Shown: positions 1-64,000 of the stretch, piece after piece
How the letters are laid out: every line of letters begins with the position of its first letter
Position numbering within the stretch: the stretch's first letter is position 1
Assembly: GCA_038496445.1 (NCBI GenBank)
Contig: JALMLS010000052.1
Location: 1 to 64,000 of the forward strand
Length of the DNA stretch: 64,000 bases
Direction of reading: 5' to 3'
DNA from: Trichosphaerium sp. ATCC 40318
Taxonomy: Eukaryota; Protista; Tubulinea
Program-made: the position numbers and the translations under genes
The notes under the pieces: model-generated
The model's input: the letters and a program-made list of their open reading frames with translations, nothing else
The model's database searches: none
Told to the model about the DNA's origin: nothing

Positions 1-4828
<4,828 letters not shown>

Positions 4829-5304
4829 TTGATAGCGAAGAAAAAAAACAGAAAAAAATCAAAAATAAAATTGTGTTAGAATAAAAATAACTGATGTAGC
4901 CCAAACAACATACGCAAACGACCCAGTATTCTCGTACCTAGAAACGAAAACTAATGTTAACAAACGAGGAGTTCTAAATGAACTCACACATTGTGTTTAG
5001 GGTTTGTACTTTAATTATTTCTTGTGTATACCTTACATTGGGATGTTTGGTAGAGTGTCTTGTGGATGAATGTCGATTAATTTGCACGCTTCAGATTTTG
5101 TATTGCATTATTGTGTTTTGGCTAAAAAGCAACACGTTTTGCAAGAGACGTGATTCAAAGAAATGACGGAAATAAGTTTATTCGTTGCTGTTTGAAGAAG
5201 AAGAAGAGGTAGAGCGCTAGCGCCTAGTTTTATCAAAGAACGACTGGAAAGAAGTTGACTTTGTAAACGAGAATTGTGTTTTTTAAATAGAACTGCTGTA
5301 CTCC

Positions 5305-7002
5305 ATGACATCATTACTTCTCCTTGAGACGCTCCCTTTGGAGCTTCAAGCAATAATAATCGACATGGACCCTGAATGTTACATTAAATGGCCTCTGCTT
5401 TGTCGATACACCTCTGCATCACGCTTCGACGATTCGTTTCGTAAATCAGGAGTGGTTAAGAGCTTTTATCCTTCTGGCAATATTTGGAAACGTTTTAACT
5501 TCAAAAACGGTCAGAGACATGGACTGTGCATCATATGGCTCGGTAACAGCATGTACGAGCGTGCGATGTATAAAAAAGGACAAATACATGGAAAGCAGAC
5601 CAGATGGTATACCAATGGTCAGATGCTTTCACAAAGTTCTTACCATAACGGCAAACTCAATGGCGACAGTAAATCATGGACACCTAAAGGAAAAATCAAG
5701 TCTGAAGTGTTGTACGACAACGGAGTTATGATTGAGTCCGTAGAGTGTAACAACGAAGGAAAGGTTATGAGAAGTACGAGAGTGGTAAAAGATAAACGTA
5801 CTGGGAAGAAGAAAGAAAAGTATGTTAACGACACAGTACAGGATAAAGTAACAAAGATTTATTACGATGAACAAGGAAAAGAAAAAAAAAGACAAGAGTT
5901 TGAAAACAAGAATAATACAGTAATTTATGAACGTACACGTGTTGGTGATGATTTATGGCAAATAACTAGGTACCGTAGCCATGGTTTCATGTACGAAAAG
6001 TGTTACGAAAATGGAAAGGGTAAGAGAGAAGGAAAGTTCAAAACTTGGTATGCTAAAAATATTCTGAAAGAACAATATTCGTATGTCAATGGTAGATCAC
6101 AAAACTACATTAAATGGTTTCCAAATGGGAAAATGGCCTTGCGTTGTAACTATTCAGATTGGGGGATACATGGTAAATTTGAAACATGGTATAAAAACGG
6201 TAAACGTGATTGTAAAACTATGTATGTGAACGATGTAAAACGTGGAGAACATAAAAAGTGGTATGAACATACAGGAAGATTACAAGAACACTTCTTCTAT
6301 GTCAATGACTATGAGACTTCTGGTAAACATCGTACATGGTATCAAAATGGACAATTAAGAAGCAGTCATGTACGAACAGACAGTGGATTAGAGGGAGAAG
6401 ATATTAAGTATCATGAAAACGGTGTTTTACGCTCGAAATGTTTTTGGGTTAATGGATTGCAAGTTGGAAGATGTTTTGTTCAATATGAAGATGGTTCTTT
6501 ACAAGAAGAAGTGACGTACAATGAGAAGGGTAGAAAACATGGAGAATATAAAAGATGGAATAAGAATGGTGAACTACATACAAAGGAAAAGTTCAAGGAT
6601 GGAAAATTGTATGGAAAATCAATTACGTGGTTTGATGATGGCACAGTTAACACTGTTAAACGTTATGCTAATGGTAAGCTAAATGGGCTTTTTGAGAGCT
6701 TCCACAGTAACAAAAAGAAAGCAATGGAGATTTTTTATCATAATGGGACACGTGGGCGTGTTATTAGGTGGTACAGTGATGGTACTTTGGAAGAAAAGAC
6801 TTTTAATAATGGAGAATGTGTCAGTACAAGCAAAACAGGATTAACTTATTGTGATGCTTGCGAAGAAGTTGAATGTAAAGAGTTTCATCGAAACGGTGCT
6901 GTCAAGATGGAATGCACTTTTGTTCGAGGTCAAGTGAAAACAGGAAGTATGAGACAGTACAGTGATGACGGATCATTGATCGAGAAACTTGGTTCGGAAT
7001 AA
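5305..7002 (+). CDS. F-box-like N-terminus + MORN-variant (YwqK/MORN_2-like) repeat protein, intronless
   Basis: 565-aa uninterrupted ORF; N-terminal LETLPLELQAIII..WPLLCR resembles an F-box; many repeats of the type G..HG...W(Y/F).NG. Confidence 0.85.
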   Translation: MTSLLLLETLPLELQAIIIDMDPECYIKWPLLCRYTSASRFDDSFRKSGVVKSFYPSGNIWKRFNFKNGQRHGLCIIWLGNSMYERAMYKKGQIHGKQTRWYTNGQMLSQSSYHNGKLNGDSKSWTPKGKIKSEVLYDNGVMIESVECNNEGKVMRSTRVVKDKRTGKKKEKYVNDTVQDKVTKIYYDEQGKEKKRQEFENKNNTVIYERTRVGDDLWQITRYRSHGFMYEKCYENGKGKREGKFKTWYAKNILKEQYSYVNGRSQNYIKWFPNGKMALRCNYSDWGIHGKFETWYKNGKRDCKTMYVNDVKRGEHKKWYEHTGRLQEHFFYVNDYETSGKHRTWYQNGQLRSSHVRTDSGLEGEDIKYHENGVLRSKCFWVNGLQVGRCFVQYEDGSLQEEVTYNEKGRKHGEYKRWNKNGELHTKEKFKDGKLYGKSITWFDDGTVNTVKRYANGKLNGLFESFHSNKKKAMEIFYHNGTRGRVIRWYSDGTLEEKTFNNGECVSTSKTGLTYCDACEEVECKEFHRNGAVKMECTFVRGQVKTGSMRQYSDDGSLIEKLGSE

Positions 7003-7427
7003 GTTAAGTCTTGAAGAAGAAAGCGAAAAACACGAAATTCTCCAACAGAATAAAAAATTTGCTTAAACCCTGTTTCCTATCTTCATGATACCAACACACG
7101 CGTGTAAAATAGTTTTATAACGTCTATCTGTACCAGAACCACTCAGACGCTTATTTTCCTTCCAAACTAACCCTATTGCTGTTTGACGCGCAAGTAAACT
7201 CAAGAGAGCGCCCTGGTAACCTTTCAAAGAAGTTTTGTGAGCTATCGTGATCCAAAGTCTATTTACTTTTCGCAAACGCTTGTGCGTGGTGTATAAGAGT
7301 TTTCCTTCTTTATAGCATACGTTGTTGGTAGAATTTCGCCGTATTTTCATCAACCACTTTTTCGTCAAATTTTTGTTGAAGCACTAGTTTGCTTTGAGGC
7401 ATTAATCTACAATATACAAACAACACA

Positions 7428-10400
7428 ATGAGCTTAAACTTCGCTTCGGAGATAGTCTACGTGCCAGAGGTACTTACTACAACCAAGTTGTGTAGAAACC
7501 TTACCCTTTTGCGTTAGGAAGAGCCTGAAGAAGAGATTTATCAAGGTACGATTGCTCTTAATAGTAGTTGTAACGTTAACACAACGTGTAGATGAAATAG
7601 AAGACGGGTTAGCCGCCTGCGCCCAAGAACAAGCCAAAGTACGTTTAATCTTCGTTGTGTTAACGCTCAAGACTAATACCGTTCAGCTTTGGGCAGAAGC
7701 TGCCGAACAGGGCGAAAGTACCTTTGATAAATCATTTATACAAGAGTTGGTGAGAATGGGTCACGAACAGGCTAAGGTACAAAATCAAACTCATAAACAC
7801 ATCTCTTAAATACACCAAAGGCAAGTGGAAAAGCAGCAGCACAACACAACGACGCGGAGGCATCACATTTGGGTGTTTTTTCATCAGCAAGGCGTCTTCA
7901 GCCAAGATTTCAGGTACACAAATTCTAACGCTGCTCAGCGTACGCTCACAAGTCATTTGTAGAAAGGAAAAGCTTCTACCTACGATGCCCTTGCAAAGAA
8001 ACGTGTTAAGGAAGAACAACAAAGGCGTGTTGAAGCAGAAGCAAAACTACGAGAAAAACGAAGAAAGATGGCTGAAGAAGAAGCAAAAACATTAGCTGCA
8101 TTAAAGAAAAAAGAACAAGAACAAAATAGCTCTACAGGACAAGATGAACTTGCAAAAGTTGCTGCGTACGCTATATAACAAACTCTTATATGGTACTAAC
8201 GCTTTCTTTTGCTTATAGACCTTCTGGACCTTCATCTGCAGCACCAACTTTGTTTCAGTCAAAACCTCAAATCTCCTCATATTTAAATGACGATGATATT
8301 GCAGCTATCGTTATAGATAACTCATCTGGTATGACAAAGGCTGGATGGGCCGGTGATGATGCTCCTCGTGCTGTTTTTCCATCAATTGTTGGACGTCCCA
8401 GACATACAGGTGTTATGGTAAGCTTTGACTGTTCTTTCTTGTTTTTTTCTTTTAGCGAAGACGGTTGTATTGTTTTGTAATAATTAACTTAGGTTGGCAT
8501 GGGTCAAAAAGACTCTTACGTTGGAGATGAAGCACAGTCTAAGAGAGGTATTCTAACAATGAAATACCCAGTAGAACACGGTATAGTCACAAATTGGGAT
8601 GACATGGAAAAAATATGGCATCATACCTTTTACAACGAACTACGTAGTGCTCCAGAGGAACACCCAGTAATATCTACAGAAGCTCCACTCAATCCTACAG
8701 CTAACAGACAAAAAGCCACGCAGGTATGAAAGAATAAGAGGAATAAGGTATTCGTTGTATTAACAGGTTACATTTAGATTATGTTCGAGACTTTTAATGT
8801 TCCAGCATACTACCAACCAATATCTGCTGTTCTTGCACTATATTCAACTGGAAGAACTACTGGCGTAGTGTTAGACTCCGGAGATGGTGTTACACATGCC
8901 GTTCCTGTCTACGTATGTTTTTGTTGGACAATCTTTTTGGGTGTTAATAACGGCTTGTTTTAGGAAGGATTTCCTATTATACATGGTATCAGACGCCTTG
9001 ATATCGCTGGTAGAGATCTTACAGACTACCTAATGAAGATACTTACAGAGCGTGGATACTCATTTACAACGACGGCTGAGAGAGAGATCGTCAGAGATAT
9101 TAAAGGTAAGTCGGGAGATTTTTTCTGTCAATTGTTGTTTTAATCTCTCCTTAGAAAAGTTGTGCTATGTTTCCATAGATTTTGAAGCCGACATGCAAAA
9201 GGCTTCTTCTTGTTCTGCTTTGGAAAAATCGTATGAGTTACCTGACGGCCAAGTCATCACTGTTGGCAACGAGCGTTTCCGTTGCGCAGAAGCAATGTTT
9301 GCAGTACGTAATTTCCCTTTTTTCCCCTACATCTTTCTTCCCGACTAAATGATTTTTTGTAGCCTTCATTTATTGGTTTAGAAGCTGCTGGTGTTAGTGA
9401 TCTTCTTTTTAATTCAATTTATTCCGTAGATGTTGATCTTAGGAAGGTATGATTTGAACAACAAAAAACCTCAATCTTTTTATTTATTCGTTTGTACAGG
9501 ATTTGTTTGGTAATATAGTACTTGCTGGTGGTAATACTATGTTCCCTGGATGTGCAGACAGAGTATCAAACGACCTTACTGCAATGGCTCCACCTACAAC
9601 GAGAGTAAAGGTTATTGCACCACCAGAGAGAAAATACGGTGCTTGGATTGGCGGTTCAATTATTGGTTCTTTGTCAACTTTCGCAAATATGAGTATTACA
9701 AAAGAGCTATATGATGAGTATGGACCAAGTATTATTAACTCAATGTGCCCTTGGGGAACATCGTACGCTTTGATACAATCCGCTATTGTTATCTCCACGT
9801 GTTCTAATAATTTCCAGGTATTCCTCCGGAAGTTGGACTGGTGCTCCTTCTACAAAACCTAAGGTTATTGGACTACCTAAATCACAACAAAAAAAGAAAG
9901 TAGCTGCGAAAAAAGAAGCACAGCCTGAAGTTATTTGGGCAAAGACTCTTATACCACAAGGTACGATTCGTTTTTTGTTTAGGTGCTATTGATTTGCTGA
10001 TTTTGTTTTTCAATAGCTGACAGAGAACCAATCAAGCACGAGCTTAGCACTACGAATATTATTCACGTGCCAATGCAAGCACTTGACAAGACTAAAGGTA
10101 AAGCAGCTGAGGTGACTGGTGAACCTACATACTGTAAAGAATGCCCTGCTATTATGAATCATAGCTCAAACCTTACTAAAGTTGATGACAGTACGTCAAC
10201 ACAAAAAGAAGTTGAAACTTGTTTTTCCTTCTTCTGTACCATCTGTTTAACTTTTTTTCTTAGCAACCTATACCTGGAAGTGTTCATTCTGCGGTACTGA
10301 GAATGAAGTAATGTTAGAAGAAGGCGAAGAGCCAGTTCATCAGACCGTTGAATATGTGTTGAATCCTGCTGTATCTGAAGGAAGCGGAAAGGTTGATAAG

Positions 10401-12007
10401 AATCTTATGGACGAAGCACTTGTTATTTTTTGTGTTGACATCTCAGGCTCTATGACAGTCACTACAAAAGTAGAAGGTGGAGCAAACTTACCAGAAGCTA
10501 TCGCAAGAAAGAGTAAAAACTCAGAATATGTTTCACGCATGCAATGCATCCAAGCAGGTACGCCCCTGAACCATAGCCACAAATAACGAGTTTCTCACTT
10601 TTTTCTAGCTGTACATATTCAACTACAACAAATGAAGTATAAGTTTCCAAACTCAAGACCTGTTCTTATTACTTTTGGTACCCGTATCGCCGTCTATGGA
10701 GATGGTACATCTAAAAAACCAGACTTTATCAATAGAAGAGACTATGCCAAGATAAACACCTTAGTAAAAAGCGTAAGAATATCTTCCTTATTTCTGATCA
10801 TAACGTACTGTATCTTCCTCATACTCTCTTTAGGGAGAAGAATACTTCAAAAATCACAAGCTCAAGCCGGCATCTGAATGCGCTGACCAACTTACCAACG
10901 TAGTTGATCGCATTTCTGAAGAAGGCTCAACTGCCCTTGGCCCAGCTGTATGTTATGCCATTGGTATGGCTTCCTCAAGCCCTGGATCAAAGAGTACGTC
11001 CTTTCTTTGCTTTGTTTATTCTATTTGTGCATTATACTCATATATTTGACTAGTCATGGTATGTACTGATGGTCTTGCCAACTTTGGCGTTGGAGCGATT
11101 GGATCCTCTGAATCGTCAAAGAAAAAGGCTAAAATTGACTATGAGAAAATGGCTGATATCGCCAAATCAAACGGCACTACAGTCAACTTTATTAGTATTC
11201 GCGGTGATGATACTTCTGTTGAAACTGTCGGTGTACTTGCTGATAAGACTGCTGGTGTTGTGGATATTGTAAATCCACTAGATCTCAACCAACAGGTACT
11301 AAATAACTTGAAGAAAGTATTTTATGCTTACCTATTTTTTTCAGGTCGCTAAGATTATGAGTAAACCTGTAATCGCTACTGGTCTTACGTGTACTGTTGT
11401 TAGTCACAAGAGCCTTGAATTTACGGATTCTGGCGAATGTAAATCAGTTAGAGAGTTGGGTAATGTCAACGAAGACACAGATGTTACTTTCTCGTTCAAA
11501 CCAATCGAGTTCTTTAAGGAACCAAAGTCACTTAACTTCCAAGTTCAAGTACGTTCTTTTTTTTTCTACATCTTGCCATCACATTGCTTATTTATCTTTC
11601 TTTAGATTGAATACATTCAACCGAATGGCGCTAAGGTACTACGTGTCGAAACAAGATCGTTACCTGTTACACATGATATCGAAGAAGCTGAGAAGAATAT
11701 CACTGCTTCAGTTGTTGCTATGAAAGCTGTTCAACAATCAGCTGAAATGGCACAGTTTGGAGAATACAAAGAAGCTCGTGTTAATTTGATATCTCATCAA
11801 CGTCTTCTACAACGCGCTATGTTCTCTAAAGCACACCAGAGGCAGTACATTAACTTTATCAAACAAGCTGAGAAGTTAGATGGATTTATGCGTCAAGCAC
11901 AAGTTCAAGAAGAGATTTTAGAGGATGCAGCTGTTGAACAAAAGGATGATTCTGCAGCAAAGAATATTATACAAATGAAATCAGCAAGTCATCGTTTATT
12001 TGTTTAA
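7428..12007 (+). CDS. Actin-domain fusion protein: N-terminal acidic/coiled-coil region + actin + Sec23/24-type zinc finger + vWA (CPRas1-like C-terminal module)
   Basis: Hand splicing gives one continuous frame from ATG 7428 ([14 protein letters not shown]) through actin (about 8287-9747; [18 protein letters not shown]...PPERKY...IINSMC), with no stop in the spliced frame, into CKEC...[22 protein letters not shown] and CTDG; stop at 12005-12007. Confidence 0.85.
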
Positions 12008-12397
12008 ATGAGTACTTTCTACAATCACGTGATAATGTACATTTTGTAAATAAAAACACTTAGCATTAAACCTTCATCTCCAAATAAACTAACTTATTAG
12101 ACAACACTTTCGTTAGTTAACAGTTTGTTGTAATATTTAAGAATCTAGCTAGTTTTCTACAAATGTAATACGACTTGAACCACAGCCTTATATATTTGTA
12201 CACGGTATCAAACTCCGTGGTTTACAAAGATGACGTCATGAGTCCTTGTACCAGCGTTCCAAATAAAGTAATTGTACCTTTCTTGTTTCCTCAGTACTAG
12301 GTGATTTCCTAGGGGTGATTTATAGCGCAATAGCTTTGTTTTGATTAGTTTAAGTACGCCCAACAGTAAAAATCATTACCCGACAACAAACACCGCA

Positions 12398-13672
12398 ATG
12401 AGTACTTTCAAAGCCCATAATAACCCCTAACAACGCGTAGGCCAACCTCCATCTAGACCTAGTGCGCCGTACACAAGACAAGGCTACCCACCAGCTCAAC
12501 AAGGCACCCAACAAACTCACCAAGCGTACCCACAACAAAATTACGGGTATCAACAAAACCCACAGCCAGGTTATCAACAACACCCTCAACAACCTCAATA
12601 CCAACAATACAACGCGCAACCACAACAATCATACCCTCCACAGCAGTATACCGCGCAACCAGGTAATCCACAACCAGGTTATCCTCAGCCAGTGCAACAA
12701 GGCTACCCACAACAAGCACACAATGTGCCAGTACAGCAGGTACGGTATTAAATAAGCCATCTACATTAAACCGTTTTAGGCTCCGCAACAACCAGTACAA
12801 CCACAAAGTCAACCAGCAGCACCAACACAACAACCAAATAGCATGTTTCGCGTAGCAGGGTAAGTACAAGCGTTTGTAATCGCGCCGCTCTTCAATGAAG
12901 TGTTTTTGTTATTCTTAATGTCAAATAGTCAAAAGCCTGCCGCACAACCACAACAAACTGGTCCGAGAGCGTATGATCCAAAAAAAGGGGCTAAACAAGT
13001 ACATGTGACTATCTTAGAAGCTCATTTCAACGAGGTACAATTGACTGATTCTGAAATCAATTAAAAAGCAGACATGTCATGATGGACGTTAGCTCATCAT
13101 TTGTAGAAAATAAAGCCTCCTCATTGTAAATTGACACTTGGCCGTGGCGATCACTGGGGCCATGAACAAAAATCAAGCACGGGTAAGCCAAGATAGCGAC
13201 AAAATTATTTCGGGTTTTTCAGTAACCCGTTAGTTTTAACTTCTTGTTAAAGGTGGTAACAAGGCCGATACTGAATTCAAGTTTAACCAAAGTTTTGTTT
13301 TCACTGTTAAACGTCCAGACAGAGATAGTGTAAGGCTAAGAGTTGTTCATAGAGCTAAAGACGTTCACCTTCAAACTACACAAGTATGCATGGTTTTTGG
13401 GTTGTTTGGTTTTTTGTCACGTGACAATAGTGATTCGTTACTAACTCTATCATTAGCTTGGTCAGGTTGACCTTGTTTTGTCTCAAATGCCACATGAGGA
13501 AGAAACAGATCACTGGTTACCTCTCATGCACTCTATTCGAAAAATTGAAATTGGAAAAATTCACATAAGCGTTGTTGCATTTGGTTTCGGTATTGGCGCA
13601 CCTGCAGAAAAAATTACAAGCGGACTTGAAAAAGCAGCAGGAAAAGTATTATCAATCTTCGGTAAAAAGTAA
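12398..13672 (+). CDS. Pro/Gln/Tyr-rich low-complexity protein with C-terminal C2 domain
   Basis: ATG A|intron|GC CAA CCT gives MSQPPSRPSAPY...; QQGYP/QPGYQ repeats; C2-like VHVTILEAH...FNQSFVFTV...LGQVDL...HWLPL...GKIHISV. Confidence 0.8.
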
Positions 13673-14024
13673 ACGAGATAAATAAATGTAAAACCAAGTT
13701 ATAAACAAACTTGTTGTTGCAATGTATTGCTTTCCTCAGTCGCGTAAACCCAACCTTCTACGTCATTGTCAAACCAACGTTTTGATTTGGAGTGTATAGA
13801 CATTTATCAAAAGCTCCTAATAGTTTACAAGGAACTTCTCAAACAGAGGATATCATTACGGTTGCATTTTTTAACTAAGTTTTCAAGCCGCATCCAAGCA
13901 TCAAGGGTTTCCCTTTTACAGTAATGACTGGTACTAGGACTAACAAAGGTCCAGGCAAGTTTGATCACCCGCGGGATATGCTTTCAAACATCTAATGCGA
14001 GAATTTTTTGGTAAAAAAGTTTAT

Positions 14025-16431
14025 TTATTGTGCCATAGTTAACATATATAAAGATTTTGGTTTCTGAGGAAATAATTCTTCTATTATTTTACGACTTCCT
14101 AAATCAAGATCCATTTGATTATTATCTTCAAGTATCTTCATTATACTCTCCTTTGCTTTCTTTAAACAAACAATATCTTTGCAAGTGAGCACCATGTGTA
14201 ACTTTTCATCAACGGAAGTACGACCTGAAGGACAATAGAGACCTTTGATTTTGATACCAACTTTGAAATCATTAAAAATATCTTCAAGAAACTCTTTCTT
14301 TGTTACGATCGACCTGGACGTTCTTCCATAGTCGTTAATATCTATTCTATCCGTATGATAACCAAGAGACAATACTCGTCTTTCTGATATCTTCTTTGCA
14401 AACGCACGTGCCTTCTCAACAACAGAAAGAATAGCAGGTGAAGGATTCTGCATGTTACTTTTATCATTCAACTTTCTTCTCTTTTTTGGTCTCTCCTCGC
14501 TCGCTTCGTTAGATGTTTGGCTTCCAGGTGCCGTGAGAGCCTTTCTTCTACGCTGTTGGAGTTTGGCTGTAAGATAGAGATCACTAGGGATATCTGCCTT
14601 GGCCATTTTTAACATACGAATCAAAGGACCTGCACGGTCACCTTCATCAATAGTAAAAACAGTGTAAGCAACTCCAGCTCTTCCAGCGCGTCCGCATCTA
14701 CCAGTACGGTGAACATACTCTTCTACTGTTCTGCAAGGTTCATAGTTTATAACAAGACTCACGTGAGGAATATCAAGTCCACGTGCTGCAAGAGAAGTAG
14801 CAACAAGTACAGAAACATCTCCTCTTCGAAATCGATAAAGAGCATCCAGCCTGTCATCTGATGCGTGTCCGCCGTGCATGACAGCTGCAGACCAACCAGA
14901 CTTTATTATTCTAAGCCAAAGAAAGTCTGCAGCCTCTTTTGTATTCACGAAAATAAGAATCCCGTTACTGTCAGATGCATAGGCAGTGAGAAGAGAAAGC
15001 AAGGATTCAAGTTTTTTATCTTTGGTTTCTACAACACGAACAAAGTGTTGTATATTCGGAGGTAGACTCTTAAGTGATCCAGCGCGTACTTCTACAGCGT
15101 CTTTCATTATCTAATATAGGTAGTGAGTAATGTGTCCTTCAAAAACAAGAAATAAGATTTATGAGAAAAAAATCAGAATAAAATTTGCTGCATCCAAAAA
15201 AAGAAGCAAAAACGAGGCGTACCCTTTTAGCTGCTTTGTGTAGAAGCTTGTTAAATGTAGCAGAGAACATGGCCATCTGTCTATCACCTCGAATACCATT
15301 CAACAAATCAAGGAAAGTAGGAATAAGTCCAAGATTAAGAATACGATCAGCTTCGTCCAAGACGACAAACGAAACGTGATCCAAACAGAGTATAGGTTTA
15401 CGTCCAGTAGCGATACTATGAACGCGTCCAGGCGTCCCCACGATGATATCTGCGCCACGTTTAACTTTAGAGAGTTCTCCAGGCATCTTGGGACCAGCTA
15501 CAACGAGAGCGGTTTGAACGCTTGTGCCGTTAGAGAATCTTCTCGTTTCGGTTACTATTTGAACTGCTAGCTCTCTTGTTGGACATAAAATGATTGCAAG
15601 TGGGCCATTTCGTCTTTTAGGGTATACGCGCTTATTAATAGCAACGTGTCGGATAACAGGAAGCAAGAACGAGAGTGTTTTACCACTTCCAGTTTGAGCG
15701 ACTCCAAGGACATCAAGACCAGACATAAGTGCTGGTATGGTCTGAAAAAGCGTGTTAAGTATGTGTTCAGGTAATAAGCGTTTAGTTTTTGTAGCAGGCC
15801 GTTCAAAAGGTAAAAAAACCGAAAAACAATATGAGCTCTGCTAAGAGGAGTTTGATTTCAGTGAAAAGTTGTGGCGTACCTGTGCCTGAATGGGTGTTGG
15901 TTTAACGTATCCACGTTCTTTGATAAGATTACATTGCTCTCGCGATATGCCGCATTGAACGAACTCTGTTATTGGAGTTGGACAGTCAGGAGACGCAAAA
16001 ATACCCAGGTCTCTACGCATTGCGATGGGATCCATTTTGGAAAGTGTTGGAACCCTCACAAATAACTTTTTTTGAATTTGAGCGTAAGAGCTCAAATCCT
16101 TCGACATGGGTATCCCGTGCGCCACTGGTTTGGTCGGGAGAGCATTTTCTTTGGGTAATTGCTCTAGATCATCAGATTCTAGTAAATCGATGTTTCCATC
16201 GTTCGCAGATTCGTTAGCCTTTATAAGTGAGCGTCTAACGTCGGTTTGAGCCGTTTGATGAATTGCTTTCATAAACGCTTCAAATGGATCTTCTGGACCA
16301 TCAGTGGTGTCTACAATAAAAGTTTTACTACTTGGGGCTACTTCCTGCGGTACTAACGTTAACTGTTCTTTTACTTTCAACCAATTTGCTCTACGCTTTT
16401 CTGTAAGCTTTAGTGGTGTTGCGTTGATCAT
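14025..16431 (-). CDS. DDX46: DEAD-box RNA helicase, DDX46/Prp5-like (divergent), 2 introns
   Basis: Q motif KPTPIQ, AQTGSGKT, PTRELA, DEADR, SAT, HRTGRCGR; N-terminal DPFEAFM (DPLD-like) and C-terminal KH-like IDINDYGRTSR typical of DDX46. Confidence 0.8.
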
Positions 16432-16604
16432 TTTGTATGGATTATTATGTCTAATAAGCCATGTACGAGCGATCGCTATGAGATTTCCGTTAAGGCATAT
16501 TTCCTAGTTGCAAGAAAAATGTTGAAAAAAAAATGTAACGCTGACGTTTTACTTTGCGAATAATTTCAGAAAAACCAGGCGTGAAAATACGCCATAATTA
16601 CAAA

Positions 16605-19600
16605 ATGACACAGCCTGCAAAGCAGACTAAGCAAGATAAAAAGCTAGAAAAGCTCCCAGAGTGGCATAAACCGGAAATAACGCCAACTTCGTACAGAACA
16701 GGTACGATTATCTTAATTTTGTGTATTCGCCTTGTATCAAGTATATACGTTCTGTAAATCATAGAAATGACTACTTTAAAATTATTGTGTGTTTATCGTA
16801 CTAAAAGTGAATAGGGCTTGTAATTAACAACTCTCTTACTCTCCAGAAGGACGAATTTATACCTGAGAACGGAAAGCATGTAAACTTCTATATCTGCGGA
16901 CCTACAGTTTACGATTGGTCTCATTTAGGCCATGCGCGGTACGTATATATTTTTTTACACTATTTCTACGCTTTTATACGCGTTCTAAACCTTGCTAGCG
17001 CTTATCTCACGTTTGACATCTTACGTCGTATTATGTCAGATTACTTTGGCTATGAGGTGTTCTGGGTAATGAATATTACAGATATAGACGATAAAATCAT
17101 TCTTCGCGCTCGTCGTAATTACCTTTTCGCAAAATACGTCAAAGAACACCCAAAGCTCGATGATTCAGTAGCTCAAGACTTGAAAGAGGCATGGCAAGTG
17201 TACTTGGACTCAAATGAAAAGGACCGTGCTAAAAAAGAAGTACGTTTTAGTTTAATCCATAATACAGCTTCAATGCTATTGCTACAAGTTAAAAACGCTG
17301 TAAAAACCCGAATTGGTGGAAAACAAAGCGATATTTTTTATTTTCACATGAGATTACTCACGTGAAGTCTTAGACGAACCTACCGCTCGTAAACGAGGGT
17401 AAGATGAAAGGTAACAAGAAAGAGATGAAGGCTGAAATCGAGTTACTTCAAAAACGATTCACTGCTGGTAAAAAGTACTACGATGACATGTTAGCAAGTA
17501 TCGAAGCTGGTACTTTAGATTTAGCCAAGACATTGCAGGTACAACTTTGTTTTGCTCTGTTTTGTAGTTGATCCCAAAACTACGCTTTGTATACATTGCT
17601 TTTCCTTTTATATCCGAAGGCCATTAGTGTCAGCGTAACTGCTATGGTTGGCGCATTTCGTTAGGCGAAATTACACGATGTGTGGGTTCGATTCCCGTCT
17701 GTTGACACTTCATTCGAAGCCTTCTTTTTTTTTTGCTGCAATACTTTAAATTTTTTTTTACATTTGTTGTGCAAGGATTTGACGTTTTTTGTATTTAGGA
17801 GTCCAAAGACCAACTCTCTTTGACGATTGATAAGAAAGAAGGGAAAACATTAGATCCTACACTAGTTAGAAAACTAACAGAGGAACATGCTGCAAAGTGG
17901 GAACTAGAATTCTTAAAGGTAATGAATGCAATCAAATGTTCATAATTTCTATTTTATTTTGTTATGTCTGTTTGTTGACAATCATTTTTTAGGATCTTCA
18001 TCACCTCGGTGTGCGTGAACCTGATGTACTTACACGTGTAAGCGAATATGTACCTGAGATTAAAACAATGACAGCCAAAATCATTGAAAACGGATTTGCG
18101 TGCGTATCTTTTCTCAAACAAACATAAAATGCCTCATTTAAGGTTTTTGAAGAAATGTAAAAATTACAACTTTTCTTTTTCTTACGACTACTATTAGTTA
18201 TGCAGCAAATGGGTCTGTTTATTTCGATACTGAAGCTTTTGATGCACACTCAGATCACGATTACGCGAAATTAGAGCCATGGTCAAGAGGTGATCCTAGC
18301 GCTATGGCAGAGAGTGAGGGTAAACTCGGTTCTACTGCATCTGATAAGAAGAATGATAATGATTTCGCTTTGTGGAAAGCATCAAAACCTGGTGAACCAG
18401 CTTGGGATTGTACGCATGAGTCTTTTGTCCATTATTTTTTTTCCTACGATCAGCGCTTTGTTCAACAGTTTTTGACCTCTTGTAGCTGATGCTTGGGGTC
18501 TTGGTAGGCCAGGATGGCATATTGAATGTTCTGCTATGGCATCTAATGTGATTGGCAAGAGACTTGACGTACACGCCGGTGGCAAGGTAAGACTATTGTT
18601 CGTTGTTTACTTTGTTTAACTTTTTTTTTTAAAGGATTTGAAGTTTCCTCATCATGATAACGAACTTGCCCAATCTGAAGCATTCCACTGCTGCAAACAG
18701 TGGGTAAATTATTTTATCCACGGTGGCCAACTACAAATTGATGGATTAAAGGTATGTGGCACCCATAGGAAGCACTGCTTCGCGTTTTCGTTTTTTTTTT
18801 TTTGAACAAAATTATAAGTTTTCAGCACTTACCTTACGTTGAATGCTTTCATGTCTAACATGTTGTTGCAGATGTCCAAGTCTCTTAAAAATTTTATCAC
18901 AATTCGTGAATGCGTTGGTAAATTTAATGCCGATCAGTTGCGCATGCTATTCTTGATACAATCATGGGATGGTAAGATTGCTTTAAATTGCTTTTTTTTT
19001 TTTTCCCCTCGCTTTTTTTCTAACAACTGTGTTTAGGTACAATGAACTACCAACGTGAAAATACTATGGAAGAACCTGATACTAAATTGGCTACAATCAA
19101 GTCATTTTTGCGCGAAACTGTACCTACAGTAATGAGGTATGTCAATATTTATTTTTTTTGTTCGAAAGTTGACAGCACGTTTGTTTTTTTTGTTCAATTT
19201 ATTTTGTTGCATTTATTCTTCATCCAAATAGTATTCCAGTTTTTGGTTGATATTGTCAATGTTAACCTGTTTATTAACATTAGAGAGCGAAAGGGTAAAT
19301 ACCTTCCTGAGAAATGGACTAAAGAAGCTTTTGATTTACAAAATTTCCTTGTTGAAACAAAAACTAACGTACGAACTGACCTCAATCTAAATACATCACT
19401 GCTTTGATATAAGTCTCTTATTCACAACTAATTACTTAATATCTGGAATATTAATATTAATTTTTAACATAGATTCACGGATTTCTACTCAAGAACTTTG
19501 ATACAAAGAGCACAATTGAGGCATTAATGAAATTGATCAAAAAAGCAAATGTTTATGTTAATACTATGGGTATCAAAGACGCAAAGAGCCTATTGCTTAA

Positions 19601-20700
19601 ACAAGTAGCTGTATATGTAACAAAGATTGTAAAACTCTTTGGACTCTTCCAGGTAACGTGACACAGACCCAGTCTGTTTTGAATTTTTTTTCACTTTTTT
19701 TTGTTTGTTGTTTGTTTCTCATAGCGATTAGGAATCTGCTGAAGATTACAGTATTAATGAAGGCAATAACGATTCAGGAAACAGAGAAGAAACTCTAGCA
19801 CCTGTATTGGATCTAACTACTGCGTACAGAACAGCAGTACGCGATGGCGTCAAGGTACATTTATTAGAAACATCTTTATTTGAACGACAACAGTTTGGTG
19901 ATTTTCTCTTTGTCTCCTTTTTGTTTTCTCTTGTTGTTCTGCCACCTGGTTAATTTTCCCTTAGAACAAAGAACCTCCAACATACTTTTATGAGCTATCG
20001 GATCAACTACGCAAAGACCTTGCTGGCCAAGGTGTTAAAGTTGTTGATGATGATCCAACCAGAAAATGGAACCTAGTAAACAAAGAAGCCCTCTTGCAGT
20101 ACGTCCTCAAAAAACCTTTGTGTACTTATAATGCCACCGTGCACTAATGAAAAACTATAGAGAGCTTGCAGAGCAAGAGAAAGCAAGAGCTGAAGCTGTA
20201 ATGAAGAAAGCTAAAAAGCAATTGGCAAATGCGAAGCGCGAATTGGCAACTTTTGAGAAAAACTCTATTGGCGCTGACGCGTACATTTTGCAAACTTTCC
20301 AAGTTAAAATGGTACGGAAAATCTAGTCAAGAGCTGGGACAAACGAAAATAAAAACTGTCAAGGGTCACTGTTGTGACAAAGAAGAACTACAGCTGATTT
20401 TATTTCTTAAAACTTTCTTGATTTTTTGTTGATTGTTTTTCTTGATTCATCTAGTTGACACGTGTTTTTTAGGTTGATGGTTCACTACCTGAGAAAAAAG
20501 AAGATGGTACAGAGATAAAAAAGAAGAGTGGTAAGAAGATAACTGCATCATACAACAAGCAAAAGAAAGCCAATGAGAAATGTGCTAACAAGCTCAAAGA
20601 AGACCCAAAATTTATTGAAACGCTTAAAGCACGTATTACAGAATTATCTGCTCTTGTTGGTGTTGACGATAGCGACAAGAAAAGTTTAACCAAAAAGTAA
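16605..20700 (+). CDS. CARS1: Cytoplasmic cysteinyl-tRNA synthetase
   Basis: [17 protein letters not shown] (HIGH), [43 protein letters not shown]; many short introns; stop TAA at 20698-20700. Confidence 0.96.
17629..17707 (+). tRNA. Degenerate tRNA-Leu(UAG)-like element (tRNA, pseudogene or tRNA mimic) inside a CysRS intron
   Basis: GTCAGCG...TGTTGAC-A acceptor stem; anticodon arm ATTTC-GTTAGGC-GAAAT (TAG at 17662-17664, G37); long variable region; B box GGTTCGATTCC; T-run from 17725. D arm and T-stem register are non-canonical. Confidence 0.55.
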
Positions 20701-20906
20701 ATAAACAACGATAATTTTTTCTTTAACACTTCTTGGACACTATATATTCTTTATCATAAAATTCGTTACAACAAGAATTGTCGGCTCCTGACCCCCTTTG
20801 AGTTGTTTTTTTAATCTACACAAATACTAGCCTTTCATGCCGTTTATTAACAGGCGAAGAGTACAAGAGTTCGCCTGAAGTTTGTACATTTTTTGTTTGG
20901 TATCCA

Positions 20907-21349
<443 letters not shown>

Positions 21350-21906
21350 TGTTGATATGTTTGAATAGTAATATAATGTGACGTTCAGTTGCTTAAATTA
21401 GACTGTTGTCTGACTTAACGACAAGAACTGATGTTCAAATCAACGGATTGCTGAATGCATGTTCAGTTTTTCACCAAAAGTGTAACATCGCTGTATTTAG
21501 TGCTAACCAGCCTAACTAGAGAATAGATGTTTCAACATTAAATAACAACATTTGAACGTGATTTCGCGTTTTCAGGTATGCATAGCATCATTACCACTTC
21601 ATAGCACCATTCCCTGTTTAACAGTATGGTTAAGCTATAGGACGCGCTACTTGTAGAGAACCAAATATACATAACAAACTTATCAGAATAAAACACAAGC
21701 ACTATACACAATAAATGGCTTTCGTAGTGAATTGCCTAACCTGTTTGCCAAATCATATAATTTTGGTATGGAGAATTACTCGTACACTGCTAGTAATTTA
21801 GGGCACATCAATTAGCACTAAAAATAAACACAAAGATGCAAAACATGGCTACTTTATTATCAGGAAAAATACACCTGGTTTTTTTTTCCTGTGTTTTTAT
21901 TGTGGC

Positions 21907-24090
21907 TTAGTATCTTTCTTTTAATTCAAAGATTAAAGCTGTAACTACAAAATCATTCTCGCATGAATTATCGATAAATGCATTACTGTTTAGAAACACA
22001 TAGTCGCCCATTAAAAACCTTTTTTTTACAAAGCAGAACTCGTTGTTAACATCAAATACTCTCCTTGGCATTCGTGTTTTTCTTGTCTTTCTACTTTCCA
22101 AAAATTCCTCTCTCTTTCGCTTACGCATCAAACGCTTGTCAACACCTAATTTCTTTTCTTAGTTCACGTATCACGTGCTACAAAAAGATTTTTACGTACT
22201 TTGTGTAGGGCACGTCAATAGCAGTGCAGGGTTAGGTACTGTAGGTGTAGTCTGCATAGGGCGACGAATGGGTGGAGGTGAGTTGCTTTGCAAAGTTAGA
22301 TTTTATTTTATAGTACTAAAGGTACGCACTCTGGACTAACTGGTGAGTATCGTGGTGATGTTGGTGAATATGTCGGTGACACTGGTGAGTATCGTGGTGA
22401 TGTTGGCGTGTATGACGGTGATGTTGGTGAGTACGATGGCGATGTTGGTGAGTATCGTGGTGATGATGGGGAGTATCCTGGCGATGTTGGCGAGTATGAA
22501 GGCGAGAATTTTGATGTCGGTACACTTTGCGGAGGAGAAGATGTGCGTAGTTGATGTGCTGAGTAAGAAGGGGATGTTGGTGAGTACGATGGCGATGTTG
22601 GTGAGTATCGTGGAGGATTTTGTGAAAACTTTATCCTGTTATTGAAGGTACTAAAGAATCCTTGGCCGCCCCTAAATGAAACAAAAAAAAGTCAGTCTTT
22701 TTCAATGGTTTTTTTTAGTTTTTTCGACGTACGGGTAATAAAAACAAGCAGGCATATAATGAGGTATCGAAGATGATGTATTATAAGCTTCTACTGCTTT
22801 TGCATGCGGAGATGAGTGATACGTTGTTCGTACTATCGTTTTAAAATGTTTTGCCAAATCAGAATTCATTATGCAATCTGCCTTGTGCGTTACTTTCTTC
22901 AAATAAGCTGTTTTTAATACTGGCTTAAGTATATAGTAAATCAATGCATCTACTCCTGTCAAGGTATTTTCCAGATCTTTAAAGTTTGAGTATGGGTGGT
23001 ATGTGCAGTAAGCAACTTTTGTTATTCTGTTTTTTGGAAAAATTTCAAAAGACTCAAGCACTTCTTGTTTATACTTTGTCACTAGTGATTGACGTATACG
23101 TGATTTATCTGATTTAACGCCAAATGCAAGTACGTATTTAGTACCACCAGGCGCTATGTGTGACACTAAACGAAAATAAGTACTTAAAGCACCAAAAGAC
23201 TGTTCGTCAGACTTTTTCTCGTTCGAAAAGGAAAAAAAAATGTAGGTCGTAAAAGTTAAGCACCTGTATGGCTGATGTTTGTTGGTTTCATCCACAAGTT
23301 TACTTTAATTTTGTCAGAAGTTATATAAATTGGGTTGTAATGAATTTCTGCTTTGCATCCTTGAATCTGAACATTTCCACCTGAACAATAAAAAATTATT
23401 TATTTCAGATGGTTTTATTTTGTCGCTACAAAGCACACTATACCTTTGTACTCTGATGGTAAATCTAAGTATATTACTCTATCATATGCTTCCATCATCT
23501 CTTTATCAAGTTCCACATGGTTTCGTACACTTGATTCATAAGATATTAGTGCAAAAGGCTCAACGTCCACGTGATAAAGCGCGAAAACATCATCTAACAT
23601 TTCTTCGGTTGCTTTTTGGAACTTTTCAGCAAATACTGGTCCCATTACTATATGGTCACGACCCAATCTACCCTTCATGTTCTCATACAACTCGTTTGTA
23701 TTATTTTGAAGGTACATCGGTGCACCACAAACATTCAAAGGTACTTCACTCAAAGGCAACTCAATGTCGAATGACTCAAAGGAATAAATATTGAGTTCGC
23801 TCAGGATCCATGGAGTAAAGTCTTTCCAAACTGCTGCGGAAACATAAGGTCTGCTCACACTAACGCCTTTCTACAAGGATGGAAAACATTAAATTGGGTA
23901 GTGTTGTAGAAAAGAAAATCATAAATAAAAGGAAGGCAAGACATACAGTGTACAACTTCGTTGCGCTTGCATAATCACTTAACACGGTATTTGTTAAGCG
24001 AACTGCCAAAAGATCTGTGAGACACAATTCGTCGAATACAGCAACACATATTTCTGGCGGTAAGGTATCAAGTAGCTTTGTTACCGACAT
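21907..24090 (-). CDS. F-box protein with RNA polymerase II CTD-like heptad repeats and a basic NLS-like patch (about 7 exons)
   Basis: N-terminal [29 protein letters not shown] (F-box); phase-consistent GT-AG joins link ORFs 23860-24090, 23415-23858, 22702-23295, the heptad exon (about 22330-22671) and the last exon [10 protein letters not shown]...KERY*. Confidence 0.78.
22332..22607 (-). repeat. 21-nt tandem repeat encoding 10 Pol II CTD-type heptads (2 + 8)
   Basis: [14 protein letters not shown] [spacer] [55 protein letters not shown]; synonymous third-position variation preserves this frame. Confidence 0.93.
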
Positions 24091-25328
24091 CCCAGGTTAT
24101 TGACAGGAACAAAGTAAGACAAAAATATGGAAAAAATATTCAAAAAATTAACTTTGTTTGATGTTCAATTGAAAAAAAAAAATGTGGTTTCGACACGTTC
24201 TAACTTAGTGGTCTACTAAAACCACGCGGAAGCTATAACTATCAAGCGAAAATAAGAATACAGCCGCAATTTCTACCAAACGCGCTGCGTGTTTAACTAC
24301 AAGCCTACAATGTGCTTGCTCCACGTACGTACAAAAGATTTACACTGGTTTTGTTGATAAAACACCAAAACAGCCAACAATAACGAGATAGTACCACACA
24401 CTATTGTTTTACGCTATGTACTAATTATTGGCTTGGCGCGCCGTTACAAAAAGTTAATTGAGCCAAAAAAAGTATACGCGCTTCTTTGGCGCATTGTTCA
24501 TCATTTGGAAAACGTGCGAGAATAGTTTCAAAGACATTGAACAAGTTTGTATTGAGCTTCAGTTCATCTGCATTTGAGAATAAAACAACAAATTCTCGAC
24601 TTTAGAAAGTTTGGCAAGGCTAATATTAGTACTCAATTATTACAAAGTCACTATGCCTGAAATTGTTTTTTGAGATGAAAACAACACCTTTTTTAAGTTG
24701 GCTTTCAGTATTTGGTGTTGTTTCGGTGACACTGCAAACCCGGCTAAATTATATGTCTTCAAATAATCACGCAACTTTTTCAGTGCTTACCAAGTTAGTC
24801 CTTTGAGTATATTTTTATTGCTAATCAGGTCAACTCGTTACCATTCTATTATAGGCATTCTCTAGCACTTGTCATAGGGTGTGATATTTATAGCTAAAAT
24901 TAACTTAAATAGTTATTGCGACTGAAAGCGAATAGAGCTACAAAACTAAAAATGGTTGAGAACGTAAATTCACGTGTTGCCTGTAAGTAGCCAAAGATGG
25001 TGTAAACGTTCTATTATTAAATTTACAAGCGTTAGTAAATTTAGAACATTGCCAACAAACTACAATGGTGCAATGGTTTGTGTTTTCCTTGTGACAGGAA
25101 TAGCACCATTTTTTCTCTAACTAGTTGACTAACTTGACTGAAAAGACAATATTAAACTGTTTTTAGCATTTAGTTCGAGTTATTATTACGACATGCTCTT
25201 ATAAAAATTGTCTGAACTAGAAGTAATTCTACTGTTGATATTTTCTTTATTCGTTTTATACCAACTTCTATTTTTGTAATATAAGCGGAGAAATCTTGTT
25301 TTAAACGTCATTTCTACAAGTATACATC

Positions 25329-26265
25329 ATGTTCAAAGCATCTCTGTGTTTCTTAATAATAATAACCTTATGTTCATTGACAGAATCAGTGAGTAAGTAA
25401 CGCTACACAACGAAAACAGTTTACACATTTTGAACTACGAAACTGAAAATCTATTTAGGTGTTGGTGATACGGGAATGTGCACTCTGGTAGTAGCAACCA
25501 ATGGATTTAAAATATTCGACAGGTATTCCTCCGAACCAAACAAGCCAAACTTCGTAGTATCCGATACCGCTTTAGAGTACGATGGTGATCTGGGTCCAGT
25601 TGAATACATTGCCAATATTACTTCAACATTATTTACGTTCAAAGTGGTTGTAGATATAACATCATATACTTTGTTGTCTCCTTATATTTTGACTTGTAAT
25701 TTTGATCAACCGGTTGTATCAGGTAAGCATACACAATCCAAAAAAGTGAACAGATTATTTTTTTTTTGTTTCTCTTCTAACTTCATTGTTTCTAGCCTTT
25801 TCTTTACTCTCCGATTCGATTACGGTTCCTCTAAGTAACATCAGTTTTAACGCAACATCGTTCACGTTAGTTATTGATATTGTATAAATTGTCATACTTA
25901 TTTGTGCTAGATTTGTACATAGCGCTCAAACATTGCCTAGCGGTGAGTATTCTGCAATTTTTAATTTGCTTCTTCCTCCAACAACGCTACCTCCGACAAC
26001 ATTGCCTCCTACGTTAGCTCCAACAACGTTACCTCCAACAACGCTACCTCCTACTACTCTACCTCCGACGACGCTACCTCCTACTACTCTACCTCCAACA
26101 ACAACAGCCCCAACACTACTATCATCAATAGAACCTACATCAGAACCAACAACGCCAGCTTCGGGATCAGCTGTTGACACGCCCACAACAAGCTCCATTG
26201 GTAACAAGCTCAATTTGAGTGTTATATGTTGTCTTGTTCTTATATCACTATGTATGTTATTGTGA
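25329..26265 (+). CDS. Secreted/GPI-anchored or membrane-tethered surface protein with PPTTL mucin-like stalk
   Basis: Signal peptide MFKASLCFLIIITLCSLTES; beta-rich ectodomain; (PPTTL)n at about 25975-26106; hydrophobic C-terminus LSVICCLVLISLCMLL*. Confidence 0.75.
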
Positions 26266-26882
26266 TAGTGAAATACAATGCCTACACTGACACTTGTAAC
26301 TAAGTCAATAAATACAATACATTAATAAAAAGCCTCTGCCAACATCTGCGTCTATGTATTTAAATTAGTATTTACACTTTGAAACAGTTTATGCTGCAGC
26401 AAAAATCGAAAAAAAAAAGTGACAAAGTGACTACAATCACGTTTTTTTGTTCAATGAGCAAAATATCCCTGTATATGCTTTCAATAGAAAGACATTTTTA
26501 TTTCCTCAAGTTTGGAGGATTGCAGCGTCTTTCATTAGGCTTTTTCAAGCTTATATTATGGCTTATACAGCGTGAGCTTTACAATATTAATATTACCTAT
26601 GAACAATGTCCAAACACCTCATTACTACCCAGTTGATGGCGCTCTTTTAATGTATACTTCCAAAGATTTAAACTAGAAATGCATGTGATGTTTTGGTATC
26701 TGCAACAAAGACGTGATAGAGCTTTCCTTGAAGTGACAAGGTGTACGGGTGTGCACTTTTATCATATCATCATCGTCATCGATACCCAAAATGGGCCCAT
26801 AACTATGTTATTCCTACAGTAGAACCACAAAAGATTTACACTACAACAGAAATTCAAAAAAATATCACAACAAATAACTAGT

Positions 26883-28992
26883 TATATATTAATTACAGGA
26901 CCAATCTTCTTTGGGTTTTGGCTTTGATGTGCTTTTGGGTCAGGTTTTAGGATATTGCCGCAAGCTACATCTATGATCATGACAGAGCAACTTGCACAAA
27001 GGGAGAAAACGCCAACCGTGAAATACAAGCTAGGCACCTAGTACAAGAATTAATTTAAATTGTTCTTTGGTTTTTTTTGATCAAGAGTCACTTTTTTTGT
27101 TCTTTTATTATTGCTAACCTTTTCGTCTAAAGCATCTAGGATGATGCCACCAAAACTGGCAACAATTATCTAATTGTATTTGTAAGAAAAAGGTAAAGTA
27201 GGTGAGGAATCTTTACGGGCAAATGTAATATTTTGTAAAACTCACAACAAAAACAATGCGAAAAGTTCATACCTGTGCGAAGTTGATACTTGAGTTTAGT
27301 ATACCGGTGTATGCTCCATACATTTTAGGGCGTGTGAAAGACTTTAAGAGCACAAACATATTGGTATCACGTATGGCAAGCGAAGCCCCAGAAACTACAA
27401 ATACAACGTCAATTAGAAAGAAAAAAAAAGTATAACTTGTGCTCAAACAACGCACCTATTAGTACACAGGATGCCGCATAGGCATTTTGGACGAAACTAA
27501 AGCTTATCATAGATAATATTAAAAGCACTTCTCCAATATAAAAAACCGGCTTTACGCCCTAGAGCAGCGTTAATAACATCAACATAAAGAATTTTTTCAA
27601 AAAAAAATAAGCCGCACCAGTAACGCATTAAGTTTTGGTACAAAGTACGATGTTGCCATAGCAAACAAAGCTTGTAAAGCTAATCCTACGAAGGATAGGA
27701 AAAGCGGACCAATCTTCCGGTCTCCCCACCAAGTAGTCCAAAAAATAGCTTGTGTAAGCAATGCTAACCATCCAACAGTACTAATTGTAACCAAAATCAA
27801 AAGCGGCCAAGAAAACTTACAAGAGCATCCTAAATTCAGTCAGGTGTTTACCTCAAGAAAACGCAGGTTAAAAACATCAGCTAGTGGTAATAAACAGCTA
27901 GCACGAAAGAAAAACGCAAAAGTTTGTCATCGTCCATGTTACGTACGTTTTCTTGATTTTTTCTTCGTTTTATCTTGTGTCAACCCTGGTTTAACCAAAG
28001 GATCCTCCTTGATAAGAACAAGTTGGATCACTATAGATACCCACAAATTAACGTAGGCCACACAGAATAGCACCCTACAACTTGATAGGATCTGGGAGTA
28101 CTACGCACTTTACAAACACGTGCCTTAAATGTGGTTCAATACCCAAAAACTCAAATCCTTTTCCAAGTGGCAAAGCACCAATAGAAAACGCCAAAACGCC
28201 TCCTATTTGCCCCAAAAGGGCAAAAAAAGCGTTTGCACTTGGTATTTGTGATGATGGGGTTAAGTCTAGTAATAGAGCGCGTCCAGGGGTGAGTATTGAT
28301 GTTGTACAGCCGTCTGCGATGATGAAACTTATGAATAAAAGTACTATCCTCAAAACTTTCGCTTTTTGTTCGTTGTTAGGGAACACAGCAGCAGAAAAGT
28401 TAGGAAGGGTTACGATAGTGATACCACCGATAGTAGTACATACTGCTAGTATTACTATGAAAATTCTCCGTCGCCCTAAAGCTGAGTAAGAGGTAATGGA
28501 AAAAAATGCGGAAAAACGGAAAGAGAATTTCAATATTAGGCTTTACCGTATCTAAATGTACAGCTGTCGCTTATTTTACCAATGATATTGGCTACAATGA
28601 AGGAAAGAACAGGAGATCCTAACCATATCTGGGGTAGGCGAAAAATAAGATAACGCGGGAGGTAAAAGTCGTACCATTGATGAGAATTTAACAGGTACAC
28701 CAAGCTCTAGATAATTTGATTAGAAAAAAGCTGAATGTGTAAAAAACGGTAACTACAAAGTTTCCAACGTGTTATTTTATGTCCAAACAACACAGTGCGT
28801 TGTGAGGAATAAAAGAAATAAAATTCTGCAAGAAAAAAGATTATGAGTAAGGAAAAGCTACTTACTCTGTGCGTATGGTATAATTGAGGCGTCTTCTACC
28901 CGCCACAGGAAGTTTACACAATAATAGCTCAAACCAAGTGCGATAAGAGTCCACAAAGAAAGCTTTGGTTTTTCATTAGTTAATCCTTTCAT
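26883..28992 (-). CDS. MFS transporter of the sucrose transporter/SLC45 (GPH) family
   Basis: TM1 LGLSYYCVNFLWRVEDASIIPYAQ; ISDSCTFRY-LGRRRIFI; TPGRALLLDL; GAYTGILNSSINFAQ; multiple TM exons. Confidence 0.85.
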
Positions 28993-30708
28993 GGTATCGA
29001 TTTTCAACGGTATTGTTGCGAATTAGGTAAGGATAGCTACTGAATCCACTGACTCCAGTTGACTTTTGTTTACACACCTGGCAAGTGATTGTTTAATAAC
29101 GGCTTGGCTCTTTACAATTTTTTTTTGTCAAATCGCTCAACTTTATTCTAATTTTTTGCCTCAAGTTTACTCACCAAGAACAAACTAGTGAGCATTATGT
29201 TCTAACATTTAGACCACATGCGAGGTCCCTTGTAGAAGTGGTATTAGTTTGTGATAAGTGTACTATCTGAAATCCGAAGAAACACCAGAATCAGGTTGGT
29301 TACCGATTTTAGGCGAAGTTGTCTTGCTATTTCAATTGTCTTTCCTACCTGAGATTGTCATGCACTCTAGCTCCTAACATGTAGACAAGCACTTCAACTG
29401 TTTTTTGAAAAGTGTCAATGTTGGTGTGAAACTACAAAGCTGAGTCCTCACAGTTATCGTTGTTGTGCTCCTTGTCAACTAGCTATTGGTTGTACGATTA
29501 ACCTCATATGGCCTCCACAGTTAAAACACGTTCGTTTGAAATACAAAAAAAAAAAGTAGTTGTTGATGACTATTGTTCAAGTTACAAAGACTTCGCTATT
29601 GTCCATGCGCTAGGTGCCATGATAACCTGGCTCTGCTTTTTAGCAATAAGTTGTATCGAGTGTTGCTAGTGGGTGTACCATCTGGATAAGACTGTATGTG
29701 AGTAGCGAAACAACAACAACAACAAAAGCACTGCTGTGAATTTTTATGCGCGTGCGCATAACAGCCTCGTTTACTCTTGTATGCGCGCTAGCCTAGTCTA
29801 TTGTTCGTTGATTCAATTGATCACTAGAAACGAGTCTCAAAAGGTACAGGCGCTAGTTCCCACGTCTACCTCGAATGCAACGGACATACTGCAAAACAAC
29901 AAAAAAAGACTTGTTTTGCGAACTCATATGTTCACAGTTAGATTCGCTTATAGCTGTTGCCATGTGCCAGTAAAGTGCTAGATGAAAAAATCACAATAAC
30001 GCGATAAACACACCACCGCATGGAGTATGGATTATCATACCACCATCCATTTTACCTAGCTGCCAGATAGTAAAAAGTTTATCGTTTTTGTAGTATCAAT
30101 ATTCACATTCAGATAATTCACGTGAAGCAACACACTGCCAAAATGAGTTTGTTACCCTCCGAACGCGAGTAGAATATTGGATTGTCATTGTAGGTGTAGA
30201 ATCTAGAATTGGTACGCACGAAACAGACCACACGTTGTGCGCAAGAACCTTTGCGCAGGTAGGTATCCTAAAAACTACTTTCAGTAAAATTTCTAACTCT
30301 TAAAAATTCAAGACAACTGGCAGTTGTCCGATATTCAAGTAAAAACTGTGAGCTTACCCATACAATAATATAAATAGACTATACTGTCGCAGACGCGATT
30401 TACCTAGCCTTCTTTCTATATCGAACTGTAAGCAGAAAAGATGGAATGTAAAAAACTTGGGCGGTTTTTAAGATTTCTAATTGACAACTAGCTTTTGATA
30501 TATGATTGATTATGCACATATCTACCTGCCACGGGCAAAATTATGGAGACCCAAAACCGAAACCCGATAAAAAAAAAACTACAAATTCGTTGATAGTTTC
30601 AGTGAAGGTTTTTTTGTATATTTAAGACTGTGTTTATGATGTTACTAACAAGCCTTTTAAGCCAGTGTACTGTGAAATCAAAGTTACCAATACAACTCAA
30701 CTGGAACA

Positions 30709-33666
30709 ATGGTGCACGCAAGTACGTATCAATAGTACACGTGATTTTGAAGTTGTAAATCAAGCTTCAACTTTTCTCTTTGCTTTTCGCTTTGGTTGTC
30801 AACAAACTATCTGTGTAGAACTGCTAGTGGTTCTCGTGGTCGTGTTGTTTACTGTAGCAAACTACGCCGGAGACAGGAGATTTTTCTTCAACTTTAGATG
30901 CCAAAGAGCATGTGGTGCTCAAATATTTGATTACTTTTACGGAGGATACTTGTTGGGCGGTAGACCTGATTCGTCTCTAGTAGACTATAGACCTGCTTTA
31001 GATGCGTGAGTTTAAAAGTCAACTGCAACAACAACAAAGCTTAGAATTCTCCTTTAAAAAATACAAACCCTTTTCATTTTTTTCATAAGTTTAACACTTT
31101 TCCTCAAGTTATGGACCGCGAACGGTATTTTGGAGGAAGAGAGAAACGAGCTCCGTAGAACCTGACTTCATTGGGCCGGTCATGGGCGCCTATGATGGCA
31201 CGACATTGTACGGTATGTTCACAGTTCGCTAGTTAAACTGCTAATATCCTACTACTAGGAATCGACAAGGACAATTCTGGATTCTTTAGCGTTGTTGCTA
31301 TTGATATGGATGAGAAAGAAGCGTCTGGTCCTTTTGCTGGGGAACCTAAAACAGAAATTTTGTGGGAATGCCGCGAACCAAACCACACTAGATCAGATTG
31401 TCAACAAATGGCTTTTTCAATATTTGATTCTTCAATTGCTTTTGATCATGAGAACCGTTACCTATACTGGACTGGACAACCTTACAGATATCCTCGTAAT
31501 GGATTCTATAGGTTTAATGTGGACACGAGGGAAGAACCTGAGGTACAAACTAGCATTTTCATTCGATAGCTCAGAGCACGTGCATTAATGTCGTTTAGTT
31601 TTTAGATTGGACACCTTACACGACAACCAAACAACGTGGTCAAATGAGAGTATTTGAAGGATTCCTTTACGATGTCGTTACTGTAGATGCAATAACAGCG
31701 AATATAGGTATCTGGAGATACAATATAACTGACGGCTCAAGAACGCACTGGATGAAACCGTGTAAGTAAAGCAGCTTCATTCCAAAAAAAACTAAACAGT
31801 TTTCTTTAGGGGACTACGATTTTAGAAGCCCTATCGAACCTTATGGATTGGCTTTCGATTATGTAACCCGCATGGTTTATTTTACAATAGCTGAAGTCAA
31901 TAAATATACTGCTGCGCGTATCATCAAAAAGAGTATCGATCAGACCACAATTGAACCTTACGAAGAGGCAAGTGTTTTTTGCACTTGTGACATGTGGCTA
32001 ACACGTGACGTAGCTGGATGTTGGTCCTATGCATCAACGTATATATAGTATTGAATTGAATCCAGGGAAAGAACTTTACATGCTTTCAGAAGAGCCTAAC
32101 CGCGTCCGTGCAGCAGTACCTATCGGCCTCACGAAAATGATATGTCGCTTTATTCTGGATGAGATGTATCCTCCTATGGCAAATTGTGATTTACTCGGCT
32201 TAAGTCCGATACAAGGACTTAGATACATTGCTATTAAACCAGGTGATAAAATACATATACCGGCCTACCCATCGTAAGTCATTCTTTATTCTTTCAACGC
32301 ACGTGTCTAAAATCTGTTTTTAGTGTCAGCATTCCAAATGCCGCGGAATTCAACTTCGATGACGGCAAAGGACGGCCAATTTGGGGTAAATGGGAAATTG
32401 GATTCTCAGGAAGCGTTTGGACAACTACCGACTTCGACAGAGACGAACGTGTTGAGTACTTTGAAAAGCCTTACGGCGGCCGAAACCAAGTTGCTGGTGT
32501 ACACGTTGACATCGAAAACAGAAAGATATACTACCAATCGTACTACAAATGGGCTCTTCGCGAGATCGATATGAGGACTTCAGAGGTCTCTGATATATGG
32601 ATATGTCCTTACCCGGAATATTTAACACCACCTTTATGCGACAGAATAATAGAAAATTGCGAAGATGACGAATGCTCCTTTACTTACGACAAAGACACTC
32701 AAACTTTTTTTTGGGTCAATGATAACTTCCGACATCTCTTCTACGAGAGGGTTAGTACTGATCCAAGTAGACGAGATATACCTGTAGAATACGAATGGGG
32801 TACTTCTGTAGGCTCTTTACTCGGTGCAATGTCAGTATACGATGGATACGTCTATATACCGATGAAAACAAATGGTATTCAAAGAAAAAAGATATCAGAC
32901 ATCAAAAGTGGAAGTACAGATTATGAAGTTTTTGCGGACCCTTCTAACTGGGATGTATCTCTAAATAGTCTATACATATCACCTATAGCCAATAAGATGT
33001 ATATCGGTGCCACAGAATCGATATTTACTCACCCTATTGCATCAACAATATCAGAATCAACAGCAACTAAAATCGAGTTTCAAAGGGAATCACGATGGGG
33101 TGCCAATTGGCAGGTTCAGGCTGTTGTACCAACTGACGACAACCGAATATACTTTACTGTAGATTATAGCAATAACGTATACTTGGGTCTTATGCCAGCA
33201 GAAGGGCCTGATGCGCCACTCGGAGTAGATGAAGTTTGGTCTGATCACAGGAAAACTACTGGAAGTATGGAGAAGTACTTGTTTTATTACCCACCATCAT
33301 CACCAAGTCCTATAGGTTCGTTAAATTGATTCTTTCTATTTCTAAAATATTAAAAGCTCCACAAAAAGCTCCACAAACAACACCTTCTTCAATGACTTCT
33401 CCAACAGGTAGTCAACCTTCTTCAATGACTTCTCCGATAGGTAGCCAAACTCCAAGTGATTCATCCACTCCATCAGCGAGTACAGGTAATACTTCGACTA
33501 TCTTAACTATTTTGTCTTAAGAATGCATCGTATTGACGCTATTGTAGATCCTAGCGATCCTTCTGGAACCAGCGCGCCTGTGGATACTTCATCCGGATAT
33601 TCAACTTCAACAAGTGTAACAATCTCAATCATCCTTATACTTGCATTCCTTACAGTAAAGTTCTAG
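30709..33666 (+). CDS. Surface protein with LDLR class B (YWTD-like) beta-propeller repeats, S/T/P stalk and GPI-signal-like tail
   Basis: Signal peptide MVHAKLLVVLVVVLFTVANYA after splicing; repeats IAFDHENRYLYWT, LAFDYVTRMVYFT, VDIENRKIYY, YDKDTQTFFWV; tail STSVTISIILILAFLTVKF*. Confidence 0.72.
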
Positions 33667-33711
33667 AGGAAAATAAAGAGCAACATTATTTTGGGTTTTT
33701 TTATGTCGAGT

Positions 33712-36700
33712 TTACTTGCAGCCGCCCTTTAGACAAGGTTTTCCAACGGAAGACTCTACCAAAAACTAAAAAATTGAAATCACTGATTACTTTTTTTGAA
33801 AAAACTTGACTTTAATTATGGTACTTCACAAATACATTCCTCTCCTCTATAGCTTACGGTAATACTTCCACTATCTGGTACTCTAGTAATAAACCAACAA
33901 TACCATTCGGATGTTTCACATTGAATATCGTTTGTTCCAGGAACGTCAAAGCAAGGGAACGTATTACAACTAGATTAAAAAAAAGAAGTGAGCACGTAAA
34001 TTTTTGTCCCGTGAACAAAATGTTCTGGGTATTTTCTTTGTAAGCTGGACGTACAAACAGGTGCCATTGTATATGTATGGTGATACACATATTGCAATTG
34101 GTGGTAGAGTTGGTGGAAAAGTTGTAGGTGGAGCTGTTGTAGGAGGTGCTGTTGGTGCAACTGTTGTTGGAGGTGCGATAGTGGTTGGCACTGCAGTTGG
34201 TGGGTTCGTGGTTGGCGCTCTTGTTGTTGGTGGGTTTGTTGCTGGTGGCAATGTTGTTGGAGGGTTTGTTGGAGGTAGAGTGGTTGGAGATCGTGTCGTT
34301 GGTGGAAGCGTTGTTGGGGGTAGGGTTGTTGGAGGCCTGGTTGTTGGTGGGTTTGTTGGAGGTAGAGTGGTTGGAGATCCTGTAGTTGGTGGAAGTGTTG
34401 TTGGAGGCAGAGTGGTTGGGTTTGTTGCAGGAGGTAGGGTCGTTGGAGGATTCGTTGTTGGTGGAAGGGTTGTTGGAGGCTGAGTAGTAGGAGGCCTCGT
34501 TGTAGGTGGATTTGTTGGTGGTAGGGTGGTAGGATTTGTTGCAGGTGGTAGGGTTGTTGGCGAATTCGTCGTTGGTGGAAGAGTGTTGGCGGTTGAGTAG
34601 TAGGCGGTCTGGTTGTTGGTGGGTTAGTAGGAGGCAGAGTGGTTGGGTTTGTTGCCGGTGGTAGGGTCGTTGGTGGATTCGTTGTTGGTGGAAGAGTAGT
34701 TGGTGGCTGAGTAGTAGGTGGCCTCGTTGTAGGTGGATTAGTTGGTGGCAAGGTGGTTGGATTTGTTGCAGGTGGCAAGGTTGTTGGTGGATTCGTTGTT
34801 GGAGGGAGGGTGGTAGGAGGTTGAGTAGTAGGCGGTCTGGTTGTTGGTGGATTAGTTGGCGGCAAAGTGGTTGGGTTTGTTGCCGGTGGCAGGGTTGTTG
34901 GTGGATTCGTTGTTGGTGGAAGGGTCGTTGGTGGTTGAGTAGTAGGTGGCCTCGTTGTAGGTGGGTTCGTTGGTGGCAGAGTGGTTGGATTTGTTGCCGG
35001 TGGCAGAGTTGTTGGTGGATTCGTTGTTGGTGGAAGGGTCGTTGGTGGTTGAGTAGTAGGAGGTCTCGTTGTAGGTGGGTTAGTTGGAGGCAGAGTGGTT
35101 GGAGATCCTGTAGTTGGTGGTAGAGTAGTCGGTGGTAGAGTCGTTGGTAAGGTCCCTGGCGCTACTGTTGTTGGTGGGCGTGTTGTTGGTGGAAGTGTGG
35201 TTGGTGGTAATGTGGTTGGACCTGCCGTGGTTGGTGGTTCTGTAGGCGCTACCGTGGTTGGTGGCGCTGTTGTTGGAGGTTCTGTTGTTGGAGCATCTGT
35301 TGTAGGTGGTAATGTTGTTGGGACAGTAGGTGGCCCCTCTGTAGTTGGTGTCATTGTAGTAGGTGTTAATTGTATTACAATCTCGCTTGCTTCCGCAGAA
35401 AGACAAAATTCTTCAGTTCCAGACCTACAAAAGATGTCAAAATCACTGCGTCAGGTAGTATTCAACGAAGTGTTTTAATTCAAATAATCGACTTTGAAGT
35501 AGTACCTATCAATTTCAGCATGTGAATTATAGTTAACAAAAGTGTTGTCTGAGTCTGTTATGCTGGCTTGTATATCGTCTATTATACCAGGAGCTATTAA
35601 ATCAACAATAAAAGAACATGAAACTTGTTCAGTATCGTCTAACTCTGCGTCAAAAGACATTTCTGTAAAACTCGACGCAATATTAGTTGCCTTGAAAAAA
35701 ATAAAATCAGCATATCACGTGATAGTAAGTAGGGTAAATGAAAAGGGAGGGAAAATAAAAAACTTACAAGGGAAGTACATGATACACTTCCTGGGTCTAT
35801 TTCACCATGATCTTGATCAATAGGGAATACAACACTGACGCGTTCTGTATCAGCTGGGAGTGTTTCGAAATTATTACAAGTTATGGATAGACGTATTTGA
35901 TCGCCTAGTTCTTTGCATTAGTACAGTGGCCTAAAAGAATGCATGCGTGGTGTGAAAGCCTTTTTTTATTTTCTGTAAAAATCAGGTTACCTGGGAATAA
36001 TTGATCTTCAATGTTGTTTAAGAAATCAATAGAGTGCCTATTAGTAAAGAGGGTTATTTCAAAAAGTCCAGAGTAAAAAGTAATCACAATCTGAAAGGTC
36101 TAATTTTTTCTAAATTTCTGTTGATGTAGCTTAAATCACGTGACTACGAAACCAAAAAAAGAGAAACGAATAAAAAAAATTGCTCATCACGTGCCAACAA
36201 GAAACGCGAGGTGCACAACATGTGTAGTTTATAACAGCATCAACATTAGCTTCAAGAGATTCCAGTAATACTTCTATTGAAAGGACTTGACTGTACTCCT
36301 TAATATAATTGTCATCATTTGTACATACTCAACTCTATTATTTTCGCCTTGCAAAGTCGCACGTGCGATCTGAAAGAAATCTGTTTGCATACCTGAAAAT
36401 TACTATTGTCGTATGGAATGCACACATCAACTGGTTCACTAATATCAGTTCGTAGGACCACACTTGATGCCAAAGGCACTCTAGTTAATCTGCTTATGGC
36501 TGTAATATTTATGCGTAAATCGTTATCTTTCTGTAGTACTCTAACAAGCCAGCAGTCTGCGTACAGAGTAAGAAAAAGCAAAAAAGAAACGAAAAAAAAA
36601 AGTCTACAAAAAGATTCAAAAGCTGAAAACTTTCATTTTCCCCACATACCGCATCCATTCTCTATTAAGTTAACTGGTGGAGAAATATCACTACCTCCTG

Positions 36701-37010
36701 GGCCTGTGTATAAAACATCGCATGATCCTGTAGCTGTGATATCGTTACTGAGTGCGAAGCGTTGTTCTACAACAGAGCATCTTGTTGCCAGTTGTAAGGT
36801 ATCTGAGCTTTCGAATTGAACAGAAAGGGTACGCTCCCCACCAATAACAGTATCCGAATTTATAGTTACACTGCCTGTTGGTGATGTAGCGTTACCTACT
36901 ATCATAGAATCAACGCCAAAGGTGTCCAATAGAGGCGGTGCGCCAATAAGGACCTGCCCTACTGCTATATTTGATATAAAAAGCAAAGCAAAGACAATAA
37001 TGAACTTCAT
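33712..37010 (-). CDS. Large secreted mucin-like protein: beta-rich N-terminus, Pro/Thr repeats, Cys-rich C-terminal domain; 1-nt frameshift at about 34584
   Basis: Signal peptide MKFIIVFALLFISNIAVG; PT repeat region about 34100-35360; C-terminal CVSPY..GTCL..FCSR..CNTFPCF..CETSEWYCW..PCLKGGCK*. Confidence 0.75.
34408..35090 (-). repeat. Six tandem 114-nt (38-aa) units PPTNPPTTRPPTTQPPTTLPPTTNPPTTLPPATNPTTL
   Basis: Unit starts at 35090, 34976, 34862, 34748, 34634 and 34521; the fifth unit is 113 nt. Confidence 0.92.
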
Positions 37011-37940
37011 CTGTCCCTATTGCGTTGTGTAGGAGTGAAAATTTTTTTTTAAGTTTGTGATTTGTGATAGTATCTCCGCGCGAGCACTTTTCCTGAGATT
37101 GCTGGGGAAAAGGTTTTACAAATGACAATATGGTATTCTGTGAGATGTGTAACATCTCATGAATCTGCACCTTGCTTACTAATGTTTGACAGAAAAAGAC
37201 GAAGTCTTGGGTTTATCCTGCATGTTTTGGTTCTCAGCTGATTCTCTACGCTTGTTGGGCGCGTATGATGCAGCGGGGACTCGTAAAAAAACCCCAAAGA
37301 TCTTTGGATGCCGGACTATTACCTGCAATATGTTGGATAATAACCAGTGGTGTAGATACTTCTGGAGGAGCATAGATAAAAGAGGCTTTGCCCGAAAATC
37401 GCATACATTATTTTCGCTCACAGCTTTCCCAAACGGAACCAACACGCCCTTCTTTATCATTTACGCCAAGTATTGGATGGATCGTTAACAGTATTGTAAA
37501 CTAAACATGCTACAGAACCTACTTAAGGTCTATCACGTGAACCAAGTAAGTGTTAATGCAGTTTAGCAACAAGCGTTGCTGCAATAATGTCAAGTAAGAT
37601 ATGTCACTCTGTTCCCAACAGTGGTGCTTGGAAGCGTATGTTGACATGCACTAAATTTCACCATACAAACCATAGCTGTTCCTTGCGTTTTGGTGCTAAA
37701 TTCCGACCGATGGACCCTTTTTACTAAATGAGGACTCAAAAAAGCTGTAAAAAAAAACAATCAGCAAAACGCGTCCTAACCGGGAATACACCAAACAAAG
37801 GCAGTAAATTGTTTATCCTACGCGTAAAGAGTACTTTGGTACATCGAATAATGTTTTCACAAAAAAAACACGTTAAGAAAACGCAAAACCACTTTCCACT
37901 TTTACACGCACCTCACCGCTGATATTATCGTTGCAAGGCA

Positions 37941-40900
37941 ATGTCAGCGAATAACCACGTACCCTTACAAGACTATTCGCCTCAAGGATACAGTACGTAT
38001 TAGTTATGTATGTACTGCTAATTGAATTGCTGTAGCCGATAATACGCAAGATGTTGTTTACGAAGTACCAGAAAAGCGTTCTTGTTGTCAAAAAACTTGC
38101 CACCAGGCGTCTAAACACAAGATAGTCTCTTGTTGCGTCATTTCGTGTATTGTTCTAACAAGTACGCTACAAACTCGGTCCGAATAGCTACTGACGCACT
38201 CAAGTCCTTATATTTATTGCTGTAACGATAATCTTTGTATTGCTGTTACCACTTCAAAGTACTACGATTCAAGACGATGTTTTTTTGAATGTACTCGGTA
38301 TTTGCGGAACTAGCAACGCCTACGAGGTACGTAAAATATTCAGCCGTTAATTTGCGATAAGAATAACCAATTTGTTTGCAGTACAATGCGACAATAACCA
38401 ACCCATCTCTCTTATCTGCAACAGTAAGCGAGACCCTGCTGAAGTTTACTCACGAGGGAGTTTTATTTGTTACAACACCGCTACCAGGCACGTCATGAGG
38501 ATGAGAACAAGCTTGCTACCAAACATATTGAGACATAATCACCTTTTTGAGCGAAAGAAAAAAAACCGTTTCGTCTAACTGTTTTTTTTTAGCTTTCAAT
38601 TTGCCATCAGGAGACAGTGTACTCGATTTTACATCAGGTTTCACAGTTGTGGATGAAGATGAACTACAGAAAATTGTCAATAAGGTGATGAATGGCACAG
38701 TATTAACGATAGATGCAACAGGTACGCATAAATAGAAAAATAGATGTGGAAAAAAAAACACTTTAACATTTTTTTAAAGTGCACATCAAGGTTAAAGCAT
38801 TGTACATGACATTCAACTCATTGATTGAGATCCCCTTTACCTTTAATGTACGTTGTAATTATGTAGAATGTTGTAGCATAGGTTAGAAGAGCTTCAAGTT
38901 CTTACTCCTCTTGAAGGAAGAGGAAACAAACCAAACAACAGAATTTAGAGAAGCACGTATTCTTCAGTCAACATTTGAAGAACTAGTAATACGAGTGGAA
39001 GCCGGTATTGTAAATAAGCAAAGGATGAAGGTAAGGTTACCATCAATTGCCATAGATGTCATCCACGAAGGCGTAAGTGCAAACCGAAATACCAACTATC
39101 GATTTTCTAACATTGTGCAGGTTGCAATATTTACCATTTTCACTGATGCCCTAAACTATGATCTTGGTTATAGTGACATTTTTGCTGTTATTTCCACATC
39201 TAGGAGAGTTGCAAATCACACACGTGCTCTTGTTAAGCGTATGGGTGATGGTACACCACTTAACTTCACCATTGTTGGGTATGGTTTAATTGCTGGTCTT
39301 CTTGTGCTTACTCTACTCAAAAAAGGTCTCCAGAGGGTGATTCTAGTTGTTTGGCTCAACGTTTATTGAATAATGTAACTTTATCATTCGGTCTCGATAA
39401 CGAGAGGAAAGAAAAGTCCAAAGAAGAAGAGTTACCTTTTGAATACGATATTATTTCTGTAACAGTAGGTAAAGTTTTTGAAGATCGTGTTGACATTAAT
39501 GTCAACATGACTCTACTGAATAAGTTTCCTTTAAGGTATGTTATAATAGATACAATTGTATTCCCAGAACTAACTGGATTCTTACTTAAAACAGAGGTCG
39601 TATTCCTCCATTGTATCTTCAAGTTGAGCACAATGATAGTACAACTATTTTACCTGTTATCTCAGAACTCACATTCCCTTCTGGTATCAGCGTTGAGAAC
39701 GTATGCGTTCTAATGCTTTGTTCTTAATCAACCTAATAGATCTACTAGGGAACACAAACTTTTGTAATCTCCTTGTTTAACGTTGATTCGATGGCCACAG
39801 CTGAAGCAATTCAAGTTGTTTTGGATGTACGAAAAAACCAAAAAAAGCCCCTTTGTTTTCTCCTTTTATTTTACCTTTTGTCAGTACCTTATTTATGGCT
39901 TAGGGTAATCCTATTATCATCAACATTCGTGGTACCAGAGATCCTCAAACTGATCTTTTATCGTACCTCTTGAATGAGTACAAATACGAGTACTTGTTCG
40001 ACCCAAAAAAAGGCAAGTTTTTGCACATATCCTGTGTAACGCAGCTTATTTCTATTACAGACAGCGTTGATGCGTCATCTCTTGGATCCTTAGATAAAGT
40101 TCAACTTGTTGACGTAACTGAAGATACAGCGAAAATGGGTGTAACAATGGAACTTGGTGAGATGATGCTCTCAGGAGCTATCCCTCCTATAAATATCCAA
40201 GTAACAACAGAAGACAATTCGAGCAAAAGAAGTACTGTACGTTATACAACGTTACTTAACTGATACTTACTTTCTCTCAGGAAAGCATTGAAAAAGTATT
40301 GGCTTCTCTAAGCCTAGCGCCAACGCTTCATAAAACATCTGTTGGCGTCGAAATTACTCTGACAGTTCCTGATTATGAATTCATTGGTACGTTGTATCTT
40401 GTAATTTTATTTGGTGTTAACGTCTTCCTTAGGGAACTTTATTACTTCCTTTACTGATGGTACAAAGTCTCGTGTTACTATAGGTGGTACCACCGCCCTT
40501 GATAAGACACTGTTCAACCAGATTGTACAACACTTAACATGGGACTATGTCTTAAACGACAAGAAAAATACAAGCACAAACTCAACAACAGAAGACAAAA
40601 CAGAGGACTTTATCACCATTTTGGGCTACTCGACTCATGGTAACAGTTGCATAATATTATAAACCATAACTTACTTGAATAGGATACCATCCTGGTGGTT
40701 TCCGTGGTAAAGTAGATTTGCAATTAAACACAGGTTTTGTGGTACAACATATTTTTTTTTTTCAAGTTTTTGTTCTTCGTTTATTAATAATTTTAGGGTA
40801 CCCTTCCTGCCTTGAAATTCAGATTCAAGCGTATAGAGAATCCTGGAGACCTTATTATCCTAACAATTGAAGAAATCGAGGTTATGGAGAATCAGAAAAA

Positions 40901-42470
40901 GCTATCTGCTTTCTTCCAAATCTACGTACAAAACGTAGACCGTATGGCTCTCACTGCAAATAATCTGTTTGCTGGTAAGTCATAAAAAACAAAAGACTCA
41001 TATTCGCATTGAGAGGTTCTTATGTACACCTAGGTGATAAAATGGCGTTTAGTGTACTAGGTGATGCTAGACAGACTAAAGAGACAATTTTCAGTAATAT
41101 TATGAAGTACTGGAAATACCAGCTTGATGCTTCTGAAAATACTGCTAACAGAACAGACGGTCTATTTCCTGATATTAACATTGAGATTGCTTCGTATGTT
41201 GCTAAAAAGTTGATTTTTTTGATTGAACTATGCTGACTTTTTGGTTTATTTTTAGATCTACTAAAGATACTTTGACTACACGTGTTACAGTCAAGGATAT
41301 GGATATTCCGCTTGAGTTTGAGTCTTACCTTGGTACAATAAGTGCAAGTATAGTGTACGAAGATGTACTGGTCGGTAACATAGTGATGGAAAATCTTGTC
41401 GTAAAGCCAGGTTCGATTTTTTGGGGTTTTTTTTCTGCTCTTTGTTTTGTTTTGACTGTGGTTTAGGAAAGCAAGATTTCTTTGTTACAGCTACCTTAAT
41501 AGCTACAAATGATAGAGATAAACTAGAGAAATTAATAAGCGAGTTCACTTTTGGAAACCTAGTAGATATTCTTTTGAAGTACCTCATTGCATGCAAAAAA
41601 AAATGCTAATTTTTTTGTAGAGTTACAATAAGTGATCTTGATGGTGAGCCTATTAAATTTGATTACATGTTCGAAATACCACAAGAGTCAACTGAAAGCG
41701 ATATCAAATTTATTGAGTGTGCTGAGCTATCTGAAATGAACTGGTGAGTAATTTTTAATTCGTCCTTGATTAGAAAAAAAAAGACAAAGAGCGAATTATT
41801 AACTGAGTTTATCAAAGGTCTCTTTGGGATTTTATACTTAAAAAATGCCAAGTAACAGCTGAAACACATTTATACCTTCATAATCCAATGCCTTTCCCTA
41901 TTGAAGTAACGTATGTCAATTACACAATGCAATTTGATGATAAGGATGGTATGCAACGAAAAAACATTGCGTTCTCTTGTAAAGTTCTAATTCTTTGGCT
42001 TTTAGGTTCTCTCTCGTTTTTCTTAGGTAACTATGAACCTAAAGACGGTATAATTATCGCCCACGTGGAAGAGCCTGGTAATCTAGATCCTCCACCGCTT
42101 CCTATCGAAATTGGAAGTAAGGTTACACGTGCGTGCATTCAAACTGGATAATTTGTTGTAAGCAAGAAGATTAAATTTTTGGTATTTAGAGCTTACAAGG
42201 ATGGCTTTAAACAGTATAGTTAGTAATGAGCTATGTCTTCGATTAAAAGATGAGCGTGATAAAGATCAACTAATCATTGACGTTGAAGGAGGTACCTTAA
42301 TGTCATTCTACAACGCGAACTAAACATTTTTTCAAGGAACCTCTTGTATCAAACTTCAAAAGTTTGAAGCATGCATTGACTTTGTTTTCCGTGACTATGC
42401 AGTAAAGAATGATTCACCTCCATGCATAGAAAAGATAAAGGGGAATTTAGCAGGAAAGCGTAGAGCATAA
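37941..42470 (+). CDS. Type II membrane protein with repeated LEA_2/DUF3712 (Tag1-like) beta-sandwich domains
   Basis: Short Cys-rich cytosolic N-terminus, one TM (VISCIVLT..LIFIAVTIIFVLLL), then repeated beta-rich units with NP-like motifs (NATITNPS, TLLNKFPL, TLHNPMPFPIEVTYVNY); about 20 introns. Confidence 0.6.
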
Positions 42471-42640
42471 AAAACGTGTTATTCGTTGTACAAAAAAGTA
42501 AACAGATTTATTCTAAAAGCCAGAATTTGCACGGTTTTGGCTGTTGGTTTTGATACTCAAATTTTAGCGATGAGTCATCCACAGAAGATAAGCAAATTGA
42601 TAGTATTCACTGTTGTTAAGTATTACGCAACATTGTAAAC

Positions 42641-43962
42641 ATGATTATGGTATTACTAGTTGCGTTCGTTGCAATAGTAATTCTCGGGGTAGTGTTCCTT
42701 GCAATTCTCGTTGCTACAGCTGAATCTGCGTCTGGAGAGCTGCTACCTGCAGAAAGGTTTTATCCTACACTCGATGGAGCTAAAAAACCCTTCCCTGACC
42801 CTTATTCGCCGTGGAGTGCTACAGACGGCGTGTACCTTTCAGTAATCGCACCAGCATACAACGAAGGTAAGCTTGCCCCAAAAACTTCCAAAACGCGCTT
42901 ACACGCCGTTATTTCTTTAAATATAGGCGTACGCATTAATAACTTTATCTTAGAGGAGCGAATACACAGATTTTTTGAGGACACAATGCCCCATCTCGAG
43001 AAACGAGCAAAAGAGGACTCTAGCTTCACCTATGAAGTCATTGTTGTCGATGATGGTAGTAAAGACAACACAGACCAAAAAGTAATGGAACAATGCAAAA
43101 AATATGGCACTGATAAAATAAGATTGCTTAAATTAGTTAAGAATAGAGGAAAAGGTGGCGCTGTGAGACGTGTACGTCAAAGACATAAAAAGCCAAATGA
43201 CATTCCCAAAAAAAATGTTTTGCCGTGAGACGTCCTTTGATGAATGTTTTAGGGATTCAGTTTAGCGCGTGGTAAATATTTATTGTTTGCTGATTCGGAT
43301 GGAGCTACTCTTTTCAGCGACGTAGACCGTTTAGAAAAGAAACTTAAGACAGCAGAGAAAACAGGATATGGTATTGCTGTGGGTTCAAGGAAGCATTTAC
43401 AAGAAGATGCAGAAGCAAACGCAAGCATACAGGCAGAATCTTTGCTTTTTCTTTTTTTTTTGTAGATTGCTTTTTCTCATTTCTTGTAGCGTACAATACT
43501 TCGTAATTGCTTAATGTGGGGTCTACATATTCTATTATACTATGTGGGCGGTATTACAACCATCAATGACACGCAATGTGGGTTTAAGCTATTCACGCGT
43601 AAAGCAGCGCATAAAATATTCCCACAGGTTCATGTCGAACGGTACGTATCATACACGAGCAGACACAGGACTTTAGCACTTGTTTATTTTTTACCATTCT
43701 TTTCTTGGTGAATTTCTTGATTTTTGAAGCTTGAGTGACGTTAATGTTTAGGTGGGCATTTGATATTGAGTTACTCTATCTTGCAGGACACTTTTCAATA
43801 CCTGCAGTTGAAGTTCCTGTTAATTGGGAAGAGATTGAAGGAAGCAAACTCAATCCATTTTTTGCTAGTATTGAGATTGCTAGAGACCTTTTTCGTATTC
43901 GATTTTATTACTTGTTTGGTGTATGGAAGATATTAAAAACAAAACAAGCAAAATCGGATTAG
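42641..43962 (+). CDS. ALG5: Dolichyl-phosphate beta-glucosyltransferase
   Basis: N-terminal TM, LSVIAPAYNE, YEVIVVDDGSKD, NRGKGGAVR, LFADSDGAT, DTQCGFKLFTR, WAFDIELL, VNWEEIEGSK. Confidence 0.95.
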
Positions 43963-44171
43963 AGAAAAAACAACCAAAAAAAAAACATAACAACAGAAAA
44001 AAGTGTAAATAAAAATTATAAATCGGTCCATTTTCTTAGCTGTTGTTAACCCATCCAATACAACCAACCAATCTAGTTTCGAGGTGTCGTTTTGGATTCT
44101 TCTTTAATTTCAGTGAACTCGAGGCTCTAACAAAAGCTGGCGAAAACTTTCAAATTTCTAGCAAGCGATTT

Positions 44172-46284
44172 ATGATGTTGCTGAAGATGACTTCAACTAT
44201 AGTACCACTGCTATGTGGGTATTTGTTTTTTATCGTTTATGCGTACGTAGGTTATACAGAAGTGTAACAGCATAACATTTGAACCCAAAAGGCCGTTTTA
44301 AGATCTAATAAGTTTGTAGAAGCAAGCCTGAGCCTTTTACTATCAATGTACCGGAAAAAACTTTAAACGACCTTTCTAATCGGTAAATAACATTTACGAG
44401 CGTATTCCACTATTAACATGCGCTTCCTAAGGTTAGAAAATACAATTTTTCCGGATTCTCTCGATTTACCAAACGACGACGCATGGTCTCATGGTATCCC
44501 TGTAAAGTAAGGCTTATACTGAATAGAAAGCGAAAGCGGATAAATACATCCGCTTACGTGAAAACAAAAAAAAAGTCAAAAAAGTCAAGTTTGTTTTACT
44601 GAGTATGTAACTGAGTTCTGTAGATCTATGCGTGAATATGTTGATTACTGGAAGAAAGATTATGATTGGAGAGCTCAGGAGAAGTATCTAAATACCTTTG
44701 ATCACTTCAAGATGGACATTGACGGCAAGTGAATATATTGAGAAGAGCTGAGATTGACGTTTTGCCAAAGGCATCAATATTCATTTTGTGCATGCGCTAT
44801 CAAAGGAAAAGGGAGCTGTACCTCTTTTAGTGGTTCACGGGTGGCCAGGATCTTTCTTAGAGTGCTTGAAAGCAATCCCTATACTAACAGGTAACCGAAC
44901 TTGAGTGTATAAAACCCCTAATAAGTAAAATCAAAGACCCTGTTTCTCATGGCAGGAAAGCTTCTGATGCTTTTCATGTTGTTTGTCCGAGTCTCCCAGG
45001 ATATGGGTTCTCAGAACATCCAAAAGAACCAGGTATGTTGTTATTTACTGATAAGTTAGAACATACAAACGTTTTTCTAAAAATAGGTATTAATACAAGA
45101 AAAATTGCAAGTATTTTTGCACAGCTCATGGCAAATCTTAAGTACGATAAATACATGACTCAAGGAGGTGATTGGGGAGGAATTATCACAATGTATGATT
45201 TAGAACCTCTACCTTATTTGCGGAAGAGCTTAAGTCTTTTCTTTAGGCACTTGGCTAATTTGGATACTGAACACGTTTTGGGAACACATCTTAATTTTAT
45301 CCCTCTTAGTCCAGTAGGCTTCTTTGGTAATGTAAAATTCTTGTTGTCCTTCGCATTTCCAAGTTGGTTCTATACACCACAAGAACAGAAATATGTATCA
45401 TACGGTCTATCATATTATTGGCGTACACACTTTTTTTCTCTTTTTTTTCTGATTTTTGACGAAACTGATTGGATCCTAGGTGAGTTTGGATACTTTCATA
45501 TGCAGACTACTAGACCAACTACTCTTGGTTACGGATTAGCGGATTCTCCAGTTGGACTAGGTACACCTAGTCTCGATAGAGTAGTGCTGTCTGACTGAAT
45601 ATTTTTTGTTCGTAGCCGCATGGATTCTTGATAAGTTTCACTTTTGGACTGATACTTCAGATGACATGTCTGTAGTTAAGTATGTATCATTTTTGTGTTT
45701 CGTAGTTTCTTTTCTAAGGCGTTTTAATAGTGTATCAAAAGAAGATATGATAACTAATATAATGATTTATTGGGTTACAAATTCAATCACTTCTTCATCG
45801 CGTCTGTACAAAGAACATTGGCTAGTCTTCAAAGATGGTGCGTTTCTTCATTCCCACAAAATCTTAGTTAAAATATCGTTTAACATTTTGGTCCTTTTGA
45901 CCCTCGCTAAGTGACAGTCAAATAGCCACGTTTGAAAAAAAAAAACAAAGAAAGATTGTTACTAACTTTTTGTCATTAGAAGAAGCACCAATATTAGAGA
46001 CTACACCTATTGGTATATGTCAATTTCATAAAGAGATAATACTTACGGGGAGGATGCTTGCTGACCAACACTTTTATAATATTTTAAGCTTTGATATCAA
46101 AGAGTCTGGTACGTTTTGGTTGACAACCAATGTGGGTTTTTTTGCAACTTTTTTTAACACAGCTGTAGGTGGGCATTTTGCTTTACTTGAAGCTACTGAA
46201 GAATTAGTAGATCATGTAATAGAATTCAAACATAAAATAGAAAAACAACTTGATGATAAAAACAAGGAAAAAGAAGACTTGTAG
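44172..46284 (+). CDS. Microsomal epoxide hydrolase (EPHX1/JHEH family)
   Basis: N-terminal anchor, PFTINVPE, YDWRAQEKYLN, HGWPGSF, PSLPGYGFS, QGGDWG nucleophile elbow, DSPVGLAAWILDKF, GGHFA. Confidence 0.93.
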
Positions 46285-46734
46285 TACAACAACAAGCCAA
46301 GGAATAAACTAGTTTGACTTGGGTTTTTCAAATAATGGTTTAGGTTTTTGTCAATGTGCAAATAAGTAGGACTCCACTAGTTCGCCTTTCCACTAATTTA
46401 ATTATAAAAACTCTCTTTGTACTAAGACGAAGATTGTATTGTACCAAAGCACCAATGGTGTAACATTTCCATTTTGTGTGGAACTGTTAAAGTCGGGTAC
46501 GCTTAAATCGCGCAATGCAAGGTTATACGCTAGGGCATCTTCAGGTGGCGGCATCAGAACTGAATAATCAACGTAATAAAGGGAAAAAGACAACCTGACG
46601 TTTACTGACAATCAAACGGTGTAATACCTGACGAATGTACACTGGCTGTAGTTGGTCTTTCAAAAAGTGTGATTTATTTGCACGTTGTTACAGTGAGTGT
46701 ACAATAAACTCGATACATGTATTATGTTTTTTTG

Positions 46735-48382
46735 TCATCTTTTTTTTTTCTTAATTACTTTATTAAACATTCTGACTATCTTCGATTTATTTTTTATCTC
46801 CCTGTACAACATATGAGAAAAACAGGTTATTATATTGTATAAAATAATTATCATGTGCGAAGGTTGTGTACCTGAGTTGTGGAGGCTGTTGTAGCGCAAT
46901 ACATTGACATTCTCGAACAATTAGTGAAAACAGATTTTGAATATTCTTCCCTGTTTTACAACTCACACTTATGAATGGTATGTCCCATGATTTTGCATAA
47001 GATGCACCTTCTTCATTAGATACTTCTCTTTGTTCTTCAAGATCAATTTTATTGGCAACCTAATCCACAATATTATGAACAACAAAAGTAAGAAAAAAAA
47101 AAGAAATCATACCAAAATCATTGGTGTTGTAGGTTTATCTTTGATGCGTAGTACATGTTCTATGACCAGTGGTATTTCGTCAAAACTGGATTTACTTGAT
47201 ATACTGTATACGAAAACACATATTTCAGTATGGCGCATATAACCATCGCGTAATGCACGATACCTAGAATCAAAGTTACAAAAAAGTTATACAAAAGAAA
47301 GAAAAAACATAAGCGTCTTTGTACTCTTCTTGGCCAGCAGTATCTAGCAAATCCAAATGACTATAAAAATTGCCTCTTTTTAGGCATATACTAATTGCGT
47401 CCTCTAATTACTTTGTGAGCATTCAAGAGGATGTAAATACATAATTCTTCACGTTGTTATTCCCGCCCTTACAAGTACTGTTTTATACGAAATAAAATTC
47501 AAGGTGTTTCTGTGGGGTAAAAAAATAGAGAATTTGAACTGATATTTGATTGATTGATTCCGTATAATACGCAAACGTACCAATAGTTGGATCATATTCA
47601 TCCATGAACCAGTCAGTTATATATTTTACAATTATTGTAGTCTATTCCGCAGGCATATAAGAACACATGCTCGAAAAAAAAACAGAAAAAAAACAGAAAC
47701 ACTAACCACTCCCACGCCGCCTCCTCCAAAAAAGCAGCATTTAGTCTATGAAAAAAAATGTAGTTAGCCACGTGTTTTTTACATATGAAACCAGAGTTTA
47801 CAAAAAGAATTCTACGTACAGTTGGTGCGTTGTCCATCTTTTCGACTTGTGATTTGGAAAGTGATAACTTTGGTATCCTCTTTTTGACGTTTTCTCCGTA
47901 AGAACACCTTGAAATATGGTTTAGATGTATGCTATATCATTCCAACACTTAGACGCAAGTACCCTCTAACTTTGAGAAGAACTGCCTGTGAACAAGCTGT
48001 GAGTTAAGGCGCTTGTTTCGCCGATTCAAAGAAACAAGAAATAAAAAGCTCATAACACTTATTTTACTTTATCGTTGATGGCTATAGTTTTTGTAGTACC
48101 TTGTGCTCCCATTGATAGATAAAATCCTTCATAATGTTATCATCTTGGCCAATTTAATTGTAAATAGCGTTGAACGGTATAAGATGTACCTTTAGGGTCT
48201 GTCATGAAGTGGTAGGCGTAAAGCCGTCGCCATATGATGTTATCAGATGTAAATACCCTAAAAGCCTTCGAAGTAGCGCCAAGAGCTACTATATGTTCCA
48301 ATTCAAGGGTATTACTGATTAACACGAGGATCTCATGAGGAAGCGATACAAAAGCTGATAAACCGGATTCTTTCTTCTCCAT
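46735..48382 (-). CDS. F-box-Ras family GTPase fusion with degenerate P-loop (GGGGVGVT), no CAAX
   Basis: F-box SLPHEILVLISNTL..LGATSKAF..IWRRLY; after splicing: KCCFFGGGGVGVTTIIV, FMDEYDPTIED, LDLLDTAGQEEY, VANKIDL, VSCKTG, polybasic tail KVIKKKKR*. Ras spacing is collinear with canonical Ras. Confidence 0.88.
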
Positions 48383-48480
48383 TACAACGCACTGAGTAGT
48401 GTTTTTATCAAACAATTAAACAACTCACAAACAAGTTGAGTGTGGTCAAGCCCTTTTTCAAACATCTCCAACAAGCTTGG

Positions 48481-48553
48481 CAATCCTCATTGACTGATAG
48501 CCCGGTATATTACCCGCACTATGGAGGTGTTGCCAGTTCTCATCAACGGATTG
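48481..48553 (-). ncRNA. Possible box C/D snoRNA-like k-turn element
   Basis: Minus strand CAATCC-GT-TGATGA...ATGA-GGATTG: 6-bp terminal stem, box C-like and variant box D in k-turn geometry, 73 nt. No guide target recognised. Confidence 0.25.
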
Positions 48554-48798
48554 GTTGCAACTAATTTTATTTAATTTCAAGAATCACTTGCACGTGTTTC
48601 TATCACAAATGTATATATCTGCTCTTGCTCAACACTTTTGTAGGCTATACGCAATGGCAACAAGTTAACTTGTTCTCAACAGTACTCGTGTCCTTACTAT
48701 TTTGACAGCCACTCCAGTTTACAAATTTTCGTAAACAACAAAAAAACCAAAGTGAAAAAATGTACAATGTTTTATTAATAATCCACTTTCTTTAGGTA

Positions 48799-49693
48799 TT
48801 AATAAAACCCAATATTTATCCTACCATCAAATGGCGGTGTTATCTTTAAATGCCTTGGTGTGCTACTCTTAGGCATAATCTTTGTAACAGCATGAAAGAT
48901 CATACGACTAGGACCTCCAAAAATCAATACATCACCAGAACTTAGTGTAACTTGTTTCTCATCATCTTCACGTTTATCCTTATATTTGAATACACAAGAA
49001 GATCCAAGACTGAAAGAAATAATAGGTGACTTAACTGTTTTTTGTTGTTCCTTAGTCAACCCATCTCTATCGCAATGCCATCCTATCTTGCCCTTTCTGG
49101 TATAATAATTTATCCTGCACACTTTAGCTTCTGATGCTGGTATAGAAGGGCATGCTTTACGAGCAATATTCAAGTATTTTGTATTCGCTTCTGAAAACTC
49201 TTTTGGTACGTCATTCATTGGTATAGACATACGCGCTTTGGTCTTTAAGTTCAATTGCTTGTTTTTCCTTGGTCTTGTGGACTGAGACTGAGGAGCAGCT
49301 GAGGTGTTTGGTTTTTTCACAGAGTATGTGTTTGCGCTAAGATCCGTGTCTGCAAAACCTGTAGCGAGTTAGAAATATCCATTGAAGCGTATTTTGATGT
49401 GTTTTACGTACCTTCCGCTGTCATAATGAACTTGCCGGTGTAAAAAGAGCCGTAAGCTGGGTGTTTACCCTGTCCATACGCTACGCTTATGTTCATAAGC
49501 TTTTGTTGCTCTTGAGGGCTTACAATATTTTTTAATAATACCAAACCATCCTAATTATACCCTCATTAGCGTAACAAGTACTAAGAGGGTATGTAATATC
49601 GAGAATACGTACTTGTAAGACAATTGTCTCCGGTTCAACGTGAGTGGTACGTTTAGCCTTTGGAACGTATGCGAAACCTGTGTTTGAGCTCAT
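48799..49693 (-). CDS. AlkB-family 2OG-Fe(II) dioxygenase (AlkB/ALKBH1-like)
   Basis: DGLVLLKNIVSPQEQ, INYY, IGWHCD (HxD), IISFSLG, GDVLIFGGPSRMIFHAV, RINIGF; 2 introns. Confidence 0.9.
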
Positions 49694-50473
49694 GATGCTA
49701 TTCTATTGTTTAATTGTTTATTTTGAGGTAAATTGTGTGTTCGTCAATGTAAACCAAAGATGGTTCACTGAACTGAAACCAATTTACCACGTCACTGCTC
49801 TGAAGACGACGTGGCGTCACTCCCCGTATAAATTATCAACCCCAGCTACTTTTTGTTTCTGTTGTCAACAATCTCGGAATTTACTAAGAAGCTTGTGTAG
49901 CACAAAGCAGAAACGTTTCAAGACCCTGACTTAATTATAGAATATAATTCATTATTGCGACCATTGAGCTTAATTTTACCTCCGTGTGGTGAAGCCTTTT
50001 CAATAGTAGTACATTAACCAAGGCAAGCATTTACCTTTCAGCTTTGCCGATAGGGATGCAGTTCAATTTACGTAAGATTGTACGGATAAATCTGAAAACC
50101 ATGCATTGTTGAAAGCACCTTCGTAGCTTCTAACCGACTACACCCGTTGTGTAAGGTTTATAGTATGGAAAGTGTTGCTAAGGATTGCAAAGTTCCTCAG
50201 GAACTATGAATGAACTGTGATCAGAGGGTCGGAGAAACGGGTGGCTTCCATTCAGTGACTTAAACTCATTGATTGGAAGAACTCAGAATGTTCAGTGAAA
50301 ACGTGTCGCGTTGTTATGTTAAAATTATCAAAAATTGCATACTAGTACTTTGCCATAAACCTATGTGACACTACAGAACTGCACCCGATTAGTAATATTA
50401 ACTAGTTAAGACTGTACCATAAAGACACAAAAACAAAAAGACAAAAAAAAAACACAAACAAAAATCAACTCAA

Positions 50474-51224
50474 ATGACACTCACGCTTACAGCTTATGAA
50501 CAACCGGATACCAACGTACAAAAGCTCACTGATCTTCTAGAATGTGGATTTATCACTCGCGCTGAGTTTGAAGATCGCTTAGGTACGCTTTATTAGTGAG
50601 TTTATTTCGCTACCACAAAGCTAACACAAAATAATAGGCACCGCATCACGCGATACTACAACTGAACCTTCCAATTATTCTTCTTTCACCCCAGAACCTC
50701 CTTTGTATGTATACGAGGAGCCAAGTGTATACTTCACCCCAAATTGTTCGTCAAACTACCAGCAGAGCTATGAGGAACAGGGATACGAGGAGCAGACTAA
50801 TGAGGAGGAAAAGCGAAGTGTCGCAATAGAGTCAGATTGCGAAGATGACACGACTGGATTTACTCTTGTATCTTATTCCAAAACTCCAAGAGAATCTACA
50901 GTACCTGTTGCAGAAACATACGAGCCTATTGATGAGCAAGAATCTGATGGCGACGATGAAATGGCAGAGATGTACGAAGAGGCGAATGTCGCTTTTCACA
51001 CAGCTGTGTTATATAGAAGAGACGACAAAGAAGGTAAAACCAAATCTGCAAACTTTTTTTTTAACTTTCTTGTAGCTACTTTTACTCGTAATTATATCTC
51101 TCGCAAACATGCGTACAAACCATGGACTGACTTTGATTATTTGACTCCTAAATCTGTTCGCCGTCGTGAATACACTCATATTCGCGGATCTGTTGAGGCA
51201 GTCTTGGAAAAGCTTGGGTATTGA
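50474..51224 (+). CDS. Hypothetical acidic protein with N-terminal SHOCT-like motif
   Basis: KLTDLLECGFITRAEFEDRL matches the SHOCT pattern; acidic low-complexity middle; introns at about 50583 and 51033. Confidence 0.6.
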
Positions 51225-51815
51225 TACCTCTTCTTTTTTATTGTCGCCTACGAGAATTGTATAATAAACTAAAGGCTTGTAAAACAAAATAGGAATTCGA
51301 TTTAAAAAAGGTCAGGGTACAGTACAAGCGCAATTGAACTATTATTTGAGATTAGAAATCAATCATGTGACAATATTCAGCGTATATGCTAGCATGACCT
51401 TACAACGAAAGCATCTCTAAGGTTTATGTCAAGAATTGCGTTATGGTCCACGCTTAATAATAGATAATCCATATTTAGAAGTAATGTGACATTGCGATTT
51501 TACTTTACTTCAAGTTACGAGTACATGAGAAGGTAAATATTATCTCATGAACTCAGTTTTGTAGAAAACTGTCCATAATTCACAAGGTTTCACAGAACAA
51601 AAGTCTGGGCTTGATTCCTGACCCGATAACAGTAATTACTACTGTAAACGTACTTACTGGTATGTAAAAGTTCTATTGAGGACGTTTAAAAGGTAGGTCA
51701 TTAATTCTCAACAAAATAGGAAGGTAAAAACCCAACAACAGAACCGAAAACCCGCAAAAAAAAAAAGAACAAAAAGTTCAACATATTTCTTGTTCCACAA
51801 ATTTAACAGATCACT

Positions 51816-52577
51816 ATGGCAGGAGCATCATCATCTATAATTATATGCGCTATAATAGCGGTAATCTTAGTAGTGGGCATCATAGCCGGTATTGTATCTG
51901 CAGAGCTTGTTATCGGTCTTAGACACCAAGATAATATTTGCACGAAAGAACCAGAAATAATAAGTTCACCTACAGCGCCATTTGCACCATTTGCGCCACT
52001 TGCACCTCTAGCACCACTAGCACCGCTTTCGCCAGGGAATACCACAACTGCTCCATTTACTACTACTGTAGATGTATACAGTACGTTATCCCTTTTGTAT
52101 TCAAGCCTGCCCGACAAGAATTCATGAGAAACGGCTACTTTTTCTTCTCTTTAGCTTTTTGCCTCTAAATCGCTTCGTAGGTATTGGTTTAGCGAGGTAT
52201 TTGATAATAGATGGAATAGTAACGCTTAGTTTAATTGTTGTTGGTGTAGTCGTTGTCGGACTAGTATTCCTTATTGCAGGACAGAACGTTGCTGCAGCAG
52301 TTATAACGTATGCTGTATACTCTATTATTATCTGTTTATTCAACTTCTGTTGGACTATTTACGGTATTGTCATCGTTGCAAGGAGTGGAGTACGTCACAC
52401 TGCTTTTAACGCTTAGCTAAACAACAAAACACAAAAAACCAACTAACTCTATTTTAGGAGTGTAAAAACACAGGAGCTTCACAGCTATACAACTTGGGAC
52501 TTGCTATCGTAATTCTAAAAGCACTTGGTACTTGCGGACAAGGAACTTCATCTTACCAAGCGCGAAACAGGTCATAG
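51816..52577 (+). CDS. Four-TM membrane protein (TMEM272-like) with luminal APF/APL repeat
   Basis: TM1, then NIC, (APF/APL)n, LARYLIIDG, FNFCWTIYGIVIV, EC...LYNLGLAIVI; 2 introns; stop 52575-52577. Confidence 0.6.
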
Positions 52578-53568
52578 ACCAAGGCACTAGGCCGATGCCG
52601 TTACCTTCATTTAGTTTTAAACTAAAAAAGGGTAAAATTGTCTTATCTTTTGAGAGCTGTACACATAATTGTTTGCAACTTAAATACAGAAAGAGACTCA
52701 TATTTAAAATTATCTAGCCTCGTTCTTTTCTTCAATTTTTATTCTTATGACATTAAAAAACCGAAAACACCATTAGAAGCACACAAGCAACAGTACACCA
52801 ATTGAAGGTTATTTTTTGGTGAGAAAATTGTGTAATTGGCCAATTTGTTGGCAATGTTTATATATTCTCCATGTAGGTTGCTATCCTTTGCAGAAGCATT
52901 CGATTCAGCGAGGTGTTGACGCTTTCATTGTTCTGAGAAGCACTTCCTTCACCTACATGTATTGTTATCATAGGTAAAAACTAAGCAAGACGGTATACTA
53001 ATTAGATGTTCATTACAGCTACCCTTATTGAGTGTCTAAGTATACAAAGCAAAAAATGAATGAGTATCGAGTTAAGAACGCAGAAGAAGTAATTCCATTT
53101 CAACTCAACAGTTTTTTGCCAGTGAAAGGATTTGATCGCCTCAGGACATATTACGTCGATAGCCCGCGGTCTTTATATCTGGTCTAATGGCTCATTCAAT
53201 CACTTTACAAACTTATCGTTTTTGTAGAGTTGCAAAAACTATTTAGAATAAATGTGGTTTATACACTATAGTGCTACAACGGCTTACCCAGGAAGTGTAG
53301 ACCGTTCTCGCTCCATTCTGATTTTAAACTAGTGCCAACATGTCATTCACAACGCCACGTAACCAACGCTTAACAAAACGACCTTACTTAACACGTTCTA
53401 TGAGCTTTTTGCACTCATTGCATTAGTGATCTCTTTTTCTGTAACACCAGGGTGGTAGCTTGTATAATGGAAGATAAATCCAAGATTAGGCATCATTGTT
53501 AAGTCAAATAGTTGAAGTCAGTCTTTTTGAGGTTGCACGTGGCCATTTAACGGCTGTACATAATAATT

Positions 53569-53896
53569 ATGGCTACTAGGCCAACGCTCTCACCTGGCAT
53601 GTTTTTAACGATTTTATTGTACCTGACACCAAACATAGGTGAAATGGCTTACCAAGTGTCTGTTTCAGCCGTAGCGGGCGTAAGCTCGTTGATTGTATTG
53701 TATTTAGTCTGCTTACTTTTCATACGACGGGAAGAGTACGTGTTCGCACTGTTTTCGTTAGTATTTGCGCCCACAGAGTTTTTTTAGAGTATATCACTGT
53801 ATTAGGAGTTTTAAAACCAGCAAAAATCACCAAACAGTTCAATACGTCCAGTATGTCAAGAATACTGTTAATATCAACGATATGCTGCTAACATAA
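53569..53896 (+). CDS. Putative small single-pass membrane protein
   Basis: Hydrophobic AVAGVSSLIVLYLVCLLFI followed by RR; phase-consistent GTACGT...TAG intron into a short last exon. Confidence 0.35.
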
Positions 53897-54272
53897 ATGC
53901 AAGGCTTGAAGAAGAACCGTGATATAAGAACAAACCACTGTCCACAATCCTTTACGCTTCGAACACCACCACGACAAAAGGAGGAAAAACAGACTTATCA
54001 GTCATTGTAACAATTTTTTTTTCCTTTTTTATGACACTACTGTAGCCGTACATTCTCCAGAAAATAATACAATATGACAAATGTATTGGGTATGTTATTT
54101 AACAACGTAATTTCAAATGCATAATGAATGGTGATGAGCTTTCTTTTTTTTCTTTTTTCTTTTTTCTTTTTTTTTGTGAATGAAATAGCTAGCGTGTTAT
54201 ACGATATACCCTTTGTAATACCAAAAAGAAGGAGATTTGCTGCAGGTTTTTTTTTTTTGATTTCGCAAAGCT

Positions 54273-55843
54273 TTAAAACTTGTACACCATGTGAGGGAGG
54301 TAATCTAACTCTTTCAAAACGCCCTTCAATTCACCTTGTGTGTAATCTGGATTCTTTGGTCCTGCAATTGCTCCAACCATCCCAGGAGGTCCGCAAACCT
54401 GTTATGAGTTAAAAGACAAATGTAAAGAGTTTAAGACTTACAAGAATCTTGTTATGATATCCAGGAGGTGGTAGACGCCTCTTGAGCATATCTTTGGTCA
54501 TGTATCCTTCGCTGTGAGTCCAACCTTCTGGAGCCTTATCGAGAGTGTAGTGAACACGGAATCGATGAGGGTGCTTGTGTCTGAGAGCTTCAATCTCTTC
54601 CCTTGCTAGAATATCGCTTTCTGAAACGTTTCCGTATACAAGCCAAATTCTCGTTTGATCAGCAGGATGGTTTAATAAGTACTTGATAACCTGAAGCATA
54701 GGTGTGATACCAGTTCCTTAAAAGAACATTAGAACGTGTCATTTCGCTCAGTTAATTAGTTTTGGTGCGTTTTACGCGACAAGTACTGAGAGACGCCAAA
54801 ATTTAATTAACTCCTTCAACGTACCACCAGCGATCATACCAATATCTGCGTACTTGTTTTGGTGCATAGGAAGCTTAGAAATAGGTCCCTAAGCTCAAGT
54901 AAGCGAAATGAATAGAATTGAAAGGGTTTTTTTGAAAAAGCAAAAAAAGTGTAGTTAGCGCATACCTTCATTGATAGTTTCTCACCAGGTTTCAAATTGT
55001 GAATATACTTAGACATATTGCCTAATTATGTATGAGGATAAACGAAAATTAAAAAAGTTAAGTTGACACGGAAGTAGAGCGAAACAAGAGTTTCACACAA
55101 AGTTTTTTTTTACCTTTTGGGTACTCTTTTACCAACAAGTCAAAATGACCTGGTACTTCATCACCTGTTACTGGTGTATATGGACGTATGAGCATTTTAT
55201 CATCATCCCCAATTGGTGCTAGCACGTTTTAGTGGGCATAGAAGGAATAATAAATAAAAACCGAGAAGAATAGGTAAAAAATGCTTTTAAGAGCAACCCA
55301 ACGCGTAATATCGCGTGTGGGGTGTTATTCTTTTTTGTATAGTTTGTAATACAAACTAGCTTGTGTACCTCGCGTTAAAAGGCACGAAGCAACTGGCAAG
55401 CCTACAATATCATCCTGGCTGTCTAGTTTGAACCGGAATATTTTAGTGTCGGCGCTAACGTCCTCTGTCTGTAATGTGTAAGTCTTTGGTTGAGCGTTTT
55501 TTTTTGTTTTGTTTTACCTCTTCAAGAACGAAATCTTTCCAGTCATTGTTTAGTGCTATGTTGCGTTGGGCTGCTTCAGTCTTTAAAATAAAGTAAATTG
55601 GCGATAATTATTGTATTTGTAGCCACGTACTTCTTGTTGTTGTTTATTGAACACGTAATAAGCTCCACCAAGGGCCAATGCTCCAGCAACGCTAATTTTC
55701 AAATATAAGCATTATACGATACAAAACACGTACAGTAAAACCCCAATGTTGCTTTGCCGTTCTTTAGTGACTTGAATGCGTGTTGTGTAGGTTTTTTGCC
55801 TCACATACTGGCTACGACGTCTAAACACAGACCTAGCGAACAT
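54273..55843 (-). CDS. NADH-cytochrome b5 reductase, mitochondrial (MCR1-like)
   Basis: Arg-rich presequence [49 protein letters not shown]. Confidence 0.93.
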
Positions 55844-56018
55844 GGTTTCTACGTAATGAAGCTCTTGCAATAGGCCCTTGTGCAACCAGCGTTGACCAGT
55901 TCAAAATACCTCACAAAACAACACCACTACTTTTGTAAAATTGTAGTCTTCAACAAAACATGCAGCAATGTATACAGACCACACCATTGGTTCTTTGTTT
56001 TTCTTACAGCGTGAGTTT

Positions 56019-57891
56019 CTATTTTCTATTGCGTTGCCTATCTCCACCGGCTCTGGAAGGCCTATTTTGTCTAGTGGCCGGCTTATTTCTAGGAGCTTGA
56101 GGTCCACCTCTTCTGCCTTCTCTTTGTCCATCGGAACCTCTTCTGTTGTCTCCTCTTGAAGCACCTTGAGGTCTGTCTCTCCTTCTTTCTTCAACTTTCA
56201 ATTTACGTCCATTCAAGGTCAACTAATCGATTTAAATTAGCTACAAATAGAAAAACATCCAAGTAAAACGACACTACGTACAGGTTTAGGAGCATTTGCT
56301 GATGCTCTAGCGGCTTCAGGCTTATCAAATTGAACAAAACAATAGTTCTAAATAAATAATAAGTCCACGTTCCCACTTTACACGTAGATTAAAAACAAAT
56401 GCGTACAGTGCCAGGTTTGTTTGGAAGAGATACATCAACAACCTTTCCGAATTGACCGAAAAGATCATAGATAGGGTTAGTGTCATTAAGTTCATTTGGT
56501 AGACCAACAACGTAAACAGAGTTATCTAATAAAAACAAATAAAGTTAGTACAGGTAATAATCCAAACTGTCGTTTTGTGATTTTTTTTTTCTCGTTTTTT
56601 TGTTTCGTACCTCTTGGTCCACGTTTATTTTGTCCATCAGACTTACGACCTTGAGGCTTACGGTCTTTAGGACCGCCTCTAGTTTGCCATTCTTTGCTAT
56701 TGTTTGCCTTACCTTTTGGAGTAGACTTTTTAGCTGGGGAGGTAGTTGGAGCTGTCTTTTGTGGAGCTTGAACTTGTTTCTTTGGTTGAGCGTTGTTGCT
56801 GCTCAACTTGACGCGATTTGCCCAAGAAATTGGTCCTGCTGGTTTTGCTGGTTCTGCCGGTGCTGCCTCAGGTTCAGGCTGTGGTTTAGCTTTTGGAGCT
56901 GGTTTAGCTTTGCCGTTAGGTTTGGCTTTCTCTGGTTCTGGTTTGGTTTGTTCTTGGGTTACTTCTGGTGCGGCTTCCTCTACTGGTTCTGGAGTAGCCT
57001 CAGGCTCTTTTACAGGTTCTGGTTCTTGTACTGGCTCTGGTTCTGGTGTGTTTTGTGGAGAAGCTTCTGTAAGCGCAAAAAATAAGTAAAACGCGAATAT
57101 AATGCGTAGTATATGTTTTTAATCTAAATTATGATTCTGCGGTACCTGGTTTTTCTGGGGAACCAGGAATAAACCGGAAAATATCATTTTTCACGTAAAA
57201 CCGGTTTACATCAGACTTCACTAGGTGGAAAGTTTGAACAAATCGCTTGAAAGTATTGTTTTCTAGTTCTAGTTGACCAACGGCGGAGATTAGGATCGCA
57301 TCTTCATCACCCTGGCAATCGACAATGTCAAGGAATGCTTTGCGTCCTAAATCGTTTAGCATAATTGCAAAAGCCAAACGATAGCGAATAATGAAGTAAA
57401 TGGATGAATAACAATGCTGGCGCCGTAAAAATTTAAAATTCGCCGTCAACACAGAATGTTGAAATAAGTGGCTCTAAATACCAAAATTGCACGCGTAATA
57501 TAGGAAAAGGTGACGTTTGCGACAAATTTGAAGCTTAACTTGAATAAGAAAAGAAACGCTTTTATCACCGCCCCGCTTCCGCGGTGGTGCGAAACAACGT
57601 CGTTTTTGTATTTTGATGGCAATAACAAAAAAATTAATGTACCTGCACTGGCGTGCGAGCTAATCAACTCCTTGATACCCTGCTCATGTTTAGTTGAATA
57701 TACAGGCGTTTTCTTACCTCTAATCCTTGCTGTGTTTCTTTAGCCTCGTGCTGTTCATTCCCGCGCGTAACCTTAGAGTCTTCGTGGTAAAAGAGGTGTA
57801 GATCTTCCATTTGTTCATCCATTTTTGTGTAGTATTTGCGTACGAATACGTTTCCGACATATGTAGCGTCCTTTGGTGTGGGAGCAGCCAT
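56019..57891 (-). CDS. G3BP/Rasputin/Bre5-like protein (NTF2 + acidic/Pro-rich linker + RRM + RG-rich tail)
   Basis: VGNVFVRKYY, LHLFYHEDS, FVQTFHL, FYVKNDIFR; SWANRV motif; RRM SVYVVGL..YFVQF..LNGRKLKVEERR. Confidence 0.9.
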
Positions 57892-58241
57892 TCCTGACAA
57901 TTTATTGTGCGGTTGTGGCTAATTCAAAGCTAAAGCAAACCAAGACTTGACCAATAGTTTTTTGCTCGGCGAGATTTTTTGGATGTTCATACCATCGTTT
58001 TAACATGCCTTGGTTCAGTATGCTCATTTTTGGTACTTTCAGGTATTAATTTTATCAGGCCTCTGAAAGCAGCATCGTATCTCTGCAGAGTTCTCTAATC
58101 TATCTTGTAGAACTTAACTTTGCGTCCATTCTCTTCTCTGCGTTCCGAAAAAGCATACATTTAGCTTTCGCGCCAAATGACTTTGAGTGAAAACTGATTG
58201 AGTACGAGTATGTTTATTTACAATGAATCCTGATTGTGACG

Positions 58242-59468
58242 TTAACACATCAATCCAGTGATAAGCGTAAGAATGCTGACAGCGAATAGTACAATAAGTT
58301 CGATAATACTGAAAGGAATACGTCCCATTATCACAAAACAAAAAATAAAACAAAAAAGTGTTGTAAGAACTAAAATAAGCAAGCTCGTCCTTACTGTCGT
58401 CTTGGTTACTAGGGGTTGTTGTGATTTATGTGGTACTAAGATATGTGAGTACTATAGAGTACAGGATGAATTAAACGCACGCATATCGAGAAGGTACGTC
58501 AGTAGTAAATGTGTACAAACACCCCAGATAGCACCGCTTATAATTTGTCTTGGGGAATGGTATCCATGGAAATATGTACGTGACAGTGTCCATAAAGATG
58601 TCAACAATAACCCAGCGTAGCATATTAATATACGTGTCGTAGCAGAACTAAAATACATTAGTCAGACTTGTTTTTGGAGGTGGTTTATTTGAAGAAAAAA
58701 GACGGTTGAAACTTTTTTTGTACCTTATTTTTCTGCTTATGATAGCTTTAAAAACCTTCTTGTTGAAGTAATTCTTTGCATCATTTGGTGATCTCTTTAA
58801 ACGAACAATGAGGTACATTATAGTCAATATATAGTAAATATGGAAAGCGTAGTGGCCCGAAATGCTATTCACACGTGAGAAAAGTTTGAAAAAAGCTGTT
58901 GACGTTTAGCACCTACCTGTTTGCTTTTTTAGAGCAAGCTGTATCTCCCAATAGCTTTTTAGATGCGTATAATAGGGAATAACTCGCAGCGTACCTTTAG
59001 TTTTTGTTAGTTAACGCAGTTTAGCGTAAATCAGGGGTTGAAACGTACCAAACCATCGAAAAACATGCGGCTAGTGTACCAAAATGGTGTTCGGCGTGTG
59101 GTAGTAGAAATTGTTTGTTTGGCATTACGAATAGCCTTGGAAAGAAGGCCACTTGCGTAATTAGTACAAGTATTAACGCCACAGTGATTCTGAATAATAA
59201 CGTCGAGAATATTGCACTTGGAGCTATGTAATCGGCTGCGTATCTGCAAGAAAGCTTAGCGAGCGGTTTTACAACAACCACGTCGAAATTGTAAAAAATT
59301 TGTACCTATTGACGTAGCAAGTGCCATGTATACCCAAACCATCAACAAGCAACCCTTCTCTGTTATGTTAAGGATAAAGCGGGATTTTTAAATGTAAAAA
59401 ACCGTAGGATACAGCTGAAGGATTACGAGAATACCAGTGAAAACGAACAGATACACCCTGTATTGCAT
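58242..59468 (-). CDS. PAP2-superfamily membrane protein (dolichyldiphosphatase-like, degenerate C1 motif)
   Basis: C2 SISGH, C3 SRTYFHGYHSPRQIISG; several TM exons; no clear KxxxxxxRP. Confidence 0.65.
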
Positions 59469-59756
59469 TGTTTGTTGATTAAAAACTTAATTAAGAAAGA
59501 AAATTAAGTAAATGAGTCAGCACTGACGTAATTTGTGTTTTATCCTTGGTAGTCAACGTGTTACCACTAACTGGTCAACACAAAGTATGGTAAATGTTTA
59601 TAGTTAAAGAGCCGAGTTAGGAACCAATTTATCAGTACAACATTTTCAAATTACTTGAGTAATGTACTATCTAAATGTTTATTTTTTTTTTTACAAAGAT
59701 AGCAGCAACCACCTACAGCGTTAAAAACGCTGCCATAAAATGTGGATACTTTTGTT

Positions 59757-62236
59757 CTAATCATAGTCTTGTGAACCATCTACACTGACTACTTCTTTTT
59801 CAAGGTTTTTACCTTTTGTTTCTGGAACGAAGAAAAATACAAACCCTAAGCAAAGAAGGGCAAGCGCACCAAAGAAGAAAAAGACGTAAGGTAAGTTTTG
59901 GTTATCATCTCCCCTGACAACTAAAATCACGTGGTTAGGTAAGAATAAAAGAAGATTGACGACAGATTCCTTCAAAAAAAAAGAACTAAACAGTTTTGGA
60001 CGTACTTGGAAAGACAATAGAAAGTAGAAGATTTAAACTCCATTGTAACATATTAACATAAGAGTTACCAACATCTCTTACTTTACCAGGGAAAATTTCA
60101 GCTAGTAATACCCAGAACAATGCGCCTGGTCCCAACTATTACAAAGTATTAGTACAAAAACTAAGCGACAGAAAATAAACTGAAAGGCTACAAAGGCCAC
60201 ATACCTCAAAGCCACCAATAAATAAGACAATACCAAGAATTGATAATCCAGTTTTAGCACCACCAGCGCTCAAAAACTTGAATACCAAACCAGTTCCTGC
60301 ACAAATGTTAATTTTTTTTTTGTTTTGTATACAAGTTTGTTGTAAGTTCCTCCTTGTTTAACAACGTACCAACATTACCAATAGTCATGAGTATAAGACC
60401 AATAAGCATTAGAGGTTTTCTTCCTGTGAAATCTACAAGACCAAGAGCAAAAAGTGTTGAAAGAAAGTTCCACACGCCAACGAGCTTAAAAACTTCGTTA
60501 GCTTCCAAACAGTTGATTTTTTTCATAACATACAATTGTTGCAATGCTCTCGTTGTCGTCTGCTGATAGGCTACCGAATTTTACACTACCTTGTAATACT
60601 TGTGGAGCATAGTAGATGATAGCATTAATACCTAAAAGTACATTGTTAAAAAAAAAGAAACAACATAGATTGCTAAGCAGCTTATTCGCCACTAAGCTAC
60701 ACGTGCCTGTGAGCTGAAGTGCAAAAGCAAGAACAGTTCCAATTACAACAGAAGGACATACAGTTCCTTCAGGTCTACATTCAAAGAATAATGTTAGTGT
60801 TTATTGTAAGGAATGAGAAAAAATATGAAGAATAATGATTGCGTACCTAGACCATAAGCCCTTCAAAGTCTTTACTAATGATGACGAAGGTTGCGACTCA
60901 TAAGCTCCAGTATTTATTAGAGGCCCATCTTCTGTCAAGTTTAATTTTTGCTCCTTCTTCTTGTTTGCTGCAGCCTATTTTACTTAGTAAATATGCATAG
61001 TAGAATTATATTTCTCACCTTTCTACGTAACCATTGATCAGACTCTGGCATGAAAAGGCACATTATTAAAAGGTGTACAGAAGGTAAGACACCCCCAGCA
61101 AGCATGGTACGCCATCTAAAGCCTTAAAATTGTTTTAATAAACCACAGTGGTGACTAAGAGTTGGTCTGTAAATTCCAACTGGTTAAAAAAAAAAATTGT
61201 TTTCAGAATTTAACGTACTATCACTAAGGTTATACTTCAATAAACCAAATCCAAATATATAAGCGATTACAATACCAATGGTTAGGGAAACCTGCAACGT
61301 TTCATTAGTATTTTTTTCGTTCAACCAACGCCAAAAAAATATCCAGGTTCTTTTTGACAATTTGCAAAACTTTTCTGCACCTGAAATAGAGAATTGAGTA
61401 CACCACGTCTCTTATCTGGAGCCATCTCTCCAACGTATACAGGACATGCAACGCTTGTCAAACCAACACCTAAGCAAAAAATTAATAACGAATTTTTTTC
61501 AAGCTGACGTTTGGGCCGTTTTTTACCAAATACAAAAATAAGCACATGGTGCCCATTGCTTGAGGTAGAAACTGCGATGACACGTACCTAAACCCAAAAT
61601 AACTCTAAAAATTACTAATGGCCAGTAGCTTGGTGCAATAACTGTTAGTAGCACTCCTAGGTTGCAAGTATAAGACACATGTCAATAAGAATTATGTAAA
61701 ATATTATTTTTCCGTCAGTACAGTTAGTTGAGGGTAAAATCGTACCAATCGTTGATACAGCGCCTGTTATTACCATTGTCCATCTTCTTCCCAACCAATC
61801 GGAGAAAATACCGCCTCCTACTGATCCAATGGCTGCACCGAGCACCACAGCGCCTGTAAAAATACCTTGCTTTGCGCTTTCGCTGTCTGTACAGTATTTT
61901 TGAGAAAACACACGCAAGTTTATTAAAACAAGTGTTAAAGACGTACCGGTGCCTGCATAGCCGAAATCGTTGGCAACCGGCTTGTTGCACATGGCTACAA
62001 TACCTACGCTATTGGTTATATACTATAATGAGTTTTGAGCGGTTATAAGGCTCTGTGGTGTCGTAACGGGAAAATACGAGCAGTTTTATTTACAAACGTG
62101 CGTACCAGTGTTGTAGCCAAAGATAATGCCCCCAAATATATTAATAAGCGCTAAAACGATGCTTGAAACCCTCCGTTCCCTAAACGCATTGTTTTGCCAA
62201 AAGAAGACCTCAATAAATCAAAACGTACTCTTGCAT
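59757..62236 (-). CDS. Sugar porter (MFS) transporter
   Basis: FGGIIFGYNTG, SDWLGRR, PVYVGEMAPDKRRG, MPES, QLTGINAIIYYA, VDFTGRK, AEIFP, VPETKGK. Confidence 0.93.
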
Positions 62237-63186
62237 TGTGGTAAAACAGCTTTGCTATCTGTAAGGGTTTTGAAATAAATAAAAATTGTATTTGTAGAAA
62301 ACTTGCCGAATTTGAACTTTTCGAATGGCTAGGCTTGTATGAATTCGTTATAGATGAATTCATGTTTGTGCGGCTTCTTTATAGTACTAAAAAGAACCTG
62401 TTGGTGTCAAAACAAAGAGTTTGTTTAGGCTTGCATTCAAAAAACAACATTACTCCCGAACTTTTAAGAAGCTCTCAATACATCACAAAGTGAGCTATTT
62501 TGTATACTCACGATACACACTGAGTATTACGTCAAGGACTGATATCGTCAGACCTTGAGTTTGCACATAGGTCACAAAACACGTGAATTGTGAAAAACAA
62601 TTTTTCAAAAAAATAGCTGTGAAAGTTGTATGTTCGTTTAGACAAATCAAGTTATCTTTATTCCAACATAAAAGCGCCAAAGCATTTAAAATCAAGCCAT
62701 TTTAATGTCAAGACTCGAGACCAATATTGTGTTTGCTCAGGTTTTTCCATTTCTTTAGCTAATGAAATTCTTTTTGGTTGAAGATTCTTATGATAGCCGA
62801 AAGGATTGAAATCAGAACTGTGGTGTCTCGTGACGGAAGGGTGGTGCAGGAAATGTGCCTTGCTACAATGAGTAGACTTGTGTAAGATGCTACAACTTCT
62901 CTGTAAAACAGTCATCCAAACCTGTACAATCGAATGCAACTTAGTTGTATTATTTCACCTAAACTTGTCTTTATTAACAACGATACAAAACCATAGTTAG
63001 AAGTTTTTGATTGGAGTTGTTTTGTAAAAATTTAAGTATTCAAAGCTCGGCTTCTAATTGTCAGAACTCTTAAAAGACTGAAGTCATTCTAGCCATCACT
63101 GCAAAGCACGTTCTTGTTTCAGTTTCTGAACTTGCTCTGAGTTCTCTGAACCATAAACACAGACTGTGCATCACACCACATAAATA

Positions 63187-64000
63187 ATGTTGCTTTGGTT
63201 GCCAGTGGAATTGCAACACTCAATTTTCGAGCTTCATAAGGCTGTTTATGTGGTTTGGCCCGTTTTATGTAGAAAAGCGGCTCTAACCTCCCGATTCAAC
63301 GCAAACTTCGAAAAACACGGTAAATGGGTCCGTTGGGAGTCGGATACGATTCATTGCCTGCATACATCCTTTGAGAACGGATTAAAACATGGACAGTACA
63401 CGGAGTTTAGTTCTGATGGCATTGGTAGAGGTACGTACGTTAAAGACAAGAAGCACGGAAAATGTACTTGGAAGAACAAAGACGGTGTACTAATTGAAGA
63501 GGTACACTTAACCCAAGGCCAAGAACCCACCTGGGCTTTATCGTAATAATAGTTTTTGTAAACTGGTCCTTTCGTCAAAGTTACCTGTTTGCATTTGTTG
63601 GTAGTTCTCTTCTGTACTAATGCAAACGCTTTTGTAGGATGTCTTTAAAGAAGGGATTATTGATGGAGATTGTAAGGTTTGGCATGAAAATGGAGTTTTG
63701 AAGGAACATACACAGTATAAGGGTGGTTGTATGCATGGAAAAAGTAAAAGCTGGAATGAGGAAGGTATACTCACAAGTGAAGGAAACTATGTTAAAGGGC
63801 AACTCCATGGAATGCAGAGGTGTACTGTGTTCAGTGATATACATACAAGCCATTTCAATAAGGGTGTTAACGAAGGAGTGTACACAGTACATGATAGTAA
63901 AGGAACTATGACTAGTCAAATTTTGTACAAGAACAATTTACCTAGTGGTGTTTGGCGTAAATGGCATAGAAATGGACAACTTGCTTCTCAATGTACATTT
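63187..64000 (+). CDS. Second F-box-like/MORN-variant repeat protein (3'-partial), one intron about 63502-63638
   Basis: N-terminus LPVELQ..WPVLCR..SRF..F.K.G matches the 5305 gene; repeats GLKHG, KKHGKCTW, WHENG, WHRNG. Confidence 0.8.

Follow-up and report, generated by a model that had tools for sequence, protein, structure and literature searches.

A 21-exon gene of Trichosphaerium sp. joins an actin domain to a Sec23/24-like core

To our knowledge, actin is almost never found as a domain within a larger protein. A reading of the letters of a 64,000-nucleotide stretch of the Trichosphaerium sp. ATCC 40318 genome (here called the window) had proposed such a case, an actin domain that runs on, across introns, into a zinc-finger/vWA tail of the kind known from the circularly permuted Ras protein CPRas1 of Dictyostelium. 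The locus raises two questions: whether actin and tail are indeed made as one protein, and what an actin would do in this position.

RESULTS

A single spliced transcript links actin to the tail

The predicted actin-tail fusion was confirmed as one 21-exon gene of the window (Table 1), whose coding sequence of 3,489 nt specifies 1,162 amino acids (127.7 kDa). Its 20 introns are 44-75 nt long, all GT..AG and phase-consistent from actin into the tail, as had been proposed, and all of them are spliced out in RNA contigs from 4 public runs belonging to 3 studies, including the introns at 9763-9817 and 9961-10016. The two junctions singled out for checking by the original prediction, 9762|9818 and 9960|10017, are both bridged by a spliced contig of 2,412 nt that begins in actin exon 10 or 11 and reaches position 12065 (X1, record 3) and by a contig of 1,946 nt with zero differences from the window (X4, record 9); a third contig, of 207 nt (X3, record 8), bridges the former. 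Together, the spliced contigs tile positions 7400-12065, and the remaining introns are also present as joints. Exon 13 ends in phase 2, and retention of the following intron would give a stop after 32 further codons; this intron-retained frame is not conserved in a paralogue on the C13 contig, whereas the spliced frame is. In the same paralogue, each of the 20 introns sits at the corresponding position and the reading frame stays fused, at a dS of 0.64 and a dN/dS of 0.12.

Hence, a single mRNA specifies a single protein of 1,162 residues, which consists of an N-terminal module, a helical segment, actin, a flexible linker and a Sec23/24-like core, and we are practically certain that the fused gene and protein exist. 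That two adjacent genes were misjoined, or that the assembly is at fault, is virtually inconceivable: the sole point in favor of it is the weakness of the exon-wise Pfam matches on the tail, and it is already contradicted by the junction-crossing contigs of three studies, by an exon 14 that lacks an ATG and is conserved in frame, by the second copy on another contig and by P0042, a single intronless 1,118-aa open reading frame of the same architecture on a 2-Mb contig of a foreign genome.

In the analyses described below, searches were run with single exons or with the homologues P0002, P0016 and P0161, and fold and complex predictions were made on homologues that are 37-50% identical to the window protein in the tail. 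The joined 1,162-aa translation was used for local alignment, local BLAST against fetched sequences, dN/dS estimates and trees.

Table 1. Features of the fused gene, in positions of the window
Feature	Position	Strand	Basis or remark
Coding region	7428..12007	+	stop 12005-12007; model, spliced joints and the 20 intron positions shared with the C13 paralogue
Exons 1-7	7428-7469, 7518-7545, 7592-7638, 7687-7776, 7821-7913, 7963-8165, 8219-8417	+	
Exons 8-14	8493-8723, 8778-8912, 8964-9105, 9155-9303, 9363-9446, 9500-9762, 9818-9960	+	
Exons 15-21	10017-10190, 10264-10557, 10609-10772, 10834-10993, 11054-11295, 11345-11548, 11606-12007	+	
N-terminal module, exons 1-5	7428..7913	+	EEIYQDEIEDG... 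7530-7608; RRLQPRFQ 7890-7913
Exon 6, charged helical segment between N-terminal module and actin	7963..8165	+	models of homologue P0161
Actin domain, aa about 199-566, exons 7-13	8310..9754	+	exon-by-exon Pfam Actin matches
First phosphate loop DNSSG	8310-8339	+	Gly13 replaced by Ser
D-loop	8403-8513	+	spans intron 7
Gln137 replaced by Ser	8823-8825	+	
Second phosphate loop DSGDGVTH	8874-8897	+	intact
Adenine loop	9527-9550	+	
Intron 13	9763..9817	+	55 nt, GTACGC..CCAG; removal links actin to the tail; joint 9762|9818 in X1, X4 and X3 contigs
Exon 14, linker	9818..9960	+	in-frame ATG absent; fused frame conserved in the C13 paralogue, dN/dS 0.36
Sec23/24-type zinc finger	10130..10295	+	CxxC 10130-10147 and CxxC 10278-10295; split by intron 15
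Trunk/vWA domain, complete MIDAS	10320..11274	+	D-x-S-x-S 10434-10454, Thr 10924-10944, Asp 11062-11082
Sec23/24-type beta-sandwich	11284..11626	+	homologues match Pfam Sec23_BS; secondary structure of model, Foldseek; boundaries transferred from P0002
C-terminal helical domain, conserved end motif	11639..12004	+	helices in model; protein ends here

A conserved module and a helical segment precede actin

The sequence ahead of actin had been described as roughly 170 residues of acidic, coiled-coil character. The extension is real, but it is longer (about 200 residues) and is no mere acidic filler, as its N-terminal module can be aligned across the whole fused family, with an R-x-Q-P-R motif and a following D that are invariant. 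A Pfam search with this module matched no family. In AlphaFold2 models of the homologue P0161, the helices equivalent to exon 6 reach pLDDT values of 82-92, and a complex test on the same homologue placed the helical segment on actin subdomains 3/4 with a score of 0.72, compared with 0.00 for the best control. Of 78 solved complexes, 51 attain a score of 0.72, as do 2 of 108 mismatched pairs (39 of 65 and 2 of 126, respectively, on eukaryotes); at least 21% of the contacts agree between runs, and the fold of the partner itself is uncertain (partner pLDDT at least 39). By transfer from these models, we infer that exon 6 of the window protein may behave as the P0161 helices do.

The actin fold is complete and its nucleotide site is altered

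Pfam Actin (PF00022) matches exons 7, 8, 9, 10, 11 and 13 in order, over profile positions 2-409 and with a best E value of 3e-29, and by this profile the window protein contains a full-length actin fold. It shares 76% identity with the conventional actin of the host. The two agree at all 36 of the 36 pointed-face residues, in the D-loop and in the subdomain 4 tip. About half of the barbed face is changed (0.53), and residues at the core of its groove (Y143, G146, T148, L349, F352 and M355) are kept; therefore, both capping and co-polymerization are possible. The nucleotide site of the window copy is identical to that of the host's actin at a fraction of 0.81. His161 and the DSGDGVTH loop are retained, and the full set of Gln137, His161 and intact phosphate loops is broken by the replacement of Gln137 and of Gly13 by Ser; in the C13 paralogue, His161 is lost as well. 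Because most of its nucleotide-binding residues are kept, the window copy may bind ATP. The C terminus of the actin is not the free ...RKCF end: it reads ...NSMCPWGTS and runs on for about 600 residues.

The tail as a Sec23/24 homologue

As predicted, the tail carries a CKEC..CSFC finger and a complete MIDAS. In an alignment of 34 tails, the zinc-finger cysteines are nearly invariant and all five MIDAS residues, which form a predicted metal site and are all found in the window protein, are invariant. Exon-wise Pfam matches on the window tail are subthreshold throughout, including a weak match to zf-Sec23_Sec24, for which homologues exceed the Pfam cutoff. The family profile matched Sec24A with an E value of 1.6e-15 over positions 23-467 of 543. 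The AlphaFold2 model of a homologue tail has a pLDDT of 91, and with the homologue P0002 the best 46 Foldseek matches were all Sec23/24 proteins (E values down to 1e-23, TM about 0.6). Zinc finger, trunk, beta-sandwich and helical domains are present in order, according to the family profile and P0002. Pfam scans revealed no gelsolin-like domain, and the protein stops after the helical domain. Profiles and models mark the tail as a genuine Sec23/24 homologue, without a gelsolin domain and with an invariant, complete MIDAS.

The identification of the tail as the CPRas1-type module was likewise borne out: the window tail aligns with Ras-bearing proteins (P0132, P0136, P0169 and P0171 among them) over more than 500 residues at about 28-32% identity, and another gene of the same genome, L009, encodes a circularly permuted Ras followed by the same tail. 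The window protein has no circularly permuted Ras, and actin stands in that place.

The fused protein belongs to a widespread family

A search with exon 21 retrieved 387 proteins at E values of 1e-3 or lower. At least 24 cluster representatives combine Actin with the tail, namely, 22 among the long matches that were scanned, plus P0166 and P0168, for which Actin was assigned from precomputed Pfam domains; a length-limited word search gave at least 16 proteins. Named sources are Paulinella chromatophora, Paulinella micropora and Scrippsiella acuminata, and the family spans distant protist lineages, with Rhizaria, a dinoflagellate, the present genome and many environmental sequences. Pfam scans of the relatives detected U-box, WWE, Deltex-C and WW domains and a C-terminal profilin. 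The ESM Atlas, used as a lead only, gave scores of at most 0.78 and no actin-bearing cluster. The original prediction had named an architecture that is common or already characterized as grounds for dropping its claim. The architecture is indeed common, with dozens of cluster representatives; however, no paper characterizing it was found, and the literature searched, which covered few subscription journals, made no mention of actin fused to a vWA or a Sec23-like partner. Collectively, actin plus a Sec23/24-like core constitutes a widespread and undescribed eukaryotic family.

Within the genome, a further paralogue on C16 (L007) may be actin-like: it yielded a Pfam Actin match of 19 bits on one piece and is covered to 38% by tblastn. 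In an unrooted tree of the tails, in which many rows are fragments, cpRas tails formed one clade (SH-aLRT of 95) and actin tails fell into two groups. As far as such sequence comparisons go, the actin-tail fusion may be of single origin.

Actin faces are conserved unequally

With face residue sets that are approximate and taken from general knowledge of F-actin structure, the identity of 17 fused actins to the host's conventional actin was 0.86 on the pointed face, 0.60 on the barbed face and 0.45 in the nucleotide site; the 17 are not independent samples, because they are related to one another. In contrast, the pattern was opposite among 12 divergent actins that this genome encodes as free proteins (0.37, 0.57 and 0.66, respectively). 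Columns that are invariant among the fused proteins concentrate in subdomains 2 and 4, and in one subgroup the barbed face is near-canonical (0.73-0.96). Gln137 is retained in 1 of the 17 fused actins, and neither phosphate loop is present in the Paulinella members. Between the window gene and its C13 paralogue, the actin part gave a dN/dS of 0.18 and the tail one of 0.036.

DISCUSSION

Possible roles of the actin domain

The explanation that we favor, plausible though by no means assured, is that the actin domain acts as an actin-docking module that carries a ligand-binding adaptor, rather than as a nucleotide switch. The domain would then serve for targeting and not mainly as an ATP-driven switch: through its strictly conserved pointed-end face (the D-loop and subdomains 2 and 4), it would attach to the barbed face of ordinary actin, either at the barbed ends of filaments or by being built in as a subunit. 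The helical segment ahead of actin may lie against subdomains 3/4 of the actin domain in its own chain and limit additional polymer contacts, and the Sec24-like tail would hang from the actin C terminus and bind a partner through the MIDAS metal site and Sec24-like surfaces. The accessory domains of the relatives suggest that the cargo may therefore lie in ubiquitin/ADP-ribose signaling or actin-monomer handling. A bolder form of this proposal, which we put forward tentatively and consider rather doubtful, holds that an ATPase-dead actin is a built-in address label for barbed ends, delivering a MIDAS-bearing Sec24-like adaptor that in the relatives comes with U-box, WWE, Deltex-C or profilin domains. 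If that were true, actin itself would have been recruited as an actin-binding domain. A pointed face that is kept while the ATPase site decays is unusual, and it offers a direct, testable hypothesis for how cargo could be addressed to actin.

The original prediction had seen in actin a different nucleotide-binding switch coupled to the module. Actin does occupy the position of the permuted Ras ahead of the same tail, and by analogy with Sar1-GTP and Sec23 it might replace Ras and gate the Sec23-like tail to which it is joined. Sec23 is both an effector and a GAP of its GTPase, and the window copy keeps the second phosphate loop, the adenine loop and much of its nucleotide-site identity. However, such a switch in cis is weakened to the point of being unlikely: across the family no residue class is less conserved than the nucleotide site, 16 of the 17 fused actins have lost Gln137, both phosphate loops are gone from the Paulinella members, and the arginine finger of Sec23 sits in a gelsolin domain that the tail does not have. 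Nor would a switch explain why the D-loop and subdomain 4 are so strictly conserved.

The original prediction had also raised a possible link from actin to membranes and trafficking, or to adhesion. Quite improbable, in our estimate, is a COPII-like adaptor whose tail, in the manner of Sec24, would bind sorting motifs or membranes and so link vesicles or membranes to filaments. The four-domain homology to Sec24 and Sec23 speaks for it, and it is compatible with docking on actin; nevertheless, Sec23/24 proteins have no complete MIDAS, the tail is without their gelsolin domain, and the accessory domains of the relatives point to ubiquitin or ADP-ribose signaling and profilin rather than to trafficking.

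Comparison with known systems

The window domain shares the complete actin fold with conventional actin and actin-related proteins and differs from conventional actin in the two Ser replacements at Gln137 and Gly13, in the replacement of Phe375, in the extension of about 600 residues and in evolving much faster (dN/dS of 0.18). Filactin of Dictyostelium is likewise a natural multidomain protein with an actin domain and is otherwise unrelated; its actin is C-terminal, behind filamin-like repeats, and it is not known to have a Sec23/24-like core.

The domain order of the window tail (zinc finger, trunk, beta-sandwich, helical domain) is shared by Sec24 and Sec23 of the COPII inner coat. They lack the complete MIDAS that the tail possesses (Sec24A keeps part of it), whereas the window protein misses the gelsolin-like domain and has actin ahead of the core, and the likeness implies no COPII role. 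ArnA/ArnB of Sulfolobus (PDB 8s05, "archaeal ortholog of the Sec23/24 core motif") share the vWA plus zinc-finger core with a Foldseek E value of about 4e-13, ranked under every Sec23/24 match, and differ in being much smaller, in forming two chains and in having no actin.

The closest counterpart is cpRAS-VWA, the Dictyostelium CPRas1 type, which shares the four-Cys zinc finger, the vWA/Sec23 trunk and the part that follows; it has a permuted Ras where the window protein has actin and a family-specific N-terminal module. The C-terminal half described in the paper on cpRAS-VWA (Elias and Novotny 2008, PMC2430557) is exactly this one; the paper also mentions tail-only relatives, and the actin fusion is absent from it. 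The present gene extends that account to a Sec23/24-like core joined to two different nucleotide-binding folds, and these two partners bear on the role of the ancestral Sec23/24 core before COPII.

A single transcript and reading frame join actin to the tail

Three-frame translation of positions 7000 to 12500 revealed a chain of stop-free blocks joined by 20 GT..AG introns of 44 to 75 nt in consistent phases, yielding a coding sequence of 3,489 nt and a protein of 1,162 amino acids (127.7 kDa). An in-frame stop precedes the ATG at 7428, whose position matches the N-terminus of relatives in alignment. Searched exon by exon, exons 7, 8, 9, 10, 11, and 13 matched Pfam Actin in profile order (positions 2 to 409), and the tail exons, taken singly, gave weak matches to zf-Sec23_Sec24 and Sec23_trunk. 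Donor sites (7470 to 11605) read GTAC in 14 of the 20 introns, 10 of these 14 being GTACG, as against the usual GTAAG or GTATG; a GTACGC donor also occurs in a conventional actin gene of this genome (L011), and the bias looks like a splice-site preference specific to the lineage.

The original prediction held that actin is continuous with the tail in one gene and named long-read cDNA across 9762/9818 and 9960/10017 among its checks. Contigs from public sequencing runs were placed over 7300 to 12100, and intron-free ones came from four runs of three studies. These runs carry the label "RNA?"; because all 20 introns are removed, the contigs derive from spliced RNA. Both junctions are bridged by spliced contigs, each remaining intron shows as a joint or a loose end, and the contigs tile the transcript from 7400 to 12065. 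A minor intron-retaining form alongside the spliced one would be compatible with these contigs; a form retaining intron 13 would hit a stop 32 codons past the junction.

A second copy of the fusion gene, on contig C13, matches the first in all intron positions, with exons 68 to 96% identical and introns essentially unalignable. Its product of 1,160 amino acids is 87% identical to that of the window gene. The dS between the copies is 0.64 throughout, and dN/dS is 0.14 in the N-terminus, 0.18 in actin, 0.36 in the linker exon 14, and 0.036 in the tail. Exon 14 contains no ATG in either copy and is conserved between them solely in the fused frame. Furthermore, the homologue P0042, from another genome, carries Actin, zinc finger, and trunk in a single uninterrupted open reading frame of 1,118 amino acids on a 2-Mb contig. 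Collectively, three independent lines (RNA, a paralogue, and another genome) agree that the junction is real, and the gene and its fusion are as good as proven.

Features of the window, transcript contigs, and related loci of the genome
Feature	Contig or run	Coordinates	Strand	Description
Fusion gene	C162 (window)	7428-12007	+	Tail fused to actin
Upstream ORF	C162 (window)	5305-7002	+	565 aa, uninterrupted, just upstream of the fusion gene; MORN-type repeats (YxNGxxxG motifs)
Transcript contig	X1 record 3	actin exons to 12065		2,412 nt; crosses 9762|9818 and 9960|10017
Transcript contig	X4 record 9			1,946 nt; 0 differences from window; crosses 9762|9818, 9960|10017, and every later junction
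Transcript contig	X3 record 8			Crosses 9762|9818
Tail copy	C13			Tail fused to actin
Tail copy (L009)	C6	374000-384000	-	Tail behind circularly permuted Ras; G3-G4 exons ahead of G2 region
Tail copy	C6	~590-600 kb		Tail behind acidic N-terminus only
Tail copy (L007)	C16	272000-282000	-	Deeply diverged tail paralogue
Tailless actin (L010)	C68	41000-51000	-	Third actin of the fused subtype; same N-terminal flank; ends ...CPWGNS

Relatives in this genome and in public databases

The tail is present five times in the genome. One copy, L009, is a CPRas1-type gene in which circularly permuted Ras precedes the same zinc-finger/vWA tail, which supports the type originally assigned to the tail. Exons upstream of the C16 copy look weakly actin-like (Pfam Actin, 19 bits on one piece, plus an actin-type C-terminal block), and this locus possibly represents a third actin fusion of much greater age, its actin-like domain being very divergent. 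The tailless actin on C68 has a damaged first phosphate loop and a small deletion before ERKY and is probably a decaying copy. The actin family of this genome is very large and diverse, with at least 60 actin-like loci ranging from conventional actins down to copies 27 to 50% identical over the last exon.

Among 1.84 billion representatives, exon 21 retrieved 387 proteins at an E value of ≤1e-3. Actin lies ahead of the tail in 22 long matches that were scanned, and with P0166 and P0168, which have Actin among their precomputed Pfam domains, at least 24 relatives carry it; in four relatives (P0132, P0136, P0169, and P0171) a Ras domain takes the place of Actin. Accessory domains include U-box (P0050 and P0094), WWE (P0062 and P0167), a Deltex C-terminal domain (P0164 and P0165), WW (some relatives), a C-terminal profilin (P0162), and RING (P0136, a Ras version); they point to ubiquitin or ADP-ribose signaling and profilin-type actin handling. 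Members with a named source come from Paulinella chromatophora (P0016), P. micropora (P0160), and Scrippsiella acuminata (P0173, a member of the P0166 cluster), and the remaining members are transcriptome or metagenome records. Public annotation calls members just "actin-related protein," "actin beta/gamma 1," or "hypothetical." The 2008 cpRAS paper (PMC2430557) described the tail and tail-only relatives and lacks the actin version, and we found no description of an actin fused to a Sec23/24-like tail in the literature searched.

The fused actins keep the pointed face

For the comparison of actin faces, the host's conventional actin (C40) served as the reference. With residues sorted into approximate sets by their established structural roles in F-actin, identity in 17 fused actins was 0.86 for the pointed face, 0.60 for the barbed face, 0.45 for the nucleotide site, 0.64 for lateral contacts, and 0.63 for the rest; in 12 free divergent actins of the genome, of similar overall divergence, the respective values were 0.37, 0.57, 0.66, 0.51, and 0.59. 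The pointed face exceeded the nucleotide site in all 17 fused actins, and the order was reversed in 11 of the 12 free ones. Columns invariant across the fused family are concentrated at the D-loop and subdomain 2, at [13 protein letters not shown], and at YELPDGQ, and one subgroup has a near-canonical barbed face.

In the window copy, the pointed face is fully identical (1.00), whereas the barbed face scores 0.53 and the nucleotide site 0.81. The barbed-groove core is retained (Y143, G146, T148, L349, F352, and M355), and the W-loop and C-terminal residues are altered, Phe375 being replaced and the chain extended. Gly13 and Gln137 are both Ser. Of the two catalytic residues, the window copy has lost Gln137 alone and retains His161; the C13 copy has lost both.

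The pointed face is the one by which an actin sits on a barbed end. Since this face is conserved while the ATPase site decays, the domain looks, from these residue patterns, more like a module for docking onto actin than like a switch, and it could engage actin by either filament capping or copolymerization. The proposal that actin serves here as a different nucleotide-binding switch is weakened, the nucleotide site being the least conserved class of the fused actins.

All fused members share a conserved N-terminal module of about 100 amino acids, which comprises an amphipathic helix (E-E-I-Y-x-D-E...W-A) followed by R-L-Q-P-R-F-Q-K-G...Y-D and matches no Pfam family. Structural statements rest on the homologues P0002 and P0161. 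The helices that follow this module in P0161, paired with the actin domain of the same protein, scored 0.72, whereas the best of three controls scored 0.00; 51 of 78 solved complexes attain the mark of the pair, as do 2 of 108 mismatched pairs (39 of 65 and 2 of 126 for eukaryotes). Contact agreement between runs was at least 21%, and the partner's own fold is uncertain because its pLDDT was at least 39; AlphaFold2 with a 15-row alignment gave the same helices a pLDDT of 82 to 92. Predicted contacts (223-231, 252-272, 274-292, and 319-325 in actin numbering) lie in subdomains 3 and 4, including the hydrophobic plug. The model lends support, short of demonstration, to binding of the P0161 helices to the actin domain of that protein, and exon 6 of the window gene would by extension do the same.

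The tail has a Sec23/24-like core

Among 34 aligned tails, D-x-S-x-S, Thr, and Asp of the MIDAS do not vary and the finger cysteines are nearly invariant, and the profile of this alignment matched human Sec24A (E value of 1.6e-15; positions 23 to 467 of 543), followed by other Sec24 and Sec23 chains. The zinc finger and vWA domain with complete MIDAS, as first read from the sequence, are thereby upheld. An AlphaFold2 model of P0002:150-688, the closest full tail (about 50% identical to that of the window), had a pLDDT of 91.3 and a pTM of 0.88, and the 46 best Foldseek matches of this model among PDB entries were all Sec23/24 (E values of 1e-23 to 4e-16, TM of about 0.6, 560 to 630 aligned columns). 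Its likeness to Sec24, together with the MIDAS, gives the tail the look of a ligand-binding adaptor.

In the ESM Atlas, clusters nearest the tail include Asgard-archaeal (Promethearchaeota and Thorarchaeota) VWFA proteins that carry both Sec23_trunk and Sec23_BS, a lead only, with all scores below 0.8. The Foldseek list also contains PDB 9ya0, which lists Sec23 and Sec24 chains among the components of the Toxoplasma pre-conoidal ring P2 and so gives a solved example of this fold within a cytoskeletal apical structure. In the profile alignment Sec24A keeps the MIDAS in part only, whereas that of the aligned tails is complete, and, unlike Sec23/24, the fusion protein stops after the helical domain, without the gelsolin-like domain.

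Follow-up and report, generated by a model that had tools for sequence, protein, structure and literature searches.

The tandem heptad array of the polymerase C-terminal domain (CTD) is regarded as a hallmark of one protein, Rpb1. The locus described here raises the question of whether such an array is also encoded in a protein that begins with an F-box, as had been proposed in a sequence-only reading of the 64-kb window (the whole stretch of DNA that was analysed), and of what the array might do there.

The gene occupies positions 24090-21907 on the minus strand and consists of seven exons separated by GT-AG introns, with a product of 595 aa. Its start codon is the ATG at 24090, upstream of which lies an in-frame TAA. 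Exon 1 (23947..24090; all exons are on the minus strand) provides 48 codons in phase 0 and carries the F-box-like motif at residues 7-47. Exons 2 (23444..23870), 3 (23264..23380) and 4 (22733..23165) encode a body that is discussed below. The heptads are encoded by exon 5 (22330..22671), which is 342 nt long and in phase 2 at both ends, so that it could be removed in frame. A Pro-rich linker is encoded by exon 6 (22200..22285, 86 nt), and exon 7 (21907..22145), which includes the TAA stop, encodes a basic NLS-like stretch (about 22137-22060, minus strand, 3' of the heptads) and a 45-residue tail.

In order to be one protein, these parts have to be joined in one transcript. A single assembled JGI transcript contig (L001, 1863 nt spliced) aligns by blastn to positions 21847..24104 of the minus strand of the window. 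It starts 14 nt upstream of exon 1 and covers all seven exons, spliced as in the model; its sole long ORF (15-1802, 595 aa) yields a called protein (P0001) identical to the modelled one. Additionally, all six introns are removed at the modelled positions in contigs of two sequencing runs from two studies (X1, 2015, and X2, 2023), in which we observed the joints 23870/23947, 23380/23444, 22671/22733, 22285/22330 and 22145/22200. The single mRNA that had been proposed over 24090-21907 is thus confirmed, and the transcripts use precisely the upstream junction suggested for the heptad exon (CC/gtacgt...tttag/G). An RKRKR-containing exon does lie downstream within the gene, as had been expected, but it is not joined directly to the heptad exon: the 86-nt exon at 22285-22200, whose joints are present in both runs and in L001, intervenes.

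A chimeric gene model, in which the F-box and heptad exons belong to separate transcripts or the heptad frame is untranslated, would fit the fact that the Logan contigs break within the repeat, so that no single one spans the gene, and the fact that intron 1 is retained in one X2 contig, where it would cut the protein short behind the F-box. This reading is very improbable and is largely refuted by the single seven-exon contig with its one long ORF and by the presence of every joint in the run contigs. The competing frames are shadow frames of low complexity; the His-rich frame (22316-22525, minus strand) and the Val/Met-rich frame (22343-22645, plus strand) noticed earlier are both in the list of open reading frames, while the heptad frame is absent from that list because it is an internal exon. 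The transcripts show that one mRNA encodes an F-box-like motif, an orphan body of ~340 residues, ten heptads, an NLS-like stretch and a short tail. We conclude that the gene is expressed and real, that it is lineage-restricted, and that its product is a modular 595-aa protein of nuclear type.

The array is read in the third minus-strand frame (22607-22330) as YSPTSPS-type heptads in register. A 22-residue lead-in, ending in PPRY, opens exon 5 and places a PPxY motif immediately before the first heptad. Heptads 1 and 2 (22607-22566, minus strand), both YSPTSPS, are followed by a degenerate spacer of 23 residues (22565-22497, minus strand) and by heptads 3-10 (22496-22330, minus strand). The last codon extends into exon 6 by one base, and the last heptad ends in D because exon 5 ends at GA/gtgcgt. 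Tyr1, Pro3, Ser5 and Pro6 are invariant across the ten heptads; nine have S and one has T at position 2, position 4 is occupied by T in seven heptads, by V in two and by S in the remaining one, and position 7 varies among S, G, R, T and D. Four heptads match the consensus perfectly. The Pfam model of the CTD repeat (RNA_pol_Rpb1_R, PF05001) matches eight stretches with 52.9 bits, compared to a cutoff of 20.3, which together with the reading frame bears out the earlier description of ten YSPTSPS-type heptads; the invariant positions and the four perfect repeats were likewise described correctly. A six-frame scan found Y[ST]PxSP nowhere else in the window. Tandem Repeats Finder (TRF) reports a period of 21 and 7.5 copies for the DNA of the array. 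The repeat is only 75% matched, and the array is therefore not a fresh expansion. The heptads differ from one another at synonymous sites, including a switch from TCN to AGT serine codons, while Y1, P3, S5 and P6 stay constant.

The likeness to the Rpb1 CTD lies in the tandem, in-register heptads and in their sites of variation, positions 7 and 4, which are those of distal CTDs as well. In contrast to the Rpb1 CTD, there are just ten heptads, divided two plus eight by the degenerate spacer, and the array is internal, with ~95 residues after it, in an F-box protein without Rpb1 domains. None of the Rpb1 catalytic domains (RNA_pol_Rpb1_1 to _7) has a Pfam match in the protein at E up to 10, and the protein contains no NADFDGD motif, in agreement with the earlier statement that RPB1 catalytic motifs are missing. 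Judged by its domain content, the protein is not an Rpb1 and carries a CTD-like array only.

The claim that the upstream exons begin with an F-box holds for the exon-1 peptide, which reaches 26.9 bits with the Pfam F-box-like model (PF12937; cutoff 24.3, E 4e-6; residues 7-47, ending in LLAVRLTN). In the full-length protein the same model scores 21.9 bits (E 1.5e-4), just below the cutoff of 24.3, and the assignment is therefore marginal.

The sequence-only reading had left residues 49-390 featureless. Atlas feature matches, a custom HMM, hhalign and a MAFFT alignment indicate that this region probably holds a core resembling 2-oxoglutarate (2OG)-Fe(II) oxygenases. The putative PKHD/prolyl-hydroxylase-type core (23119..23597, minus strand; about residues 140-245) would run from the end of exon 2 through exon 3 into the start of exon 4 and be interrupted by two introns. 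Atlas matches for residues 125-255 are exclusively to 2OG oxygenase families (2OG-FeII_Oxy_3, Asp_Arg_Hydrox and OGFOD2-like; 0.81-0.84). A search for YbiX homologues yielded close relatives only, and a narrow HMM restricted to YbiX sequences with an identity of at least 80% scored the protein at 2.7 bits, third of 501; it was replaced by a more diverse profile of 17 sequences (16 annotated phage 2OG oxygenases and E. coli YbiX). This profile gave the body a modest 12.0 bits, a score reached by none of 1000 shuffled sequences (maximum 6.7) and by none of 152 further open stretches in the window (9.3 bits or less), and it gave 20.7 bits to a neighbouring AlkB-like ORF that served as a positive control. 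The hhalign comparison returned a P of 6e-4 over 63 columns, and in a MAFFT alignment HVD, GG and the distal His fall on their YbiX counterparts, at 22% identity over about 160 residues.

The candidate catalytic residues, taken from weak alignments, occur in the order and spacing of the family: an HxD/E motif, G191-G192, H228 and K239. Either H148-V-D150 (23573-23565) or H166-V-E168 could be the first metal motif; both are encoded in exon 2, with which the body begins, together with the sequence YLDLPSEYK(GG). Exon 3 would encode the beta-rich middle of a putative double-stranded beta-helix, with H228, the candidate distal His, at its end. Near the start of exon 4 stands APGGTKYVLAF, whose Lys, K239, is the candidate basic residue for 2OG binding and aligns with an Arg of the family; ~130 orphan residues, probably helical, come after it. 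The similarity to YbiX/PiuC and to PF13640 (2OG-FeII_Oxy_3) thus consists of HVD, YL..P..Y.GG, a distal His within ..H.V.. and a basic residue ~10-11 positions further on, in the same order; the differences are that the present protein falls below all curated thresholds, has extra insertions and has unrelated flanks. At E up to 10, neither the curated models (Pfam, NCBIfam) nor the PDB sequences yielded a match to the body. The top PDB rows, centrin and SpoIIIAH, were discarded as chance-level. In PHROGs, residues 161-226 weakly match phrog_5124 (E 0.026), a family of unassigned function. AF2 models had a pLDDT of 29 for residues 1-395 from the single sequence and of 34 for residues 49-300 with a shallow alignment of 25 YbiX homologues, values too low to support a fold. 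On balance, we consider it probable that a divergent 2OG-Fe(II) oxygenase core of the PKHD/prolyl-hydroxylase type lies within the ~340-aa body, with H166-x-E168 or H148-x-D150, H228 and K239 as candidate metal- and 2OG-binding residues.

We searched for relatives of each part of the protein. Queried with exon 4 (residues 231-373; the oxygenase-like core lies outside this query), an exhaustive HMMER search over 1.84 billion representatives returned the protein itself only, as did word-indexed protein searches with residues 1-390 and 100-260. Exon 4 had no match among genome contigs of bacteria and archaea, residues 45-395 had no relative among metagenome and viral contigs, and tblastn found neither a paralogue of the body, tail or N-terminus in the window nor a match in phage sequences. 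The C-terminal 45-residue tail has no meaningful Pfam, NCBIfam or PDB match, and Atlas gave no usable match for the last 91 residues. No homologue was detected in these searches, and therefore conservation supports no function. Differences between strains comprise seven distinct synonymous and three non-synonymous changes; none falls in the heptad exon, and the three amino-acid differences are all in exon 7 (residues 573-576). In the literature searched for an F-box protein with YSPTSPS repeats, or for PF05001 outside Rpb1, no description was found, and in the full-text literature searched the CTD mimics outside the polymerase are single short motifs only (Trf4 and Sen1).

The closest analogy is to F-box dioxygenases with a CTD-type array added, because the body probably has a 2OG oxygenase core. 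Animal KDM2A and KDM2B (FBXL11 and FBXL10) combine a 2OG-Fe(II) oxygenase and an F-box in one nuclear polypeptide that acts on transcription and chromatin machinery. Their JmjC domain is N-terminal and their F-box C-terminal, and they carry CXXC, PHD and LRR domains and lack CTD-type repeats; the domain order is thus reversed relative to the present protein, in which such repeats are present. In Dictyostelium, JcdI has an N-terminal F-box-like motif, through which it binds Skp1, and a non-haem dioxygenase domain; JcdI/Fbxo13 and JcdH are F-box proteins with JmjC dioxygenases, related to JmjD6, and are found across protists (PMC9485057). The F-box of JcdI is dispensable for its phenotype but regulates the enzyme, and it seems to control the level of JcdI itself (PMC9485057). 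The present protein resembles JcdI as an amoeba protein with an N-terminal F-box-like motif followed by a putative 2OG dioxygenase-type domain. It differs in that JcdI has a JmjC catalytic domain, while here the weak similarity is to PKHD/prolyl-hydroxylase-type enzymes and neither JmjC nor Cupin_8 has a Pfam match; moreover, no heptads are described in JcdI (PMC9485057). By these sequence comparisons, the protein is a layout analogue of JcdI/Fbxo13-type dioxygenases and not a member of that group. CTD-mimicking motifs (NIM) that bind the CID of Nrd1 are known in yeast Trf4 and Sen1 (PMC4186968, PMC7110113). They share with the present array a CTD-like peptide on a non-polymerase protein, which in their case engages a CTD reader; however, they are single short motifs that mimic a phosphorylated heptad, with no consensus-heptad array and no F-box link.

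Taken as a whole, the data seem best explained by an F-box/putative-oxygenase protein in which the heptads serve as a portable address and regulation module, a reading that we favor tentatively and whose chances we place somewhat short of even. The F-box would dock on Skp1. The array, in the nucleus, would be phosphorylated at Ser-Pro and bound by the kinases and isomerases of the polymerase tail and by CTD readers, and could thereby place a Skp1/SCF-bound putative enzyme beside the transcription machinery. Capture of CTD readers for ubiquitylation is one possible consequence among several. The R-rich position 7 and the length of ten heptads may or may not be enough for CTD kinases and readers in vivo.

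Alternatively, the array could be a low-complexity linker, born by slippage or exon shuffling in a young orphan gene and tolerated there without acting through the CTD code, its CTD likeness being historical or incidental. This explanation would account for the lack of any relative among billions of proteins and for the location of the whole array in a single symmetric exon, which could have been inserted in frame; we nevertheless consider it unlikely, given expression in two studies with all introns correctly spliced, strain differences that are mostly synonymous and spare the array, and synonymous divergence between heptads with Y1, P3, S5 and P6 held invariant, which points to selection on the peptide. 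The heptads could also be a region that serves the protein itself and has no Pol II partners, either as a putative Ser-Pro phosphodegron or switch or as a Pro-rich substrate of the adjacent core in cis or in trans. Nearly all of the 26 [ST]-P sites are in residues 397-501, the PPxY motif lies directly upstream of heptad 1, and the family of the putative oxygenase consists largely of prolyl hydroxylases. However, a generic Ser-Pro degron has no need of an exact YSPTSPS register with an invariant Y1, and the oxygenase assignment is itself no more than probable; we regard this explanation as quite improbable.

A putative SCF substrate receptor, with the heptads acting as a decoy CTD that captures readers, writers and erasers (CID proteins, capping enzyme, Pin1/Ess1, Fcp1/Ssu72 and CTD kinases) for ubiquitylation, would have the usual layout of such receptors, with the F-box N-terminal and the heptads C-terminal. 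The array is canonical enough to match the Pfam CTD model, it is followed by the basic NLS-like stretch, and CID-binding CTD mimics have a precedent in yeast Trf4 and Sen1 (PMC4186968, PMC7110113). A decoy would leave the probable enzyme domain in the body unexplained, and in JcdI, the sole studied amoeba F-box dioxygenase, the phenotype is independent of the F-box (PMC9485057); we therefore hold this receptor to be distinctly unlikely. The reading of the heptads as an address and regulation module could extend beyond this gene. It is conceivable, though doubtful, that the CTD heptad array is a portable module copied onto unrelated regulators in this amoeba lineage, with the CTD code directing enzymes of the ubiquitin, SUMO and hydroxylation systems to hubs of transcription, and that the present gene is the member through which this code is connected with Skp1/SCF and with an oxygen-dependent enzyme.

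At this locus, ten true heptads are joined in an expressed cellular protein to an F-box-like motif and probably also to the core of an oxygenase. An inert array would show how easily such arrays spread as exon-sized cassettes. If the array is read by the CTD machinery, the protein would be a natural experiment on a free CTD array in vivo, bearing on targeting, competition and entry into condensates, and it would connect SCF ubiquitylation with the CTD code and with the oxygen-dependent biology of Skp1 and F-box dioxygenases in amoebae.

The minus-strand F-box gene has seven exons (24090-23947, 23870-23444, 23380-23264, 23165-22733, 22671-22330, 22285-22200 and 22145-21907), with GT-AG borders in every intron and a reading frame of 595 codons. 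The sequence-only reading had placed the junction upstream of the heptad exon (exon 5, 22671-22330) correctly (CC|gtacgt...tttag|G); downstream it overlooked an exon of 86 nt, and the 3' border of the heptad exon reads GA|gtgcgt. We found the locus in two public sequencing runs from two studies, X1 (2015) and X2 (2023), whose contigs skip all six introns at the modelled positions, with plus-strand ends CT..AC corresponding to GT..AG on the minus strand. Logan contigs are interrupted inside the repeat. An exhaustive protein search retrieved a 595-aa JGI protein (P0001) identical to the model. The JGI transcript contig encoding it, L001 (1863 nt), maps to 24104-21847 as seven blocks joined at the modelled junctions and has the 595-aa ORF as its sole long ORF; a TAA stands in frame shortly before the ATG. 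Since X1 and the JGI sample possibly represent the same raw data, we counted two independent studies rather than three. The F-box and the heptads therefore lie in one mRNA and in the frame originally named: given the spanning contig, its single long ORF and the junctions in the run contigs, assembled transcripts do not separate them. In one X2 contig (23841-23976) intron 1 (23871-23946) is retained, at a depth of 10 versus about 32-40 for the spliced form (roughly a quarter). The retaining form would stop 28 codons past the F-box exon and yield an F-box-only peptide. The window as a whole is low in GC (about 37%) and intron-rich.

On the minus strand the heptad exon opens with 22 lead-in residues, the last of them NPPR; two perfect YSPTSPS heptads come next, and eight more follow in register after a degenerate spacer of 23 residues. 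Translation, a six-frame scan and the Pfam Rpb1 C-terminal repeat model (52.9 bits on the array, cutoff 20.3) confirm the frame, and the scan detected Y[ST]PxSP nowhere in the 64-kb window beyond this exon. The frame is missing from the mechanical ORF list because the exon is internal; both shadow ORFs cited by the sequence-only reading are present in that list. Y1, P3, S5 and P6 are invariant in all 10 heptads. Position 7 is the most variable (S in four, R in three, and G, T and D in one each), followed by position 4 (T in seven, V in two, S in one). Immediately before heptad 1 there is a PPxY motif (PPRY; 22608-22619, residues 393-396) whose Tyr is the heptad Y1; PPxY is the type of ligand bound by WW domains of Nedd4/Rsp5-family ligases. 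The gene carries no Rpb1 catalytic domain by Pfam and motif check, in agreement with what had been noticed at the outset. Loose ends of X1 contigs overlapping 22340-22417 run into heptad-coding sequence foreign to this gene (e.g. ..SPTSPNYTPA.. on the minus strand), and the X1 transcriptome thus holds further heptad-coding mRNAs, from the true RPB1 or from other array-bearing genes.

The proposed F-box is marginal but credible as a sequence match: exon 1 alone passes the Pfam F-box-like cutoff (26.9 bits against 24.3, E 4e-6), but the full-length protein scores only 21.9 bits (E 1.5e-4). The exon 1 motif contains L-P-P-E-I and V-F-x-x-L, the latter corresponding to the VFxxF positions whose mutation abolished Skp1 binding in JcdI, an F-box dioxygenase of Dictyostelium (PMC9485057). 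At the other end of the protein, the heptads are followed by a Pro-rich linker, a basic stretch that resembles a classical nuclear localisation signal, and a 45-residue tail without a match in Pfam or Atlas searches. Compared with the window, X2 has nine coding differences, six of them synonymous; the three non-synonymous changes (F573L, D575A, N576S) all fall within tail residues 573-576. L001 shows two synonymous differences, and neither X2 nor L001 differs from the window in the heptad exon. Five of the nine X2 differences are packed into 12 nt of the C-terminal tail (21968-21979), suggesting either a single complex event or a patch of variability in an otherwise conserved gene.

Between the F-box and the heptads lies a body (residues 49-390) for which no homologue was detected by HMMER among 1.84 billion representatives (query residues 231-373), by word-indexed search of 5.8 billion proteins (queries 1-390 and 100-260), in JGI metagenome and viral contigs, in phage genomes or, as a paralogue, within the window. 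Pfam, NCBIfam and PDB sequences gave nothing for it. When residues 45-390 were used in an Atlas feature search, the best-scoring clusters were annotated with PF13640 (2OG-FeII_Oxy_3; 0.77-0.78). With residues 125-255 scores reach 0.84, and all named families (2OG-FeII_Oxy_3, Asp_Arg_Hydrox, OGFOD2-like) are double-stranded beta-helix 2OG oxygenases. These scores are under the tool's 0.9 mark, and the oxygenase assignment was therefore tested independently, using a custom profile of E. coli YbiX, a PKHD-type hydroxylase, and 16 annotated cyanophage and pelagiphage 2OG-Fe(II) oxygenases. Residues 100-260 scored 12.0 bits on this profile, whereas none of 1000 shuffles exceeded 6.7. Of 153 natural open stretches in the window, a neighbouring AlkB-like ORF that served as positive control reached 20.7 bits and no other scored above 9.3. 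hhalign gave P = 6e-4 over 63 columns. In a MAFFT alignment with YbiX homologues (22% identity) Y-H-V-D matches YbiX, LFLSDPQSYDGG is also aligned and H228 falls on the distal His; a more diverse alignment places K239 on the family's 2OG-binding Arg. In that alignment a second candidate metal motif, H166-V-E168, lies as far from the GG turn as is usual in the family. Against the assignment, this protein is not reported by the curated PF13640 model, and AlphaFold models from the single sequence (pLDDT 29) and a shallow YbiX alignment (pLDDT 34) were both unusable. On balance these comparisons make it fairly probable that the body holds a 2OG-oxygenase-like core. Residues 161-226 (about 23534-23270), which overlap the oxygenase-like motifs, weakly match a PHROGs family of unknown function (phrog_5124, E 0.026). 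The AlkB/ALKBH-like ORF (48799-49368, minus strand; RINYY..GWHCD, FGGPSR.IFHAV, GRINIGF) lies just upstream of another F-box at 48343. About 500 nt downstream of the 3' end of our gene, on the same strand, is a histone H3 gene (20907-21349), which probably contains an intron since it appears as two ORF pieces.

Full-text literature searches turned up neither an F-box protein described as carrying CTD heptads nor a PF05001 array reported on any protein other than the polymerase. The known CTD mimics, in Trf4 and Sen1, each consist of one short motif (PMC4186968, PMC7110113). The combination of F-box and dioxygenase is already known, and F-boxes are likewise known to serve as promiscuous N-terminal modules. 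There are two precedents for an F-box dioxygenase, animal KDM2A/B being the second. The nearest studied analogue is JcdI/Fbxo13, in which an N-terminal F-box precedes a non-haem dioxygenase, Skp1 is bound directly and is needed for solubility, and the F-box appears to set the level of the enzyme while not being required for its effect (PMC9485057). Because of these precedents, the expressed architecture may be read as an F-box dioxygenase-type protein that gained a CTD-type array and a nuclear localisation signal, and from it we infer function.

It is rather unlikely, but conceivable, that the array is an inert cassette. With 342 nt and phase 2 on either side, the heptad exon has the symmetry to be expected of a cassette movable or skippable in frame, and no skipping of exon 5 was seen in X1 or X2 contigs. 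Within the array, S2, S5 and P6 are fixed as residues but encoded by differing synonymous codons, with one serine switched from TCN to AGT, and matches across the 21-nt period of the DNA reach only 75%; the array is therefore no recent product of slippage, and its peptide pattern looks to be under selection, although the counts are low. CTD-interacting domains, capping enzyme, Ess1/Pin1 and CTD kinases contact one to three heptads. Eight consensus-like tandem heptads exceed this length, and the simplest explanation would be that the same CTD factors read the array. The originally proposed decoy, trapping such factors for SCF ubiquitylation, would be a special case of this explanation and seems improbable; we give still less credence to the array being the protein's own substrate or a phosphodegron. 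If the array is read by CTD factors, a Skp1-bound enzyme would thereby be brought to the transcription machinery, or placed under the same kinases.
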